DNA of 64,000 bases from a virus: IMG/VR virus record IMGVR_UViG_3300029999_000001, positions 3,557 to 67,556 of that record. One strand, 5' to 3'. Shown piece by piece: positions 1-64,000 of this stretch. Numbering within the stretch: position 1 is the stretch's first letter; each line of letters opens with the position of its first letter. Under the pieces are notes generated by a model. That model had not been told where the DNA came from. It saw only the letters and a program-made list of their open reading frames with translations, and did no database searches. The position numbers were made by a program, and so were the translations under genes.

Positions 1-2
1 GG

Positions 3-734
3 GAAGCCCGCGAAGCCTTCAAGCAGGCCCTCGCCGCCTACGAACGGGAAGGCATCCTCGACCCCAATCAGACCCGCCCCGAACCACCATCCATACAGCC
101 CATACTGGGCGACCCCGTATGGTGCGGCCGGTGCGCGTCCCGTATCCGCAGCAGCCTCGCCGATCTCGATGAGCTCGCCGCGATGCTCGGCTGGGTCGCT
201 GACGGGCACGCCACCTCCGCTGGCAGCGACGCCGGCCGCGTGTCCGGCACCGCCGAAATCATGTCCCCATCCGATGCGGCCGATGAACTGGCCGACCTGA
301 TGAACGTCCTGTCCGAGCATGAGAACGCCTACCGGGAACAGGTACTCGCGATCGGCACCCCACCGCGGCGCGGATACCTCGCCGCCACCTCCACCCAGTG
401 CATCGCCTGGCTCGGCCACCACCTCGATGACATCCTCACCTCCGGGATCGCCGAAGGGTTCGGTGCTGACGTGCTCGCCTGGCACAAGGTATGGAAACGC
501 CAGGCCAAGGCGGGGGCCCGGAAGCTGACGAAGCCGATGCGCTGCCCCTCCTGCCAGCTGCTGATGCTCGTCTGGCAGGAGGGTGAGAACCGGGTGGACT
601 GCGCGAACCCTTCTTGCGGGCGGATCCTGTCCTACGCCGACTACGACGCCGAGGTGGCGGCGCAGGCTGAAGCGATCACGCCGGGGAAAGGCAGCGAACC
701 ACTGACATCGTTAGTCCCGCGAGTCGCTGCCTGA
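3..734 (+). CDS. 5'-truncated zinc-finger protein, possible late-transcription regulator
   Basis: Frame of the 183..734 ORF is open back to base 3 (EAREAFKQ...WCGRC...). CxxC near the N-terminus and CPSC...CANPSC zinc ribbon at the C-terminus; lies just before the late operon. Confidence 0.6.
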   Translation, partial: EAREAFKQALAAYEREGILDPNQTRPEPPSIQPILGDPVWCGRCASRIRSSLADLDELAAMLGWVADGHATSAGSDAGRVSGTAEIMSPSDAADELADLMNVLSEHENAYREQVLAIGTPPRRGYLAATSTQCIAWLGHHLDDILTSGIAEGFGADVLAWHKVWKRQAKAGARKLTKPMRCPSCQLLMLVWQEGENRVDCANPSCGRILSYADYDAEVAAQAEAITPGKGSEPLTSLVPRVAA

Positions 735-781
735 CCAGGTACTGCTCCTGTGTAGTATTCGTGGTGGATTTCCATACCCAG

Positions 782-809
782 AGCCGCCCCCTAACCGGGC
801 GGCTTTTTT
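782..809 (+). terminator. Intrinsic terminator
   Basis: AGCCGCCC-7 nt loop-GGGCGGCT followed by a T run. Confidence 0.8.
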
Positions 810-828
810 GCGTGCGCGGGAGGCTTGT

Positions 829-1098
829 GTGGATGAGGCAGTGCTGAACGTCAACGCCCTGCTCACGGCCACCGAAGCTGCCACCTGCGCCGGGGTAACC
901 GTCGCTGCGATCTGCAACTGGCGCGCCCGGGGCTGGCTCCCCGTGGCCACCGATGAGCAGGGCCGGGAAATCCGGGACCGCCGCGGCCGGCCGAAGTACC
1001 GGCTGCTTGATGTGGCCAAGGCGGAGAAGGCGACAAAGGAGCGCGCCGAGAAGATGGCTCAGGGCCTGGGGCGGCGTGCGTTTCCCGCAGCAGCGTGA
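829..1098 (+). CDS. MerR/excisionase-like HTH DNA-binding protein
   Basis: LLTATEAATCAGVTVAAICNWRARGWL helix-turn-helix; GGGAGG RBS before GTG 829. Confidence 0.75.
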   Translation: MDEAVLNVNALLTATEAATCAGVTVAAICNWRARGWLPVATDEQGREIRDRRGRPKYRLLDVAKAEKATKERAEKMAQGLGRRAFPAAA

Positions 1099-1157
1099 CC
1101 GATAGGCTTTGACGTGGGCAATTCGCCCCCTCCAAGCCTCGCCCGATCGGTTCCGCC

Positions 1158-1325
1158 ATGCTTCACGCTGCCCTCATCGCTGCCTGCTTTCTCATGTTCC
1201 CCGTCTTCACCGCCGCTGTGCTCCTGCTGACGGCATCCCACGAGAGCGAACCCGGGCGTGAGAGCGAACCTGAGCGTGATGAGGTTCCGGTCGCGGCCGT
1301 GCCGGCTTTCCCACTGAGATCCTGA
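1158..1325 (+). CDS. Small single-pass membrane protein (55 aa)
   Basis: Hand translation MLHAALIAACFLMFPVFTAAVLLLTASHESEPG...; below the ORF-track cutoff. Confidence 0.5.
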   Translation: MLHAALIAACFLMFPVFTAAVLLLTASHESEPGRESEPERDEVPVAAVPAFPLRS

Positions 1326-1371
1326 CTCCGGCCCCGGGGTTCAGGCCAGCCCCGCCCGGAAGGATCCTGCA

Positions 1372-1692
1372 ATGACCAGCCCCACGCCTGTCTCGCCGAC
1401 GCTCTCACTGTCCACCGACGCCCCCGTGTACAACGTCGGTGACACGCTGACCCTCACCGCGGACTACAGTGACGCCTCGTCCGCGCCGCTGACGCTGACG
1501 ATCAGCGCGACCGCGACCGACGCGAACGGGGTGTCGGTATCCGCCACCACCACCGCGACGGTAAACACCGGCGTCCAGCTGCCGATGACCGTCGTCCCGT
1601 CCGACAGCTTCTCCGACACCTACGCCGAGGTGCCGAGCGCGGCCGGGACCGCAGTGTTCACCACCACGATCCAGGCCCCGCCCGCGTCGTGA
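1372..1692 (+). CDS. Thr-rich beta-sandwich (Ig-like) small protein
   Basis: GGAAGG RBS; alternating beta-strand pattern YNVGDTLTLTADY...LTISATATDANG. Confidence 0.6.
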   Translation: MTSPTPVSPTLSLSTDAPVYNVGDTLTLTADYSDASSAPLTLTISATATDANGVSVSATTTATVNTGVQLPMTVVPSDSFSDTYAEVPSAAGTAVFTTTIQAPPAS

Positions 1693-1814
1693 GCGCGCTG
1701 CTCATCACGGCGACTGTGACGGATGCGTTCGGGCAGGAAGCTACCGCATCGGTCACCGTCGATGTCCTCACGGACCCGGCCAGCGAGCCGCCCGCGCCCG
1801 CCCAGGGCCTGTAA
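1689..1814 (+). CDS. 41-aa peptide resembling a beta-hairpin of the upstream protein
   Basis: GTGA overlap; MSALLITATVTDAFGQEATASVTVDV resembles LTISATATDANGVSVSATTTATV. Confidence 0.5.
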   Translation: MSALLITATVTDAFGQEATASVTVDVLTDPASEPPAPAQGL

Positions 1815-1920
1815 GCCGCCGCGTTCCTGGCGCTCGCACGTCCTCACCCATGTGCTCAGGCGCAGCAGCGCCAGGAACAGCGGCATCCCAGCAGCCGAGT
1901 TGCGAGAGGAGGTGAAAGCC

Positions 1921-2079
1921 ATGGGTAATGTCACTGTCGGCCGGTACGATGACCCCGCCAGTGCCGGCTACCAGGGATGGATTGAGCCAGACGACAGGAC
2001 GTGGATCATGTTCGTCGCCAATGACGGGCATCCGGTCGCGTTCCTGAACCGTGACCCGGAAACCGGCGCGGTGCTGTGA
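1921..2079 (+). CDS. Hypothetical protein (52 aa)
   Basis: Strong RBS GAGGAGG before ATG 1921; MGNVTVGRYDDP... Confidence 0.65.
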   Translation: MGNVTVGRYDDPASAGYQGWIEPDDRTWIMFVANDGHPVAFLNRDPETGAVL

Positions 2080-2149
2080 CCGGCTGGCCGCTGCGGGATG
2101 AGCAGCGCGCCAGGGTCCTGGCCTTCACCTTGGCCGCGAGGAGCACCTG

Positions 2150-2434
2150 ATGGCCAGCGGCGAACTACCGGTCTGCGCCCACGGCGTGCTCATCAGCGCC
2201 ATGTACTGCGAGGCCTGTTACGGCCTTGGCCATGGCTCATGGACGCCGGGAACGGCTCCGTACTCCACGTCCGCGCCCGTGTTCCCGACGCACGTAGTGG
2301 CCGAAGCATTGCAGGGCTGGGAATGCCCGAAGTGCCGCCACGTCTTCGCCCCGTTCATGGTGGCCTGCACCTACTGCCCCGGCGATCAGGTGTTCACGAA
2401 CACCAGCACGGGAACCGCGCCGCAGGCAGGCTGA
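2150..2434 (+). CDS. Cys-rich hypothetical protein
   Basis: GAGGAG RBS; CEAC, CPKC and CTYC motifs. Confidence 0.6.
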   Translation: MASGELPVCAHGVLISAMYCEACYGLGHGSWTPGTAPYSTSAPVFPTHVVAEALQGWECPKCRHVFAPFMVACTYCPGDQVFTNTSTGTAPQAG

Positions 2435-2601
2435 CGGGAGGCGTGATGCCTCTCCAGCCCGGCGGCGATTGACCTCAGGCGGCGGCCCGGCATGGAGCCG
2501 GTGAGTATCTGACCAAGATCGTTCTTACGCAAAGATGCAGGCCGCATTCGCCAGACATGGACAAACCGGACATCTGAACCTCATGGATACACAGGCTGGC
2601 G

Positions 2602-3222
2602 GTGACCCTCATGAACACCGGCAAGGAAAAGTGCACTGGCACCGCCAAGCAGACCGGCAAGCGCTGCAAGCGTAAGCCGGCGATCGGCCTGGACAAGTGC
2701 GCCATCCACTGCGGGCTGTCCAAGGCTGAGCGTGACCGGATCGCCGCCGGGCACCTCGCCGAGCAGGAAGCCCGCAAGGCGGTCATCACCTTTGGCCTGC
2801 CGCGGGACATCTCAGCGACGGACGCCTTGATGGAAGAGGTCCGCTACACCGCCGGTCATGTCGTGTGGCTCCGTGAGCAGGTACAGGCGATCACCCCGGC
2901 CGACCTGGTGTGGGGCATGACAGAGCAGGCCGAGAAGAATGCCACGGAGTTCAGCGGCACAGACACGACCTATGCGGCGAAACCGAACATTTGGCTGGAG
3001 CTCTACTACCGGGAACGCAAGCACCTGCTGGATGTGACCAAGGCTGCTGTCGCCGCGGGGATCGAGGAGCGGCGGGTCCGGCTGGAAGAGTCCAAGGGCC
3101 AGCTTGTCGCGGAGATCATCAAGCGGATCACCGGGCGCCTGGACTTGTCCGCGGCGCAGGCGGCTTTGCTGCCGAGGGTGGCGAGCGAGGAACTGCGCCG
3201 CGCCGCGTCCGCCATGAACTGA
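2602..3222 (+). CDS. terS: Terminase small subunit
   Basis: N-terminal C-x-A-K-x-T-G-x-R-C...C-x-x-H-C-G (HGGxSTG-like) zinc knuckle; directly upstream of terL. Start may be ATG 2611. Confidence 0.75.
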   Translation: MTLMNTGKEKCTGTAKQTGKRCKRKPAIGLDKCAIHCGLSKAERDRIAAGHLAEQEARKAVITFGLPRDISATDALMEEVRYTAGHVVWLREQVQAITPADLVWGMTEQAEKNATEFSGTDTTYAAKPNIWLELYYRERKHLLDVTKAAVAAGIEERRVRLEESKGQLVAEIIKRITGRLDLSAAQAALLPRVASEELRRAASAMN

Positions 3223-3235
3223 CCTGGGAGCGGCC

Positions 3236-4768
3236 GTGGCGGTGACGTGGCTTGAGGCTGCCGCGGCAGAGTTCGAGCCCCCGCCAGATGACGTGTTCGA
3301 GAAGCTGGGCTTTACTCCCAACCCTGGCCCGCAGACCCGGTTCCTGTCGCTGCCGGACGAGAACATCGATGTCCTCTACGGCGGCGCGGCCGGTGGGTCG
3401 AAGAGCACGAGCCTTCTCCTGTACGCGCTGCGCGCCTGTGCCCGGTTCCCGGGCCTGCAGGCGTTCTGGTTCCGGCGCTCCTTCCCTGAGCTGCGGCAGT
3501 CGGTGCTGCGGCTGCTGGCCCGCTACCAGCACGCCCGCGCGCTCGGGGCCCGCTGGAACGAAGGCAACTTTGAGCTCCGGTTCTCCAACGGGTCGATCCT
3601 GACGTTCAGCCACGCCAAGAACATGATCGAAGCGTCCGCGTTCCTGTCAGCGGAGATCAATCTCCTGCTGATCGATGAGCGGACCACGATCCCGCCCGGT
3701 GTCGTGGACATGCTGTACAGCCGTGTCCGGTCCGGCGCGGCGGGGGTGCCGTGCCTGGGGATCCGCTCCGCGACGAACCCCGGGAACATCGGCCACGGCC
3801 GGGTCAAGGCCGAGTACGTGAAGGCCACCGAGCACGGCGCACGTGAGGTCATCGACCGGTACAAGCGGCGCCGCCAGTTCATTCAGGCCCGCGTCACGGA
3901 CACGCCCCAGCTGGGCGAGGAGTACCGGCTGAACCTCGCGGGTCTTGATGAGAAGCTCCGCAAGGCCATGGAGGAAGGCGACTGGGAAACCTTCGAAGGC
4001 CAGGTCTTCCCCGAGTTGTCCTGGGACCGGCACGTGGTGCAGCCGATCGAGCTGCCTGCCTCCTGGCGCCGCTATGTGGGTGTGGACTGGGGCTACACGG
4101 CCCCGTGGGCGACCGGATGGTTCGCGCTGGACGAGGATGGCCGGGTCTGGATCTACCGGGAGATTTACGAAACCCAGGTCGGTGAGGCTGATCAGGCGAA
4201 GCGTATCCTCGCGGCCGAGGACGACGGGGAGCAGATCAGCGTCCGCTATGCGGATGACGCGATGTGGGCGACCCGCGGGGACGCGAAGCCGATCGCTGAC
4301 GTGTATGCGGAGAACGGCTGCGCCCTCACCCCCGCAGGGAAGGGCCCCGGGTCGCGGGTGGCCGGCTGGCAGCGTCTGCACAGCTACCTGAAGGACGCGC
4401 CGGCGTGCCCGCATCACCGGGCGCTCGGCTGGGATATGTGCCCGAAACTGCACGTCTTCTCAACCTGCCCGAAGTGGTTCGATGAACTGTCCGAGCTGCC
4501 GCACGCGACCACAGGCGACCCTGAGGACTCCGATCCGAAGGCCCCCGACCACCTCGCGGACCTGACCCGGTACGTGCTGCTGAATCTCGACGGCGGCCCG
4601 GCGTTCCCCATCTTCGGTGACGACAAGCCCAGCCCCATCGCCGAGTTCGCTGAGCCCCTGCAGCCCCTGCACCAGTTCGCGTACCGGCCGATGGCTGATG
4701 AGCCCTCATGGTTCACCGACGACGAGGACACCGCCCGGCGGACCGTAAGGGTCGTGGATCCTGGATGA
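3236..4768 (+). CDS. terL: Terminase large subunit (Terminase_6-like)
   Basis: Walker A-like YGGAAGGSKS, Walker B LLLIDE, ATNPG coupling motif, RNase H-like GVDWGY and C-terminal DHLAD. Confidence 0.95.
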   Translation: MAVTWLEAAAAEFEPPPDDVFEKLGFTPNPGPQTRFLSLPDENIDVLYGGAAGGSKSTSLLLYALRACARFPGLQAFWFRRSFPELRQSVLRLLARYQHARALGARWNEGNFELRFSNGSILTFSHAKNMIEASAFLSAEINLLLIDERTTIPPGVVDMLYSRVRSGAAGVPCLGIRSATNPGNIGHGRVKAEYVKATEHGAREVIDRYKRRRQFIQARVTDTPQLGEEYRLNLAGLDEKLRKAMEEGDWETFEGQVFPELSWDRHVVQPIELPASWRRYVGVDWGYTAPWATGWFALDEDGRVWIYREIYETQVGEADQAKRILAAEDDGEQISVRYADDAMWATRGDAKPIADVYAENGCALTPAGKGPGSRVAGWQRLHSYLKDAPACPHHRALGWDMCPKLHVFSTCPKWFDELSELPHATTGDPEDSDPKAPDHLADLTRYVLLNLDGGPAFPIFGDDKPSPIAEFAEPLQPLHQFAYRPMADEPSWFTDDEDTARRTVRVVDPG

Positions 4769-4780
4769 CGGGGAGGTCTC

Positions 4781-6703
4781 GTGGCCTTCCGTGACTGGTT
4801 CCGGCGTGGCGGCGGCGAGATCGAAGAGGCGGCCACCAAGGCGCTGACCCCGGGCCAGGTTCCGGAGCGCGCCGGGTATTCATACGGCATCCCACGTGGC
4901 GGCCTCAACGAGGTCAACTCCAGCATGGGCGGGGCGACCGGAACCGACCGCCGCTCCCAGCTCGAACAGCTCTACGAGTCGTACCTGTCCTGCCCGTGGG
5001 CGTGGGCCTGTGTGAACGCCATCGCCCGCACCATCACCGCCGGCGGCCTGGTGATGGACTGGAACTCCGACACCGGGGAAGGCGACGAGAAACCCCCGGA
5101 CAAGCCGGAGAACGTCCTCGCGCTCGAGCGGCTGATCTCCTGGTGCAACGCCCGGCAGAACATCCGGCAGCTGATGCGGAACGTCGTCATCGACATGCTC
5201 GTCTTCGGTGATGCGTTCATCGAGGTGACCTGGTGGGGTGAGCTCCCGGTCGCCTTGTACAACCTGGATAACCCGACCACAACCCCGCTGGCTGATGAGC
5301 ACGGCAACATCACCGGGTACGTGCAGGTCACCGAATCCGGGCAGCGCGCCGAGTTCGAGCCCCGCGACGTCATCCACCTCTCCCTGGATGCGCCCCGCTC
5401 CGGGGTGTTCGGGGTGTCCCCGACGCAGGCGGCGAGCCTGCCGATCACCGCATGGCTGTTCGCCGCGGCGTGCGGGAAGGAAATGGCCCGCAAAGGCCTC
5501 CCGCCGAACGTGCACGTCGACTTCCCGGCGGGGATGCAGCCGGGTGAGATGAACCGGTGGCGGGCCCAGTACCAGGCGCAGAACGTCGGCCCCCGCAACA
5601 TTGGTGTCCCGGTGATGACCAAGGGCGGCGCCCGCATCGCCGAACTGCAGGCGGGGAAACTGCCGGACGTCCTGGCGTTTCTGGACCAGAAGCGCGACGA
5701 GATAATAGCCACCTATGGCGTCCCCCCGTCGAAGGCGTCGATCATCGAGTCCGGGAACCTGGGTGGCGGCACAGGTGAAGAGCAGGACATTTCGTACAAA
5801 GTCGACCTCTGCGCCCCGATCGGTGAGCTGATCCTGGAAGCGTTCAACTTCTCGGTCAGCAGCCAGGGTTTCGGGATCGAGAACTGGCGAGCGAAGTTCC
5901 GCGAGGTCGACTACCGGGCCTCAACGGTGGTTGAGACCATCCGGGACATGCGGCTCCGCAATGGCGCCTGGGTGCTGAACCGGTACAAGGCGGAGATCGG
6001 CGAGCCCTCGGTCGACGGGGGCGACGACGCCGTGCTGGTCGACCGGCAGAACCTCGTTCTCTGGTCGGACATGTCCGCGATGAGCAAGGCGATGATCGCC
6101 AGCAAGGGCGCCCCGGCTGTCGCGGCCGGGGAGACACCACCGGGCGGTGAGCCGATGGCCCCGGGCGCCCCGGATGCACCCGGCGGGCAGGACGGCGAGG
6201 ACGGCAAGCCGCAGGAGTCGCTGCTGGCCACGCAGATCGCCCGCTACCGGGCCCGTGTCGCCGAGGCCCTGGCCGTCACGCCCATCACCGAAGCCTCGGG
6301 CGGCACGGCAGCCGATGTCTATGACCAGCTCAGCGTTAATTTCCCCGCGTCGGCTATCGCCTGGGTGAAACCGGCGAAGTGGTCCGGCCCCCGGAAGGTG
6401 CTGGTCAAGGACGTCGACACGTCCGGCCGGGACAGCTGGGACGCCTCCCACCAGCCCGGCGAAGTCGCGGTGTTCACCAGCAAGCTCCGCAAACGGCAGC
6501 GCAAGGACCGGGAACTGAAACCGGTCGTGCTGGTGAAGCGGCCCGGTGCCGGGAAGCTCCTGATCGCGGACGGGCATCACCGGTTCCTCGCCTATGAGAA
6601 GGACGGGCAGGCGTACGTATGGGCGTACATCGGCACGGTGGGCAGCGAGCACGGGAAATGGGACGAGCTGGCCCTGTCGCAGAAGCGGGACAAGGCGGCA
6701 TGA
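4781..6703 (+). CDS. Portal protein with C-terminal ParB/Srx-like domain
   Basis: Follows terL; HK97-type portal motifs (WACVNAIA, FGDAFIEV, GVSPTQA, YGVPPS); Pro/Gly linker then KPVVLV...LIADGHHRFLA. Confidence 0.9.
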   Translation: MAFRDWFRRGGGEIEEAATKALTPGQVPERAGYSYGIPRGGLNEVNSSMGGATGTDRRSQLEQLYESYLSCPWAWACVNAIARTITAGGLVMDWNSDTGEGDEKPPDKPENVLALERLISWCNARQNIRQLMRNVVIDMLVFGDAFIEVTWWGELPVALYNLDNPTTTPLADEHGNITGYVQVTESGQRAEFEPRDVIHLSLDAPRSGVFGVSPTQAASLPITAWLFAAACGKEMARKGLPPNVHVDFPAGMQPGEMNRWRAQYQAQNVGPRNIGVPVMTKGGARIAELQAGKLPDVLAFLDQKRDEIIATYGVPPSKASIIESGNLGGGTGEEQDISYKVDLCAPIGELILEAFNFSVSSQGFGIENWRAKFREVDYRASTVVETIRDMRLRNGAWVLNRYKAEIGEPSVDGGDDAVLVDRQNLVLWSDMSAMSKAMIASKGAPAVAAGETPPGGEPMAPGAPDAPGGQDGEDGKPQESLLATQIARYRARVAEALAVTPITEASGGTAADVYDQLSVNFPASAIAWVKPAKWSGPRKVLVKDVDTSGRDSWDASHQPGEVAVFTSKLRKRQRKDRELKPVVLVKRPGAGKLLIADGHHRFLAYEKDGQAYVWAYIGTVGSEHGKWDELALSQKRDKAA

Positions 6704-6999
6704 CTGAGCACCAGAGGTCGCGCCTGATGCCCGAGGTTGGCCTCCCTCCCGGCTTCGTCCCCCCATCGGCTGCGCTGGCACCGCCAGGGGCAGCCCGCCG
6801 CGACCCGGCTGCCCTTCTCGCCGCTGTCGCCGAGGCCCTGAACGCTGCGGAACGGGCCGGCCTGATCATCGCCAGCCTGGACCATGGGGCGATCAAAACC
6901 CGCGCTGGCTATGTCGTCCCGTTCGGCACAGCCCAGCTCGGCTGCCGGTGGGTGGCCCGCTCCCGCATCCCCTACGACCCGGAAGGCGGCGAGGGGTGA
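6700..6999 (+). CDS. Hypothetical protein
   Basis: ATGA overlap with the portal stop; MTEHQRSRLM... Confidence 0.55.
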   Translation: MTEHQRSRLMPEVGLPPGFVPPSAALAPPGAARRDPAALLAAVAEALNAAERAGLIIASLDHGAIKTRAGYVVPFGTAQLGCRWVARSRIPYDPEGGEG

Positions 7000-7006
7000 C
7001 GGCGGT

Positions 7007-7447
7007 TCAGCCGCCGAGTACGCCTGCCTTCACTGCTGCCTCACGGTCCACGGGTGGCGCCCGCACGTAAACCTCCAGGATCACGACGGCCATCTGCCAG
7101 TCAGCCGACTCGGGCACCTCGTGCACATTCTCCGGGTCAAGGATTCCGCCCGTCACATAGCGGACTGTCTCATGCGGCAGTGTGACCGGCACGAATCCCT
7201 GACGGGTGACCAGTTCAAGCAAGTCGTTGCGCATGCGCTGCCGCAGGTACTCGCGGAAGCGGTCCGCCTCCCATTGCTCCCGGGGAACGGCCTGCCCGAC
7301 GTAGGTGATCTGGTCCCAGTAGGAGTTCGCCGCGTCGGCCAGCGCCCGCGCCTGGCTGTCGCTCATGTGGACGGTAACTCTCCAGTCCCGTGCGGCGTTC
7401 ATGACTGCCTCGGCTGCGCTCCGGACATTCCGCCTGTCGTTGAGCAT
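7007..7447 (-). CDS. Antisense hypothetical protein (leaderless)
   Basis: TATGGT -10 box 6 nt before ATG 7447; occupies a gap in plus-strand coding. Confidence 0.65.
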   Translation of the reverse strand: MLNDRRNVRSAAEAVMNAARDWRVTVHMSDSQARALADAANSYWDQITYVGQAVPREQWEADRFREYLRQRMRNDLLELVTRQGFVPVTLPHETVRYVTGGILDPENVHEVPESADWQMAVVILEVYVRAPPVDREAAVKAGVLGG

Positions 7448-7487
7448 GGTCACACCATAGAGCGGCAGCGAAGGGCGGTGAGCGCCA

Positions 7488-7706
7488 GTGAGCGGTGATG
7501 TCCTACGCGATTACATCGCGATCCGTGACGCCGATGACCCGGACCTAGCTCGCGCGCTGATCGAGAACCGGCGGCTGAGGGCGGAGAACAGCGCACAGGG
7601 CACGCAGGTCCGCCAGCTGACGGCACAGAACCGCGCTCAGGCCGCAGAGATCAGGGCGCAGGCCAACGAGATCGGGCGGTTGCGGGGAGCGGGCGGCAAT
7701 GCCTGA
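7488..7706 (+). CDS. Coiled-coil hypothetical protein
   Basis: Heptad-like ALIENRRLRAENSAQGTQVRQLTAQNRAQ. Confidence 0.55.
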   Translation: MSGDVLRDYIAIRDADDPDLARALIENRRLRAENSAQGTQVRQLTAQNRAQAAEIRAQANEIGRLRGAGGNA

Positions 7707-7827
7707 CGAGCCGCACCTGGACGGCGACACGGACGCGCCTGTCGTCGCGCTTGAGCCCGACACCCTGCCGAACCGGCCGCTGACGGCCGAGGAGGCCTCG
7801 CCCTTCCTCGAAAAGGAGATCGGATAG
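7699..7827 (+). CDS. Small acidic hypothetical protein (42 aa)
   Basis: Coupled to both neighbours; MPDEPHLDGD...EKEIG. Confidence 0.5.
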   Translation: MPDEPHLDGDTDAPVVALEPDTLPNRPLTAEEASPFLEKEIG

Positions 7828-7997
7828 TGGCCGAGATGGCCCCCGTCGTTGTGCCCATTGAAGCCGACCCCGGCAAGCTCATCCAGGTCGCCCGCATCCT
7901 CCAGAAGCATTTCGGGGCGCTGGCCGATGACCTTGAGGGCCTCCGCAGTGGCGAGCCTGCCGAGCCGCAGGCCGAGATCAGGGAGAGCGTGCTGTGA
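7827..7997 (+). CDS. Hypothetical protein (56 aa)
   Basis: TAGTG overlap, AAGGAG upstream; MAEMAPVVVPIEADPGKL...IRESVL. Confidence 0.5.
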   Translation: MAEMAPVVVPIEADPGKLIQVARILQKHFGALADDLEGLRSGEPAEPQAEIRESVL

Positions 7998-8293
7998 AGC
8001 CAAGCGTTGGGTGCGGCGTCCACTACGTTAGCTACGGGACACCCGCAGGCGAGTACAAGAGCGAGTGCCGCGCCGCTGTGGTCACGGAGGTTGGTGCGGT
8101 GTGGGTACCGGCCGGCGAGGAGGTCCCGCCGGGGACGCCCGTCAGCCTCGCCGTGCTGAATCCGGAGGGGATGTTCTTCAACCGAGGCGTCATGCAGCAT
8201 GACGGCGACGTTGGCCACGACCACGCGGGAGACGAGATTCCGGCCAGGTCATACCCGGGTGGCACCTGGCATTGGCCGGAACGGGTGGAGTAG
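7994..8293 (+). CDS. Hypothetical phage protein
   Basis: GTGA overlap; VHYV...CRAAVVTEV...GTWHWP pattern recalled from actinophage proteins. Confidence 0.65.
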   Translation: MKPSVGCGVHYVSYGTPAGEYKSECRAAVVTEVGAVWVPAGEEVPPGTPVSLAVLNPEGMFFNRGVMQHDGDVGHDHAGDEIPARSYPGGTWHWPERVE

Positions 8294-8394
8294 TGAAGCA
8301 CTGCCCGGTGACTGGTGAACTGGTCGCCACCTGCGGCTGCGGGGCCTGCGACGAAGACGACCAGGACGGGCCCGAGCTGGACGAGGACCGCTGA
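8293..8394 (+). CDS. Tiny Cys/acidic peptide (33 aa)
   Basis: MKHCPVTGELVATCGCGACDEDDQDGPELDEDR, coupled at both ends. Confidence 0.45.
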   Translation: MKHCPVTGELVATCGCGACDEDDQDGPELDEDR

Positions 8395-8621
8395 TGCTCG
8401 CCAAGATCATTGCCCTGGTCGCTCACGAGATCGTGACCGAGTACCGGAAGCTCGACGCCCCGCCTGCTGTACCCGCCGAGCCGCCGGCAGCACCGCAGGC
8501 CGATGAGATGCCCCGCTACGACACGTCATCAACGCTCAGCGCATCCACCGAGCGTGCCGGGGCCTGGGACCACGACACCAAGCCGCCAGTGCGCGCGTTC
8601 GGGTTCGGGAAGGCAGACTAG
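8394..8621 (+). CDS. Hypothetical protein
   Basis: TGATG coupling; ORF track. Confidence 0.55.
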   Translation: MLAKIIALVAHEIVTEYRKLDAPPAVPAEPPAAPQADEMPRYDTSSTLSASTERAGAWDHDTKPPVRAFGFGKAD

Positions 8622-8630
8622 GCTCGGGTC

Positions 8631-9044
8631 ATGAGTCATGCTGGGCAGATCATCGAGGACTACTTCCAGCGCAAGGGCCAGCCGCGCGACTCGGCGCTGG
8701 ACGCGGCCTACCAGTTCGAGATGACCATGCTGCGGGACATGCTCTCACGGCTGGAAGTCATCCTTGACGACGAGGGCGTCGGCCCGGATACCCGCGAGCG
8801 GGTGATCCGCTGCATGCTGTACGGCTCCCCGTCACCCGCCGCGGCCGAAATGAGGATGCGGCAGGAGCAGGAGATGGTGGATCTGCTCAACCGCACGTCG
8901 CTGACAGTCCACGTTGACGGCATCCATGACGGGGAGTTCGGCCAGCTTCTGGCCGAGACGAAGCGCGCAAGGCGCAGCGCGAAGCCTGCCGGTCTCAGGC
9001 CAGGTCCGATCGCCAGCATGTTCTTGCCGGATGGCGGCAAGTGA
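8631..9044 (+). CDS. Hypothetical protein
   Basis: ORF track; collinear with neighbours. Confidence 0.6.
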   Translation: MSHAGQIIEDYFQRKGQPRDSALDAAYQFEMTMLRDMLSRLEVILDDEGVGPDTRERVIRCMLYGSPSPAAAEMRMRQEQEMVDLLNRTSLTVHVDGIHDGEFGQLLAETKRARRSAKPAGLRPGPIASMFLPDGGK

Positions 9045-9295
9045 GCTATCCCTACGACCCCGGGCCCGCCTGTCATCCGTCCGGCGAACCGTTCAGGAAC
9101 ATCTTCCCGCGGCGTCCCAATTGCCGGTGCTCGCTGACACCAGCAGACGAACCTGCCGACGCGCTCTACGCCATCCTCCTGTGCGGATGCAGGATCCGCA
9201 TCAGTGCCGAGATAGCGAACGAGCCGGTACTGCGCTGCCTCTATCGTCATGGCGGCATAGCTGTCCCGTTCGTAGTGGAGACCGAACCGCAGTAG
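9041..9295 (+). CDS. Cys-rich hypothetical protein
   Basis: GTGA overlap; CHPS, CRC, CGC, CLYRH. Confidence 0.5.
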   Translation: MSYPYDPGPACHPSGEPFRNIFPRRPNCRCSLTPADEPADALYAILLCGCRIRISAEIANEPVLRCLYRHGGIAVPFVVETEPQ

Positions 9296-9320
9296 CCGCG
9301 CTGGCAGCGCCGTGATCGCT

Positions 9321-9563
9321 TTAAGCGCGCTGGATCTCCGGCAGGTACCTGAGCGTCTCCCGGTCGAAGATCCGCATCGTCCCCCGTGTGATCCCGAGTG
9401 ACGTCTTCACAGGCGCCCCGGCGAAGTTGGCTGGCTGGCCGATCTCCGCCCAGTCCGCCGGATGCAGGAACACTTCCGGGTCAGGCGGGTAGTACCGCGT
9501 CCAGACTTCTTCCCAGGTGAAGTTCATCGTCCGCCACAGCGGGTGGCTCGTGTCGGGCACCAT
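9321..9563 (-). CDS. Antisense hypothetical protein (leaderless)
   Basis: CATCCT -10-like box 6 nt before ATG 9563 (MVPDTSHPLW...). Confidence 0.55.
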   Translation of the reverse strand: MVPDTSHPLWRTMNFTWEEVWTRYYPPDPEVFLHPADWAEIGQPANFAGAPVKTSLGITRGTMRIFDRETLRYLPEIQRA

Positions 9564-9589
9564 ACGCTCAGGATGCCAGCGGAGGGCAG

Positions 9590-9877
9590 GTGAGCGTGAC
9601 CCCGTGCCCGTCGCTCCCAACGGCCTATTGCGCGCCCGGTCAGCGGGTCTACGCCGGGATCATCCTCGCGCTCAAAGGCGAGCAGGTCGCAGACATCGTG
9701 GAGCATCCGTGGCTGGACGGCCGGACGGATGTCCTAATCGTCAATCCGGCCGTGTTTGACCTGCCCAAATTCGAGCCGGGCGACTTCCGGGTGACCGAGG
9801 GCAGGTGGCCGTGGCCTCGCCCCCTCACCTGTTCTGCGACATCGACGGCGTGCTGGCCTTCCAGCCCGAGGGCCTGA
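9590..9877 (+). CDS. Hypothetical protein
   Basis: ORF track; 3' end overlaps the HAD gene. Confidence 0.45.
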   Translation: MSVTPCPSLPTAYCAPGQRVYAGIILALKGEQVADIVEHPWLDGRTDVLIVNPAVFDLPKFEPGDFRVTEGRWPWPRPLTCSATSTACWPSSPRA

Positions 9878-10377
9878 TCCTCGCGATCAACGCCCGCTTC
9901 GGAACCTCCCATCTCGTCCCCGAGGCGACGACCTACCCGTTCTATGCCACCCTCCCGCCACGGCAGCAGGTGTGGGCGCAGGCGAACCGGGCCCTGATCG
10001 CCGCGAACCTGGCCCCGGACACGATCGCTGTCCGCGCTATCCAGAAGGCGGCCAAGGCCGGTATCCCGGTCACCATCTGCACGGAACGCCCCCCGGTCAT
10101 GGAAGCGCTGACCCGCGCTTGGCTGGCTTACTGGGGCGTTCCCGGCGCCGATGACGCGCAAGTGGCCGGGCCGGGCGGCAAAGAGGTGCTTCTGGAGCCG
10201 TACGGGGACACCGCGCCCGCCGTGCTGATTGATGACAAACCCGGCAACGAGGCGCTCGCCCGGCCCGGCGTGCAGGTGTGGGTGCCCTCCCGGCCATGGA
10301 CGCCGGACGGTGACCCGCCAGCCGGTGTATGGCGGTTCACCGACTGGCGGGACGTTAAGAAGAAGCTCAAGCTCTAG
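9805..10377 (+). CDS. HAD-superfamily hydrolase (nucleotidase-like)
   Basis: Motif I FCDIDGVL, motif II ICTER, motif IV LIDDKPGN. Confidence 0.8.
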   Translation: MAVASPPHLFCDIDGVLAFQPEGLILAINARFGTSHLVPEATTYPFYATLPPRQQVWAQANRALIAANLAPDTIAVRAIQKAAKAGIPVTICTERPPVMEALTRAWLAYWGVPGADDAQVAGPGGKEVLLEPYGDTAPAVLIDDKPGNEALARPGVQVWVPSRPWTPDGDPPAGVWRFTDWRDVKKKLKL

Positions 10378-10553
10378 CGTGATCGGCGCCTCCGCCGCTG
10401 GCCCACCGGGCCGCCCACACTGAGCCAGCCACGCCGGCCCACCCGCCTACCCGCCGACACCCACGGGCGGCCACGGCCATTCAACGGCACACTGCCCCGG
10501 ATGCGAATGCCGCCGACCCTGAACGAGTCGCTGATCCTGAGTCCCATTACCGG

Positions 10554-10718
10554 TCACCTTTTCCTGATGCCTTCTATGTGCTCGCGGTATCTCGCGAGCG
10601 CCTCGTCAAGAACCACCTTGAGGGAAACGCCGCGATGTTCGGCCTCTGCCCGCGCCCACGCCGAAAGCTCGGCGGGCGGATGCCAGCCGAGCATCGGGGT
10701 CTTGTGCTTGTTCGGCAT
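10554..10718 (-). CDS. Ribbon-helix-helix DNA-binding protein (54 aa)
   Basis: Hand translation MPNKHKTPMLGWHPPAELSAWARAEAEHRGVSLKVVLDEALARY...; RHH pattern. Confidence 0.7.
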   Translation of the reverse strand: MPNKHKTPMLGWHPPAELSAWARAEAEHRGVSLKVVLDEALARYREHIEGIRKR

Positions 10719-10894
10719 CAGCGCTCGTCGGGGATGAGGTCGCGCGTCGCGATCGTGGTGCGGTTGCCGTATGGCTTGTCCCAGCGCACGTCGACCACGA
10801 GGCCGAATCCGCCATTGTCCGGCAGGTATGGCCCGGCCACGATGGTGCCGCTGCGGTTGATCAAGGTGTTGTAGACGCGCTGCCCGACCTTCAT
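10718..10894 (-). CDS. Small beta-rich protein (58 aa)
   Basis: MKVGQRVYNTLINRSGTIV...VDVRWD...; GAGGGAG RBS; TGATG coupling to the RHH gene. Confidence 0.6.
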   Translation of the reverse strand: MKVGQRVYNTLINRSGTIVAGPYLPDNGGFGLVVDVRWDKPYGNRTTIATRDLIPDER

Positions 10895-10910
10895 TCCGTC
10901 TCCCTCGCTA

Positions 10911-10952
10911 GGTGGTAAGCACCACTCTAGCCAAGGTGCTAACCACCGTCAA
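10911..10952 (-). promoter_or_regulatory. Sigma70-type promoter with inverted operator pair
   Basis: Minus strand TTGACG-17-TAGAGT; GGTGGTAAGCACC (10911-10923) and GGTGCTAACCACC (10935-10947) flank the -10 box as an inverted repeat. Confidence 0.7.
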
Positions 10953-10972
10953 GCGACACACGGAGGTCAGCG

Positions 10973-12106
10973 TTGCCGACCCTCCGGGATGCCGCCGCTG
11001 AAGCATTCGCTGCCGGCTGGGTCCTGTCGTTCGCCCCCCTCGCCAGCGACTACAAGCCCCGCGCCCTCGCCGCCATCGAACTCGCCTGCGAACGGCCCGA
11101 CGACCCGGCCATCCTCGAAGCCACCCTCCAGCTAGGGCACCTCGAAGGCATCTGGAAGACGGTCTACGACCGCCGCGACCGCCTCGTGGCCACCCACCTG
11201 AAGCGGATCACCGCCGCATGGAACGCGATCGTCTCCGGCCTGGACATCGGCCAGCTCGTCACCCGGTTCCGTTCCGCCGCCTACCTCACCGATGATGCGG
11301 CCGAATCGGAACTGGACGCGCTCACCGCGCACCTCGCCGAAGGCCGCCCGATCGGCGCCTGGCAGCCCCGCCATATCCCCGGTGCCGTCATGGCCGCGAT
11401 CAGTGAGGACCTCACCAAGAACCTCACGATCACGGAGTCGGTGAACCCGCACCGCCAGTTCTGGCGGGACACCGCCATCACGGCCGCCCTGGCCTGGCTG
11501 CGGCAGGTGTACACCGCAGACGGCTATAACGAGCTGGTCACCGCGGTTGAGGACGCGATCCGGGCCGGGATGGCTGAAGGGGAAGCCGGGGCCCTCGCTC
11601 TCGCCGCCAGCAAGCAGGGCAAGACGGGGTTTGACATCGCCGCCGCGTTCAAGGCCGCTTACGCGAAGGCCGGGAAAGGCTTCCGCATCCCCAGCCAGGC
11701 CCAGGATGTGGTGACCCGGATCATCGACGGGGCAGGCGGGGACGCAGGCCGGAAACTCGCCTCCCTCGCCGGAAACGGCGCGAGCAAGGCGGACATGGCG
11801 GATGCCGCCAGCGATGTCGTGAGCGGCCCGGATGTGCCGTCCGTGACTACCTGGACGGACTGGGGAATCTGGGCAGCGATGGGGGCGGGGGCACTAGACC
11901 TCTACGCATCCGCTGACGCCCAGACCGTCCAATGGATAACCGCCGGGGATGCGAACGTCTGCGAAAGCTGCCAGGACAACGAGGACAACAGCCCGTACCC
12001 GGTCGGCGAGGTGCCCTCGTATCCCGATCACCCTCGCTGCCGCTGTTATCTCGACTCGGACGATCCCGGGCTGTCGGCTCAGCTCATGGCCTATTACTTC
12101 GGGTGA
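10973..12106 (+). CDS. MuF-like minor head protein
   Basis: C-terminal WITAGDANVCESC...P.YPDHPRCRC MuF signature; lies between portal and protease. Confidence 0.85.
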   Translation: MPTLRDAAAEAFAAGWVLSFAPLASDYKPRALAAIELACERPDDPAILEATLQLGHLEGIWKTVYDRRDRLVATHLKRITAAWNAIVSGLDIGQLVTRFRSAAYLTDDAAESELDALTAHLAEGRPIGAWQPRHIPGAVMAAISEDLTKNLTITESVNPHRQFWRDTAITAALAWLRQVYTADGYNELVTAVEDAIRAGMAEGEAGALALAASKQGKTGFDIAAAFKAAYAKAGKGFRIPSQAQDVVTRIIDGAGGDAGRKLASLAGNGASKADMADAASDVVSGPDVPSVTTWTDWGIWAAMGAGALDLYASADAQTVQWITAGDANVCESCQDNEDNSPYPVGEVPSYPDHPRCRCYLDSDDPGLSAQLMAYYFG

Positions 12107-12369
12107 GGCTGACTGCGGGGCCTGCCTCCGCCAGCACCTTGGCCGGGCAGCGACTTCCGCCACTCCCGGATCTCTTCGAGGCGCCCGGGGAGCCAGCCGG
12201 GAATGGCGCGCTCGTCTTCCTCGCCGTCCCCGATCCACGCATCCGGCTGGGGGAACGGTGTGGGTGAGTTGCGGTAGCGGTTGCGCCACGTCGCGACTTG
12301 ATGGCGGCTGACGCCGAGTCTGCGGCCGATGGCGGCTTGCCCGAGGTAGCGGGCTGGCTCGCTCAGCAC
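12094..12369 (-). CDS. HTH DNA-binding protein (AlpA/MerR-like)
   Basis: YLGQAAIGRRLGVSRHQVATWRNRY...FPQPD...PGW; probable GTG start at 12369. Confidence 0.75.
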   Translation of the reverse strand: MLSEPARYLGQAAIGRRLGVSRHQVATWRNRYRNSPTPFPQPDAWIGDGEEDERAIPGWLPGRLEEIREWRKSLPGQGAGGGRPRSQPHPK

Positions 12370-12707
12370 CGGTTGCACCATGAGTCGCGCGTGTCGTTGT
12401 GCTCGCCGCGCTCGTGGGCCTGAAGCCGCTCAAGATCGCGCTGGGCGTGGCCCGCAGCCACATACGCGCGGCAGCTGCGAAGGTTCCCGCCCATGCTCAC
12501 CATGATGCGGCTGGCCTTGTGGATGATCAGCCAAGGCGTACCGGACGAGTCTTCGCGGTCGAACGCCCACACGCCGTCCGCCGTCTCGGCACCCCAGCAC
12601 TCGGCCTTCTCGGTGACCGCTGTTCCGCGGCGGATGAACCGCTTGTGCATCCGGGTCTTGATGATCGGGGCGAGCGGAGTGCTGGTCTTGGTAGCCATGG
12701 TGGTCAC
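12363..12707 (-). CDS. Hypothetical protein
   Basis: ORF track; part of a three-gene antisense cassette. Confidence 0.6.
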   Translation of the reverse strand: MTTMATKTSTPLAPIIKTRMHKRFIRRGTAVTEKAECWGAETADGVWAFDREDSSGTPWLIIHKASRIMVSMGGNLRSCRAYVAAGHAQRDLERLQAHERGEHNDTRDSWCNRC

Positions 12708-12958
12708 CGTCCTGCGATGAGGCCGGGGATGCCGGGGCCGGCGAGGTGAGTGAAGGTGGTCAGGGCGTCGTCGCCGTCCTCGGTGCTGACGGCCCAGGTG
12801 TTGGGGCCGGTGGTGTCGACGCCGGCGGGGCGGCTGGTGCGGGGGGCGGGCTGCGGCTTGGCGGCCTGCATGGCGCGGAACTTGGCGCGGGCGGCCTGCT
12901 CGGCGTCGCTGATCTGGCCGTTCACCAGGTTCGTGATCCAGGCCTCGTAGCTCTCCAC
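12704..12958 (-). CDS. Hypothetical protein
   Basis: TAAGGAGG RBS before GTG 12958. Confidence 0.65.
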   Translation of the reverse strand: MESYEAWITNLVNGQISDAEQAARAKFRAMQAAKPQPAPRTSRPAGVDTTGPNTWAVSTEDGDDALTTFTHLAGPGIPGLIAGR

Positions 12959-12991
12959 TGCCGCCTCCTTACCTCGTTTGCTTATGTCTCA

Positions 12992-13021
12992 AGGTTAACG
13001 CCGGGCACGAAACCTTGTCAA
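12992..13021 (-). promoter_or_regulatory. Sigma70-type promoter of the antisense cassette
   Basis: TTGACA-18-TAACCT on the minus strand, with nearby AAACCT/AGGTTT inverted repeats. Confidence 0.7.
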
Positions 13022-13087
13022 CACTTGTCATGAGGTTTCCCGTGTCCTTCCTTTCCTGACCGCTGACCGACGAAAGGGAGGCTGATT

Positions 13088-13516
13088 GTGGGCCAGGTCG
13101 CTGACCGCGCAACCCTCATCTGGAGCCTCACCAACTCCGGTATCGGCACGACCATCACCACCAGCGGGAACAGCGGTGGCTACTCGTCCGCCACCCCGAA
13201 CGCCCGCACAGCCGTGGATCTCCGCTACGGGTGGGCCGATGACGTAGAGATCATGGTCTACGTGGCCGGCAAGACCTCCACGCCGACGCTGATGGTCGGT
13301 CTCGGTGTCTACGACGACCAGGGGAACCTGTACCAGCCGACCGCGCTTCAGCTCACACCGATACTCACGAGCGTTCCGATCGGGTCACTGCTCGCGGCCG
13401 GCCGGCACGCCGGGACGGCTGGCACCTACATCTCGCTCCCGGAATGGGGGCAGATCTACTGGACCTGCTCCGGCGGGACCTGTACTGGCGTCGAGATCGC
13501 GCTGTACGGACGGTGA
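13088..13516 (+). CDS. Beta-rich hypothetical (possibly structural) protein
   Basis: GGGAGG RBS; Gly/Thr/Ser-rich beta pattern; in the head module. Confidence 0.65.
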   Translation: MGQVADRATLIWSLTNSGIGTTITTSGNSGGYSSATPNARTAVDLRYGWADDVEIMVYVAGKTSTPTLMVGLGVYDDQGNLYQPTALQLTPILTSVPIGSLLAAGRHAGTAGTYISLPEWGQIYWTCSGGTCTGVEIALYGR

Positions 13517-13520
13517 CGGG

Positions 13521-14060
13521 CTACGCTGCCGCGTGGTCCAGGCGGCAGCGGTCACCGTCACGCTTGGAGTTGTTGCGCGGCTGGCAGAGCGTCTGGTAGC
13601 CCTCGGGGAATCCGCTCCTGATCAGCCAGTTGTACATGCCTGAGCCGCCCTTGGTGCCGAGTTCCCGGCGGTGGGCCTCTCCGCCGCCATTGACGTGATC
13701 GATTGCGGGGGCATCGGCGGTACCGCAGCAGGCACAGGACCAGCCGTAATGATCGAACACGGCCGCCCGGTTCTTTTGATTCCGCTCCCGGTCTACCTCG
13801 CGACAGCGCTCAAGGTTCTCATCCCGCCACTGACGGCTGGCCTCGCGCTGGCGCTCAGGGTTCTCCTGCCGCCATCGGCGGGTGGCCTCGTTCGTGCGTG
13901 CCCGGTTCGCCTGCCTGTGGTGGCGAGAAGCCTCGGTGTGACAAGCGCGGCACCAGCTGTCGATCCCGTCGCGGTTCCTGGCCGCCCGCGGAAACTGATC
14001 TAGCGGCTTAGTCTCGCCGCATTTGGTGCAGGTCTTCTGCTGGGCCATAGGCTCAGTCAT
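13521..14060 (-). CDS. HNH-type endonuclease, possibly degenerate
   Basis: KTCTKCGETKP...CRAC zinc finger; CACC...IDHVNGGG...TLCQPRNNSK, where the second Cys of the usual CxxC-N is Arg. Confidence 0.75.
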   Translation of the reverse strand: MTEPMAQQKTCTKCGETKPLDQFPRAARNRDGIDSWCRACHTEASRHHRQANRARTNEATRRWRQENPERQREASRQWRDENLERCREVDRERNQKNRAAVFDHYGWSCACCGTADAPAIDHVNGGGEAHRRELGTKGGSGMYNWLIRSGFPEGYQTLCQPRNNSKRDGDRCRLDHAAA

Positions 14061-14093
14061 TAGGTCATCCCCTGGTTGCTCAGGTGGTGGCTA

Positions 14094-14135
14094 GGCCCGC
14101 CCGGTGTTTCCGCACTAGGCGGGCCGTTTGCTTTT
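14094..14135. promoter_or_regulatory. Hairpin upstream of the HNH gene (terminator or structured leader)
   Basis: GGCCCGCC...GGCGGGCC stem followed by GTTTGCTTTT on the plus strand. Confidence 0.5.
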
Positions 14136-14194
14136 GATCTTACCAAACGTGCAGGTCAGTATGCTGACCGACACCATTGAGAGGCTGCGCGACT

Positions 14195-14506
14195 ATGAGC
14201 TACAGCGTCTTCCTCACGGGCCCCCTGAGTCAGGGCGCCTCCGTACCGGGATCTCCTTGGAGTAACGGCAACACCTTTGTAAACACCACCTGGACCTTTG
14301 AGTGGAGCGACCCCACTGACTCTTCGGCAACGGCCATTCTGTATGGATCTACCGACGGCGGGTCGACTTGGTTTGTGCTCGGCTCTGTCGTTAGCGGTTC
14401 GCCGAGTCCGCAGTTCTTCACTGGCAAGCCGATCAATCAGGTCAAGGTGATGGTTCTAGCGGCGGCGTCCGGCAACACCCTCACATCGCAGATCGCCGGC
14501 CTGTAG
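14195..14506 (+). CDS. Small beta-rich protein
   Basis: GAGAGG RBS; MSYSVFLTGP...; beta-sandwich-like pattern. Confidence 0.6.
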   Translation: MSYSVFLTGPLSQGASVPGSPWSNGNTFVNTTWTFEWSDPTDSSATAILYGSTDGGSTWFVLGSVVSGSPSPQFFTGKPINQVKVMVLAAASGNTLTSQIAGL

Positions 14507-14580
14507 TCACAGGATCAGCCTGTACGGCCGCTGAGGGCCGCCTCTTCCGCATCTACCAAGCCCGAAAGGGGCGCTTTGCA

Positions 14581-14913
14581 GTGGCTAAGGATTGGATCAT
14601 CACGCCGTATGACGACAACGGATACTGCTCCGTCGCCCGGCTGACGAACACACTCACCTACACCGGCGGCGTTGTCAGCGCCAGCGCTGGACGCCTGCTC
14701 AAGGTCACCGTCACCACCGCGTTCGTGGGTGCCAGCGGCGTCCTCACCTTCTACGACAACGCGGGTGCCGCATCCGGCACTCCGCTGCTGGCCATCCCCG
14801 TCGCCCAGGGCGTCTCCGGCGCGGTCTTCACCATCGATCTGCCTGTCGTGAACGGCATCTTCGCCGGCAACGCGAGCCTCACGGCCGGCGGCGTCACCGT
14901 CGGCTACGCCTGA
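14581..14913 (+). CDS. Small beta-rich protein, paralogue 1
   Basis: Shares YDD.G, GRL.KV.VT, TFYDNA.A.SGT.L and GYA C-terminus with 14980..15294. Confidence 0.75.
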   Translation: MAKDWIITPYDDNGYCSVARLTNTLTYTGGVVSASAGRLLKVTVTTAFVGASGVLTFYDNAGAASGTPLLAIPVAQGVSGAVFTIDLPVVNGIFAGNASLTAGGVTVGYA

Positions 14914-14979
14914 TCGTCCCTGGCCGCTGAGGCCACATCAGACCGGACCCGCGACAAGCCCGAGAGGGGCACTTCCGTC

Positions 14980-15294
14980 ATGGCCAAGAACCAGCTTGCC
15001 ACCGAGTACGACGACGCTGGATTCCCCGCGTCAGCCACGTTCACCTACCCGATCTCGGCCGCAGGCACTTTCACGGTCAAGGCCGGCCCCGGGCGGCTTG
15101 TGAAGGTGTCCGTCACCGCAAGCAGCACGGGTGCGGTCACCATCTACGACAACGCCTCTGCGGGTTCCGGCACGATCCTCTGGTCTGGCACGAGCCCCGT
15201 CGTCGGCGTGTACGACGTGAACCTGCCCGCCGTCAACGGGATCACCGTTGTGGCCGCCGCATCGCCGTCCACGGTGACTCTCGGCTACGCCTGA
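14980..15294 (+). CDS. Small beta-rich protein, paralogue 2
   Basis: See paralogue 1; conserved upstream motifs. Confidence 0.75.
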   Translation: MAKNQLATEYDDAGFPASATFTYPISAAGTFTVKAGPGRLVKVSVTASSTGAVTIYDNASAGSGTILWSGTSPVVGVYDVNLPAVNGITVVAAASPSTVTLGYA

Positions 15295-15297
15295 GCC

Positions 15298-15537
15298 ATG
15301 GCCGCATCCCGTGGCCTGCAGCGGCAGGCGCAAGCCAACGCTGAGGCTGAGCGGCGCACAGAGTTCGTTGCCCGGCTGCTGCTGGCCATGGAAGACCCGG
15401 AAGTCGCTCAGGCTGTCGCGGACGCCCTCCGCGTCGTACAGGCCCGGAAAGCGCGCCGTACTGGCTCGTCCGTCACGTCCGCGGGGGCCGCGAGGGACCT
15501 GAAAGCACAGCGGCTCGCGGCACGAGGGAGGCGCTGA
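15298..15537 (+). CDS. Hypothetical protein
   Basis: ORF track; coupled to the next gene. Confidence 0.55.
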   Translation: MAASRGLQRQAQANAEAERRTEFVARLLLAMEDPEVAQAVADALRVVQARKARRTGSSVTSAGAARDLKAQRLAARGRR

Positions 15538-16016
15538 TGGACGGCGAACGCACGATGACACAGACCGCGCCGTTCCCCAGTGCGCTGGCCTACCTGGTGA
15601 AGTGCTTCCGGTACCGGCCCGGATGGAAATTTCACCTGGCCGACATGGACCGCGGGCAGGGCAGCGCGGGCCTGACGCTCGACATCATCACTCTCGGGTA
15701 CGACAGCTACCACCCGGATCGTGGCGAGAACTACCGGGTCCACCACTACATGATCGTGCCGGCCGCCTCCTACGGCTACGAGTCGTGGCAACGGTGGCTG
15801 TTCGATCAGTGCCTTGAGGTTGAGCGGCACGAGGCGATGGAGTTCTTCGCCGTCAGCGACAGCCCTGGCAGTGAGCATTTCGTGCGGCCGTTCGCGCCGA
15901 ACCATGGCCACGGTGAGAACCCGTACGTCGTTCATGACCTGACTACCGGCGAGGCCAGGCGCACGTCGTTCCGGAATGTGGTCGACGATGACGGCACCGG
16001 GCGCAGCAAGTCATGA
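15537..16016 (+). CDS. Hypothetical phage protein
   Basis: GGGAGG RBS; YRPGW, ERHEAMEFF and PFAPNHG motifs. Confidence 0.65.
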   Translation: MDGERTMTQTAPFPSALAYLVKCFRYRPGWKFHLADMDRGQGSAGLTLDIITLGYDSYHPDRGENYRVHHYMIVPAASYGYESWQRWLFDQCLEVERHEAMEFFAVSDSPGSEHFVRPFAPNHGHGENPYVVHDLTTGEARRTSFRNVVDDDGTGRSKS

Positions 16017-16028
16017 TCGGCAGGTCTG

Positions 16029-17966
16029 ATGGCTAAGACGATCGCGACCGTCTCCGGTGTCGCTCTCGCACCCGGCGTGTCCAGGAACGGCCGGCTCTAC
16101 ACCCGCGAGGCCATCGCCAAAGCGATCGTGCGGGCACAGGGCCGTCTCGCCGATGGCGAAACAGTCGACTTGACCTATCGCGATGAGCCGATGACTCAGC
16201 TGACCCATCACGCGGCCGAGGATGACAGTTCGCGGATCGTCGGGCGGATCACCTCCCTGAGCCTCGGTGAAGACGGGAAGGCCCACTATTCGGCCGCCAT
16301 TGCGGACACGCCGCACGGGCACACCATCGCGAACTTGCTGGACACCAGCGACGGCCAGCCGCCGTTCCTCAAGGGTGTCTCGATCCGCGGTGCATGGCTA
16401 GGCAAGGTCCGCCGCATAAAGGGCCCGGACGGCTCAGCCGTAGAAACCGCCGATGACCTGGAACTCGATGGCCTGGACTACACCCGCAAGCCGGGTGTCC
16501 CTGGCGCGGGCGTTGAGACCTTCGCCTGGGCCAGGGACGGAGCCAATGAGACCACCGAGCGCGTGCTCATCACTGAAAGCGCGGAGGCGTGCGTGACAAC
16601 CCTCACCGAAGAGACCGCGCCGGTAAGCGAGGTCATGCCCGCAGACGTGCGGGAGGCGACGCGGGAACTGCTGCCGCTGGAGCGCCCGCACCTGCTCGCC
16701 AACGGCCTGTGCGAGACCTGCACGGAGATCGGCGAGGCCGCCACGGTCGCCCTGTCGAAACGCAGCGCCGGACTGCAGGGCAAGAGCGGCACCACCTACG
16801 CGGACCCCGGCTACCAGCCGGACAAGAAGCAGCGGTATGAGCTGGACACCAAAGCTCACGTCAGGGCCGCCTGGTCGTTCATCAGCCAGGCGAGCAACGC
16901 CAAGCTGTACACCCCCGCGCAGCTCAAGCGGATCAAGGGCCGGATCAAGGCCGCAGCCGGGAAGTTCGGCATCACGATCGCGACGGAAGGCTGGACGATC
17001 GACCCGGCTCTCCAGCTCACTGAGGCCGTGACCGAGTTCTACGGCGGTGACCCGGAAACCGCGGGCTCCTACACCCTCACCGCCTCCAACGGGCCGACCA
17101 CGGTCACCGTGTGCTCCTACGGCCTTGACCCCGCCGACCTCGCCGTGATCCTGCAGAAGGCCTGCGATGGTGCCGGAAGCGCGCTGGCGTCCCTGGACCC
17201 GGACATGGACGGCGACATTGACGTGCCCGGTGCGGACGCTGAGGACACCGACGGTGACATGAACGGTGACGGGATCGATGACCTCGCCACCCGGCTCGCC
17301 GCCGCATTCAAGGGCGAGTCCGGCGAGGATCCGAAGACGGTTCTCGCCGAGGCCTTCGCCAATCCCCCCGCGGCCGAGGCCGCACCCGCTGAACCCCCGG
17401 CGCCGGACGCCGGACCGCACACAGAAACGGAGGATCCCGCCATGGGCGAGACCACCACGCAGGAGGCGGTCGTGCAGGCCCCGGCCGCCGCACCCGCTGT
17501 CAGTGTCCCCGAGGATCTGGTCGCCAGGTACCAGAAGAAGCTGGCGAAGAAGGAAGCGAAGAAGCGGCTCGCCGCGGCCAAGCCGGCCGAGTCCGCCCCG
17601 GCCGCACCCGTCGCCGAGACCACCACCGAGACCGCCGATGAGCGGATCGCCCGCCTCGTTGAGGAGAAGGTCACCGCGAAGCTCGCGGAGACGGCCGTCA
17701 CCGAGACCGAGGACCAGCGCATCGAGCGGCTCGTCAGCGAACGGCTCGTGGCGGAGAAGCAGGGCGCTGTCGCTGGCGGTGGCGGCCCGGGACGCAAGGG
17801 CCTGGTCACCGAGCACACGGCTGCCCGCACGGGCGGTGAGATCCCCGAGGGCTACCCGATGAAAGACGGCGTGATGAAGCCGATGGAGCAGTGGACCGAG
17901 GATGAGCGCCGCGTCGCCGGCGCGGTCCTGCAGCAGCACGTCCTCGGCGACCGCGCCGTCTACTGA
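16029..17966 (+). CDS. Prohead protease-scaffold fusion with DUF6582-like domain
   Basis: SRNGRLY, His cluster and GVSIRG (compare T4 gp21 GVSSRG); central YADPGYQ.DKKQRYELDT..HVRAAWSFI; acidic coiled-coil C-terminus. Confidence 0.85.
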   Translation: MAKTIATVSGVALAPGVSRNGRLYTREAIAKAIVRAQGRLADGETVDLTYRDEPMTQLTHHAAEDDSSRIVGRITSLSLGEDGKAHYSAAIADTPHGHTIANLLDTSDGQPPFLKGVSIRGAWLGKVRRIKGPDGSAVETADDLELDGLDYTRKPGVPGAGVETFAWARDGANETTERVLITESAEACVTTLTEETAPVSEVMPADVREATRELLPLERPHLLANGLCETCTEIGEAATVALSKRSAGLQGKSGTTYADPGYQPDKKQRYELDTKAHVRAAWSFISQASNAKLYTPAQLKRIKGRIKAAAGKFGITIATEGWTIDPALQLTEAVTEFYGGDPETAGSYTLTASNGPTTVTVCSYGLDPADLAVILQKACDGAGSALASLDPDMDGDIDVPGADAEDTDGDMNGDGIDDLATRLAAAFKGESGEDPKTVLAEAFANPPAAEAAPAEPPAPDAGPHTETEDPAMGETTTQEAVVQAPAAAPAVSVPEDLVARYQKKLAKKEAKKRLAAAKPAESAPAAPVAETTTETADERIARLVEEKVTAKLAETAVTETEDQRIERLVSERLVAEKQGAVAGGGGPGRKGLVTEHTAARTGGEIPEGYPMKDGVMKPMEQWTEDERRVAGAVLQQHVLGDRAVY

Positions 17967-18140
17967 CGGCCCCGGCCCGGTGACGGGCCGCCCCTAGCTG
18001 TACTGACCGCCAGCCTTCCGGGCTGGTGCCGCTGGTGACGGCGGACGGCAGAAATGGTCGGTCGACCCCTGGCCCCGTGCCTGACGCGCGGGGCCTTTCG
18101 CATGCCCAGACCACATTTCCCCAGCCCGGAAGGCACAGCC
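17967..18140 (+). promoter_or_regulatory. Structured leader of the major capsid gene
   Basis: Several hairpins; 18013-18026 is the exact reverse complement of 18121-18134, which contains the GGAAGG RBS. Confidence 0.65.
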
Positions 18141-19523
18141 ATGCCTAGTGAACTGAGGGAGGCGCTGACCGCCGCTGGCGCGTCCGCCCTCATCCCCAAG
18201 ATCATCGACCCGCAGCTCCTGGAGTACATGCGGCGCTTCTCACCCATGGTGCGGGCGATCCCCATGACCAAATGGGACGCGGACGTCTATTACTTCAACC
18301 AGCGCACCACCCTCGCGACCGGCGGGTTCGTGTCCGACGGCGGCGCAGTCCCCGTCTCCACCAGCACGTACGTGCAGAACAACTTCCAGATGAAGCACCT
18401 GCAGGTCGTCGGCGCGGTCACCGGCTACGCGCAGCAGGTCACCCGGCAGGTCATCGACGACCTGAGGCAGACTGAAATCGAGGGGGCCATTCAGGGTCTC
18501 CTGTGGGACATCGAAACCGGCATCGACTGGGGCAACTCCGCGTCCACGATCAACGGCGCCCGCCCCCAGTTCGACGGCTTGGACACCCTGGTGTCCACCT
18601 TCTCCGGGGCGACGCAGAACGCGCAGGACAAGGGCGGCAACACGCTCACCACGGCCATGTTCGATGAGGTCATCGACATGGTGCAGCAGAACGTGGCCAT
18701 GCCGATCCTCGGCTCCAACTGGATGTTCGTCGCATCGTCCACCGCGCAGAGCAAGATCTCGCAGTTGCTGCAGAACCAGCAGCGGTTCAACGACAAGGTG
18801 GAGGTCGCGCCGGGTCTCATGGTCGACTCGTACCGCAACATCCCGATCGTGCTGACGTCGTTCCTGTCGCCGCGGTCCTACCAGATGGGCACCGTGACCC
18901 CCGGCACCTCCAGCGCCGGGACGTGGGGCGGCTCGTACACGCTGAACGCCACCTACCGGTACGTCATCAGCCCGGTCATCGCCCGCCAGGGTGAGATCCT
19001 GCCGGCCGTTGAGGTTTCGCAGGCGGTCACGACCGGCAACGCGCTGACTCTGACGTTCTCGACGCCGAGCGGCTCGGACGGCGGCCAGCCGATCTCCTAC
19101 AAGGTCTACCGGACCGCAGCCGGCGGCGCGGCAGGCTCGGAGACGTTCCTCGGCTACGTCGATGGCACGGTCGGTCTCGCGGCTGACATGGTGACCCCGA
19201 TCCTGACGACCGGGATCGCGGACACCGGCACAGCCCTGGTTCCCTACAACGGGTCCACGGTGCCCGGCACCCTGCCGACGGCGTACTACGGCACCAACAC
19301 CGGCCTGTATCCGCTCGCGGCGGGCCTGGAGAACATCTACCTGATCTCCAGGGACCGGAACTTCGTGATCCGCCCGTACGTGCGTGAGTGCACTCCGCTC
19401 GATGTCTACCCGACCACGAGCAGCCCGGATACACTTCCTTTCGCTCTAGTCGATGACACCTGCCTGGCTGTCCGGGGCCCGAAGTACCTTGGCAGGCTGG
19501 CCCGGGTCGCGACTAGCGTCTGA
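18141..19523 (+). CDS. Major capsid protein with inserted beta-sandwich domain
   Basis: Follows the scaffold; MPSELREAL...IPKIID, QFDGL, YRNIPIV HK97-fold-like pattern; Thr/Gly-rich insertion YRYVI...SYKVYR. Confidence 0.85.
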   Translation: MPSELREALTAAGASALIPKIIDPQLLEYMRRFSPMVRAIPMTKWDADVYYFNQRTTLATGGFVSDGGAVPVSTSTYVQNNFQMKHLQVVGAVTGYAQQVTRQVIDDLRQTEIEGAIQGLLWDIETGIDWGNSASTINGARPQFDGLDTLVSTFSGATQNAQDKGGNTLTTAMFDEVIDMVQQNVAMPILGSNWMFVASSTAQSKISQLLQNQQRFNDKVEVAPGLMVDSYRNIPIVLTSFLSPRSYQMGTVTPGTSSAGTWGGSYTLNATYRYVISPVIARQGEILPAVEVSQAVTTGNALTLTFSTPSGSDGGQPISYKVYRTAAGGAAGSETFLGYVDGTVGLAADMVTPILTTGIADTGTALVPYNGSTVPGTLPTAYYGTNTGLYPLAAGLENIYLISRDRNFVIRPYVRECTPLDVYPTTSSPDTLPFALVDDTCLAVRGPKYLGRLARVATSV

Positions 19524-19544
19524 CCTGCGGTTTTAGCGGTTCCG

Positions 19545-19585
19545 GGTGTCCCTCGCAGTGGCTACTCCGCATTGCGAGGGACACC
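19545..19585. terminator. Long hairpin after the capsid gene
   Basis: GGTGTCCCTCGCAGTG...CATTGCGAGGGACACC; no clear U tract. Confidence 0.55.
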
Positions 19586-19610
19586 TCATTCCCCCTGAAG
19601 GAGGCCGCTG

Positions 19611-19829
19611 ATGTGGCTCAGCAAGCACGAGGTCGGCGGCGGCTGCGCGGTCGGCCCGCATGAGTGGAAGAACGACGGCGACGTGACAGAGGTCCCCGAC
19701 GACCTCGGTAACGACCTGCTGCGCCTCGGCGGGTACCAGGTCGCGGAAGCACCAAAACCAGCCAGCAAGGGGCGCGGCAAGGCGGTCAGCGACGAGGGAG
19801 ACGGCAAGAAGGACGACGTGAGCAGCTAG
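19611..19829 (+). CDS. Small head-associated hypothetical protein
   Basis: GAAGGAGG RBS; position immediately after the capsid gene. Confidence 0.65.
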   Translation: MWLSKHEVGGGCAVGPHEWKNDGDVTEVPDDLGNDLLRLGGYQVAEAPKPASKGRGKAVSDEGDGKKDDVSS

Positions 19830-20143
19830 TCCTGCGGGTAGTCCGGGTGGTCGCTGTAGACGGCGGCATCGGTGGTCAGTACTTCCTCTAGCGCCTCGCG
19901 CTTAGCGAACTCGAACTCGGTTTCATCGATGTGGGTGAAGTTCACCGCGAATGTCTCCCACATGCGGATGTGTGCCCGCTTGGCCTCGACCTCGCGGAGC
20001 ACGCGGGCCGGGTAGCCGCAGTCGCACGGGAACTCAATCCGGCCATGAGTGGGCAGTGATTCGCAGGTCCGGGCATGGATCTCGCACCGGTCGCGATCGT
20101 CCTCGTCTAGCCGGGCAGCAATAAAGCCGGCAAGATCCGTCAT
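19826..20143 (-). CDS. DUF6221-like protein
   Basis: MTDLAGFIAARLDED...PARVLREVEAKR...YSDHPDY pattern. Confidence 0.75.
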   Translation of the reverse strand: MTDLAGFIAARLDEDDRDRCEIHARTCESLPTHGRIEFPCDCGYPARVLREVEAKRAHIRMWETFAVNFTHIDETEFEFAKREALEEVLTTDAAVYSDHPDYPQD

Positions 20144-20274
20144 GCAGCAATCTCCTTCAAGACGGCCTGCACTGTCGACAGGTTACGGCTGACTTCCTTC
20201 GCGATCTTGCGGTGCGACAAGCCGTCCCGGCGTAGGGCGACAATTGCCGCCCGCTCGTCGGCCGCTGTCGTCAC
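20140..20274 (-). CDS. Small HTH protein (44 aa, leaderless)
   Basis: ERAAIVALRRDGLSHRKIAKEVSRNLSTVQAVL; AAGGCT 6 nt before GTG 20274. Confidence 0.7.
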   Translation of the reverse strand: MTTAADERAAIVALRRDGLSHRKIAKEVSRNLSTVQAVLKEIAA

Positions 20275-20309
20275 GCCGCTAGCCTTCCACACCTGGCCGG
20301 GGGTGAGCC

Positions 20310-20975
20310 GTGGCCGACAGTGTGACACCTCTCTGCTCGGCCGCTCAGTTCACCGAAGGCGCGTTCGGTGACCTCGTGAAGGACTACAGCACTCAGGCTC
20401 TCAGCGACCTTCTGGTGGAGGCCACCCGGGAGTGCGAGTCGGAGACCGGCCGCCGCCTGGCTCCGTTCACGGGCCTGACGGAAACACACCGCGCCTCAGC
20501 CGTGGACCCCGACGAGTACACCGACTCAACGAACGTCCCCATGGACATTTACGGGACGCTCGGCCAGTCCTATGCCGCCAGCCTGGCCGTGACCAGCCTG
20601 GTGCGGCATTGCTGGCTGAACGAGTACGCGGTCCGCTACCCGGACCTGTGGCAGTACACCAGCGTCGACCAGCTCACGATCGTCCGGTCGTTCGGCGGGA
20701 CCGAGAACCTGTCATCGTTCCAGTACCAGGGCCCCGAACTCGACTCGGGGCATGTGTGGTTCAACCTGGGCATGTTCATCCCGATCGGCTCCCTGATCCG
20801 GGTCACCTACTCGGGTGGCTACACCATCGCGACCCCGGCGGATCTGGTGCGCGCCAACAAGCTGATGGCGGCGTGGCTGGTGGTGCGGGAACTGGACCCG
20901 GAAGCCACCAACCACGACCCGGACCAGCTGCACACCGACGCGCTGATGATCTTGAGCAACTACGACCGGGCCTGA
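20310..20975 (+). CDS. Head-tail adaptor/connector
   Basis: Position; LLVEATRECESETGRRL and RVTYSGGY...PADLVRA adaptor patterns. Confidence 0.75.
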   Translation: MADSVTPLCSAAQFTEGAFGDLVKDYSTQALSDLLVEATRECESETGRRLAPFTGLTETHRASAVDPDEYTDSTNVPMDIYGTLGQSYAASLAVTSLVRHCWLNEYAVRYPDLWQYTSVDQLTIVRSFGGTENLSSFQYQGPELDSGHVWFNLGMFIPIGSLIRVTYSGGYTIATPADLVRANKLMAAWLVVRELDPEATNHDPDQLHTDALMILSNYDRA

Positions 20976-20977
20976 CC

Positions 20978-21463
20978 GTGGCGACCGGCTGGAAACCACG
21001 CAAGTCAGCCCGGCGCCGGACTCACTCGTCGCGGGTGTGGGCGCACCGGGGCAGCAGGTCCAGCACAACGTTCATGGCGCACCGGGGCCGCAGCCAGTCA
21101 GTGTTCAGCGCGCACGGCTCCCGCGCCCTGACACCGATCACCGCGGCGTCCCTGGCCCGCGCCTCGGTAGCCGCGGCCAAGACGACGGCCAGCAGCAGCT
21201 ACAAGATGTCCGCGGCGTCGAAAGCGAAACTGCGCGCCGAACTCCGCGCGGACGTCAAGGCGAAGATCGACAAGAAACTCAAGGGCAAGCACTACAAGGC
21301 CAGGCACTACAAGATGTCCGCGGCGTCCAAGGCGAAGATCCGCGCGGAGGTCAAGGCAGACATCAGCAGGAAGCTCAAGGGTCACCACCTGTCGGCCGCA
21401 GCGAGAGCGAGCATCCGGGCGAAGATCCGGGCGGACATGAAGAAGAAGTACGGCTACTACTGA
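20978..21463 (+). CDS. Highly basic repeat protein (161 aa)
   Basis: GTG 20978 is in frame with the 20432..21463 ORF; K/R/H/S/A-rich; YKMSAASKAK repeated twice. Confidence 0.7.
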   Translation: MATGWKPRKSARRRTHSSRVWAHRGSRSSTTFMAHRGRSQSVFSAHGSRALTPITAASLARASVAAAKTTASSSYKMSAASKAKLRAELRADVKAKIDKKLKGKHYKARHYKMSAASKAKIRAEVKADISRKLKGHHLSAAARASIRAKIRADMKKKYGYY

Positions 21464-21681
21464 CCGGGCTCCCGGTGGCGGCGTTTCCACCGCCACACCT
21501 CAAGCCGGCTCATCGGATACCAGCCGCCTGCGCGTATCAGGCTGACAGGGCAGCGCTTCCAGAGGGCACTGCAGCCACCGCATCGCCAGATACTCCCGAT
21601 GGGCCCCTTAGCAGTCCACGTCTCGCACATGTGGCGCTCTGGCGCGGCGTAAGCAGTGCTGCCGCTCTCGTTGTCGTTCAC
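21457..21681 (-). CDS. Antisense hypothetical protein (leaderless)
   Basis: CATTCT 7 nt before GTG; HMC, CGGC. Confidence 0.5.
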   Translation of the reverse strand: MNDNESGSTAYAAPERHMCETWTAKGPIGSIWRCGGCSALWKRCPVSLIRAGGWYPMSRLEVWRWKRRHREPGQ

Positions 21682-21714
21682 GCAGCCAAGAATGCCAGCG
21701 TGAGGCGGTGACCC

Positions 21715-22215
21715 GTGGCCTACACCGGCATCAGCACCGTAGAGACCCGCGAAGCGGCCTGGCTGTGCGTCTCAACGGACTCGCTTCCGTCGCTGCTGAC
21801 CGCCAGCGGCGGCCCGTGGGACGTGATCCAGGCCTTCTGGACGAGGACCCCGGCGACGCAGAAGACGCAGGTCTACGTCATGTCACTGGACCTCCAGGAC
21901 GTCCGGTCGGCGAACATCCGGATCATGCCGCACTACGAGATCACCCTCGAACTGCACTGGCCGGTCCGGCAAACGTCCAGCCCGGTCGCGGAGCAGGAAC
22001 AGCAGGCGTTCAGGAACGCTATCGACCTGCTGATCCAGCGGATCAGGGGCCCGCTCGGGGATAAGACGCACGGCGGGTTCCTGTCCGTCGGCGAGGATCC
22101 GCGCTCCCCGGGCGTGCGTGTGGTGATCGAGCCGCCGTGGACGACGATCCCGGCCGGCAAGGAACTCCGCGCGCTCATCACGTACTACGCAGACGACTTG
22201 GAGATCAACGACTGA
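21715..22215 (+). CDS. Tail completion/terminator-like protein
   Basis: Position before the tail tube; size; GAGG RBS. Confidence 0.6.
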   Translation: MAYTGISTVETREAAWLCVSTDSLPSLLTASGGPWDVIQAFWTRTPATQKTQVYVMSLDLQDVRSANIRIMPHYEITLELHWPVRQTSSPVAEQEQQAFRNAIDLLIQRIRGPLGDKTHGGFLSVGEDPRSPGVRVVIEPPWTTIPAGKELRALITYYADDLEIND

Positions 22216-22368
22216 CCCGCCGTTCCGGCGCCGGATCGTAGCGGGTGCCAGCTCCCCGGCACCGGCCGGAACGACGTGGCCGGCGGCAGGCGTGACTCTG
22301 ACCGCCGCCCTTGCACCGGCACACGGCCACGCGAATGGCCGGCCCGATCGACCTTACAAGGAGATCCC

Positions 22369-22572
22369 GTGCCTGACGTGCTCGACGTGTCGGTGCCGCT
22401 CTCGCAAACCACCAACGGCTCCGCAACCACCGTCACCTGGACCGTCATCTATGGCCCGGATGATCCGCCGACTGCTGCGGTGCCTGCCCGGCCCGGGCCG
22501 CCCCGCCCATTCTTTCCGCCTATCGAGGAGGCCGCATGCCCCGACAGCGAAACGACACCGGCAGCGTGCTAG
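22369..22572 (+). CDS. Hypothetical protein
   Basis: AAGGAG RBS before GTG 22369. Confidence 0.5.
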   Translation: MPDVLDVSVPLSQTTNGSATTVTWTVIYGPDDPPTAAVPARPGPPRPFFPPIEEAACPDSETTPAAC

Positions 22573-22754
22573 TGGCCTTCGACCTGGACGGCGAGGCACG
22601 GAACATCGGACCGGGTGATGAGTTCGACTGCTCTCTCCCAGTGCCCGGCTGCACACCCGTGGACCCCCCCGGGGCGCGGGTACCGCCGGTCATCCGGCCT
22701 TCCGTCCCGGCCACTAAAGTGCACGACGACCCGGAGACGGGGGACCCGCGATGA
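22536..22754 (+). CDS. Hypothetical protein
   Basis: GAGGAGG RBS; ATGA coupling to the tail tube gene. Confidence 0.6.
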   Translation: MPRQRNDTGSVLVAFDLDGEARNIGPGDEFDCSLPVPGCTPVDPPGARVPPVIRPSVPATKVHDDPETGDPR

Positions 22755-23911
22755 CCTATCTGTCCCGGCTCGCCAAGCTCGGCGGCGCCAAGGAAGGCAC
22801 CCAGTACCAGTACACGGCGCCTGCCTTCAGCGTCCCGTTCACCAGCGCAAAGTTCAACGACAACATCGTCCCCATCCGGGACGAGTCGATGCGGGCGAAC
22901 GATGTGAAGCTCCAGGGCATCAACCAGGGCCCGTGGACAACCTCATGGGAGATCGAGGCGAACGGCTACCCGGACCTGCTCGGGTATTTCCTCCGCGCCA
23001 TCATCGGCCCCGACACGGTGACCGCTGGTGTGTCAACCACGCTGGCCTCAAACTGCGTGGCCGGGGCGACGTCGCTGTCGATGACCGCGAACCCGGGCAG
23101 CAACAGCATCATCCAGATCAATGATGCGACCGGCATCAACCTGGAATGGGTGCAGCTCGGCACCGTCACCGGAACCGGCCCCTACACCTGCCCCGTGGCC
23201 ACGCCGGCCACAGGCACACGGTTCGCGCACACCGCCGCCGGCGGGGCTGTGCTGTCCCAGAGCACGCATGTGTTCACCCAGAACCGGACCTTCACCACGG
23301 TCTGGCCGACCTACAGCTTCACCACCGATGACGGTCAGGATCAGCTCGGCTGGCCCGGCTGTGTCATGTCCGAACTCGGCATCAAGATCGACCCGAAGGG
23401 GTTCATCACCTGCTCCCCGAAGTACATGGGGTTCCCGTCGATCACCGAGGCGACGTTCTCGTATGCGGCGTCGGCGGTGCAGCCGGTCGTCGGCTGGGGC
23501 TGGACCGTGAGCAACCCGGGTGCCTCAACGCGCGGGCTGACGATGGACATCACCCTCAAACGGGAGATCGAGGCCATCCAATCGTCGGATGGGACGCAGG
23601 CACCGCGGGAGATCTTCCCCGGCCCGCTGGAGCTGGACGGCTCCTACAAGGCGGTTTACGACAACGCCAACGACATGGCCAACTTCAGGCAGTACCTGCA
23701 GACCGGGACGACGCATCTGCTGACGCAGCCGGTCACCTCGGGCGGGCAGTCGCTGCAGATCGAGATGGCCAAGTCCGGCTACACCACCGGTGAGGCGGAT
23801 CTGGGCTCGCTGTACGTGTCGCTGTCGCAGGCCGTCTCGGCGATCGGGAACACGAGTGACGGCGGCCTGACCACCGTGACCCTGAAGAACTACGTCAGCA
23901 CCTCCTACTAG
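22751..23911 (+). CDS. Tail tube (major tail) protein with inserted beta domain
   Basis: LGGAKEGTQY, YPDLLGYFLRAIIG, TFTT, LELDGSY tube-type motifs; no sheath gene nearby. Confidence 0.8.
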   Translation: MTYLSRLAKLGGAKEGTQYQYTAPAFSVPFTSAKFNDNIVPIRDESMRANDVKLQGINQGPWTTSWEIEANGYPDLLGYFLRAIIGPDTVTAGVSTTLASNCVAGATSLSMTANPGSNSIIQINDATGINLEWVQLGTVTGTGPYTCPVATPATGTRFAHTAAGGAVLSQSTHVFTQNRTFTTVWPTYSFTTDDGQDQLGWPGCVMSELGIKIDPKGFITCSPKYMGFPSITEATFSYAASAVQPVVGWGWTVSNPGASTRGLTMDITLKREIEAIQSSDGTQAPREIFPGPLELDGSYKAVYDNANDMANFRQYLQTGTTHLLTQPVTSGGQSLQIEMAKSGYTTGEADLGSLYVSLSQAVSAIGNTSDGGLTTVTLKNYVSTSY

Positions 23912-23929
23912 CAGGAAGTTTTCCTTACC

Positions 23930-24358
23930 GTGGCATACGCCAACCGCGTCATCACGAAGCACTTCACTGAGCTTGTGGAGCCCGGCGATGACATCTGGGT
24001 GACCATCCGCAACCCGCAGCTCATGTCCCCCGGCGAGTTCACGTCCAGCGAGGCAGACCTGGAGACCGGGCCGGACGGGCAGCCGGTCGCGAACGAGGCG
24101 AACAAGCGGGCCGTGAACCGGCTCGGCGCCAAGCTGATCATCGGGATGCGGGTGTATGACCCGACCGCCCCGATCGAACTGGACGACCACGGCAACCCGC
24201 TGCCCACCGCAGAACCGGTGCTGCTGCCGGCCAAGCCGGCAGCCGAGGACGTCGCGAAGTTGCCGATGGGAATCATCAACTGGCTGGCTCAGGAGCTGGC
24301 CAGGGTAAACCCTCAGCAGACCCCGGAGAGCCCGGGGGCTACTGGGAATCCGTCCTAG
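23930..24358 (+). CDS. Tail assembly chaperone (G)
   Basis: Directly after the tail tube; slippery heptamer near the 3' end. Confidence 0.8.
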   Translation: MAYANRVITKHFTELVEPGDDIWVTIRNPQLMSPGEFTSSEADLETGPDGQPVANEANKRAVNRLGAKLIIGMRVYDPTAPIELDDHGNPLPTAEPVLLPAKPAAEDVAKLPMGIINWLAQELARVNPQQTPESPGATGNPS

Positions 24359-24567
24359 CACCCGCCGAGTCGATTTACGACGGGACGTGGGCGCAGGACT
24401 GGATACCGGCGGAGGTCCGCGACTTCGAGCTGATGGGCGGCCTGCGGATCGCCTGGTCCTGGTCGGAGCTGCAGGAGACCCCGGTGTATGTGCGGCGGTT
24501 CTGCTGGGACCTCAAGCAGATCAAGCAGCGGTGCATCAACCAGCGGACGGAGCGCGGCCGTGGTTAA
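23930..24567 (+). CDS. Tail assembly chaperone G-T (-1 frameshift product)
   Basis: C CCG GGG heptamer at 24331-24337; the -1 frame reads PGGYWESVLAPAESIYDG...WSWSELQETPVYVRR to TAA 24567. Confidence 0.8.
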
Positions 24568-25057
24568 CAACGCTGCTGCGGAGGTGGCCGCGAACCTGCG
24601 GGCCATCCAGGCGCGCGCCCAGTCCGACGCCCCTATCGCCGCGGTGAAAGCGCTGACGGCAGCCGCTGAGACGACGGTGAAACTGGCGCTCACCGCCCGG
24701 TCCCACGCCAAGGGCGTGGGCATCCGGACAAACTCGCCGCCGGGCGCCCCGCCCGCGAAGGTGTCCGGGGACCTGGTGAAAGGCATCCACCGGACCCCGG
24801 CGGAGGCCATGGGGGCGGGCATGGCCTCCCAGGTGCTCGGTTCCACGACGGCCTACGGGGCTGTGCACGAGTTCGGGCCGGTCACGATCCGGGCGAAGAA
24901 CTTTCCCCAGCTCGGCAACCCGGAGGTGGGGTTTTTCGGCCCGGTCGTGAAGATCCCGAAACGGCCATGGATGAAGCCGTCCGTGGAACTGCTGATCACC
25001 TCCGGGGCGGGCTCGAAAGCCTGCATGACCGCCTGGGCAGCCGCCATCTTCGCTTAG
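24560..25057 (+). CDS. HK97 gp10-like neck/tail protein
   Basis: PGAPPA.VSGDLVKGI, YGAVHEFG, IPKRPWMKPS; GTG 24560. Confidence 0.75.
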   Translation: MVNNAAAEVAANLRAIQARAQSDAPIAAVKALTAAAETTVKLALTARSHAKGVGIRTNSPPGAPPAKVSGDLVKGIHRTPAEAMGAGMASQVLGSTTAYGAVHEFGPVTIRAKNFPQLGNPEVGFFGPVVKIPKRPWMKPSVELLITSGAGSKACMTAWAAAIFA

Positions 25058-25070
25058 CTTCCCGGGGGCG

Positions 25071-27827
25071 GTGGGCGTCATCCCGAGTCTCCCCCCGGTC
25101 GAGCAGGTCTTCACAGTCTCCGCCGGCGAGTTCATGGCCGGCATCAGCGAGATGCTGGAAGGGGTCGAAAAGCTAGCCGCCGGGATCGATGAGGTGGCAG
25201 CTGCGGCGGACCGGCTGAGCGCGGCCGCGGATGTGGCCGGGGAGGCTGACGACCGGCTCGCGGCGGGGATCGATGAAGTCGCCGCGTCCGCTGACCGGCT
25301 GGCCGTGGCCGCGGACATCGCCGCCGATGCTGACGAGCGGCTGTCGGCGGCGGAGCAGCTCGCGGCGATCGACGCGGAACGCCAGGCCGCCGCGGTTGAC
25401 GCGCTGGTCGCCTCGTGTGAGGAGACCGTCGCCGCAGTCGATGAGGCCACGGTTGCGATCGACCGGGAAACGGTCGCGCTGGAAGAATCCGGCGACGCCG
25501 CCAAAGACACCGGGGCGGAAGGCCTGGCCTTCGGCGGCATGATGAAGACTGCGCTGCTCGGGGTCGCTATCGCGGCCGGGATCGGGATCGAGCAGGCCGG
25601 GAAGTTCCAGCAGGGAATCACGCAGCTCCACACCCAGGCGGGGGTTGCCACCAGCCAGCTGGGCACCCTCAGCCAAGGGGTACTGAAGCTGGCGGGGGCG
25701 GTCGGGCAGGGCCCGGAGTCGCTGACCGAATCCCTGTACCACGTCGAAAGCAACATGGCGTCGCTGGGGATCTCCAGCGCGAAGGCCCTGAACATGGTTC
25801 AGGTCGCGGCCGAAGGCGCCGATGTGGGCCGCGCGTCCCTGGTCGACGTCACCAACGCCCTCACCGCCGCCGTCGCGTCCGGCATCCCCGGCGTACAGAA
25901 TTACCAGCAGGCAATGGGCGCCCTGAATGCCACCGTCGGTGCCGGTGACATGCAAATGCAAGACCTGGCCGACGCGATGGGCACTGGAATGCTCGCCGTC
26001 GTGAAAGGCTACGGCCTTTCATTGACCGATGTTGGCGCCGCGCTGGCGACATTTGGCGACAATAACATTAGAGGGGCTAAGGCAGGCACCGATTTGCGGA
26101 TGTCTGTGCAGGCCCTGGCTGTGCCGATGGCAACCGCAGGAGCGCAGCTCAGCGCACTGGGCATGAACAGCAAAACGCTCTCCACTGACATGGAGAACGG
26201 CGGGCTCATGAAAGCCCTAGACGACCTTACCAACCGGTTCCATAAAGCGGGAATAACCGCTAAAACCGAAGGTGAGGTAATCACCACCCTCTTTGGCAAG
26301 AAGGCCGGGGCGGGTGTGTCGATCCTGCTGGAGCAGATGAGCCGTCTCCAGTCCAAATACCCGCAGATCGAAAAGGCCGCTGGTGATTTCGGGAACGCCT
26401 GGCAGGGCCAGCAGAAGACTCTTTCCCAGCAGTGGGCCGACCTCAAAAACGGGGTGGACGCGCTTGCGATCTCGTTCGGGGAGAAGCTTCTGCCTGTGGC
26501 CACGAAGGTGGTCGGCGCGCTGGCTAAGTTTGCGAACTTCCTGGAGAAGAATCCGGCACTGGCTGCGTTCGCGGGGGCGCTCCTCGCGGTCGCAGCCGCG
26601 TTCAAACTCGTTGCTACCGCTGAGGCACTGTTCGACGCAGTCACCGATGCGAACCCGGTGATGCTGGTCCTCATGGCCGTGATCCTGCTTGCGGCCGGCC
26701 TGTACGAGCTGTACAAGCATTGCAAGCTGGTCCGGGATGCCGTGGCCGACGTCGGGAAGTTCTTCAAAGCCGCTGGCCACGACATAGCAGACGCCACCGA
26801 TGCTGTCCGGGAAACGGCCATACGGGCCGGTCACGACATAGAAGCAGCCTGGCATGACATAAAAAACGGCGTTGATGCTGTCCGGGAAACCTTCATCCGG
26901 GCCGGTCACGATATAGAGGCGGCCCTCAATGCGGTAGCGAAATGGATTTCCGGTCACTGGAAGGAAATCCTCGCCTGGCTGGTCGATCCGGTCGGCATGG
27001 CGGTCTTCGAAATCCGGACCCACACGCACGAAATCGCGCAGGCGTTCGATAAAATGCGTCATGATGTCGCCGCAATTCTTGACGACGCGCGCCACGACGT
27101 TTCCGCCGCATTCGATGATGTGCGCCATGATATCGCGGCATTCGCTGACTGGGTGCCGCGGGAAATAGAGGACGCCTGGGATACAGCCCGCCACGACACC
27201 ATGTCATTCCTCGATGGGCTGCGCCACGACATTTCCGCCGCGTTCGACTGGCTGGGCAGCACAACACGCTCGGTGATATCCGACGTGGTCGGCTTCTTTT
27301 CGAAGCTGCCGGGGGAGGCGCTACGTGAGCTGGAGGCCCTTCCCGGGCAGATGCTCACGGCCGGGAAGAACATTATCAACGGGCTGATTAATGGGATAAA
27401 GAACGCTGCGGCGGCCATTCCGGGCATTATGAAGGGCCTGGCGTCCGACGTGGAGAGCTACTTCACCGACCCGCTGAAGATGTTCTCCCCGTCGCGGGTG
27501 TTCTTCCAGCACGGCGTCAACACCCTCCAGGGGTACATCAACGGGCTGCGGTCGATGACCCCGCAGGTGCTTGCCGCGATGCACGAGATCGGCGGCCATG
27601 TCGCCAGCGGCGGGATCGGTGCTGCGGGCCTGGCCGTCGCCGGCGGCACTGCGGCCGGCGGGGGGACCGGGGGCGGGACGTCGATCGGGCCGATCACTCT
27701 GACCGTCAACGGGTTCGTCGGCAACCAGCAGGAACTGATGCAGCAGCTCTACTACCAGTTCCAGCAGATCGTGCTTCAGCAAAATCGGCGCAATAGCGTC
27801 AACGGCCTGTCCCTCACGCACCCGTAA
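25071..27827 (+). CDS. Tape measure protein (TP901-type core)
   Basis: 918 aa, Ala-rich; GAALATFGDNNIRGAKAGTDLR core; membrane segments; aromatic-spaced repeats. Confidence 0.95.
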   Translation: MGVIPSLPPVEQVFTVSAGEFMAGISEMLEGVEKLAAGIDEVAAAADRLSAAADVAGEADDRLAAGIDEVAASADRLAVAADIAADADERLSAAEQLAAIDAERQAAAVDALVASCEETVAAVDEATVAIDRETVALEESGDAAKDTGAEGLAFGGMMKTALLGVAIAAGIGIEQAGKFQQGITQLHTQAGVATSQLGTLSQGVLKLAGAVGQGPESLTESLYHVESNMASLGISSAKALNMVQVAAEGADVGRASLVDVTNALTAAVASGIPGVQNYQQAMGALNATVGAGDMQMQDLADAMGTGMLAVVKGYGLSLTDVGAALATFGDNNIRGAKAGTDLRMSVQALAVPMATAGAQLSALGMNSKTLSTDMENGGLMKALDDLTNRFHKAGITAKTEGEVITTLFGKKAGAGVSILLEQMSRLQSKYPQIEKAAGDFGNAWQGQQKTLSQQWADLKNGVDALAISFGEKLLPVATKVVGALAKFANFLEKNPALAAFAGALLAVAAAFKLVATAEALFDAVTDANPVMLVLMAVILLAAGLYELYKHCKLVRDAVADVGKFFKAAGHDIADATDAVRETAIRAGHDIEAAWHDIKNGVDAVRETFIRAGHDIEAALNAVAKWISGHWKEILAWLVDPVGMAVFEIRTHTHEIAQAFDKMRHDVAAILDDARHDVSAAFDDVRHDIAAFADWVPREIEDAWDTARHDTMSFLDGLRHDISAAFDWLGSTTRSVISDVVGFFSKLPGEALRELEALPGQMLTAGKNIINGLINGIKNAAAAIPGIMKGLASDVESYFTDPLKMFSPSRVFFQHGVNTLQGYINGLRSMTPQVLAAMHEIGGHVASGGIGAAGLAVAGGTAAGGGTGGGTSIGPITLTVNGFVGNQQELMQQLYYQFQQIVLQQNRRNSVNGLSLTHP

Positions 27828-27851
27828 CCAGGCAGAGGGGGCGGGGCCGCC

Positions 27852-30800
27852 GTGACGTCTGTGATCAGCCAGTGGACTGGCGGGTTCTCCTACCTGTCCG
27901 GCTATTTCACCCCGGAGCCGGCTGGCCAGTCCGTTGACGTGCCGGTAAGCAACACAGGCGACAGTGACAACTGGCTGTTCGCGGTGTGCGCGTGGCAGAC
28001 CCCCGCCACGTTCGGGTCCACCGTCGCGGTCGGCGACGACGCGCACAACTGGTGGGAACCATTGGGTGCACCCACCGGGACGAGTCCGGATGATGGGATC
28101 ACCCGCTGCTCGGTGTGGGCGGCCCCGAACCCATCCGTGGCCGGGAACGTCTTCGTAAGCCCCAACGGGTACTGCCAGGCCCTCATCGCGTTCGTGTTCG
28201 AGGTTCAGGGCATGAGCCCGTGGCTGGACGTGCCCGGCGTGGTCACCGCGTACGCGAACGATGCCACCGCGCTGTCCGGGCTGGCGCTGGCCGCCCCGGG
28301 GTCGCAGGCGCTGGTGCTGTCGGTGTGCGCGACGGACAAGACCACCGCGACCGTCACCGGGCCGGGCGCCGGGTGGACGGCGCTGCCTGCACAGTCGTGG
28401 AGCAACGGTGTTGACCACACCTCCGACATCACCATCGCCACCAGCTATCAGGTCACGTCCGCTGCGACCGCCGCAGCGTACACAACAAGCGGGACCGCGG
28501 ACCTGGCCGGCCTGATGGCCGCGGTGCTGATCAGCCCGGCGGCACCGTTCGCCCCGTCCCAGACCTGGCCGCACATTCAGTTCCAGCTCGGCTTCGGGGC
28601 CGGGGTGCAGACCCCATGGGATCAGGTCACCTGGACGGATGTAACCGGCCGGTTCCGGGGCATGACCACCCAGCGCGGCAAGCAGTACGAGCTCGATTCG
28701 GTGCAGGCGGGGACGGTCAACATGACCCTCTCCAACAATGACGCTGCGCTGACCCCCGAAAACAGTGCGTCCCCGTACTGCCCGGATGTCACCGTCTACA
28801 CGCCGGTCCGGGTGCTGGCGACCTGGCCGCCGCCCCCGGCCGCCGGCGCGAAAACCTATGTGGTGTTCCGCGGGTTCATGGAACGCTGGCCCCTCGCCCT
28901 GACCAGCAGCCGGTATCAGAACACGGCCGGGGTCGCCACCGACGTGTGGGCGCTGATGACGCCGCTGCTGAACACGATCACCCGCGCGGAGATCCTCCTC
29001 GATCAGCCGTTCGCCTACTGGACGATGAGCGACGCCGCCGGGGCACCGTACGCGGCGAACCTGGCCCCCGGCAACATGAACCCGCTGCAGGTCATCCAGT
29101 CCAAGTACGGGATCGGGTCAAGCACTGTCAGCTTCGGGAACGACCCATCGGATCTGATCATCGGTGACCCGTCCGGCACCGTGTGGGCCCAGTCGGGGCT
29201 GACCAGCGGGCAGGGAAGCGACGGGTACGCCCTCGTCTACAGCGACTCCGGGCTCCCGTCCCTCGCTGGCGGGGTGACGGCCGAAGGCTGGTTCCAGGTC
29301 TCGAACTCCAACCCGGCAGTGGTCGGGTGGACGCTGATCATCCTGAAGAACACCGCCACCCCCATGTTCAAGGTGTGGGTCCGGGCATCCGACGGCGCGA
29401 TGATGGTCACCGCCTGGGACAAAACCACCCACGTGAGCACGAACACTGTCGTCAACAGCGCCCAGTCGTGGGCGGACAGCACCTTCACGCATGTTGCGCT
29501 GCTGCTGACGCAGACGACATGGCAGGTCATCCTCGACGGGGGGGCGTTCCCCGGCGCGTCCGGGTCCTGCAACCTGGGCAGCACCTGGGCGTTCACCGAC
29601 TTCGGTGGTGAAGCTGACCGGCTGTTCAGCGGGAACATGTTCAACGGGCAGGTCGCGCATCTGGCGATCTTCCCCCGGCTGCTGCCGAACGCCCGGATCG
29701 TCTCCCACTTCTACGGGACCACCGCCGGGTTCGGCAGCGGGCAGGAACTCGCCGGGGCGCGGATCGAGCGGATCCTCGCTGACTCCGGATGCTTGCAGCC
29801 GCGCAGCATCGGGGTGACCGTTGACGCGGTGCAAGGCGCCCTTGACATTCAGGGGCAGGCCACCGGGCAGAACGTCACCAACATCGCCGAGTCGGAGAGC
29901 GGGCTGCTGTACGCGGACGCGGCCGGGTACCTGTGCTACACACCCCGCCGCGCCGGATACAACCTCGGGTCGTTGTGGACTGCTGGGGAGATGGCCGGGC
30001 AGCCGTTCAACCTCAACCCAACGTTCGCGGGCCTGCTCGCGCCGTGGACCGCCTACCAGGGGACGATCACGCTGACGCAGGCGCAGGTGTACGGCGCCCC
30101 CTACTCGGCGCTGCTCACCCCCAGCCCCAGCGTCACGTTCTGCGAGATCCTCGACGCGCCGGTGCTGGTCACCGCCGGGGAGGAATACACCGCCTCCGCA
30201 TGGGTGTACTCGCCGGCAGGGTGGGGAAGCGTCCAGATCGGTTTCGACTGGCAGGCCGCCGGCGGCGGGTACCTGTCCACCTCAACGGAACTGTTCCCGG
30301 TGCAGGCCGGGCAATGGACATACCTGACCACCACCCAGACCGCCCCAGCCGGGGCGGTGAGCGGGGAAATCCGGGTCGGGGAAGCGGGCAGCCCGGCACC
30401 AGCGAACATCCTGTACGTGTCACAGGCGGCCATGACGGCCGCGTTCCAGACCGAAGCGCCGTACCAGGCTGACATCCAGTTCGACTACGACCCCAGCCAG
30501 GTTTACAACGACATCACGCTGACCCAGTTCGGGGCGCCGCAGGAGATCGGCGGGGCGGACATCTCCACCGTCACCGCGATCACATCCCCCGCCTCGATCA
30601 GCGCCTACGGTGACCAGACGCTGCAGGAAACGATCTACCTGTTCAGCGCGGCCACCCAAGGGGACCTCGCGAACTGGATCCTGGGCACCAGCGACCAGCC
30701 GTACATCCGGGTGTCGCAAATGACGTTTGACCCGAGCGCGAACCCGGCGTTGTGGCCGATCGTGCTGTCCGCTGAGGTCGGGCAGGTGATCACCGTCAAC

Positions 30801-30983
30801 CGGCGGCTCGGCGGGACCCTCACCGAGATCAGCGGCCAGTTCCAGATCCTCAACGTCGCCCACTCGACCGCACCCGGGCGGTGGACGACCCGGATCATGG
30901 CGGTCGCCTACCTGAGCAACGTCCTAACCTGCGATGACCCGGACCGGGGTCAGCTTTCGGGCTCCAACGTCCTAGGTTTCTGA
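27852..30983 (+). CDS. Minor tail/hub protein with LamG-like and CBM-like domains
   Basis: Follows the tape measure; WTDVTGRFRG...RGKQYEL; TAEGWF...FNGQVAHLAIF (LamG-like); YTASAWV...GQWTYL (CBM4/9-like). Confidence 0.8.
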   Translation: MTSVISQWTGGFSYLSGYFTPEPAGQSVDVPVSNTGDSDNWLFAVCAWQTPATFGSTVAVGDDAHNWWEPLGAPTGTSPDDGITRCSVWAAPNPSVAGNVFVSPNGYCQALIAFVFEVQGMSPWLDVPGVVTAYANDATALSGLALAAPGSQALVLSVCATDKTTATVTGPGAGWTALPAQSWSNGVDHTSDITIATSYQVTSAATAAAYTTSGTADLAGLMAAVLISPAAPFAPSQTWPHIQFQLGFGAGVQTPWDQVTWTDVTGRFRGMTTQRGKQYELDSVQAGTVNMTLSNNDAALTPENSASPYCPDVTVYTPVRVLATWPPPPAAGAKTYVVFRGFMERWPLALTSSRYQNTAGVATDVWALMTPLLNTITRAEILLDQPFAYWTMSDAAGAPYAANLAPGNMNPLQVIQSKYGIGSSTVSFGNDPSDLIIGDPSGTVWAQSGLTSGQGSDGYALVYSDSGLPSLAGGVTAEGWFQVSNSNPAVVGWTLIILKNTATPMFKVWVRASDGAMMVTAWDKTTHVSTNTVVNSAQSWADSTFTHVALLLTQTTWQVILDGGAFPGASGSCNLGSTWAFTDFGGEADRLFSGNMFNGQVAHLAIFPRLLPNARIVSHFYGTTAGFGSGQELAGARIERILADSGCLQPRSIGVTVDAVQGALDIQGQATGQNVTNIAESESGLLYADAAGYLCYTPRRAGYNLGSLWTAGEMAGQPFNLNPTFAGLLAPWTAYQGTITLTQAQVYGAPYSALLTPSPSVTFCEILDAPVLVTAGEEYTASAWVYSPAGWGSVQIGFDWQAAGGGYLSTSTELFPVQAGQWTYLTTTQTAPAGAVSGEIRVGEAGSPAPANILYVSQAAMTAAFQTEAPYQADIQFDYDPSQVYNDITLTQFGAPQEIGGADISTVTAITSPASISAYGDQTLQETIYLFSAATQGDLANWILGTSDQPYIRVSQMTFDPSANPALWPIVLSAEVGQVITVNRRLGGTLTEISGQFQILNVAHSTAPGRWTTRIMAVAYLSNVLTCDDPDRGQLSGSNVLGF

Positions 30984-31105
30984 GCTGGCAAGTGGCTCAC
31001 TGAGTGCCACTTGCCAGCAGATCTCTGTGCCGTCGTCTGCACTCGCGCGTTCCCGATCTTCGCGCCCTCGGGGAGCCTTTCGCGGAACACCTCCACGTAG
31101 CCCAT
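30950..31105 (-). CDS. Possible small antisense ORF (51 aa)
   Basis: MGYVEVFRERLPEG...; GAGAAT 6 nt before ATG; same start context as 32991 and 42527. Confidence 0.35.
   Translation of the reverse strand: MGYVEVFRERLPEGAKIGNARVQTTAQRSAGKWHSVSHLPAQKPRTLEPES
30984..31018. repeat. Perfect 13-bp inverted repeat
   Basis: GCTGGCAAGTGGC-9-GCCACTTGCCAGC. Confidence 0.8.
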
Positions 31106-31142
31106 CCCGTCATTCTCTCACCGCGGCCGGGGGTGATGCGGG

Positions 31143-32300
31143 ATGCCGATTCCCCCGTACCCGGTCATCCCGAACCCGCGCACCTGGGGGCTGAATGGCC
31201 CGGAACCCGTGCTCGTGCCCGAGCTCCGCAGCGACGTAACCAACGCGGTCACCCTGCTGGAAAACCCGCCGCTAGTGATGCTCGGGCAAGGCGGCACCGG
31301 CCAGAACATCACCAACATCACCGAAACCGCTGTCGCGATGACAGAAGAACTGACCGACCCGTGGGGGATGCACAACGGGGCGACCACCGCCCAGGTGTAC
31401 CCGCCGCTGCCCGGCTGGTACCTAGTGTCCTCAGCGGTCCCGACCAGCGACATGACCGCCGGCGGTATCCAGGTCGCCGGGATCGTGGCTGTCCAGGGCG
31501 GCGGGGCCGCCACCTATTTCGACGGCGGCAAAACCCAAATGGAGACCGGGTTCTCAGCGCACCCGACCGCCAGCAAACTCGTCAAGATCACCGACCTGGG
31601 CACGGATTATTTCGCGGCCTCCACCTACCAGTCGTCCGGGTCAGCGCAAGTCCTTGAAATCACCACAACGAAGTTCCCGATGCTGCACGCCCAGTGGGTC
31701 GCCGCGGTCACCGGGACGACCGGGCTGCCGGTGCCGGACCCGTCAGCGTGGCCCGTGCCCCCGGCGTACGTGACCAGCTCGTTCCTGAACACGAACATCC
31801 GGGACACGATCAGATTCCTGAGCTACCCGCCGATCGTGGAGGTCTCCAGCGCCGGCAGCCAGGCGATCCCGAACGGGGGGATCGGCGTGACCGGGACCGC
31901 GCTGACGATCCTCACCAGTGAGCTGATCGACAACTACAGTGCCTTCGCCGCCAGCACGTTCACAGCCCCGGTCGCGGGCTTGTACTGGATGTACGGGCAG
32001 GTCTGTTTCGCTGAGGCGGGGGTGACGACGGGGATCAGCCGCGGTGCTGGCCTGACGGTCACCAGCTCGAACTATGGCGGGTCCGCGGTCACCCTGTGGG
32101 GATCATCGGAGACCCCGTCAACAGGGTCGAATGCGGCGATGAACCTGGGTCATACGTCGATCGTCCGCCGGTATCTGCGGCTCAACGCCGGGGACACGGT
32201 GCAGCTCGCCGCGTACAGCAACGATTCCGGCGGGTCCCGGACGGCTGGCACATCAGGGAACTCGGTGTGCCGGTTCATCGCGGTGTGGAGGGGTGCCTGA
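31143..32300 (+). CDS. Minor tail protein (two related beta domains)
   Basis: Repeated P.P.W...N.NIRD/LRSD...PP.V units; AGLYW/PGWY motifs. Confidence 0.7.
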   Translation: MPIPPYPVIPNPRTWGLNGPEPVLVPELRSDVTNAVTLLENPPLVMLGQGGTGQNITNITETAVAMTEELTDPWGMHNGATTAQVYPPLPGWYLVSSAVPTSDMTAGGIQVAGIVAVQGGGAATYFDGGKTQMETGFSAHPTASKLVKITDLGTDYFAASTYQSSGSAQVLEITTTKFPMLHAQWVAAVTGTTGLPVPDPSAWPVPPAYVTSSFLNTNIRDTIRFLSYPPIVEVSSAGSQAIPNGGIGVTGTALTILTSELIDNYSAFAASTFTAPVAGLYWMYGQVCFAEAGVTTGISRGAGLTVTSSNYGGSAVTLWGSSETPSTGSNAAMNLGHTSIVRRYLRLNAGDTVQLAAYSNDSGGSRTAGTSGNSVCRFIAVWRGA

Positions 32301-32839
32301 TGGCCGCGCCGCCCGGCCCGCCGTCGTTTGTGGCCGGGTCCGGGCCCGAACCGCCTGACTTCAATAATCTGATCCAGGCGCCCTTGCTGTTCTGCACCGC
32401 GAAAACGGTGCTGCGGGTCGCCCAGCCGACCGGGGGGCAGTCCGTTTCCGGGGGCGGTTACACATCCCCGGTCCAGTTCACGCAGGTGCTGGAAGACCCG
32501 TACAGCGGCTGGTCGGCGGTGGCCACGGGCAGTCAGCCTGCGTACTCCTACCTTGTGCCGTACGACGGCTGGTACGACATCACCCTTGTGATTGCCTGCG
32601 GTAATGTCACCGGGCACCTGGAACCGGCGATCGAGATCAGTAACACCACGACGTTTGAGCTGGCTGCTGTGGCTGTGGGCGGGTCAACACCACCGATCTC
32701 TACCGGGAGTGTCAAGGCTGGGCTGATCGGTGGCCTGGATTATGTGACGGCCCGGATCGCGTCGTCGGTGGCTGCTACCACCTCCGGATCAGCCCCCGGC
32801 CGTAACTGTGCGATGGAGATCGTCTACACCGGGGAATGA
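32300..32839 (+). CDS. Minor tail protein
   Basis: TGATG coupling; resembles domains of the previous gene (EDPYSGW, DGWYDI). Confidence 0.7.
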   Translation: MAAPPGPPSFVAGSGPEPPDFNNLIQAPLLFCTAKTVLRVAQPTGGQSVSGGGYTSPVQFTQVLEDPYSGWSAVATGSQPAYSYLVPYDGWYDITLVIACGNVTGHLEPAIEISNTTTFELAAVAVGGSTPPISTGSVKAGLIGGLDYVTARIASSVAATTSGSAPGRNCAMEIVYTGE

Positions 32840-32991
32840 CGCGGCCGGAAGCCGTGGTCGTGGCAGCACCACCAGCAGTAGGTCTCGTAGACAGGGCCGG
32901 ATGCTGTAGTGCCTTGATCCGCTTCCCGGATCATGAGGGCGCTTCCGCACAGATAGCAGTGCCCCCAGAGGTTGCCGGTCTCGCCGCTCAT
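32824..32991 (-). CDS. Small antisense zinc-ribbon protein (55 aa)
   Basis: MSGETGNLWGHCYLCG...YCWWCCHDH; GAGGAT 6 nt before ATG. Confidence 0.6.
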   Translation of the reverse strand: MSGETGNLWGHCYLCGSALMIREADQGTTASGPVYETYCWWCCHDHGFRPRHSPV

Positions 32992-33029
32992 CCCGTCATC
33001 CTCTCACTGCCACCCGGGGGTGATCCGGG

Positions 33030-34799
33030 ATGGCGATACCAGCGGACAGCCCGGGAGGGGCATCAAGCGCCTCCCAGTTCGCCGCGCTGCTCGCACAGAA
33101 ACCCGGCAGCAGCTACCAGGCGTTCGACCCGGCTCAATGGCGGCTGGCCCGCTTCTCGGCGCCGGGCCCAGCATCCGGCACCGCATCAGTCACCAACACC
33201 TACCCGGCCACCTATGAGGCCACCTACGGGACAACCGTTGACGTCCCCTCCGACACGGAGGCCTTCTGGGAGACGGTGGCCATGACCCGAAGCGCCTACC
33301 TCGACGGCGACGTCGAAATCAGCGGGAACCTCCAGGTCGACGGGACCAGCAACATCCCCGGGACGACCGACTGGACGGTGGTCGAGCCGTCAGGAGACAC
33401 GACCGGGGCGACGGACACGGCATCGATCCAGGCGGCGATCAACGCGGCCCCCGGCGGCGGGACAGTGTACCTGGAAACCGGGATCTTCTACACGAACGCA
33501 CCGATCGTGTTCGGGGCGAAAGTCGTGCTGCAAGGCTCGGACTCCTCATTCAACTGGGGGTCCTACAACGGCGGGTACGGGAACAGCGCGACCGCGCCGA
33601 CCGGCTTCCAGTCCACACCACCGACCCCGCCGTCCGGTGCGGTGATCAGGCCAGTCGCGGGCTGGGCGCAGGGGGCTGCGGTCGCCGCGGCGGTGCTGCT
33701 GTTCACCGCGCCGACCCACTACATCACTGAAGGCCCGGTCCTCCGCAACATCTGCGTCGACGGGGTCAGCCTGGTCGCGACCGCTGACGGGATTCAGGGG
33801 TACGGCGCGGTCGCCGACGTGATGATGACCAACGTCTACGTCATGCGGTGCACCGGGTGGGGCATCAACACCGCCGCCGACCCGTCCGCGCCGGCCGGGT
33901 ACTCGATCAACACGCCGGGGACGTGGAAAGTTCACCATTCCGAGGTGTGGAAATGCGCCGCGGGCGGCATCAACCTGAACTTCGTCTCCGACTCCGACTG
34001 GATCGATGTCCTTGTCGAAGGATGCAACGGCAACGGCTGGTCGATCACCTCCTGCGACAACTCCCACTGGATCGGCTGCCGTGCTGAATGGTCCAACGGG
34101 CACGGTTTCCACCTGACCGGCACCTGGCTGTCCGCCGCAGGGTACGGGGTCCTGCAATGCGTGTTCAGCGGGTGCACGACGGATGCGAACTTTGAGCACG
34201 GGTTCTTCATTGACGCGAGCACGGGCACGGCGGTTGTCGTGCTGGCGGGATGCTCGTTCCACCGGGACGGCAACAACGCGACCCCGGCGAGCTGGGCTGG
34301 GCTGGCGATCAGCCAGGCGGCGGCCGGGAACCTGCACTTCCAGGTGATCGTGCGGGGCCTGGTGACCTCCGCGACGACGGGCCAGGCTGGTGTCGGCCCC
34401 GCCTACGGGCTGTCCCTGGCCGGGACCGGTGTGTGGCTCGACATCGACGGCGCGAGGCTGATCGGCAACACGGGTGCCGTCCTGCTGTCCGGGACGCCCG
34501 CCCGCCTCCAGGTCGGCCCCGGCATGAGCTACGCGACCGGCGACTCGAGCGGGCCGGCGGTGGCAACCCCCGCGAACTGGAAGTCCGGCACGGCCACCCT
34601 CGCGGCGGGGACGGTCACCGTGGCGAACACGTGCGTGACCGCAGCGTCGCGGATCTGGCTGTCCGTGCTGACTCCGGGCGGAACGCCGGGAGCGCCGTAC
34701 GTCTCGGCGGTCACCGCAGGAACGAGTTTCACGATCAAATCGACGGCGGGTGCCTCCGATACGTCCGTGATCGCTTACCGGATGGATGAGCCGGGATGA
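33030..34799 (+). CDS. Tail spike/fibre with pectate-lyase-like beta-helix
   Basis: DTTGATDTASIQAAINAA...GTVYL.G.F entry motif; GCNGNGW/NGHGF helix coils. Confidence 0.8.
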   Translation: MAIPADSPGGASSASQFAALLAQKPGSSYQAFDPAQWRLARFSAPGPASGTASVTNTYPATYEATYGTTVDVPSDTEAFWETVAMTRSAYLDGDVEISGNLQVDGTSNIPGTTDWTVVEPSGDTTGATDTASIQAAINAAPGGGTVYLETGIFYTNAPIVFGAKVVLQGSDSSFNWGSYNGGYGNSATAPTGFQSTPPTPPSGAVIRPVAGWAQGAAVAAAVLLFTAPTHYITEGPVLRNICVDGVSLVATADGIQGYGAVADVMMTNVYVMRCTGWGINTAADPSAPAGYSINTPGTWKVHHSEVWKCAAGGINLNFVSDSDWIDVLVEGCNGNGWSITSCDNSHWIGCRAEWSNGHGFHLTGTWLSAAGYGVLQCVFSGCTTDANFEHGFFIDASTGTAVVVLAGCSFHRDGNNATPASWAGLAISQAAAGNLHFQVIVRGLVTSATTGQAGVGPAYGLSLAGTGVWLDIDGARLIGNTGAVLLSGTPARLQVGPGMSYATGDSSGPAVATPANWKSGTATLAAGTVTVANTCVTAASRIWLSVLTPGGTPGAPYVSAVTAGTSFTIKSTAGASDTSVIAYRMDEPG

Positions 34800-36382
34800 C
34801 GCTGAAGGCTTTCACACTCCCGCCGGACACGCGCTACACCGACGGCCCGAGCCCGGCTGAGGACATGAACGGCGTGGTCGACACGGCCAACGCACTGGGC
34901 GCGGGCGTCAGCGTGCTGAACACGGCGTTCGCCGGCGGCGCTGACGCGTCCGGTGCCACCGACTCGGCCACCGCGTTCCAGGGCGCCGTGACCGCGGGCG
35001 CGGGCGGCCCCGTCTACGTGCCGCCCGGCACGTACAAGATCGGCAGCACGGTGACCAGCACCACGCCGGGCACGCTGATCGTGTGCGCGCCCGGCGTGGT
35101 CATCAACTACACCGGCTCCGGTCCCTGCATCCGCATGTACTCCACGGCCTCGTACACCAGCGGCTGGGGCGGCGGGATCATCGGCCGCCCCATCATCGAC
35201 GGCACCAGCGCCAGCGCCGGGGCGTGCGGCGTGCACGCCGGGGACATCTACCAGCTGCAATGGGACGTCGCGGTGCGCAACTTCCAGGGCACCGGCTCCA
35301 AGGGTGTCTGGCTCGACAACCAGTACAGCTACACAGAGGACATGAACGGTCACATCTGGGCTGAGGAGAACACGCAGAACGTCGTCTTCGACAACTCCGC
35401 GAACCCCGGCGGCGGCGCGACCACCAGCTTCGCCCGGGCGCTGCTGGACATCGTGCTCGACTGCAAGGGCGCCGGCGACGGGGTGACCCTGCTGAACGGG
35501 GCCACCGTCTACGACTCCCGGCTGACCATCGTCGGCAACATGGACTATGGGGCGGCGCAGCATTACGCGGTGAACCTCACCGGGGCCCCCAGCTACTCAT
35601 TCACCGCCACGAACGCCTCACCGTGCGTGTTCACCGCGACCGGCTCCTACTACTACGACGGCGCCACCGTCACCATCTCCGGCGGCTCCCTGCCCACCGG
35701 GTTCACCGCGGGCACCTACTACGTCGTCAACGCCTCCGGCGCCACATTCGAGCTGGCCGCCACCTCCGGCGGGACGGCGATCAACTCGACGTCGACCGGC
35801 TCCGGGACGGTGCAGGGAGGCTTCAGCCAGATCAAAAACAGCTTCCTGATGATCGGCATGGAATGCAACGCCACGAGCAGCACCTATCAGCCGATCACGA
35901 TCAACTTCGGCACGGCGGGCAGCAACCAGATCCGCGACTGCGGCGGCATCATCGACTTCAGTGCCGCCAGCGCGTTCGCCAGCGCGGTCAACTGGAATGG
36001 CTCGTTCCAGTTCGACGGCATCTGCATCGGCGACTCCGACCTGTTCCGGTCCGTTGGCACCGGCCAGGGCGCCTACTCCAACGGGGCGATCAGCAACGGG
36101 GCGTTCATCACAACCCGGTACAACAACCTGGCGACCGCAGCGCCCACCTCGAACGTGACCGGGGTGATCCTGGGCACCAACGACCCCGGCACGGGCGGGA
36201 GCAGCGGCAGCCACTGGTCCAACACGACGTTCACCCTGGTCAACGATGGCACCGGCAGCATCACGTTCGCGGCCCTGGCCACGTCGCATGTTTCCACCGG
36301 GACCGCCTGCGTGATTCCCGCGGGCGAGGCCATGACGTTCGTGTGGATCTCGAACAGCAGCACCTGGTACCCGGTGGCTTAA
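34796..36382 (+). CDS. Tail spike/fibre with beta-helix and inserted beta-sandwich
   Basis: GADASGATDSATAFQGAV...VYVPPGTY; ASPCVFTATG...GTYYVV insert. Confidence 0.8.
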   Translation: MTLKAFTLPPDTRYTDGPSPAEDMNGVVDTANALGAGVSVLNTAFAGGADASGATDSATAFQGAVTAGAGGPVYVPPGTYKIGSTVTSTTPGTLIVCAPGVVINYTGSGPCIRMYSTASYTSGWGGGIIGRPIIDGTSASAGACGVHAGDIYQLQWDVAVRNFQGTGSKGVWLDNQYSYTEDMNGHIWAEENTQNVVFDNSANPGGGATTSFARALLDIVLDCKGAGDGVTLLNGATVYDSRLTIVGNMDYGAAQHYAVNLTGAPSYSFTATNASPCVFTATGSYYYDGATVTISGGSLPTGFTAGTYYVVNASGATFELAATSGGTAINSTSTGSGTVQGGFSQIKNSFLMIGMECNATSSTYQPITINFGTAGSNQIRDCGGIIDFSAASAFASAVNWNGSFQFDGICIGDSDLFRSVGTGQGAYSNGAISNGAFITTRYNNLATAAPTSNVTGVILGTNDPGTGGSSGSHWSNTTFTLVNDGTGSITFAALATSHVSTGTACVIPAGEAMTFVWISNSSTWYPVA

Positions 36383-36402
36383 CCGCACCCACCCGCTGTG
36401 AC

Positions 36403-36445
36403 GTTCTGCTGCCAGCACCGGCCGCCCTGGTGCTGGCAGCAGAAC
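36403..36445. repeat. Perfect 17-bp inverted repeat
   Basis: GTTCTGCTGCCAGCACC-9-GGTGCTGGCAGCAGAAC. Confidence 0.85.
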
Positions 36446-36520
36446 AGGGCGGGAATCCGAGCATGATCGCCTACCGGGCAAACGAGCCAGAGTGACCCGC
36501 TCACAGGCAGGGGGCAGGCG

Positions 36521-38059
36521 ATGACATCGCTCAGCTATGTCCAGATCACGGGCACGTTCGAAGATGGCACCGGCAGCCCGCTTACCGGGACGGTGACGTT
36601 CACCCCCTCGGCGACGGTGTACGCGGGCGGGGTGCCGGTCCTGGCCCCCGACGTCCCGATCCGCGCGCTGATCAACGCGGGGCAGCTCGGGAACCTGGCC
36701 GGCGGGACGCTGCAGCTGCTTGCCACCAATAATGCGGGCCTGACGATCGAGGGGCTGACCGGGTTCTGGTTCTGGACTGTGCAGGTCACCCTCGGCGGGC
36801 AAATCCAGGACCCGTGGTCGTTTTTCCTGCCATCATCCCCATCCACGGTTGACCTTTACAGCCTGGCGGACACTGCCGCCAGCGGTGGCGGAACCTCGGT
36901 CAACGGGCTGACCGGTGGCACGATCACCAGCTCCGTGGCGGTGACGGGGTCGCTGGGCACGACCCCGGTGACACTGACGGACGCGCCCACGATCACCGTC
37001 AACGCCGCGCTGTCCAATGTGCAGCGGGTCACGCTCGGCGGGAACCGCACGCTGGCCAGCCCCACGAAGCCCGCGGACGGGCAGCCGCTCACTTTCGAGG
37101 TGATCCAGCCGGCCTCAGGAGGCCCGTACACCCTGTCCTACGGCGCCGCGTATTCGTTCACGGCCAGCACGCCGCAGCCGTCCCTGTCCACTGCGGCCGG
37201 GGACCGGGACCTGATCTCGTTCCTGTACGACGCTGGCACAGCGCTATGGATCTGCACGGGCTACGTCCTGGCGCAAAACGGCGTGCTGGTGATGATCGCG
37301 CAGGGCGGCACCGGGGCGACCACCCAGCAGGGCGCGATCAACGCGCTGACCGGTGTGCAGACCGCCGGGCAGTACCTGCGGTCGAACGGCACGAACGCGG
37401 GGCTGAGCGCGCTCCTGGCGGCTGACCTGCCGTACGACACAACCGCCGCGCACATCCTCGGCGAAGGCACCCAGACCGCGGGCGGCAACGCTCAGCCCGC
37501 CGACTCCGGGCACATCCACCCGGCGAGCAGCATCGTGCCGTCTGATCATGGCCTGCTGGCCTGGTCGATGGACCTTGACTCGGCAGTCAGCGGGACGACG
37601 CTGATCGCGGGAACCGTGTACCTCGTCAAGGTCCCGATCCGGTACGCGCTGACCGCCACATACCTATGGTTCTCTCTCACCGTCGCCGGGGTCGGCACCT
37701 CGACGGGCAGCTACGTCGGCCTGTACTCAAGCGCCGGGTCTCTGCTGACCGGCTCGGCCGACCTGGGTACGGCTATCGCCATCGGTAACCATCAGGTCGC
37801 GCTAACGACGCCACAGGCCCTGACCGCCGGATCGTTCGTGTGGGCCGCGATGGTCACGAACCAGTCGAGCAGCCAGCCCGCGGTACGGTCCCCGTTCAAC
37901 TTCACCAGCCCCGCGTCGCCGAACATCGGCCTGACCGCCGCGACGTACCGGATAGCGGTTCCCGCTGGGGGCACTACTCAGACCGCCCTGCCCGGGTCGT
38001 TCACGCCCTCATCGAATACGAATACCGGCGCCGCGCAGCTCTGGTTCGGGATCTCCTGA
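36521..38059 (+). CDS. Tail-fibre-like protein
   Basis: N- and C-terminal modules shared with 45267..47384; IAQGGTGATT fibre motif. Confidence 0.7.
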   Translation: MTSLSYVQITGTFEDGTGSPLTGTVTFTPSATVYAGGVPVLAPDVPIRALINAGQLGNLAGGTLQLLATNNAGLTIEGLTGFWFWTVQVTLGGQIQDPWSFFLPSSPSTVDLYSLADTAASGGGTSVNGLTGGTITSSVAVTGSLGTTPVTLTDAPTITVNAALSNVQRVTLGGNRTLASPTKPADGQPLTFEVIQPASGGPYTLSYGAAYSFTASTPQPSLSTAAGDRDLISFLYDAGTALWICTGYVLAQNGVLVMIAQGGTGATTQQGAINALTGVQTAGQYLRSNGTNAGLSALLAADLPYDTTAAHILGEGTQTAGGNAQPADSGHIHPASSIVPSDHGLLAWSMDLDSAVSGTTLIAGTVYLVKVPIRYALTATYLWFSLTVAGVGTSTGSYVGLYSSAGSLLTGSADLGTAIAIGNHQVALTTPQALTAGSFVWAAMVTNQSSSQPAVRSPFNFTSPASPNIGLTAATYRIAVPAGGTTQTALPGSFTPSSNTNTGAAQLWFGIS

Positions 38060-40068
38060 TGGCGATCGACACGCAGCCGGTCCTGGCCAACAGCTTCGCG
38101 GGCGAGACGAACGGGGCGACGGTGGCCGCGTCGGCGTCGCCCGGGTATCAGTCGCTGGGGACCGCGGACGGGATGCTGTTCGACCTGGTGACGATATCCA
38201 GCGGCCAGGCGATGACGATTGATACCACAACCGCGCCTATCCCGATGGCGAAGATCGTCACGACTGCCACGACCACTTGCTATGGCGCCTGGCTGAACAG
38301 CGGCCTGCTGGTCAACGCCGCCGCCCAGCAGTGGTTTGAGCTGTTCCTGTACCAGACGGCGAACCCGTCCGCCGTGCACCAGGTGTTTGCGTTCGTGGTC
38401 TCCGGCACCCGCGCCGCGGACGTGGTGATCAACGCGAACGGCACGCTGAGCGTACGGAACACCAGCGGCAGCGTCATCGTGACCACGACGAACACGGTCC
38501 CGCTGAACCAGCTCTTCCGCATCGAGGGCTACGTCACATCGAGCGCCACTGTCGGCCAGGTGGAGCTGAAGCTGTTTAGCAGCCCCTGGTCGGCCACGCC
38601 CACCGAGACACAGACGTCCGGGGCGAATCAGAACACGCTCGGCGGCGTGCTGAATGCCGCCCGGTTCGGTGCGGCGACCGGCGCCGTGTCCGGGCTCACA
38701 TTCTGGCTCGGGCGCCCCGCGGTGTCGGTGTCCGGGTACATCGGCCCCGGCGCGATCGTGCAGCAGATGGTCTGCGGTGCCCCGACCCCGTCCGGCTTCA
38801 CGGTGATCAGCAAGCCGACCGGCGGGACTAGCCTGCGGCTGAAGCTGGCCACCAACTCAGGCATGACGCAGAACGTCTCCTACGTCGCGGCGCAGGCCCC
38901 GGACTCCTACGGCTACGTCAAGCATGTTGTGACCGGGCTCAGCCCGTTCACCCGCTACTGGTGCCAGCTCGCCGACACCCCGCCCGGCGGCACGGAGATG
39001 CTCGTCGGCAACGTGGGCACATGCAAGACGCTGGCCACGCCCGGCACCCCGCAGAGCTTCACGTTCGCCGTCGCCAGCTGCGTCAACACCGCCGACGAGA
39101 CGCCGGGCCCGGACACCGCCCTGAACGACTGGATCGCCTGGGGCGCCGACCTGAACATCTTCACGGGGGACTACAGCTACCAGAACCCCGCCTTCACCGA
39201 CCAGCCCAGCCAGATCGGCACCTGGGAGTACCAGACCTGGTTCTACGGCATGGAGCCGATCACCCGGCAGGCGTGGGGCTACTACCTCCGCTCCAACCAC
39301 GACAGCACGTCGGACACCTACTACTGCGACAGCGACAACACCTGGACCGCGGCGAACCTGGTGGCCGCGCAGGAGATCTTCCCCCAGGGGACGCTGGGCG
39401 ACACGGTGAACAGCCCCGTGCACGGCCTGTTCCAGACCTGGGTGACCGGCCGGGTCCGGTTCATCATGCTCGACATCCGCAACATAGACCGGTCCCCGGG
39501 AACGAACACCGACAACAGCTCCAAGACGATGCTCGGGCCGGCCCAGCTCGCATGGCTGCAGGCGCAGCTCATCCAGCCGGAACCACTGAAGATCATCGTG
39601 ACGGACACGCAATGGCTCGGCTCGACGGTCCCGTCGCTTGGCGTAGACGACGAGCTGGGCAAATGGTGGAGCTACCAGACCGAGCGGGCCTCGATCGTCA
39701 GCTACATGATCGAGTCGTGGTCCCGGATGCGGAACGTCGCCCTGATCCACGGCGACTTCCACGGTGTCGCTGTCGCCTACGCCTCCGAAAACGCGGCCTG
39801 GGGCGGGTTCCCGGTCTACGGTGCCGCCCCGATGCGGCAGACCGGCGCCTCAACCAACAACCCGAACACGTTCACCCGGTATTACAACAACAGCGGCGGG
39901 GAGTGCCGCCAGTACGGGCGGGTCACCGTCACGGACTCCGGCTCGGCGATCACCGTGAACTTCCAGGGCTGGGATGCGGTCAACCAGGTCGCGCAAGTCA
40001 GCCAGACCGACGTGTTCAGCGTCGCCGCCGGGAACGTGCCCGCCCGCGGCCTGATGGGAGCCTTGTGA
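38059..40068 (+). CDS. Lectin-like domain fused to a PhoD-like metallophosphoesterase
   Basis: VTGLSPFTRY (Fn3-like), FAVASC, FTGDYSY, SNHD, LDIR, TMLGPAQLAWL, HGDFH; no Tat or Sec signal. Confidence 0.85.
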   Translation: MAIDTQPVLANSFAGETNGATVAASASPGYQSLGTADGMLFDLVTISSGQAMTIDTTTAPIPMAKIVTTATTTCYGAWLNSGLLVNAAAQQWFELFLYQTANPSAVHQVFAFVVSGTRAADVVINANGTLSVRNTSGSVIVTTTNTVPLNQLFRIEGYVTSSATVGQVELKLFSSPWSATPTETQTSGANQNTLGGVLNAARFGAATGAVSGLTFWLGRPAVSVSGYIGPGAIVQQMVCGAPTPSGFTVISKPTGGTSLRLKLATNSGMTQNVSYVAAQAPDSYGYVKHVVTGLSPFTRYWCQLADTPPGGTEMLVGNVGTCKTLATPGTPQSFTFAVASCVNTADETPGPDTALNDWIAWGADLNIFTGDYSYQNPAFTDQPSQIGTWEYQTWFYGMEPITRQAWGYYLRSNHDSTSDTYYCDSDNTWTAANLVAAQEIFPQGTLGDTVNSPVHGLFQTWVTGRVRFIMLDIRNIDRSPGTNTDNSSKTMLGPAQLAWLQAQLIQPEPLKIIVTDTQWLGSTVPSLGVDDELGKWWSYQTERASIVSYMIESWSRMRNVALIHGDFHGVAVAYASENAAWGGFPVYGAAPMRQTGASTNNPNTFTRYYNNSGGECRQYGRVTVTDSGSAITVNFQGWDAVNQVAQVSQTDVFSVAAGNVPARGLMGAL

Positions 40069-40478
40069 ACCCGGAGTGGGTCGCCGCGCTCACCGCCTTC
40101 ACTGTCGCTGTCGTCACCGGTATGGCATGGGGGACCCGGCGGGCGTGGCACGCCACCCGCTGGCTGTGGCACATCGGCCGCCGCACCAGCCGCTTCCTCG
40201 ACGACTACTTCGGTGAACCGGCACGCGACGGTCTCCCAGCCAGGCCCGGCATCATGGGCCGCCTCAAATCCGTCGAGGATGCAGTTGGCCATGTCGCCAG
40301 CGAAATAGCCAAGGTCGCCGTAGAGACCATGCCGAACGACGGCACGTCAATGCATGACGTCCTGGCCCGCACTGAGCAGTCCGTGGACGAGATCAGGAGT
40401 GAGCAGGTGAAGATGCGGGCCCGGATGGAACTGTTCGAGACCCAGCGCGGCGAACGCGAGGACGAAGAGAGCCCGTGA
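40065..40478 (+). CDS. Membrane protein of the lysis region
   Basis: N-terminal TM helix; RFLDD.FGEPARDG.PARPGIM.RL then coiled coil. Confidence 0.7.
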   Translation: MNPEWVAALTAFTVAVVTGMAWGTRRAWHATRWLWHIGRRTSRFLDDYFGEPARDGLPARPGIMGRLKSVEDAVGHVASEIAKVAVETMPNDGTSMHDVLARTEQSVDEIRSEQVKMRARMELFETQRGEREDEESP

Positions 40479-40912
40479 GCGCCAGGCTGGCCCGCCCGGC
40501 GATCTTCGGTTTGGCCGACGGCATGATGAGCCTGCTCGGCGTGGTGCTGTACCTGCTCGGCCACGAGGCCCTGATCTTCCCGGCCGCGCTGTCCGGCGGC
40601 ATCTCAAGCGCGCTGTCCATGGCCGGCGGGGAATGGCTGTCCGACAGCGACAACGGTCTCGGCGCGTCCTGCGTGATGGGTGCGGCGACCGGGGTCGGTG
40701 CGATCCTCCCCGCCATCCCGTACGCCGTCACGAGCGGCACAACAGCGCTCGCCTGCTCCATCGTGATATGCGTCCTCATCGCCGCGGTCGTGGCCCTGAT
40801 GCGGCCCATGCGCAGCCAGACGCTGGCCTTCGCCGAGACATACGCGATCCTCGGTGCGATCTTCCTCGTCGTCCTGGCCTGCGGGCTGTTTTTGCCAGGA
40901 AGCGCAGCCTGA
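40475..40912 (+). CDS. Minimal VIT1/CCC1-family-like membrane protein
   Basis: IFGLADG, ALSGGISSALSMAGGEWLS and GAILPAIPY motifs; about five TM helices. Confidence 0.75.
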   Translation: MSARLARPAIFGLADGMMSLLGVVLYLLGHEALIFPAALSGGISSALSMAGGEWLSDSDNGLGASCVMGAATGVGAILPAIPYAVTSGTTALACSIVICVLIAAVVALMRPMRSQTLAFAETYAILGAIFLVVLACGLFLPGSAA

Positions 40913-41244
40913 TGTGGTGGTGGCACTGCTGGCTTCCGTTCCAGCACTGGCTCGCCATCCACACCGGCACCGACAACGAGGCCGCCGACTTCTACGGGTT
41001 CTTCTCGGGATTCGGCAGCGACATCGGTGAGGTCACGATCGTCGGCGGCCTGCTCGCCATCTACAAGAAGCACACCTGTCATCAGCGCTGGTGCTGGCGT
41101 TTCGGCCACTACGACTTCACCGACGAGGCGACGGGGCTCACCTACCGCCTGTGCCGCAAGTGTCATCCCGGGCATCCGGGCCGCCATCTTACGGGGCAGC
41201 ACATCGCCCGGATCCACGCCAGTAATCGCGGGAAGGAAACGTGA
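40912..41244 (+). CDS. His/Cys-rich small membrane protein
   Basis: TGATG coupling; MWWWHC...HTCHQRWCWRFGH...CRKCHP. Confidence 0.65.
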   Translation: MWWWHCWLPFQHWLAIHTGTDNEAADFYGFFSGFGSDIGEVTIVGGLLAIYKKHTCHQRWCWRFGHYDFTDEATGLTYRLCRKCHPGHPGRHLTGQHIARIHASNRGKET

Positions 41245-41248
41245 TCGA

Positions 41249-42193
41249 GTGACTCGTATGTTCCGCGCCGGCGGCCTTAATCGTGGCCCGGCCAGCGTCG
41301 GGGTCGTCTCCGCCGGGCCGGAAGTGCTCCTCGCGGACATCAGCGAGTATCAGGCCGACATCAACGATGCCCTCTACCTGCATTGGTCGCAGGCGGTGGT
41401 CATCCGCGCGCTGTTCGGTGACGCCCATGATGATGCCGCCTGGTACGGGGGCGCGCGGCGGACTGCGCTGCACGAGGGTGGCGCCCAGTTCCTCGGGATC
41501 TACCAGTACCTTGTGGCCGGGCAGGACGGGGCGGCGCAAGCCCAGGCGTTCCATCAGCTCGTCGGCGCCATCGAGGCCGGCGAGGTGTTCATCGCGGACT
41601 TCGAGGAAGGCGATCACGCGATGCTGACCGCCTGGTACAACGAGATGCTCTCGCTGCATGGGGAGGGGATCGGCCCGTACCTGTGGACCTACACCGGCCT
41701 GGACTTCGGGGAAGCCCTGGGGTTCCTGCCGGTCCAGTGGCTGGCCGGCTACACCGCCGACGAACCAGCCTCACCGCACACGCTGTGGCAGTTCACGAAC
41801 TCGTATCAGGTGCCCGGCGTGGGCGTGGCTGACTGCTCGGTCTTCCACGGGACCATCAGCGAGCTGGCGGCGCTCGCCTACGCCGTGCCGAAGGGCTGGA
41901 CGTTCCCGGCCCCCGGTGGCCTGCATCTGGTGAGGCAGACCCGCGAGGGCTACTCGTTCGCATGGGACGCGGTGACCGGCCCGGCCGGGCAGAAGCCGTC
42001 CGGGTACAGCGCCTTCACCTACAACGAGGCCGGGGACCTGGCGAACCATCAGGTTGTGACCGGCCTGAGCGCATCCGAGTACGGGCCCGCCGGGAAAGGC
42101 CTGCCCGCAGGGACGTACCGGACCAACGTGTGGGCCAACGGCGGCGAAGTTGGGCCAAGCCATGCCACCTTGACCGTCACCCTGACCCGCTAG
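41249..42193 (+). CDS. Endolysin, GH25 muramidase with C-terminal Fn3-like domain
   Basis: ADISEYQ, IADFE (DxE), LWQFT and ADCS GH25 motifs. Confidence 0.85.
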   Translation: MTRMFRAGGLNRGPASVGVVSAGPEVLLADISEYQADINDALYLHWSQAVVIRALFGDAHDDAAWYGGARRTALHEGGAQFLGIYQYLVAGQDGAAQAQAFHQLVGAIEAGEVFIADFEEGDHAMLTAWYNEMLSLHGEGIGPYLWTYTGLDFGEALGFLPVQWLAGYTADEPASPHTLWQFTNSYQVPGVGVADCSVFHGTISELAALAYAVPKGWTFPAPGGLHLVRQTREGYSFAWDAVTGPAGQKPSGYSAFTYNEAGDLANHQVVTGLSASEYGPAGKGLPAGTYRTNVWANGGEVGPSHATLTVTLTR

Positions 42194-42527
42194 CGCCCCG
42201 GATTACCCAGGCGTACTCGCGCTCATGGCCGAACGGAGTCCCCTGGCGCTCCTCGTGCTGCTTCGGATGATCCCAGGCTGAGGCGATGGTCACATCATGG
42301 CCCAGGATGCCGGACAGCTTCTCTGTCATGTCCGGCATCTCCAGTTCGTCGCTGATGCCGTCCAGGTCTTTGCTCAGGAACGCGACCGCGCGAATCCTGC
42401 CGCCGCTCAGCCTTACCGGCACGACCTCGGCGAAGAAATCGAGCGCCGCGGCGGCGTTGATAAACCGCTCGATCACCCGTTCATCGTCGTACAGGAGCCC
42501 CGTGATGTGCATGTGGCGGTCGCTCAT
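42177..42527 (-). CDS. Antisense hypothetical protein (leaderless)
   Basis: TAAGCT 6 nt before ATG 42527. Confidence 0.65.
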   Translation of the reverse strand: MSDRHMHITGLLYDDERVIERFINAAAALDFFAEVVPVRLSGGRIRAVAFLSKDLDGISDELEMPDMTEKLSGILGHDVTIASAWDHPKQHEERQGTPFGHEREYAWVIRGASGSG

Positions 42528-42705
42528 CCCGTCAGCTTAATGACTTCATCCCTGCAGGCCCCGGTGCAGGCCGAGGACATTTACCGGCGTTTCGGGTACA
42601 CGACGACGCTCGGGTCCGCGATCTGCACGTGGGCGCTCATCGCCGGGCTCGGCAGCCAGGGGGCTCCCGCAGCCCTGACCAGGCCGTTCTGTCCCTTTTC
42701 CCTCC

Positions 42706-42737
42706 GTCCCCTTCGCCGCCCGGCGCGGGGGCTTTTT
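42706..42737 (+). terminator. Terminator-like hairpin
   Basis: GC stem plus TTTTT followed by CATGCC. Confidence 0.55.
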
Positions 42738-42756
42738 CATGCCGGGAGGCAACCAG

Positions 42757-43236
42757 ATGGCAATAAGCGACCTTTTCGTGGCCGACTCGGGGATGGTGTC
42801 ACTCGGGACCAGCACCCAGACCGGCCTGATCGCGTTCAACACCCCGTCAACGAAGCGGATCTGGGTCGTCGGTGTCCGTCTCGCTGTCGGGGTGACCTCG
42901 GCGGCGGCGGGGAACTGCGTGCAGTTCACCCTCGCCCGGGTCGCCAACACCCCGTCCACGACCAACACGGTGAACATCCGCGCGCAGGACGCTTCCGCCC
43001 CCGCCTCGCTGATCGGCACCACGGCCATGATCGACCCCTGGACGACCACGGCCCCGACGCTCGGGAACATTCTCGGTGAGTGGGAACTGCCGCAGGTCAC
43101 CGGCAGCGCATGGGAGGAGTTCCCGCCGCTGGGATACGAGTTCGGTATCGCCGTGTCCTCGGGCGTGGGCATCTTCGTGACGCCCTCGGTGAACACCACG
43201 ACGCTACTGCAGGCACAGATCATCTGGTCCGAGTAA
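42757..43236 (+). CDS. Beta-rich hypothetical (possibly virion) protein
   Basis: GGGAGG RBS before ATG 42757; jelly-roll-like strand pattern. Confidence 0.65.
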   Translation: MAISDLFVADSGMVSLGTSTQTGLIAFNTPSTKRIWVVGVRLAVGVTSAAAGNCVQFTLARVANTPSTTNTVNIRAQDASAPASLIGTTAMIDPWTTTAPTLGNILGEWELPQVTGSAWEEFPPLGYEFGIAVSSGVGIFVTPSVNTTTLLQAQIIWSE

Positions 43237-43263
43237 CCGCACCGCCCGCCAGCCCCAGGAGGA

Positions 43264-43300
43264 TGCACCCGGGCCCGTGATCACTGCGGGCCCGGGTGCA
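43264..43300. repeat. Perfect 14-bp inverted repeat
   Basis: TGCACCCGGGCCCG-9-CGGGCCCGGGTGCA. Confidence 0.8.
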
Positions 43301-43346
43301 CGACCACGGCTAACGCACTGACGGCCGGGGCGGACGGAGGTGTCCG

Positions 43347-45254
43347 GTGGGCTTCGGGACGCCGTACCTGATCGGCCACAGCACAGCCGGGTCAGGTCAG
43401 ACGCAGACCATCACCGCCGGCACGGCCACCAGCCCCGGCGACGCGATCATCGTCGCGCATTCGAGCTCGTCGACGAGCGGCGCGACGATCAGCAGCATGT
43501 CCGATTCGGCGGGCAACTCCTACAGCCGGATCATCCCCGCCGCGAACACGACCAACGAGTTCGGGGACCTGTGGGCGGCGCTGCCGCAGAACAACGGCGG
43601 CACCACCGCCGCGCTGACCACCAGTAACACGATCACCGTCAACTGGTCGACGTCGACCGGGGAGAAGCTCAGCGTCGCCGCCGGCGTCCCCGGCGTCAAC
43701 GTCACCTCGGCGGTGGACCAGGACCCGGCCCCAGGGCACGGCACCAGCACGTCGCCGACGGTCAGCACCAGCACGCTCGCCCAGTCCACTGAGATGGCGA
43801 TCGGTGTCCTGAACAACCCGGACACCGATGCGCCGAGCAGTGTCAACCTGACCCAGCTGACACAGCAGCAGTCCGCCACCAGCCCTTATGTGACGATCTG
43901 CTACGAGCAGACCAGCTCCACCACTGCGGTGACGTTCGGCGGTACGCTTCCCGCGAGCCTGAACTGGTGCGCGATGCTGGTCACACTGCTGCCCGCCGCG
44001 CCTGCCGTGACAGCGGCGGCACCTGCGCAGGTGCCGCCCCCGCGGCCGCGGGGCTCGAGCCGGGCGGTCATCCGCGGTCTCACTGTCGCCCCGCTCATCG
44101 CCGCTGCGCTGACCGGCGGCCACGCCTATCAGCGGGCCAGCCCGCCGCATCGCCTGGTGTGGCACGGCACGACCGTGACGACGGTCAACGTGAGCGGGCC
44201 GTCGGGGACGGTCCAGCCCCGCGCCACGATCCCTGTCCCGCGCCGGGCCGCGGCACGGGCGGTGTGGGCGCGGGAGACCGGGCCGGGGAACGCGCACGGC
44301 CCGTCAGGCATCCCGCCGCTCCCGCATCCTCAGCCACGCCGGCAGCCGGCGCGGGCAGTATGGCGGGGGACCGTCACCCGGGGCAGTAACGCCACCACGA
44401 TCGGCACGCCTGCACTGGTGTTCCCGCGGCAGCAGCCGCGGCGGCAGCCATCCCGGGCGGTGTGGCACGGCACCATCACCGCGGGCAGTAACGCTGCGGC
44501 GATCGGCACGCCTGCGGTGATACGGCCACCTGCCCCGCTGCGGCGGCAGCCGGCGCGGGCCCTGTGGCGGGGGATGACCGCTGCCGTACAGCACGGGGTT
44601 CCCGGCACCGGGAAGCTGCCGGCGGCCCGGCGCATCCCGGGCCGGGCGGTCTGGCGGGGGACGCTCACCCCCGGCACGGTCGCACCGGGCCCCGCACCGC
44701 GGCAGCGGCCACCCATCCCGCGCCGCACCCCCGTACGGGCTGTGTGGACCGGTATCCGTACGGCCACGGTCAACGCCCTGCCGGTTGCTGTCCCGCCACC
44801 AGCCCAGCGGCCCGCCATCCCGCGCCGCACCACTGCGCGGGCTGTGTGGGCGGGGACGATCACGCCGGGCACGCTGCGGGCGCCCGGGATAACCACGATC
44901 ACCGTCACCGGCACCTGCCTGGACTACCGGGGTGCCCCACTGCCAGGGCCGGTGGTGTTCGACCCGGGCGGGGTGATCATCGACGCGGCCGGCCGGGTGA
45001 TCCTGGGAGGCCCGGTCACCGTGCCCCTCTCCACGGCGGGAACGTTTTCGGTGGTCCTGCCATGCACCGACAACGCTGGTCTCAGCCCGGCCGGATGGCA
45101 GTACACGGTCAGCATCACGCTCACCGTCCCAGCAGCGGCCTGGACCCCGGCGACGCTGGTCCAGGACCTGCCGGTTCCCGTGCCGCCCGCCTCGTTCCGG
45201 ACCGGGCTGCCGTCCGCCCTCGGCCCGGCCACCGACCTCAGCGCACTCGTCTAA
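43347..45254 (+). CDS. Virion-like protein: beta domain, RRxPARAVWxG repeats, shared adaptor-like module
   Basis: Ser/Thr-rich N-domain; about nine Arg/Pro/Trp repeats; C-terminus homologous to the N-termini of 36521 and 45267. Confidence 0.75.
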   Translation: MGFGTPYLIGHSTAGSGQTQTITAGTATSPGDAIIVAHSSSSTSGATISSMSDSAGNSYSRIIPAANTTNEFGDLWAALPQNNGGTTAALTTSNTITVNWSTSTGEKLSVAAGVPGVNVTSAVDQDPAPGHGTSTSPTVSTSTLAQSTEMAIGVLNNPDTDAPSSVNLTQLTQQQSATSPYVTICYEQTSSTTAVTFGGTLPASLNWCAMLVTLLPAAPAVTAAAPAQVPPPRPRGSSRAVIRGLTVAPLIAAALTGGHAYQRASPPHRLVWHGTTVTTVNVSGPSGTVQPRATIPVPRRAAARAVWARETGPGNAHGPSGIPPLPHPQPRRQPARAVWRGTVTRGSNATTIGTPALVFPRQQPRRQPSRAVWHGTITAGSNAAAIGTPAVIRPPAPLRRQPARALWRGMTAAVQHGVPGTGKLPAARRIPGRAVWRGTLTPGTVAPGPAPRQRPPIPRRTPVRAVWTGIRTATVNALPVAVPPPAQRPAIPRRTTARAVWAGTITPGTLRAPGITTITVTGTCLDYRGAPLPGPVVFDPGGVIIDAAGRVILGGPVTVPLSTAGTFSVVLPCTDNAGLSPAGWQYTVSITLTVPAAAWTPATLVQDLPVPVPPASFRTGLPSALGPATDLSALV

Positions 45255-45266
45255 GGGAGGCCGGTC

Positions 45267-47384
45267 ATGCCGCTGCCCGGCGACCTGAACCTGATCACCG
45301 TCACCGGCACCTACCTGGACATGCAAGGCAACCCGCTGTCCGGGTCGGTCACCTTCACCCCGTCAACCGCGCCGCTCGCCGACACGACAGGGGAGGTGAC
45401 TCTCGCCGGGATCCCGGTCGCCGCCAGTCTGACGGCTGAAGGCACGATCAGCGTCGTACTGCCGTGCACCGACCAGATGCCCGCCGCCGGCTACTGGGTG
45501 TGGCAGGTCACCGAAAACATCACCGGCAGCCCGGCCCGCACCTACGGCATCGCCCTCCCGCATTCGCTCGGCTCCACCGTGGACCTGTCCACGCTGGCGC
45601 CTGTGACCCCGCCGGCCGCGTTCGCGTCACCGAACGTCTGGGCAGCCACCCAGACGTTCGGCGGGACCCCTGCGATCGTCGTGCCCGCAGGCGCCGGAAA
45701 CGGGTACATCTGGACGTCCGACGCTGACGGCAACGGCTCCTGGCAGCCAGCAGCCCCGCTGGCATGGGTCAACGTCAAATCCTATGGGGCCACCGGGAAC
45801 GGGGTCACCGACGACTCAGCCGCGATCCAGGACGCCATCAACGCAGCCAGCGCCGTCAGCGGGACGGTTTACTTCCCGGCCGGAACCTACTACTCGGCGG
45901 GCACCGCCCTGACGGTCACCGCGCCGATCCGGCTCACCGGCACCTCCGCCTCAGTGCTCTTGTTCGCCAGCTCCGGCGGCATCAACTTCAGTAACACCTA
46001 CATTTCCGCCGGCAGTTTCAACAACGGCGGCACGGTGGGCCTGGAAATCGATCACCTGGTGTTCGACGTGACCGGCGGGGACATCTTCTACAACTGCAAC
46101 TGGAACAACTTCAGCCTGCATGACCTGCGGCTGATCCAGCGCAGCGCCGGGCATGCGGTGTGGTCCTGCTCGGGCAGCGTCAGCCTGCTCGCCGGGCTCG
46201 TGTCCAACGTTGTCTCCAACGTCGCCGGGACAGGCCGGACGGTCCCCGGCTGGAACCTGGTCTCGTCCATCGGCGGCGGCATCGCCCTGCTGACCTTCCT
46301 CAACTGCCACTTCGGGAACCTCAGCCACGACAATGCCCAGCCTGCCGTGTGGATCGAATGCAACGGCACCCACAACTACACCGCGAGCATCAAATGGGTG
46401 GGCTGCACGTGGGACTCGGCTTACGGCGGGGCGGTGCACGCCCTGTCGGCCAAATACTGGTCGTTCGACACATGCGAGATCATCGACACCAGCACGTACA
46501 CCGTCGCGGCGAGCATGTTCTACCTCGGGGCCAGCACCGGCGGCTCCCAGTGGCCATCCGATCACGTCACCTTCCGGGACTGCTCCCGTGACCTGCAAGG
46601 ACCCAACGGCTCGTCCTACTGGGACATCTACTGCGAATCCACCTGCGACACCATCACCGTCGCCAGCTACGGTGTCCGCGACATTCCCGGCGTGTCAATC
46701 TTCTACCCGTACTTCAACTTCAGCGGCTGCACGAACGTTCTCATCGAGAACTGCCCGGGCGCCGTGGTCACCAGCGCTCCCAGCTCGGGGGTGACGCTCG
46801 GGCCGGGCGGGAACATCTCCTACACCGGGACGCTGGCCGGTGCGGCATTCCCGGACACGACTCTCCCGGGCGACCTCGGGTTCCAGGCGTGGACGTCCGA
46901 CCCAGCCGAAGCATCCGGTGGCGGCACGCTCGCGGTGGGCGGCACGGTCTACCTCGCCGCCATATACACGCGCGGCAGCATCACCATCAACTACCTGTAC
47001 TTCTCGCTGACCAACGCCGCTTCCGGTGCGGTCTCCGGGGAGAACTACATCGGGATCTACAGCTCATCAGGCACCCTGCTCGGCTCGGTGGAGGTGACGT
47101 CGGCTCTCGGGACCACCGACAAGATGATCAAGGCGACGCTCTCGTCGTCTCTGACCCTCAGCGCGGGCTACTACTGGGTCGCTGTCGTGTTCAACGCCTC
47201 CACCACCGAGCCGCAGCTCATGCGCGCGAACAACACCAACTTCGGTGTCTACAACGGTGAGCTCGGAACCTCATCCCTCCGGTACACGTCGAACGGGACC
47301 GGTCAGACCTCGCTGCCGTCATCGATCACCCCGTCGGGCAACAGCACGACCACCGGCATCCCGTTCTGGGCAGCGGCCGGCTAG
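45267..47384 (+). CDS. Tail spike with pectate-lyase-like beta-helix
   Basis: WVNVKSYGATGNGVTDDSAAIQDAINAA...VYFPAGTY. Confidence 0.85.
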   Translation: MPLPGDLNLITVTGTYLDMQGNPLSGSVTFTPSTAPLADTTGEVTLAGIPVAASLTAEGTISVVLPCTDQMPAAGYWVWQVTENITGSPARTYGIALPHSLGSTVDLSTLAPVTPPAAFASPNVWAATQTFGGTPAIVVPAGAGNGYIWTSDADGNGSWQPAAPLAWVNVKSYGATGNGVTDDSAAIQDAINAASAVSGTVYFPAGTYYSAGTALTVTAPIRLTGTSASVLLFASSGGINFSNTYISAGSFNNGGTVGLEIDHLVFDVTGGDIFYNCNWNNFSLHDLRLIQRSAGHAVWSCSGSVSLLAGLVSNVVSNVAGTGRTVPGWNLVSSIGGGIALLTFLNCHFGNLSHDNAQPAVWIECNGTHNYTASIKWVGCTWDSAYGGAVHALSAKYWSFDTCEIIDTSTYTVAASMFYLGASTGGSQWPSDHVTFRDCSRDLQGPNGSSYWDIYCESTCDTITVASYGVRDIPGVSIFYPYFNFSGCTNVLIENCPGAVVTSAPSSGVTLGPGGNISYTGTLAGAAFPDTTLPGDLGFQAWTSDPAEASGGGTLAVGGTVYLAAIYTRGSITINYLYFSLTNAASGAVSGENYIGIYSSSGTLLGSVEVTSALGTTDKMIKATLSSSLTLSAGYYWVAVVFNASTTEPQLMRANNTNFGVYNGELGTSSLRYTSNGTGQTSLPSSITPSGNSTTTGIPFWAAAG

Positions 47385-47400
47385 ACCCCCGTCCAGCCCT

Positions 47401-47424
47401 GCCCGCCAGCGTGCGGGCTTTTTT
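47401..47424 (+). terminator. Intrinsic terminator
   Basis: GCCCGC-6-GCGGGC plus six T. Confidence 0.75.
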
Positions 47425-47442
47425 CATGCCCAGGAGGCAAAT

Positions 47443-48300
47443 GTGACCAGTCCCGTTCGCGTCGCGGGGAAGCTTGGCGCCCGTCCTGCCGTCTTCCCGG
47501 CCGGCCTGCGTGACCTCACCCACTACGTCGCCGGGTCGCTGCCGAAGGCGCCGGCGAGCGTGCCCATCCCCGACGTGAGCGACTGGGAGATGCTCGGGAA
47601 TGACACATATGGCGACTGTGGCGTTGCGGGCTGTGAGCATCTGTTCATGGCCGACGCTGCCGACGCCAAGGAAACCGAGTCGTTCCCCAGCGACAAGCAG
47701 GCCGTCGCCTATTACCTGAAATACACGGGCGGCCAGGACAGCGGCGTCGTCCTGAGCCAGTACCTGACCTACGTCCGCGCCCACGGCTACTACGGCCACT
47801 CGGTGAAGGCATTCGCGCCCGTCTCCGTGCACGACGTGCCGGTCCTCCAGTCTGCGATTTACCTGTACGACGCCGTCTACACCGGCATCGCGGTCACGCA
47901 GGCCATGATGGACGCCTTCGGGCAGGGTGAGCCGTGGACGCTGGAAATGGCGCAGGGCGAGCCGATCGGCGGGCACTGCATCCCGCTGGTGGCCTTCGAT
48001 TCCAAGACGCTCACGGCGGTGACGTGGGGCGGCACGCAGCAGATCGAGTACGCCGCCTGGCACGCCATGAGCTCCGAAGCGTGGGCTGTCATCCCCGGCG
48101 AGCTAGCCGCTGGTGACGGGCACGGCGTGAACCTCGCTGCGCTTGAGGCCGACCTGGACCGGCTCGACGTCCCGGCGCCCGCGCCGGCCGCGCACAAGGG
48201 CCTGCTTGAGGAGTTCGCCGACGTCGTGCGCACCGTGGCCGCCTCAGCCGACCGGGACATCAGCGAGGCCGTTGCCTGGCTGGCCAGCCACGGGCTGTAG
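47443..48300 (+). CDS. Papain-like cysteine peptidase
   Basis: LGNDTYGDC (catalytic Cys context), GGHC (His), VTWG; AGGAGG RBS. Confidence 0.75.
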   Translation: MTSPVRVAGKLGARPAVFPAGLRDLTHYVAGSLPKAPASVPIPDVSDWEMLGNDTYGDCGVAGCEHLFMADAADAKETESFPSDKQAVAYYLKYTGGQDSGVVLSQYLTYVRAHGYYGHSVKAFAPVSVHDVPVLQSAIYLYDAVYTGIAVTQAMMDAFGQGEPWTLEMAQGEPIGGHCIPLVAFDSKTLTAVTWGGTQQIEYAAWHAMSSEAWAVIPGELAAGDGHGVNLAALEADLDRLDVPAPAPAAHKGLLEEFADVVRTVAASADRDISEAVAWLASHGL

Positions 48301-48309
48301 GAGGCCACC

Positions 48310-48525
48310 ATGCCCGCATCGAAGCTCGTCTACGCCTTCGGCCTGCTCCAGGCGGTCGTCGTCGCGGTCGGCGCCTACCTGTCCCAGCCGGACGACCCAA
48401 CGGGACGGCCACTGGTGATCGCGCTGATCGGGGTCGCGGTGTCAGCGGCGGTCAGTTTCCTGGCCGGCCGGAAGGTCAACACTGCGGTCGCCCGGGAAGT
48501 CAAGAAGGCGCAGGTGTTCCCGTGA
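48310..48525 (+). CDS. Holin-like two-TM protein
   Basis: 71 aa, two hydrophobic helices, basic C-terminus; follows the peptidase. Confidence 0.65.
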   Translation: MPASKLVYAFGLLQAVVVAVGAYLSQPDDPTGRPLVIALIGVAVSAAVSFLAGRKVNTAVAREVKKAQVFP

Positions 48526-48662
48526 GTGGCCCCGGCCAGTACCGGCCTCCGGGGCGGCTGCGGCTCCTGGTCATGTTCCTCGGCGAGCAGGTGTATGAGT
48601 TCCTGACCGCGCTCGGATGGCAGCCGAAGGAACAGCGCGACGAGGAGAAGCCGCCCGGCTGA
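48522..48662 (+). CDS. Small hypothetical protein (46 aa)
   Basis: GTGA overlap; MSGPGQYRPPGRLRLLVMFLG... Confidence 0.4.
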   Translation: MSGPGQYRPPGRLRLLVMFLGEQVYEFLTALGWQPKEQRDEEKPPG

Positions 48663-48772
48663 CCCTCGCCGTCAGCCTCGTCTGGGCCATCGCTGCCGTG
48701 GCCATCACGGTCACCGTGTGCGCCACGGTCATCGTCACGGCACGGATGCGGGAGCGTCATTACGTGAACTGA
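48617..48772 (+). CDS. Small single-TM protein (51 aa)
   Basis: MAAEGTARRGEAARLTLAVSLVWAIAAVAITVTVCATVIVTARMRERHYVN. Confidence 0.45.
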   Translation: MAAEGTARRGEAARLTLAVSLVWAIAAVAITVTVCATVIVTARMRERHYVN

Positions 48773-48787
48773 GCGCAGGTAAACGAA

Positions 48788-48837
48788 ACGCCCGTCCGGC
48801 TCTGGTCCTTCGGGACCGGGCCGGGCGGGCGTCTTTC
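48788..48837. terminator. Long UUCG-capped hairpin between convergent operons
   Basis: ACGCCCGTCCGGCTCTGGTCC-TTCG-GGACCGGGCCGGGCGGGCGT. Confidence 0.75.
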
Positions 48838-48944
48838 GCATGCCCAGGTTTCGCGGTCTCGCCGCTGCGGGTATCACCTATGTGACCGGGGCTGAGCGCT
48901 GGCCTTGGGGAAGGTAACTCCGGGCACACCGATCGGTGTCACTC

Positions 48945-50816
48945 TCAGAGATTACCCTCCAGGGCACCGAGAGAGTCAATCTCCCGGTCGAGTTCTTCAG
49001 TAAGCCACTGAACGGCATTCTCCTGTTCCCGTGTATCACGGGACAGTTTTCCTGATATGACGCTGACGTAATGCACGGCTATCGGGGAACCGGCGATAAG
49101 ACCCGTGATGGACGCCCACACCAGGAGTCCCGCCCAGGTGGAGGCAAGCCCCGCAAAAGCCAGGGCAAGTACCGCCACACTCCATACCACCCAGATCAGG
49201 TGGGAACGGAATGTGCGGAGACTGTCCGGGCTGGCAAGATCACCTTTCGGGGTGACCTTGTACACCAGTTTCCGGCCGGACAGGCTCGCTGCCGCCGCTG
49301 ACACATACACGGGAATTGTCATCAGCATGAGCGCCATTCCCGGCATTCCCCATTCGCGTCGCTCATGGTCTGCGAGGTTGAATTTCCGCAGCCACATGAA
49401 CAGTGCGAGACTGAACACCATGGAACTCGCCCACAGTGGCGCCCAGTAAGAGATAGGCAGTTCCAGGGACACCCGGGACACCATGTACAGGGATGTCAGG
49501 GCAATCGACAGCATCCAGGACAGCGCGGTCAGCGGGTAAAACGACTGGATCAGCGCGTACGCGAACTTGTGGGACAGTTTCGTTCTCGGCAGCACACGCG
49601 GGGAATCATGCAGGACAATCTCCCAGATGCCGTACGCCCATCGTTTCTGCTGAATGAACCAGTCAGTGAACGATGTCGGGCCCGTCCCGAGAGCTACCAC
49701 GTCAGGGGTGTACACACCCTTCCACCGGTTCCCGGTGCGGGGGTTGAACTGGGTGTACATCTCCATCGCGGTGAGGTGGTCTTCCACGATGGCGTCCTGG
49801 TAGCCGCCCATCTGCTCCCAGCAGGAAACCCGGCACAGGTGGTTCGTGCCGATGAGCAGCGGTGCGTCCAGCCCGTTGAGACCATGCTGCACGGACCCGT
49901 GGAACACGTATGCGAGCTGCGCTGAGGCGCGGGCAATCCAGGATTCTTCCACGTTCCCGTACACCTGAGGGGCAACGACGAACCCGGTGTCAGGGTCGTT
50001 GAAATATCCCAGGGTCCGGGTCAGGAAATCGGGGAACGGAACATGGTCCGGGTCCATCTGCGCCACAATGTCGTAGTCTTCACCATGCTGGTCGTGCCAC
50101 GAATTGTGGTTCCCGGCCTTGCTTTTCGTCCGGAACGGCCCGCTGGGCTGATGGTATCGTTCGATACCGTTCCGGCTGAAATGGTTCACGCCGATCCGGG
50201 CGCACATTTCCCGGACCTCAGGTGAGTTCCCCTCATCCAGCAGCCACACATCAAACGTGCCGTGCATGGCCCTCATTGCCCGGAGAGTATTTTCCACCAT
50301 TCCGGTAGGTTCTTTCCCCGGCACGATGGTGGTCATCACTGCGACCCGCAGCCCCAGTGACTTGTCGGCCCGCAAGGGGATGGGAACCCGCGCCCTGGTG
50401 GTGAAGACAGCCAGGGAAACAGAACCCACGAAGCGGGTGGCTTCCAGTGCGACCATCAGCACAAGCAGCGACACAGCAGCTGCCCCGCTGAGGGTGGCCG
50501 CTGCGACAAGCCATGCCATGAGCGCCAGGCCGGCGGCGGTGACAGTCCCCGCGAGAGCGGCAAGAATGAGGCTCTGGCCCCGGGACAGCAGTGGCCGGTA
50601 AAGCACCTTGTTCCCGCTGGTGAGGGGACCGGTGTTTGTGCTGGTCCCCTTGTACTGGTGGTCTGGGGGAAGAAAATGGTTTACTTCCCTGGGTTTGCTC
50701 TGGGCCTGCTGGATCAGGTCGAGGAACATGGCGGAGGTATCTTCCCCGACCGTGTTCCTGTCCAGCACAGACCGCGCTGACCTGCCCAGGCCCGTAGCGC
50801 TGTGGCGGCCCGTCAT
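48945..50816 (-). CDS. Processive GT2 glycosyltransferase (cellulose-synthase-like)
   Basis: LLDEG, KAGN, MDPDH (DxD), VEDH, QQKRW (QxxRW), YKVTPKG; N- and C-terminal TM helices; no PilZ-like tail. Confidence 0.92.
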   Translation of the reverse strand: MTGRHSATGLGRSARSVLDRNTVGEDTSAMFLDLIQQAQSKPREVNHFLPPDHQYKGTSTNTGPLTSGNKVLYRPLLSRGQSLILAALAGTVTAAGLALMAWLVAAATLSGAAAVSLLVLMVALEATRFVGSVSLAVFTTRARVPIPLRADKSLGLRVAVMTTIVPGKEPTGMVENTLRAMRAMHGTFDVWLLDEGNSPEVREMCARIGVNHFSRNGIERYHQPSGPFRTKSKAGNHNSWHDQHGEDYDIVAQMDPDHVPFPDFLTRTLGYFNDPDTGFVVAPQVYGNVEESWIARASAQLAYVFHGSVQHGLNGLDAPLLIGTNHLCRVSCWEQMGGYQDAIVEDHLTAMEMYTQFNPRTGNRWKGVYTPDVVALGTGPTSFTDWFIQQKRWAYGIWEIVLHDSPRVLPRTKLSHKFAYALIQSFYPLTALSWMLSIALTSLYMVSRVSLELPISYWAPLWASSMVFSLALFMWLRKFNLADHERREWGMPGMALMLMTIPVYVSAAAASLSGRKLVYKVTPKGDLASPDSLRTFRSHLIWVVWSVAVLALAFAGLASTWAGLLVWASITGLIAGSPIAVHYVSVISGKLSRDTREQENAVQWLTEELDREIDSLGALEGNL

Positions 50817-51853
50817 GCGACGTACGGTCCGGCAGGGCTGTACACCCGCACCCAGTCAACCGCCATGACCTCGTGCGGCAGTGAACCAGCAGCCGGGGTG
50901 CTGCCCACGACGCTCTGATTGACTGCGCAGTTCATGACAATGCACAGTCCCTCGCCGGGCTGGTTGTAGGGCCATTCCTGCCCGCCGAACTGGGCGCTGA
51001 TTCCCGTCTGCGCCCCGAATGCGGCATTCACCTGCGCCTGCGTGATCGTGTACTGGAGCACGCCGTCGATGTATGCGTTCAGGTGATCGGTGAAGTAGTC
51101 CAGCCGGTAGGTGTGGTAGTTCCCGTCACCCAGATTGAATGGGGTCCGGGCGGCGCCGACCTTGGTGCTCAGGTTCTGCTGTGCGGTTGCGCCCGGCCCC
51201 CATGCGGTGTTCTGGGTGAGCGCCGGGTTGCCGTCGAAAATCCCGGATTCCATCAGGTCGAACTCGTAGTAGTCGGCGGGGTATGCGCCGCCGACGGCAC
51301 CGGGGCTGGTGAACCACAGGGACGGCCACAGCCCCTCCAGCGGCATGGTTTTCGCGGAGAACTCCACCGACTGCCCTGGGAGCACGGCGACCTTGGGAGT
51401 CTTCCCGTGCGTGATGAACACCCCGTCATCGAACTGCCCGGGGCTAGCGAACGTGTCCACCCTGGGGGCGGGCCAGTATCCTGCCTGCGCGCCGAGACTG
51501 CCCGGCGCGCCGACCGTGAAGATCAGGTTCGTGTCACCGTCCTGCGCGACCAGTGCCGGGTTCGCAAGGTACTGCTCCTGGTCCCCATTTCCGAACGCTT
51601 CCGGGTTCTGCGGGCCGGATGTCGTGTTGATGACGTTCCAGTTCGCCGAGTTGGGCAGGCTCCCGGCCGGGGCAGTGAAATCATCGAAGAAGACAGTGGT
51701 CGACATCCCGGACGGGGGTGGCGTCACGGGTGGCGGGACTACCGGGGGATCCACGGTGATGGGGCCGTCGGATGTGACAGTGACGGTCATACCGTCGCTC
51801 GTTGACACCGTGACGGTCGATGCGGTGGCGGTTCCCGCAGTGGGCTGGGACAT
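50813..51853 (-). CDS. GH16 glycoside hydrolase
   Basis: FFDDF, EQY, GLWPSLW, EFDLME (ExDxxE), YHTYRLDY, VDWVRVY. Confidence 0.9.
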   Translation of the reverse strand: MSQPTAGTATASTVTVSTSDGMTVTVTSDGPITVDPPVVPPPVTPPPSGMSTTVFFDDFTAPAGSLPNSANWNVINTTSGPQNPEAFGNGDQEQYLANPALVAQDGDTNLIFTVGAPGSLGAQAGYWPAPRVDTFASPGQFDDGVFITHGKTPKVAVLPGQSVEFSAKTMPLEGLWPSLWFTSPGAVGGAYPADYYEFDLMESGIFDGNPALTQNTAWGPGATAQQNLSTKVGAARTPFNLGDGNYHTYRLDYFTDHLNAYIDGVLQYTITQAQVNAAFGAQTGISAQFGGQEWPYNQPGEGLCIVMNCAVNQSVVGSTPAAGSLPHEVMAVDWVRVYSPAGPYVA

Positions 51854-51855
51854 TC

Positions 51856-52041
51856 TTAACTGGCTCCTTCAGGTGGGGAACTTCTCTCATCGCGCCGGGA
51901 ACGGATCCGGTGCATGACGGTGACCACGCCATTGATGGCCGCGTAAACGAGCAGGGAGGCGCCCGCCCAGAGAATGACAACGGCAACAGCGAAGACACCC
52001 AGCGCGGCGAAGGCGGCGATCACGGCGAGAACACCGGTCAC
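51856..52041 (-). CDS. Small membrane protein
   Basis: Hydrophobic N-terminal 40 aa; ATGA coupling. Confidence 0.6.
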   Translation of the reverse strand: MTGVLAVIAAFAALGVFAVAVVILWAGASLLVYAAINGVVTVMHRIRSRRDERSSPPEGAS

Positions 52042-52574
52042 GGCTGCCCGGCCTCTCCGGGGGCCGCGGGCTCATGTGTCTCGGCGAACACATCAGGGCG
52101 GCACGGGTAGAACTCGTTCCGGATGCCCTTGATGATCCAGTCGCCGTCGTATACGCGAACCCAGGTGCTGTGCAGCTTGTCCAGGACCGCAGCGGTCTGG
52201 TCAGGATCTTCGCCGCGGTCTTCCGGGTCAACGGCGTAAAAGTGCCCCGTCCCCGTCAGCTCCTGAACCTCCCGGAGGTTCGCGCCGGTCCACTGGACAG
52301 CCTTTATGACCACGGGCTTCTTGCGGTAGCGCCCGGGTTCTGCGGTCGCGTCCGATTCCCCTTCCGCGTCCCCGGTGATGGCCTCACACTGGCGGGTGAT
52401 CTCCGCATCCTTCGCCTCAAGCACCGGGCCGACCACGGTCATGACCGCGGAAATCAGATCGGGGTTGATCAGAACGGGGTCATCTGCGGTGAAGCCACGC
52501 TTGAGGAACTCGCGGCAGATGCCCTGCTCAACCTCGGCGGGAGAAGCAGCGAGGAGAGGGTCCGGGCCGGTCAT
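52038..52574 (-). CDS. Phage protein with YRKKPVVIxAVQW domain
   Basis: YRKKPVVIKAVQWTG...GDWIIKG..NEFYPCRPDVF, a widespread phage family pattern. Confidence 0.75.
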   Translation of the reverse strand: MTGPDPLLAASPAEVEQGICREFLKRGFTADDPVLINPDLISAVMTVVGPVLEAKDAEITRQCEAITGDAEGESDATAEPGRYRKKPVVIKAVQWTGANLREVQELTGTGHFYAVDPEDRGEDPDQTAAVLDKLHSTWVRVYDGDWIIKGIRNEFYPCRPDVFAETHEPAAPGEAGQP

Positions 52575-52840
52575 GCGGCATCGCCATGGCTGGTCTCAGG
52601 GAACGGCTCGCCGGTCACGGTGAGGCCGAGCTCGTGCATCAGGTCAGCCTTGCGTACCCGGTAGAACCGGCCGATCCGCATCACCCGGCACGGGAACTCC
52701 CCGGCGCGGGCCATCTCGTGGGCCTTGGTGCGCCCGAGACCGAACGCCCGGCCCGCAGCCGGCAAGTCCATCGTCACCGGCAGGCCGAGCAGTTCCTCCA
52801 GGCTCATCCGCAGTGACTGCGGTTCCTGATCTTTCGCCAT
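52571..52840 (-). CDS. xis: Excisionase-like HTH protein
   Basis: LPAAGRAFGLGRTKAHEMARAGEFP..V.RIGRFYRV; divergent from the repressor and integrase. Confidence 0.8.
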   Translation of the reverse strand: MAKDQEPQSLRMSLEELLGLPVTMDLPAAGRAFGLGRTKAHEMARAGEFPCRVMRIGRFYRVRKADLMHELGLTVTGEPFPETSHGDAA

Positions 52841-52859
52841 CACATCTACCCCACGCCAG

Positions 52860-52997
52860 GTCGGCACTGAACCCGGAAAGTCGGCACTGATGCCGTCCCG
52901 GGTGGCTGGGCCCTAGATTGCCCCACCCGTACCGCGCTGTCAAGCCTCATGCCGATCCGTCTGGACTCATGCCGACCCGTGCGGCTAAGCTCGCGGT
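52860..52997. promoter_or_regulatory. Lysis-lysogeny switch: divergent promoters and four operator-like repeats
   Basis: Leftward TTGACA-17-CAATCT; rightward TGGACT-18-TAAGCT-6-GTG (leaderless repressor); GTCGGCACTGA at 52860 and 52880; CTCATGCCGAYCCGT at 52946 and 52966. Confidence 0.75.
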
Positions 52998-53606
52998 GTG
53001 GACAACGAAAACGGCAGGCCGCCAGACGCTGACCAGCTACCCGTGCGGCGCATCTCGATCAATCAGGTCGTCGCCTGGAACATGGCCTACTTCCGCCGGA
53101 TAGCGGACATCACCCAGGAAGGACTCGGCGAGCTGATCGGCGGCAGGCCCAAGACCGCCGTCTCCGCCGATGAGCGCTCATGGGACGGGAAACGGACCCG
53201 CGAGTTCGACGCCCACAGCATCACGCTCATCGCCGAGGCGCTCGGTGTGCCGATCATCGCCCTGTTCCTGCCGCCCGAAGACGACGGCCTCAGCGAGCAG
53301 TACGTCTACGACGCCGGCACCGGGCAGGGCTTCATGACCGACCTGATGCAGGCCGTACTCCCCAACACCGGAGACCGGACACCTGTCATGGACGCCTACC
53401 GGAAACGATTTCAGAACGCCGTCACCTACTATGCGGACCCGACGTTCGGTGAGCAGGTCGCCCGGTTCCTGCGGGACGCCACCGACGACGAGCTGCGCGC
53501 CGACCGCGCTTCGCGGATCCGCCAGCGGCAAGCCGACCTTGAGGGAGTGGCCGCCGAGCTCGGGGAGATCGCGGAAGCACTGGAGAACCCGGAGGCTGGC
53601 CAGTGA
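52998..53606 (+). CDS. XRE-type immunity repressor
   Basis: VAWNMAYFRRIADITQEGLGELIG...AVSADER HTH; coupled to the integrase. Confidence 0.75.
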   Translation: MDNENGRPPDADQLPVRRISINQVVAWNMAYFRRIADITQEGLGELIGGRPKTAVSADERSWDGKRTREFDAHSITLIAEALGVPIIALFLPPEDDGLSEQYVYDAGTGQGFMTDLMQAVLPNTGDRTPVMDAYRKRFQNAVTYYADPTFGEQVARFLRDATDDELRADRASRIRQRQADLEGVAAELGEIAEALENPEAGQ

Positions 53607-54991
53607 GCGAACCGGTCTACAAGCGCTGCAAATGCCGCGACGCTGACGGCAAGGACATCGGCGTGTCCTGCCCGAAGCTGAAACGGGCCGACGGGTCATG
53701 GAATCCGAAGCACGGGACGTGGTACTTCGCGCTCGAGCTGCCGCCCGGCCCCGGCGGCAAGCGGCGGCCGAGGCTGCGCCGCGGTGGGTACGAAACACGC
53801 GAGGCGGCGGCGGATGCCCGGGATCAGGCCAGGGCCACGCTCCGCAGGGGCGTTGACCCGTCCGTCAAGACGATGACCGGCAAGTACCTCACCACCTGGC
53901 TCGCTGGCCGCCGCGACCTCAAGCCGACCACCCGGCACAACTACGAGGTCAGCATCAGCACCTACCTGGTCCCGCTGCTGGGGCACATTGAGCTGAGCAG
54001 GCTTCAGCCGGAGCACATCGCGGACGCCTTCGCCACGATCAGGGAATGGAACGACCTGCTTCTCTCGGGGCAGCCGGTCCGCAAGTACCAGCGGCACGTC
54101 GGGCCCGCAGCGATGCAGCGGATCCGCAACGTCCTTCAGTCCGCGCTGCGGGATGCGATCAAGGCACGGATGATCGAGTTCAACGCCGCGAAGCTCGTCA
54201 GCATGGACCCGGTAACGTCCCAGAAGCCGATGATGTGGACGGCTGAGCGGGCACGGAAGTTCTGGGCCGGCTACGAGGAAGCACTCGAAGCCTCTCCGCT
54301 GACCCGCGGGGACAGGGCTTTCCTGGTGTGGCGGTCCGTCGCGCTGCGGCCCTTCCCGGTGATGGTGTGGAATCTGAGCGACCTCGGGGCCTTCCTCGAC
54401 TACGCCGCTGGGCATCGCCTCTCCCCCGTGTTCGAGCTTGCCGCCGGCACGGGGATGCGCCGCGGTGAGCTGTGCGGGCTGCGCTGGACGGATGTGGACC
54501 TGGATCAGAGCATCCTCTACATCACGCCGGGCGGGGTGCGTGTCCAGGCCGGATGGGAAGTCTTCGAAGGCGGCCCGAAGACAGAAGCGGGCGGCCGGGA
54601 GGTCCCGCTCATCGACCAGGACACCGGGACGCTCCGGGCGTGGAAGCGGCAGCAGAACCGGGAGCGGCTCTCCTGGGGCAGCGACTGGCAGGACAGCGGC
54701 CTTGTCTTCACCCATGAGGACGGGTCGGCATGGCACCCGGAGGCTGTGACTGATGCTTTCGAGCGGCTCGCGTTCGCCGCGCATCTCCCGCCGGTCCGGC
54801 TGCATGACATCCGGCACGCGCACATCTCCCAGTTGCTTGCCGCCGGGGTCGATGTCCGGATCGTTTCGGAGCGGGTCGGTCACTCCGGGAGCAAGATGAC
54901 CCGCGACTACGCGGCGGTGGCGGCTGAGGTCTCCCGGCAGGCCGCCGCGACGATTGTCGGGATGATCCCGAGGAAAGCAGGTGGGCAATGA
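53603..54991 (+). CDS. int: Tyrosine integrase
   Basis: GMRRGELCGLRW, PKT, LHDIRH, GHS and DY catalytic residues; N-terminal arm-binding region. Confidence 0.95.
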   Translation: MSEPVYKRCKCRDADGKDIGVSCPKLKRADGSWNPKHGTWYFALELPPGPGGKRRPRLRRGGYETREAAADARDQARATLRRGVDPSVKTMTGKYLTTWLAGRRDLKPTTRHNYEVSISTYLVPLLGHIELSRLQPEHIADAFATIREWNDLLLSGQPVRKYQRHVGPAAMQRIRNVLQSALRDAIKARMIEFNAAKLVSMDPVTSQKPMMWTAERARKFWAGYEEALEASPLTRGDRAFLVWRSVALRPFPVMVWNLSDLGAFLDYAAGHRLSPVFELAAGTGMRRGELCGLRWTDVDLDQSILYITPGGVRVQAGWEVFEGGPKTEAGGREVPLIDQDTGTLRAWKRQQNRERLSWGSDWQDSGLVFTHEDGSAWHPEAVTDAFERLAFAAHLPPVRLHDIRHAHISQLLAAGVDVRIVSERVGHSGSKMTRDYAAVAAEVSRQAAATIVGMIPRKAGGQ

Positions 54992-55200
54992 GCAACAGCC
55001 GCAGTTTCCGCCGCCGCCTGGAGGCGAGCCGCAATGACCGGCGGTCACGGCGCGGCCTGGCGATGACCTCCACGCCATCGCTTAGCACCACGCGCCGATG
55101 GCTGAAGGCGGCTGAAGCCGAAGGCGTCGTGAGGCGCGCGGAGGATCGGCGCACGGGGAAGCCCGGCCGGCCCGCGCATATGTGGGAGCTGGCGCAGTGA
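54988..55200 (+). CDS. Small basic protein (winged-helix fragment-like)
   Basis: LSTTRRWLKAAEAEGVVRR...GRPAHMWEL. Confidence 0.4.
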   Translation: MSNSRSFRRRLEASRNDRRSRRGLAMTSTPSLSTTRRWLKAAEAEGVVRRAEDRRTGKPGRPAHMWELAQ

Positions 55201-55215
55201 TTGGCGTGATTCCGG

Positions 55216-55497
55216 GCGGACTCCAAATGGACTCCCCCGCACCGCTCCGGGTGGGGGGCCGGAAAACGGCAGATGCGCGGCCGCATGCCCAGGGCCTATG
55301 GGTGGGAGCCGGTGAGCGGATTCGAACCGCTGACCTGCCGTTTACAAGACGCCGGGAGTTCATGTCGCCCGAAATAGACTCATGTCGGGCACATGGAGTT
55401 CGCGCAGGTCAGGGGAGAGGCAGATCAGCTTTCCGGGTCATCTCGTATCGCCTCAAAAGGCCCAACTCCAGGCCGTGCGGACTCCAAATGGACTCCC
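55216..55497. mobile_element. attP site with arm-type repeats
   Basis: Perfect 21-bp direct repeat GCGGACTCCAAATGGACTCCC at 55216-55236 and 55477-55497, flanking a tRNA-derived core, immediately downstream of int. Confidence 0.85.
55303..55351 (-). other. att core: 3' half of tRNA-Thr(UGU)
   Basis: Minus strand CGT-CTTGTAA-ACGGC-AGGTC-AGCGG-TTCGAAT-CCGCT-CACCGGCTCC; no D-arm or 5' acceptor strand upstream. Confidence 0.88.
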
Positions 55498-55525
55498 AGA
55501 GCGCAGAAATCAGAAGGGGGGAGTC

Positions 55526-55738
55526 GTGACCGGGAAAGTGATCACCGAGGGGACTCCTGTCGTCATCACGGACGCCTTCGGGAAAGAATGGCCGACGACC
55601 GCACTCAGCGGCGTCGAAATCAAGGGCCACAGCTTCCCGGTGATATGGGTCAAGCGCCCGCTGACGGCAGGCGGCTGGGACAAGGCTCCATGGCCGGCCG
55701 AATCGGTCCGGCTGGCCCGGCCTAGTGAGACCCGGTGA
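55526..55738 (+). CDS. Small hypothetical protein
   Basis: GAAGGGGGGAG RBS before GTG 55526. Confidence 0.6.
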   Translation: MTGKVITEGTPVVITDAFGKEWPTTALSGVEIKGHSFPVIWVKRPLTAGGWDKAPWPAESVRLARPSETR

Positions 55739-55813
55739 GGCAGCGGCCCGCGGTCACGTCAGCGTGACCAGCTCGCATGAGCTAGGCGTCTTGCGTACCG
55801 GGGCCGCTGCCTC
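55737..55813 (-). ncRNA. Candidate structured RNA 1 (multibranch)
   Basis: 13-bp closing stem GAGGCAGCGGCCC/GGGCCGCTGCCTC enclosing GGTCACG/CGTGACC and AGCTC/GAGCT hairpins. Confidence 0.5.
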
Positions 55814-55816
55814 TTC

Positions 55817-55917
55817 TGGTGGCGGGGAGACAGGGACCAGCCTTCCGGGCCGCTGGCGCCCGCCGGCACTGGCCGCTTACGCGGGGGCCGGGCAATCCCA
55901 TCCCTGAACGTCTCCCC
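55817..55917 (-). ncRNA. Candidate structured RNA 2 ending in GCCACCA
   Basis: GGGGAGAC/GTCTCCCC plus AGGGA/TCCCT closing stems; GTAA and GGAA (GNRA) loops on the minus strand. Confidence 0.55.
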
Positions 55918-55933
55918 AAACGGGAATTCTGTG

Positions 55934-56041
55934 AGTGCCGGGTGAGGCTGCCGCCCGGGCCATTTGTGTCGGACACTCCAGCCGTGCACTGCCTCGGCGT
56001 CCAGCTACCGCACTGCGAAGTGCGTGCACCTTCCCGGCACT
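55934..56041 (-). ncRNA. Candidate structured RNA 3
   Basis: 9-bp closing stem AGTGCCGGG/CCCGGCACT; internal TGCAC/GTGCA and GCACT/AGTGC helices; starts 3 nt after the tRNA. Confidence 0.5.
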
Positions 56042-56044
56042 ACG

Positions 56045-56118
56045 TGGCGGAGACGTGATTTGAACACGCGACCTCTGAGTTATGAGCCCAGCGAGCTACC
56101 GAACTGCTCCACTCCGCT
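56045..56118 (-). tRNA. tRNA-Met(CAU), initiator (fMet)-type
   Basis: AGCGGAG-TG-GAGC-AGTTCGGTA-GCTC-G-CTGGG-CTCATAA-CTCAG-AGGTC-GCGTG-TTCAAAT-CACGT-CTCCGCC-A; 1:72 mismatch; CCA not encoded. Confidence 0.93.
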
Positions 56119-56127
56119 GTGATCATC

Positions 56128-56514
56128 TTACCGATGCCGTCTCCGCTTCGCCCGCAATGACGGCTTGACGTGCAGCGCCGGGCCGGAGTTCGCGCACGGG
56201 TTGCAGGTGGCGCAGCGGATGTGAGCGCTGGGGTTGCTGGCCGCGTGATAGTCGTGGGCGGCGAAAAGGGGCTGCAGCGTCGCCGCCATCCGCTGAAAGC
56301 CCCGCATGAGCGAGGTTACTTCCGGGATGACGATCACGTTGTAGTAGTAGGTGCTGTGCCGCAGAACGCTCCACCGTTCCGGCCAGATTGCGCCGCCCCC
56401 GTCGCAGATGATCCGTCCGGCGTCCGGGTTCCACCGCATCGCGTCGCTGCTGGTCGTGGAGTCCTCAAGGGCGCCGTCGATCGCGGCGAGGACGCCGGGA
56501 GTGTCAGTGGTCAC
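56128..56514 (-). CDS. Hypothetical protein (leaderless)
   Basis: CAGAAT 7 nt before GTG 56514; HIRCATCNPCAN near the C-terminus. Confidence 0.55.
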   Translation of the reverse strand: MTTDTPGVLAAIDGALEDSTTSSDAMRWNPDAGRIICDGGGAIWPERWSVLRHSTYYYNVIVIPEVTSLMRGFQRMAATLQPLFAAHDYHAASNPSAHIRCATCNPCANSGPALHVKPSLRAKRRRHR

Positions 56515-56603
56515 GGCTACCATTCTGCACGGCAACGGCCCGGAACCAGCGCTCTGGGCGCGATCCCGGGCCGCTCAGGGCCGTGGTGGGCGCGGCCCTG
56601 GTC

Positions 56604-56945
56604 TCAGCCGGTTAAAACGAGGCGTTTGCCTAGCGCGCACTCAAGCGGGATGGTGTCCGGGGCCCTGGGGAGCAGGCCCGCGTAGGAGGCCAGGTCGTAC
56701 GGAAGCCTGCTGAACTCTCCGGTGGTGATAATGAGCTCGGGGACGCCCGCTTCTAGCCGGCGGTGATGCCGGAGCCGCACGTGAGTCTCGTTCTCGGTGA
56801 CGTCCAGGCAGCCGATGCGTGTCATCGCAGTGGCATCGCCATGGCGATCCCACCGCCGACACTGCGCTGAAGGACACCGGCCGGGGGTGTGAGGATCTCT
56901 GGCTGCTCGATGCTGTTGGAGAAGCTGTTGCCGTACACAGGTCAC
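56604..56945 (-). CDS. Hypothetical protein (start probably MTRIGCLDV, ~56825)
   Basis: ORF track; the 3' half looks protein-like. Confidence 0.45.
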   Translation of the reverse strand: MTCVRQQLLQQHRAARDPHTPGRCPSAQCRRWDRHGDATAMTRIGCLDVTENETHVRLRHHRRLEAGVPELIITTGEFSRLPYDLASYAGLLPRAPDTIPLECALGKRLVLTG

Positions 56946-56990
56946 ACTCCTGTCGTTGCGGGCGGTCAGCGGGTTGCGGATCCGCCATGC

Positions 56991-57179
56991 TCAGCCTTCG
57001 TAAACATAGTTGGGCTTGACGCCGTTGTGGAGGTAGGCACCATAGTGGGCCACGCCGCCGTACCGCAGCGCCACCACGACGGCGGCAGTCATGGCCAGGG
57101 CGATCAGGGCCAGCATGGCTAGGCGCATGGCGGGGGCTAGGCGCATGGCGGGGATTGTGTGCAGGACTCCGGGCTTCAT
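56991..57179 (-). CDS. Small secreted or membrane-anchored peptide (62 aa)
   Basis: GAAGGAGA RBS; basic N-region, hydrophobic MLALIALAMTAAVVVAL, polar C-tail ...NGVKPNYVYEG. Confidence 0.7.
   Translation of the reverse strand: MKPGVLHTIPAMRLAPAMRLAMLALIALAMTAAVVVALRYGGVAHYGAYLHNGVKPNYVYEG
57117..57152. repeat. 18-bp tandem duplication
   Basis: GGCTAGGCGCATGGCGGG twice (encodes PAMRLA twice). Confidence 0.9.
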
Positions 57180-57216
57180 GGTTCTCCTTCGCGGGATGTC
57201 CCTTATGCCCGCAGGA

Positions 57217-57633
57217 TCACTTGTTCCCGGGATGTCCGGAAGCGGGAACATTCACGGGAACCACCGACAGGCCAATATGGGCGACCTGGCCGAGCTCGTT
57301 GTGGCAGTACGGGCAGCGTGCGAGAGAAGTTACCGTCAGCATTGGCCCGGCATCCTCCCCCGGGGGCAGTGGCGGCAGGTGCCGGGTGCCGGCCATCGCC
57401 TCGATAGCAGCATGAGCCTTGATGAACACGCCGCCCGCGGCGAGCTCACGGTCCATCACCTGCCAGAACCGCGCAGACCGGCGGGCACCGGTTTCCGCGT
57501 TCGCGATCGTGGTCCGCTTGAACGGGGTCCGTGCGGCGAGCTGGTCTTGTGTCAGCCCGGCGGCGTGGCGGCGGTCCGCGAGCTGGTGGCCGAGATCCGC
57601 GAGCGCGGCGTCAACCTCGGCGGGGGTGGCCAC
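57217..57633 (-). CDS. XRE-family HTH regulator
   Basis: LGHQLADRRHAAGLTQDQLAARTPFKRTTIANAETG; C-terminal CPYC. Confidence 0.85.
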   Translation of the reverse strand: MATPAEVDAALADLGHQLADRRHAAGLTQDQLAARTPFKRTTIANAETGARRSARFWQVMDRELAAGGVFIKAHAAIEAMAGTRHLPPLPPGEDAGPMLTVTSLARCPYCHNELGQVAHIGLSVVPVNVPASGHPGNK

Positions 57634-57761
57634 TGCGCTCTGTCTTGGTGCGTGGAAGCATGCGCATACGGGTGATGTCCCTTCCGGGGTCTACGCGGTT
57701 CCTGTGGGACTGATCCCTAGGCCGGGTCCGTGTTCGCTGCACGGGCCCGGCCGCCTTCGGG

Positions 57762-57977
57762 TTATCCGGGTGGGGTGTCTGGAACGTCGGCCTCGGTGGC
57801 CGACTCGCCGTGGCTGCACCCGTCATCCCAGACCTGAGACAGCACATCCGTCAGCCTGGCACGCTGCTGCGCGTCCAGGCCGCACGGAACAATGTCGCTG
57901 ATACGGGTGTGGGCTCTGGCGATGCAGTCACCGCGGGCGTGCTTGCGCATGATCTCAGGGTCAGGCATGGGGCTCAT
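57762..57977 (-). CDS. Hypothetical protein
   Basis: ORF track; ATGA-type coupling. Confidence 0.5.
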   Translation of the reverse strand: MSPMPDPEIMRKHARGDCIARAHTRISDIVPCGLDAQQRARLTDVLSQVWDDGCSHGESATEADVPDTPPG

Positions 57978-58216
57978 TCTGAGTAGGGGTCTGGGATTCC
58001 ACCAGGCAGCAACGTGATCAGAGCCATTATCTCGTCAGAGAGGTCGTCAATTGTCTGGCCGGGAACGAGAGCGGCCAAGCGACTATCCAGCAGGCGGACG
58101 ATCGCGTCATGCAGATCGCTCGCGCCGACCCACTTGACGCCCTTCTCTGTCGTCATGCCGGCGCGTATCACGATCAGGAGATCATTCGGCTTCTGCTCGG
58201 GTTGGTCGTCACTCAT
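57974..58216 (-). CDS. Hypothetical protein
   Basis: GAGGAG RBS before ATG 58216 (MSDDQPEQ). Confidence 0.55.
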   Translation of the reverse strand: MSDDQPEQKPNDLLIVIRAGMTTEKGVKWVGASDLHDAIVRLLDSRLAALVPGQTIDDLSDEIMALITLLPGGIPDPYSE

Positions 58217-58230
58217 TGCCGCTCCTCTCG

Positions 58231-58425
58231 CTAGAAGGGTGGTTCGTCGCTGTAGACCACGCCGGCAGTAGGCCACTCGGGCTGCGGGCAGTCGCATTTC
58301 TTGCCACCGTGCGCGTCGTCGCAGTGCTCCCAGTACTCCTCTTCAGCGCGTCTCTCCTCGTAGTCGCTGGGGTCAGGCTCATGGCCGTCGTAGGTGGGGT
58401 CGCTCCAGTCGTTGACGTCGGTCAC
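58231..58425 (-). CDS. Acidic hypothetical protein
   Basis: ORF track; ends YSDEPPF. Confidence 0.55.
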   Translation of the reverse strand: MTDVNDWSDPTYDGHEPDPSDYEERRAEEEYWEHCDDAHGGKKCDCPQPEWPTAGVVYSDEPPF

Positions 58426-58652
58426 GGCCTTCCCCCTGCCGTCACGCCGCGCAGCACGGCGGGGACATCGGCTGGCTTAGGGGCCGGGTGAACCAGCTCA
58501 GCGAACTTGCCGACCTTATCCAGCACGGCGAGGATGAACTCGCGGTCATGCTCGTCAAGGTCAAGGCGTGCGTTGACGTGCAGCTCAACCCGGCCGTTAC
58601 CGGATATCGGCAGCACGTAGGCCACGGACATCGATCCCGGCGCCTCGCTCAT
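58422..58652 (-). CDS. Hypothetical protein
   Basis: ORF track; coupled. Confidence 0.6.
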   Translation of the reverse strand: MSEAPGSMSVAYVLPISGNGRVELHVNARLDLDEHDREFILAVLDKVGKFAELVHPAPKPADVPAVLRGVTAGGRP

Positions 58653-58909
58653 CGCTGGTCCTCTCCCGCCTGTTCGATGCGGGCCACCACGTCACGCAGG
58701 GACGGCCCGCCGTTCGGCTGCGCCCGTTCCCGCTCGGAACGCTGCGCCTGATAGGCGTCGTGCCCACCTTCGCTGTAGCCCTGCTCAAAGCCTTCGGCGC
58801 GCTCCTTGGCGAGTACCCGGCGGACGATCATGCGGGTGTTGATGTCACCGGCCGGGTACCGCTCGAAGGCCCGGACGACCTCCTCGATGCGGCCGTTGAA
58901 GTCGCCCAT
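58649..58909 (-). CDS. Hypothetical protein
   Basis: GAGGAG before ATG 58909 (MGDFNGR). Confidence 0.55.
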   Translation of the reverse strand: MGDFNGRIEEVVRAFERYPAGDINTRMIVRRVLAKERAEGFEQGYSEGGHDAYQAQRSERERAQPNGGPSLRDVVARIEQAGEDQR

Positions 58910-58911
58910 GG

Positions 58912-59190
58912 CTACTCCTCTCCCGTCAGCGCCGGGAGCCCGCACGCGGCGGCGCGCTCGGCATTGATCCGGTCCGCGTACTCCTCGTCGCCCTCGTCGG
59001 CGAGGGCGGTCGCGCAGCGCCCATCCCCGGGCGCGAACTCGATGTCACAACCGGTCCCGCACTGCATGCAGCAACGGCCCCGGCAGCCGGGAGCGTCGCA
59101 GCCGGTGTCATACAGGGGCTCACCACATCCCCCGCATTCGTCGGGGGCAATGGCGAAACCCTCGGCCTCGGTGTCGTAGTAAACGGCCAT
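58912..59190 (-). CDS. Cys-rich zinc-finger-like protein
   Basis: CGGC, CDAPGC, CCMQCGTGC; start ATG 59190. Confidence 0.6.
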   Translation of the reverse strand: MAVYYDTEAEGFAIAPDECGGCGEPLYDTGCDAPGCRGRCCMQCGTGCDIEFAPGDGRCATALADEGDEEYADRINAERAAACGLPALTGEE

Positions 59191-59194
59191 TGGG

Positions 59195-59452
59195 TCAGTC
59201 CTCTCCCGCCTGTACGGCGCCGATGTCGTCCAGCTGCGCACGCACCCATTCCGGGTTGCGGCGAATGAACTCCTGAACCTGCGGGGTTACGTCGTGGCGC
59301 TCGCTGGCGGCGAACGTGGCCGTCGTCCCGTCCTCGCTCTCACTCACGACCCGCCGCCTGGTGACGGCGAACACCTGCCCGCTGAAGTCAGCGAGGTAGA
59401 GGTTTATCGGGTAGTGGCGTCGGCAGTCTGGCTCCGTGCAGCATCCGCTCAC
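59195..59452 (-). CDS. Hypothetical protein
   Basis: GTGA coupling; MSGCCTEPDC... Confidence 0.55.
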   Translation of the reverse strand: MSGCCTEPDCRRHYPINLYLADFSGQVFAVTRRRVVSESEDGTTATFAASERHDVTPQVQEFIRRNPEWVRAQLDDIGAVQAGED

Positions 59453-59760
59453 CGCCCTGTCTCCTTCGGGAGGTAGATCAGGAAAGACGCACCGAGGAAA
59501 GCGGCGAACTCTTCCAGCCACCGCTCAGCCTCAGCCTTGAGCCGGTCCTGGGCATCGTCGTCCCAGCCGCCGTACCGCACCTGCTCCGTTGAGCCGGGGA
59601 ACGTGGTGCAGAGCGCCCACTCATTGAAGCGGCGGCCCGTGATGTTGGCCACGGGGTGCAGGATCTGGAACAGGGCCGTCGTCACGGTGCCGACGTAGCC
59701 GAACCACTCGACGACGGTCCCGTCTACGTGGTGCCAGCGGATGCGCTTGACCTCGTTCAC
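59449..59760 (-). CDS. Hypothetical protein
   Basis: ORF track; coupled. Confidence 0.55.
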   Translation of the reverse strand: MNEVKRIRWHHVDGTVVEWFGYVGTVTTALFQILHPVANITGRRFNEWALCTTFPGSTEQVRYGGWDDDAQDRLKAEAERWLEEFAAFLGASFLIYLPKETGR

Positions 59761-60086
59761 TGCCCTGCCTCCCTTGCCATCTCCGCGTACCGGCGCTCCA
59801 GCTCGCCCCAGATCACCTCGTCATCGAACCCGGCCCGGGCCCACGCCAGGCTCAGATGCCAGCCGTCGTAGCCGGACCCGGACGGGTAGCAGGGGCCTTC
59901 AAGAATGTCGCAGCGGTCCGGTTCGTCACCGTTATACAGGGGGCGGGGCGAGTGATACTCGACGCCGAGGGCATCGCCGTTGCGGCGCAGGGCGTGGTAC
60001 TCGACCGCGCCAGCTGCACCCGCGACGATGTAGCGCCACTGGCGGTCATCGTCGCGGTGGATGCGGTGGATTGCGGTGGCGGTCAC
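59757..60086 (-). CDS. Hypothetical protein
   Basis: GAGGAG before GTG 60086; YHSP.PLY...CDIL.GPCY. Confidence 0.6.
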   Translation of the reverse strand: MTATAIHRIHRDDDRQWRYIVAGAAGAVEYHALRRNGDALGVEYHSPRPLYNGDEPDRCDILEGPCYPSGSGYDGWHLSLAWARAGFDDEVIWGELERRYAEMAREAGQ

Positions 60087-60211
60087 CGTCCTGGCTCCTC
60101 GTCGTCCTCGGGCTCGCTGCACGGGCAGTCAGGGCTGTTGCAGTCGCAGCCCCAGGCGTCATTGGGGTCACAGCCGCACTCGGGGCATGGCTTCGGGCGC
60201 CCGGGGGTCAC
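60083..60211 (-). CDS. Metallothionein-like mini-protein (42 aa)
   Basis: MTPGRPKPCPECGCDPNDAWGCDCNSPDCPCSEPEDDEEPGR; GTGA-coupled at both ends. Confidence 0.55.
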   Translation of the reverse strand: MTPGRPKPCPECGCDPNDAWGCDCNSPDCPCSEPEDDEEPGR

Positions 60212-60546
60212 GAGAACTCCACGGGAACGAACCGGTTACCCGCCTCGTCACGGAAGTCACTGCCGTACGTGTCGTCCAGGCCGCCGCGCTGGGTCTCGAT
60301 CAGCGCCAGCAGGTCAGCCAGCACGACATGCCGGCCGTACTCGTCAAAGACGCCGCCGAGGTCCAGCAGTTGCCGCCAGGAGGCGAAGTCGGTCACGGGC
60401 CACGTCACAGCAGGCGGGGCGGTGTCCGGATCCGGGTAGGCGCGGAAGGTGAACGTCCATCCGATGCTGGACTTGCCGAGGTGCACCCAGTTGCTGCACT
60501 GGGACTCGCAGGCACCGGTAGGGCGCAGGTAGAAGTTGGTGGGCAC
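60208..60546 (-). CDS. Hypothetical phage protein
   Basis: M.TNFY...VHLGKSSIGW.F.FRAY...DEYG pattern. Confidence 0.7.
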   Translation of the reverse strand: MPTNFYLRPTGACESQCSNWVHLGKSSIGWTFTFRAYPDPDTAPPAVTWPVTDFASWRQLLDLGGVFDEYGRHVVLADLLALIETQRGGLDDTYGSDFRDEAGNRFVPVEFS

Positions 60547-60549
60547 GGG

Positions 60550-60822
60550 TCAGCCCTCCATCGCTGTCACGAGCAGGCGGCCGGTTCGGCCCTCCCTGAC
60601 CAGCCAGCCCTTGCGGCGGAGCACGGCGGTCATTTCCTTCAGCGCTAGCAGCCGCAAGCTCTCATCGTCGTTGGCCTCGTAGCTGACACGAACAGCCGAC
60701 GCGCCAGGTGTGCCGTGCCACTCCACGACGTAACCTTCGCGGTCATCGCGGGCCGCTGGGAGGTCAGCCGCGCGCAGGGTCGCGGAGACGGACCGGGCAG
60801 TGGGGGGCTTGGGGGTGCGCAT
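60550..60822 (-). CDS. Hypothetical protein
   Basis: GGGAGGG RBS. Confidence 0.6.
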   Translation of the reverse strand: MRTPKPPTARSVSATLRAADLPAARDDREGYVVEWHGTPGASAVRVSYEANDDESLRLLALKEMTAVLRRKGWLVREGRTGRLLVTAMEG

Positions 60823-60825
60823 GGG

Positions 60826-60999
60826 TCAGCCCTCCCTTGTGATCTCGGCGACGGCGGACCAAGCGCCGTGGGTGGAGCAGAAGATCTCGCCGCCAGCCTT
60901 GAACCGCCATCCAGAAACGGCGTCCTCGAAGGCGATGCTGTGGCCGCATGCGAGGTGCGCGATGCGGTCCACCGGGATCTCGGCGAAGTAGTCGCTCAT
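60826..60999 (-). CDS. Small Cys/His protein (57 aa)
   Basis: MSDYFAEIP...HLACGH...FCSTHG. Confidence 0.5.
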   Translation of the reverse strand: MSDYFAEIPVDRIAHLACGHSIAFEDAVSGWRFKAGGEIFCSTHGAWSAVAEITREG

Positions 61000-61001
61000 G
61001 C

Positions 61002-61280
61002 TCACTGACCAGCCTTCCTTGCTGCCGCCACGATCGCCGCTGACGCGACGTCAGGGCATCCGCCGTCGCTCTGGGCCCACGCCTCGAAGGCGCCCTCCGC
61101 CGCCGGGCACCTCTCGCAGATCACGTCCATGAGGACGACGCGAGTGAGCCGCTCCTCATCGGTCAGTCGCCGCTCGTGTGCTCTGCGGTCCAGGGTCTCC
61201 AGCGACCAGGCGAGCAGCCGCACGGGCAGCTCCCGGCATCGCGCCTTCATCTGCTCGACGACTTCTTCGCGGGTGCTCAT
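61002..61280 (-). CDS. Hypothetical protein
   Basis: ORF track. Confidence 0.6.
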   Translation of the reverse strand: MSTREEVVEQMKARCRELPVRLLAWSLETLDRRAHERRLTDEERLTRVVLMDVICERCPAAEGAFEAWAQSDGGCPDVASAAIVAAARKAGQ

Positions 61281-61283
61281 TGC

Positions 61284-61643
61284 TCAGGCCGCCTTCCGGG
61301 CCAGGACCAGCCGCGCGGCCAGCGAGTGCTTGCAGGACACCGCAGTGAGCCGGCGCAGGCCGCTCGGGCAGTTGCAGGTCTCCCGGTGGGTCAGGTAGGT
61401 CCGTTCCCCGTCGCTGCTCACTGCACGGAACACGCCGGGGCGGGAGGTGGGGACGAGACCGCCGTCCTCGATCAGCTCGCGGGCCTTCTCAACCTGCGCG
61501 GCGGCGAAGCCCTTGACGGCCTCGGCAGCAGCGGCGGCGCGGATGCGGGCCCGGCAGACGGGGCCGTAGGTCTGCGAGACCCGGAGCTTGCGCCCGCAGC
61601 GGAGGCAGCGGGCCGGCTCGGCTGGGGTCGTGGTCAGCTCCAT
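61284..61643 (-). CDS. DUF6011-like zinc finger plus SWIM-like domain protein
   Basis: RCLRCGRKL...YGPVC; CNCPSG...CKH (CxC-xn-CxH). Confidence 0.75.
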   Translation of the reverse strand: MELTTTPAEPARCLRCGRKLRVSQTYGPVCRARIRAAAAAEAVKGFAAAQVEKARELIEDGGLVPTSRPGVFRAVSSDGERTYLTHRETCNCPSGLRRLTAVSCKHSLAARLVLARKAA

Positions 61644-61645
61644 AG

Positions 61646-61704
61646 GCCACATCGTATGGCCACAACGTGTGGCATGGCAATAGGTTTTGGCCAACTCGTA
61701 TGGC
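61646..61704. promoter_or_regulatory. Three GCCA-N7-TGGC operator-like sites
   Basis: GCCACATCGTATGGC (61646), GCCACAACGTGTGGC (61659) and GCCAACTCGTATGGC (61690) between divergent genes. Confidence 0.7.
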
Positions 61705-61716
61705 ATCATTTTGTGC

Positions 61717-61950
61717 ATGGTCGAAAGCGACGGGATCAAGCGGCTGCGACAGCTCGCCAGCAAGAGAGACCGGCTCGACGCCGACATCGACGCGCTGACG
61801 GACGACCTGCTGCGCGAGGGTGAGTTCGTAGAAGACATCGCCGCCGCACTCAGCACCTCCCGCGAGAAGGTGCGCCGCTTCCGCAAGGATCGCAACATCC
61901 CGGATGCGCGCGAGATCCGCCGCGCGAAGGGCGCACCGGGGCGCCGCTGA
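61717..61950 (+). CDS. Small HTH repressor-like protein
   Basis: FVEDIAAALSTSREKVRRFRK; lone plus-strand gene in the early region. Confidence 0.7.
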   Translation: MVESDGIKRLRQLASKRDRLDADIDALTDDLLREGEFVEDIAAALSTSREKVRRFRKDRNIPDAREIRRAKGAPGRR

Positions 61951-62292
61951 TCAGGCGGCACGGCCGTCCCGCCTCGCTGCCGTCTCCTGCACTACCGGCT
62001 CGTAGTTCCTGGTTGCCGCGTCCACACTGATCCCCACCCGCCCAGCCGCCTCCGCCACACTCACGCCCCACGACCGGAGTTCCGCGTAGTCCTCCAGCCG
62101 GTCCGCGTACGAGCCTGTGGCCCGCTGACGGCTCGGCCGGGGGCCACCCTCAGGACGGCCCTGACGCTGCCAGCGGCGGTTGCATGTGTAGCAGTAGGGG
62201 CCGCGCCAGCCCGCATAGGAGGCATCCTCGGGACGGATGGCCGGGCATGCGAGGCAGGTTGGCCCATGGATCCACCTGCCGACGAGGCTCAC
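61951..62292 (-). CDS. Zinc finger plus HTH protein
   Basis: CLAC, CYTC; DYAELRSWGVSVAEAAGRVGISVDAA. Confidence 0.65.
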   Translation of the reverse strand: MSLVGRWIHGPTCLACPAIRPEDASYAGWRGPYCYTCNRRWQRQGRPEGGPRPSRQRATGSYADRLEDYAELRSWGVSVAEAAGRVGISVDAATRNYEPVVQETAARRDGRAA

Positions 62293-62513
62293 GGTTCCTC
62301 CCCCGTGGCCTTGCCGCTGATCAGCGCGCACGCCGTCGCGTACTGGGCGACGCACTTCATCGAGCAGAACGTGGCCGCGACCGAAACCTCCGGGTTGCCG
62401 GTGAGTGCCGCCATGAACCCGGACGGCTCTCCCTGCTGAAGAAGATGCAGCCATCCGGTAGCGGGCATGGGGGCGAAGGCGCGGCAGTTGTCACACTGGA
62501 CGCCGGCGGTCAT
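62289..62513 (-). CDS. Zinc-finger hypothetical protein
   Basis: CDNC...FCSMKC. Confidence 0.6.
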   Translation of the reverse strand: MTAGVQCDNCRAFAPMPATGWLHLLQQGEPSGFMAALTGNPEVSVAATFCSMKCVAQYATACALISGKATGEEP

Positions 62514-63169
62514 CTCGGCCCCTGATCCCGTGCGGCCATCAGCAGGCGCGTCACCTCGCGGATATGGTCGGCTGTTTTCCAGCGGATCGTCTCGCGGCTG
62601 TCCGTGATGTGGAGCATGTCGCCCGCCTCGACCTCGCGGTGGTCGGTGACCCTGGCCTCATGCCAGTCGCCGCCGTGATCCTTGCCGCTTACGCACGTCA
62701 GCGTCCAGTAGCCGACGGAGCGCACCGCGCCGCACTGCCCGGCTGCCAGTGCCGCACCAAGGGCGGGGGTGACATCCTGGTCGGGTTCGGTGCTCGCCGC
62801 AGGCTGATTGCCGGACCAGATGACCCGGCCGGCGAACCCCCCGCGCTCTTCCGCCTTAGCAGCCCGCAGCTCCTCCAGCTGTGCCCGGCTGACGCCTGCC
62901 TGCCCGGCGAGGGTGTACAGCACCTCAAGGATGTCGGCGAGTTCCCCCGGGTCACCGGAGTTGAGGTATTCCTGAACCTCTTCCCGGAGTTTGTCCCGCA
63001 GCCGGATACGGTATTCCCCGGTGCCGGCTGTGTATGTGACGGGTTCCGGGCCCTGGGACCGGATGATCTCCGGGATCTTGTCGCGTACCAGCTTGCCGTG
63101 ACCATACGGTCCCGCCAGTGCCGCACCGAGGGCCGCCCGTTCGGGTGCGTCAGGCTCGGTGTCGGCCAT
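62510..63169 (-). CDS. Protein with a MazG-like (all-alpha NTP pyrophosphohydrolase) domain
   Basis: GKLVRDKIPEII, KLREEVQEY, ELADILEV, KAEERGGF. Confidence 0.8.
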   Translation of the reverse strand: MADTEPDAPERAALGAALAGPYGHGKLVRDKIPEIIRSQGPEPVTYTAGTGEYRIRLRDKLREEVQEYLNSGDPGELADILEVLYTLAGQAGVSRAQLEELRAAKAEERGGFAGRVIWSGNQPAASTEPDQDVTPALGAALAAGQCGAVRSVGYWTLTCVSGKDHGGDWHEARVTDHREVEAGDMLHITDSRETIRWKTADHIREVTRLLMAARDQGPR

Positions 63170-63582
63170 CAGAACGGGCCCTCCTCGTCATCGTCATCGG
63201 CTGCCGCTGGCAGTGCGGGGCGCTCCCACGGGCCAGGCATCTCCGGTTCGGGCGGCGTGATCAGGTGCACCGAATCAGGCGGGAACTTCGCGATCTCCCG
63301 GCCGTCGGCGTCCCGCAGGAAGGCGTACGGCTGGCCGCAGAACGTGCCCTCAGTGAGATAGCCGGTGTACTCCTGGTAGCCCTTGATCTGAACGTCGCAG
63401 TAGACACCCTCGGGCTGCGGAGCACCCGGGCCGGGGCTGCCGCAGGCCTCGATGACGGCCATTACTGCTTCAACCTGCTTGTCGCACGTCTTGCATCGGG
63501 CGCAATCGTCCATGCTCTGCTGCAGGGCCGCATCGATCCGCCGGGCCAGTTCCTCGCGGGTGATGGTCTCGCTGGTACTCAT
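63169..63582 (-). CDS. Hypothetical protein
   Basis: ORF track; CARCKTC; ends EEGPF. Confidence 0.6.
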   Translation of the reverse strand: MSTSETITREELARRIDAALQQSMDDCARCKTCDKQVEAVMAVIEACGSPGPGAPQPEGVYCDVQIKGYQEYTGYLTEGTFCGQPYAFLRDADGREIAKFPPDSVHLITPPEPEMPGPWERPALPAAADDDDEEGPF

Positions 63583-64000
63583 GCCGCATTGCCTCCGATC
63601 TGCCGCAGGTACGCCTCAGCCTCAGCACCCACGGTCGGCAGGCCGACTACTTCCCGGTAGTTTTCCGGGTCCACTGAAATCGGGACCAGCGCCGGCACCC
63701 GGTACGCTTCCGCCAGCTCGCGGAGCAGATGATGCGGTTCGGTCAGGGCCTCATCAACGAGGAGGATCGCGGCGACCCGCGCGTACTGGGCCCGGTACCC
63801 CTGCGTCGCGGGGATCACCCGGCCACCGAGCTCCACCACACCGAGGATCGGTGCTTCGCGGGACAGGTAGTGGTTGATCACGCCAAGGTCGGTGGTGGCG
63901 TAGATCCCGCACCTGCATTCCATGCCGGGCACCGGGCCGTGCTCCTCCTCGTCGTCCTTCGCCTTCTTCCTCGGCTGCCCGCATGTTGCGGTGATGAGCT
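63579..64000 (-). CDS. Hypothetical phage protein (5' end likely outside the window)
   Basis: ECRCGIYA...GVVELGGRVI...GYRAQYA pattern; continues toward the window edge. Confidence 0.6.
   Translation of the reverse strand, partial: LITATCGQPRKKAKDDEEEHGPVPGMECRCGIYATTDLGVINHYLSREAPILGVVELGGRVIPATQGYRAQYARVAAILLVDEALTEPHHLLRELAEAYRVPALVPISVDPENYREVVGLPTVGAEAEAYLRQIGGNAA

Follow-up and report, generated by a model that had tools for sequence, protein, structure and literature searches.

Does the small export-type gene that follows an XRE regulator gene in the lysogeny region of a soil actinophage belong to a phage communication module of the arbitrium kind? To our knowledge, phage peptide communication has been described solely for phages of Bacillota, which use TPR receptors. 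A sequence-only reading of this locus had proposed an analogous actinophage signalling unit, in which a regulator, a secreted-type peptide and non-coding RNAs follow one another near attP and the two genes share operator-like sites. The window analysed here, a stretch of 64,000 nucleotides, covers bases 3557–67556 of a 100,323-bp record, and positions are those of the window unless genome coordinates are stated. We describe the peptide gene, here named pep62, the regulator, the control regions and the relatives of each, and compare several readings of what the peptide does.

Genome context of the XRE-pep62 locus

The record is a single virus, 100% complete according to CheckV, with a GC content of about 67%. 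The phage is a temperate soil actinophage of about 100 kb, and the cassette lies at its attP-proximal end. In the ORF map, structural and lysis genes occupy the + strand up to about 52 kb in genome coordinates. A tyrosine integrase gene is located at 53603–54991 on the + strand (Pfam E 2e-22). Adjoining it, on the − strand at about 55303–55351, is an attP-like core that corresponds to the 3′ part of a tRNA-Thr(UGU), extending from its anticodon loop across the T arm as far as the acceptor end. Rfam weakly matches the T arm of this fragment and nothing more. The earlier placement of the locus about 1.5 kb from attP agrees with the 1.64 kb between the fragment and the pep62 stop codon, with the fragment itself having been read by eye.

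A very basic ORF of 70 aa (54988–55200, +) overlaps the integrase stop codon (ATGA) and lies just before attP. Its sole match is a weak one in Pfam (E 0.097), and it may encode a winged-helix or excisionase-like partner.

A run of small genes and replication genes on the − strand ends near attP with the XRE gene, pep62, small ORFs and a tRNA-Met gene. On the gene map, XRE and pep62 belong to the lysogeny end, with the early genes on one side and attP/int on the other. Downstream of pep62, orf38 (56822–56938, −) encodes 38 aa from a GTG start with AGGAG 9 nt upstream, and orf73 (56604–56825, −) encodes 73 aa. Both display coding-type GC3 in the GC profile, and neither has a family match. The stop codon of orf38 overlaps the start of orf73 (ATGA), and orf73 is predicted to be translationally coupled to orf38. 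The last ORF before the tRNA gene, orf135 (56128–56535, −), encodes at most 135 aa and has no relative in viral contigs. The leftward gene run has at its downstream end the phage tRNA-Met (CAU) at 56044–56118 on the − strand, identified by ARAGORN and by the Rfam tRNA model with 58.6 bits.

pep62 encodes an export-type small protein

Gene pep62 (56991–57179, −) encodes an export-type protein of 62 aa starting from the ATG at 57179. A Shine-Dalgarno sequence, AAGGAG, was read from the sequence at 57184–57189 (−), 4 nt before the ATG. GC at codon positions 1, 2 and 3 is 0.70, 0.44 and 0.84, resembling the integrase and XRE genes. The ORF of 62 aa with a strong Shine-Dalgarno sequence, as originally proposed, is thus upheld by the AAGGAG, by the coding-type GC profile and by homologues with a common start, as seen in the family alignment. 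Pep62 is a real gene.

The choice of start codon deserves attention. The leader contains a perfect 18-bp tandem duplication (57117–57152, −), found by repeat search and alignment, which doubles the residues P-A-M-R-L-A. None of the homologues has this duplication. It introduces two further ATGs in frame, which is probably the reason that the databases hold a 41-aa call for the gene. The N-termini of the homologues (M-P-G-A-I...) match the ATG at 57179, and this start is therefore favoured over the alternatives of 41 or 86 codons. A gene that callers miss or start wrongly, as in the 41-aa call, implies that genes of this type are under-counted.

The protein has the basic residues K2, R13 and R19, a hydrophobic core of 19 residues, the sequence R-Y-G-G, and a Tyr/Gly-rich tail, so that the basic N-region, hydrophobic core and aromatic C-tail attributed to it earlier are all present. 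The tail, 18–20 residues long, contains four Tyr and has the Y-[LV]-[YH]-x-G unit twice, the second time ending at the stop codon. A G-V-A site is found 6 residues after the core; an Arg follows the core directly, and the length of the core also fits a membrane anchor. Searches of Pfam, PHROG, PADLOC and NCBIfam gave no match for pep62, which appears to represent a previously undescribed candidate family of small proteins.

The neighbouring regulator is a plain HTH protein

The XRE gene (57217–57633, −; GTG start) lies upstream of pep62 and is separated from it by 37 nt. It encodes a 138-aa protein with a Cro/CI-type HTH, matching Pfam HTH_31 (PF13560) with an E of 9e-10 and 39.1 bits against a cut-off of 27, and PHROG places it in transcriptional regulator/repressor families. 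Its homologues form eight clusters with 62–89% identity; no relative was found in genome contigs, and metagenome contigs yielded one distant XRE (L001). The AF2 model displays a confident five-helix HTH over residues 1–81, followed at low pLDDT (residues 83–138) by a linker rich in Pro and a beta-hairpin that surrounds an invariant C-P-x-C. Its PDB neighbours are 434 Cro, C-proteins of restriction-modification systems, HipB, ClgR and the N-domain of Stl.

Pfam reports HTH_31/HTH_3 alone, and neither Pfam nor the AF2 model reveals a TPR or a ligand-binding domain. XRE is a plain Cro/CI-type HTH protein without a sensor domain. Both methods agree with the caveat, raised when the communication module was first suggested, that a 138-aa protein without TPR is not an AimR/RRNPP homologue. 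A search of the whole 100-kb genome for TPRs, carried out with the single TPR model TPR_12, gave no match over the cut-off.

The phage encodes two XRE regulators, the 138-aa protein and a 278-aa HTH_31-DUF5753 protein. The gene of the latter is outside the window (genome 91673–92509) and divergent from a DUF6879-DUF397 pair. Its AF2 model, built from a two-sequence alignment, has pLDDT below 50 beyond residue 85, and a PDB sequence search matched the HTH part alone. The regulator, DUF6879 and DUF397 genes together (genome 90820–92509) reproduce on a phage the 'XRE-DUF397' arrangement of Streptomyces. A third HTH_3 match in the genome was ruled out as a repressor, being a homing endonuclease inside a methylase gene.

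A regulator-first layout of two genes with operator-like sites and a small hydrophobic product could also suggest a toxin-antitoxin or abortive-infection pair, in which XRE would be the autoregulating antitoxin and pep62 a membrane-damaging toxin released when XRE is lost or titrated. The HTH indeed gives weak, generic matches to HipB/Y4mF antitoxins and to CapH. However, these matches are far below the family cut-offs: with the Y4mF/HipB-type antitoxin model XRE reaches 22.6 bits, where the cut-off is 71.65, which places it outside type II antitoxins by this test, and pep62 matches no known toxin family. Small toxins that act on membranes are as a rule under the control of RNA, not of a protein antitoxin. 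Furthermore, a pore-forming toxin needs no conserved, repeated C-terminal motif outside the cytoplasm. We regard a toxin-antitoxin pair as very improbable.

Operator-like sites and a conserved control region

A near-palindromic 10-mer had been reported at 57193, 57229 and 57672, and it was found at all three positions, on one strand, exact at the first and with one mismatch at each of the others. Site 1 (AAGGGACATCCC; 57193–57204, −) is located in the 37-nt spacer between XRE and pep62, just upstream of the Shine-Dalgarno sequence. Site 2 (TCCGGACATCCC; 57229–57240, −) falls within the final codons of XRE and precedes site 1 by 36 bp, and a repeat search finds 13 of 14 nt identical between the two. 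Site 3b (AAGGGACATCACC; 57671–57683, −) contains the copy at 57672 and precedes the start of XRE by about 38 nt. A further element, site 3a (AGGGATCAGTCCC; 57706–57718, −), was read from the sequence 36 bp upstream of site 3b; it is a GGGA-N4-TCCC inverted repeat and is kept in L002, a related contig described below. Each control region therefore has a pair of GGGA-N2-4-TCCC elements spaced by 36 bp (57718/57682 and 57240/57204). The common spacing may reflect one binding geometry, or may be a coincidence.

The shared words of the GGGATGTCCC type might have arisen by chance, in which case XRE and pep62 would be mere neighbours, within a run of small early genes, with no regulatory link. The motif was picked after inspection of the sequence, and the 10-mer with at most one mismatch is not enriched, with 7 matches in the whole window against 9.6 expected, three of the seven falling within 490 bp. 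Several other chance repeats of 13–18 nt occur in the same 900 bp, and an inverted repeat of 4+4 is short for the operator of a dimeric HTH protein. Against chance, the 100,323-bp genome contains just two copies of the longer word AAGGGACATC, both on the gene strand and each in a short non-coding stretch: one lies about 38 nt ahead of the XRE start, and the other is in the 37-nt XRE-pep62 spacer. When both stretches were shuffled, they shared a 10-mer in 0.5–1.2% of trials (P 0.005–0.012). The upstream copy is also part of a block that is 97% conserved in L002, compared with about 88% for the coding sequence, and the pairs of elements at 36 bp are present in both control regions. Chance is an unlikely explanation in our estimate. 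The presence of AAGGGACATC before both genes lends moderate support to putative operators, and we infer that the GGGA-N2-4-TCCC elements function as such.

A GC-rich hairpin of 13 bp (57720–57752, −), found by repeat search, directly follows the stop codon of the upstream gene and bounds the conserved cassette on its left. The hairpin is probably a terminator that lacks a U-tract; a simple terminator scan missed it because it has no T run. The scan for sigma-70 and terminator consensus sequences gave no match.

L002, an IMG/VR contig that ends after XRE codon 38, was the sole related viral DNA found. Its identity to the present phage is 97% in the control region (57650–57719), 91% in the hairpin and about 88% in the coding part of XRE, whereas the upstream genes are unrelated (41%). 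A mosaic joint thus coincides with the hairpin (57720–57752, equivalent to L002:7880–7915), where identity rises from about 41% to more than 90%. This sharp jump indicates that the hairpin, the control region and the XRE gene move as a cassette. The strongest constraint appears to be on the non-coding control region, as expected of the promoter of an autoregulated repressor.

The junction between XRE and pep62 shows no terminator, and its RNA fold is ordinary (z −0.2). Since neither a terminator nor an unusual RNA structure separates the two genes, XRE and pep62 are likely to be co-transcribed.

The pep62 family and its C-terminal motif

With phmmer, run exhaustively against 1.84 billion proteins, three relatives of pep62 were identified, in addition to the 41-aa database call of the same gene. 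A profile search enlarged the family to eleven clusters (P0010–P0020) of 53–95 aa, all from soil-type metagenomes and on short contigs. Neither pep62 nor the family profile matched viral contigs, and a tblastn search of cultured phages and plasmids gave no match.

Members of the family share a short basic N-region, a core of 18–19 residues, R-Y-G-G (or Q-H-G-A), and a tail of 19–30 residues. The Y-[LV]-[YH]-x-G motif occurs 0–2 times per tail, and in every tail that has it the last copy forms the end of the protein (9 of the 12 members); P0019 and P0020 are without it. In a subclade with near-identical leaders, mean identity is 82% in the leader and 47% in the tail, and several tail classes exist. 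The terminal hexapeptides vary accordingly, with D-Y-L-Y-Q-G, N-Y-L-Y-N-G, D-W-V-Y-N-G and N-Y-V-Y-E-G among others. Lack of conservation at the C-terminus had been named as a finding that would speak against a signal. A Y-x-Y-x-G unit stands at the stop codon in most members, the tails of this subclade are 47% identical, and two members have no motif. The C-terminal tail appears to be the recognisable part of the family, varying among relatives while the leader stays constant. The literature search found no record of a Y-x-Y-x-G-type motif, nor of peptide signalling in actinophages.

In most members a G-x-A site lies 6 residues past the hydrophobic core, and at −1 of the putative cleavage position several have V or P. 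P0016 and P0019 carry N-terminal extensions that begin with V-T-L-F, resembling the end of the XRE homologue P0009. BLASTP gave no alignment, and adjacency of the genes in these clusters is unsupported.

A look-alike peptide in another phage

A back-translated search for D-Y-L-Y-[QH]-G gave one convincing match, in a 107-kb phage of 71% GC (IMGVR_UViG_3300036819_000087, here L007). An ORF of 73 aa at L007:2220–2441 (+) encodes a predicted Sec leader ending in A-G-P-A, and this site directly precedes the first of three YLYHG copies. A 29-nt duplication accounts for two of the copies, and the stop codon directly follows the third. The ORF has a tyrosine recombinase gene on one side and two XRE genes on the other, one of them HTH_31-DUF5753.

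Like pep62, this ORF is small, has an export leader, and belongs to a high-GC phage of about 100 kb with tyrosine recombinase and XRE genes nearby. Its repeats are units of the A-Y-L-Y-H-G type, the last of which (P-D-Y-L-Y-H-G) ends at the stop codon as in P0011 and P0017. In contrast to pep62, it has a clear cleavable Sec signal, three copies of the motif, and a peptide-then-XRE gene order. The L007 XREs are unrelated to the 138-aa XRE of the window phage; the HTH_31-DUF5753 proteins of the two phages are 28% identical, and the phages have only 13 weak protein matches in common. Among 3576 six-frame ORFs from both genomes, pep62 and the L007 ORF alone carry the motif at least twice or at the end. 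In a search with the family HMM the L007 ORF came first after the self-match, with an E of 0.14, so that common descent with pep62 is plausible, not proven.

These data bear on the proposal that pep62 is a signalling pro-peptide, which Sec would secrete and which would be cut behind G-G-V-A, perhaps with further trimming. One or two released Y-x-Y-x-G peptides would then accumulate in step with the number of infections and bias the choice between lysis and lysogeny. The receptor would be of a non-TPR kind, for instance the C-terminal hairpin of XRE after import of the peptide, the HTH_31-DUF5753 regulator, or a membrane sensor of the host. Several features would suit a signal: the motif ends the protein in three quarters of the members; leaders are kept better than tails, and the hexapeptides vary in the manner of pherotypes; pep62 and the L007 ORF are unique in the repeats and ends of the motif among the ORFs of both genomes; and a G-x-A site follows the core at a constant distance in most members. 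The A-G-P-A of L007 stands immediately before the first copy, in the neighbourhood of a recombinase and XRE genes that include an HTH_31-DUF5753 regulator, which the window phage encodes too. On the other side, the V or P at −1 in several members and the long core followed by Arg do not favour cleavage, and the kinship of L007 has an E of 0.14, with P0019 and P0020 devoid of the motif. The neighbouring regulator has 138 aa and no TPR, contrary to the third and fourth RRNPP criteria given below, and the analysis identified no receptor. We consider a secreted signal possible, yet doubtful.

A broader form of this proposal would join the pep62 family and the L007 precursor as secreted C-terminal hexapeptide signals in Actinobacteria, assembled from parts unrelated to arbitrium. 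Such signals might pass from phage to phage or from prophage to host, and would be received not by a TPR/RRNPP protein but by the XRE tail, an HTH_31-DUF5753 protein or a membrane sensor. We hold this broader form, in both its parts, with a shade less confidence than the signalling role of pep62 alone.

A proposed role at the envelope of the lysogen

The explanation that we put first is that pep62 is a factor expressed in the lysogen and acting at the envelope, for example in exclusion, although we rate it at somewhat less than an even chance. The cassette would open with its own hairpin and the highly conserved control region, followed by the XRE repressor gene. XRE is proposed to bind the pairs of GGGA-N2-4-TCCC elements at its own promoter and at the XRE-pep62 junction, thereby regulating itself and setting the output of the downstream genes. 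Pep62 would be made along with XRE in the lysogen, probably from one transcript. Sec would insert it with the N-terminus in and the C-terminus out, leaving only the tail of 18–20 residues, ending in Y-x-Y-x-G, outside the membrane. This short linear tail would be the working part. Either anchored or after cleavage by signal peptidase, pep62 may act at the envelope to the benefit of the lysogen, and its candidate roles are superinfection exclusion or the modulation of an envelope or sensor protein of the host.

Several results argue for an envelope factor. Pep62 is a real gene with a family, and it maps between the early genes and attP/int. As a small HTH protein of the Cro/CI type without a sensor domain, XRE is one of two XRE regulators in the phage. 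In L002 the control region is 97% identical in spite of an unrelated upstream gene, with the joint at the hairpin, and AAGGGACATC is common to the two control stretches and found nowhere else in the 100 kb. No terminator or strong RNA structure intervenes between the genes, and a core of 18–19 residues followed by Arg has the length of a membrane anchor. Precedents exist in repressor-linked defence genes (PMC6426606) and in Ltp (PMC3952083). On the other hand, pep62 shows no homology to known exclusion or defence proteins, and its external part is about 20 residues, in which the best-kept feature is a repeated terminal hexapeptide that has no obvious use in exclusion. The leader is also kept better than the tail, and the L007 look-alike, with its textbook signal-peptidase site and three copies, would fit a soluble secreted product better than one that stays anchored. 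The probability left by an envelope factor, a secreted signal and a membrane toxin goes to other readings of pep62.

With its repeated and diversifying C-terminal hexapeptide, the small exported family, which if the L007 ORF is its kin would occupy lysogeny modules in two unrelated lineages of actinophages, is a concrete candidate for signalling in soil Actinobacteria that is cheap to test. Equally, pep62 is a candidate prophage envelope or exclusion factor of a new, minimal type. The conserved, portable control region and the XRE gene provide a defined candidate pair of repressor and operator.

Comparison with known systems

Arbitrium offers the nearest comparison for the gene arrangement. 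In both cases the lysogeny region of a temperate phage has a small export-type ORF beside an HTH regulator, and the candidate active part of pep62 is at the extreme C-terminus and variable among relatives. Pep62 differs by its Tyr-rich repeat motif, its core of anchor length and a high-GC actinobacterial host. The order of regulator, peptide and non-coding RNAs, which had suggested aimR-aimP-aimX, holds in that the peptide gene is behind XRE, but three ORFs and the tRNA-Met gene (56044–56118) precede the small RNAs. Because of these intervening genes the analogy to an aimX-like RNA is loose, and the locus has no aimX-like layout.

RRNPP membership was judged by the five criteria of PMC10075063. 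Pep62, with 62 aa, is within the 10–100 aa of a propeptide (criterion 1). With respect to Sec secretion and signal-peptidase cleavage (criterion 2), the basic N-region, the 19-residue core and the G-V-A site are in keeping with a secreted product, and the length of the core and its subsequent Arg suit an anchor just as well. RRNPP receptors have 250–500 aa with peptide-binding TPRs (PMC10075063), whereas XRE has 138 aa (criterion 3, about 250–500 aa) and shows no TPR by Pfam, AF2 or TPR_12 (criterion 4). As for neighbours (criterion 5), pep62 lies 37 nt from an HTH regulator that does not qualify as a receptor. Since receptor length and TPR both disagree, pep62-XRE is not a member of the arbitrium/RRNPP systems. 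Of the arbitrium-like unit first proposed, the export-type gene behind XRE, the shared element and the terminal motif remain; XRE, a protein of 138 aa without TPR, does not qualify as the receptor, and the analysis brought up no other.

Small membrane-targeted genes next to a repressor and int commonly serve the lysogen in exclusion or defence. Genes co-expressed with an immunity repressor can provide defence, as with genes 43/44 and the repressor gene 45 of Gordonia phage CarolAnn, and in mycobacteriophage Charlie a single prophage membrane protein blocks DNA injection (PMC6426606). Lysogeny modules also encode Ltp-type exclusion proteins (PMC3952083). Pep62 shares with lambda cI-rexA-rexB, CarolAnn, Charlie and Sie2009/Ltp of lactic-acid-bacteria phages the arrangement of a predicted membrane-targeted protein beside a repressor-type gene, with which it is probably co-transcribed, and the gene map places it in just such a position, between the early genes and int/attP. 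Searches of PHROG, PADLOC, Pfam and NCBIfam gave no match between pep62 and known exclusion or defence proteins (Sie, Ltp, RexB, CarolAnn gp43). It is much smaller than these, having a single predicted span and about 20 residues outside the membrane, and its C-terminal hexapeptide repeat is unmatched among them.

Small single-pass regulators of sensor proteins, such as MgrB, are proteins of about 50–60 aa with the N-terminus inside, in which a short external tail does the work. Pep62, although phage-encoded and without homology to them, resembles these regulators in its size and predicted topology.
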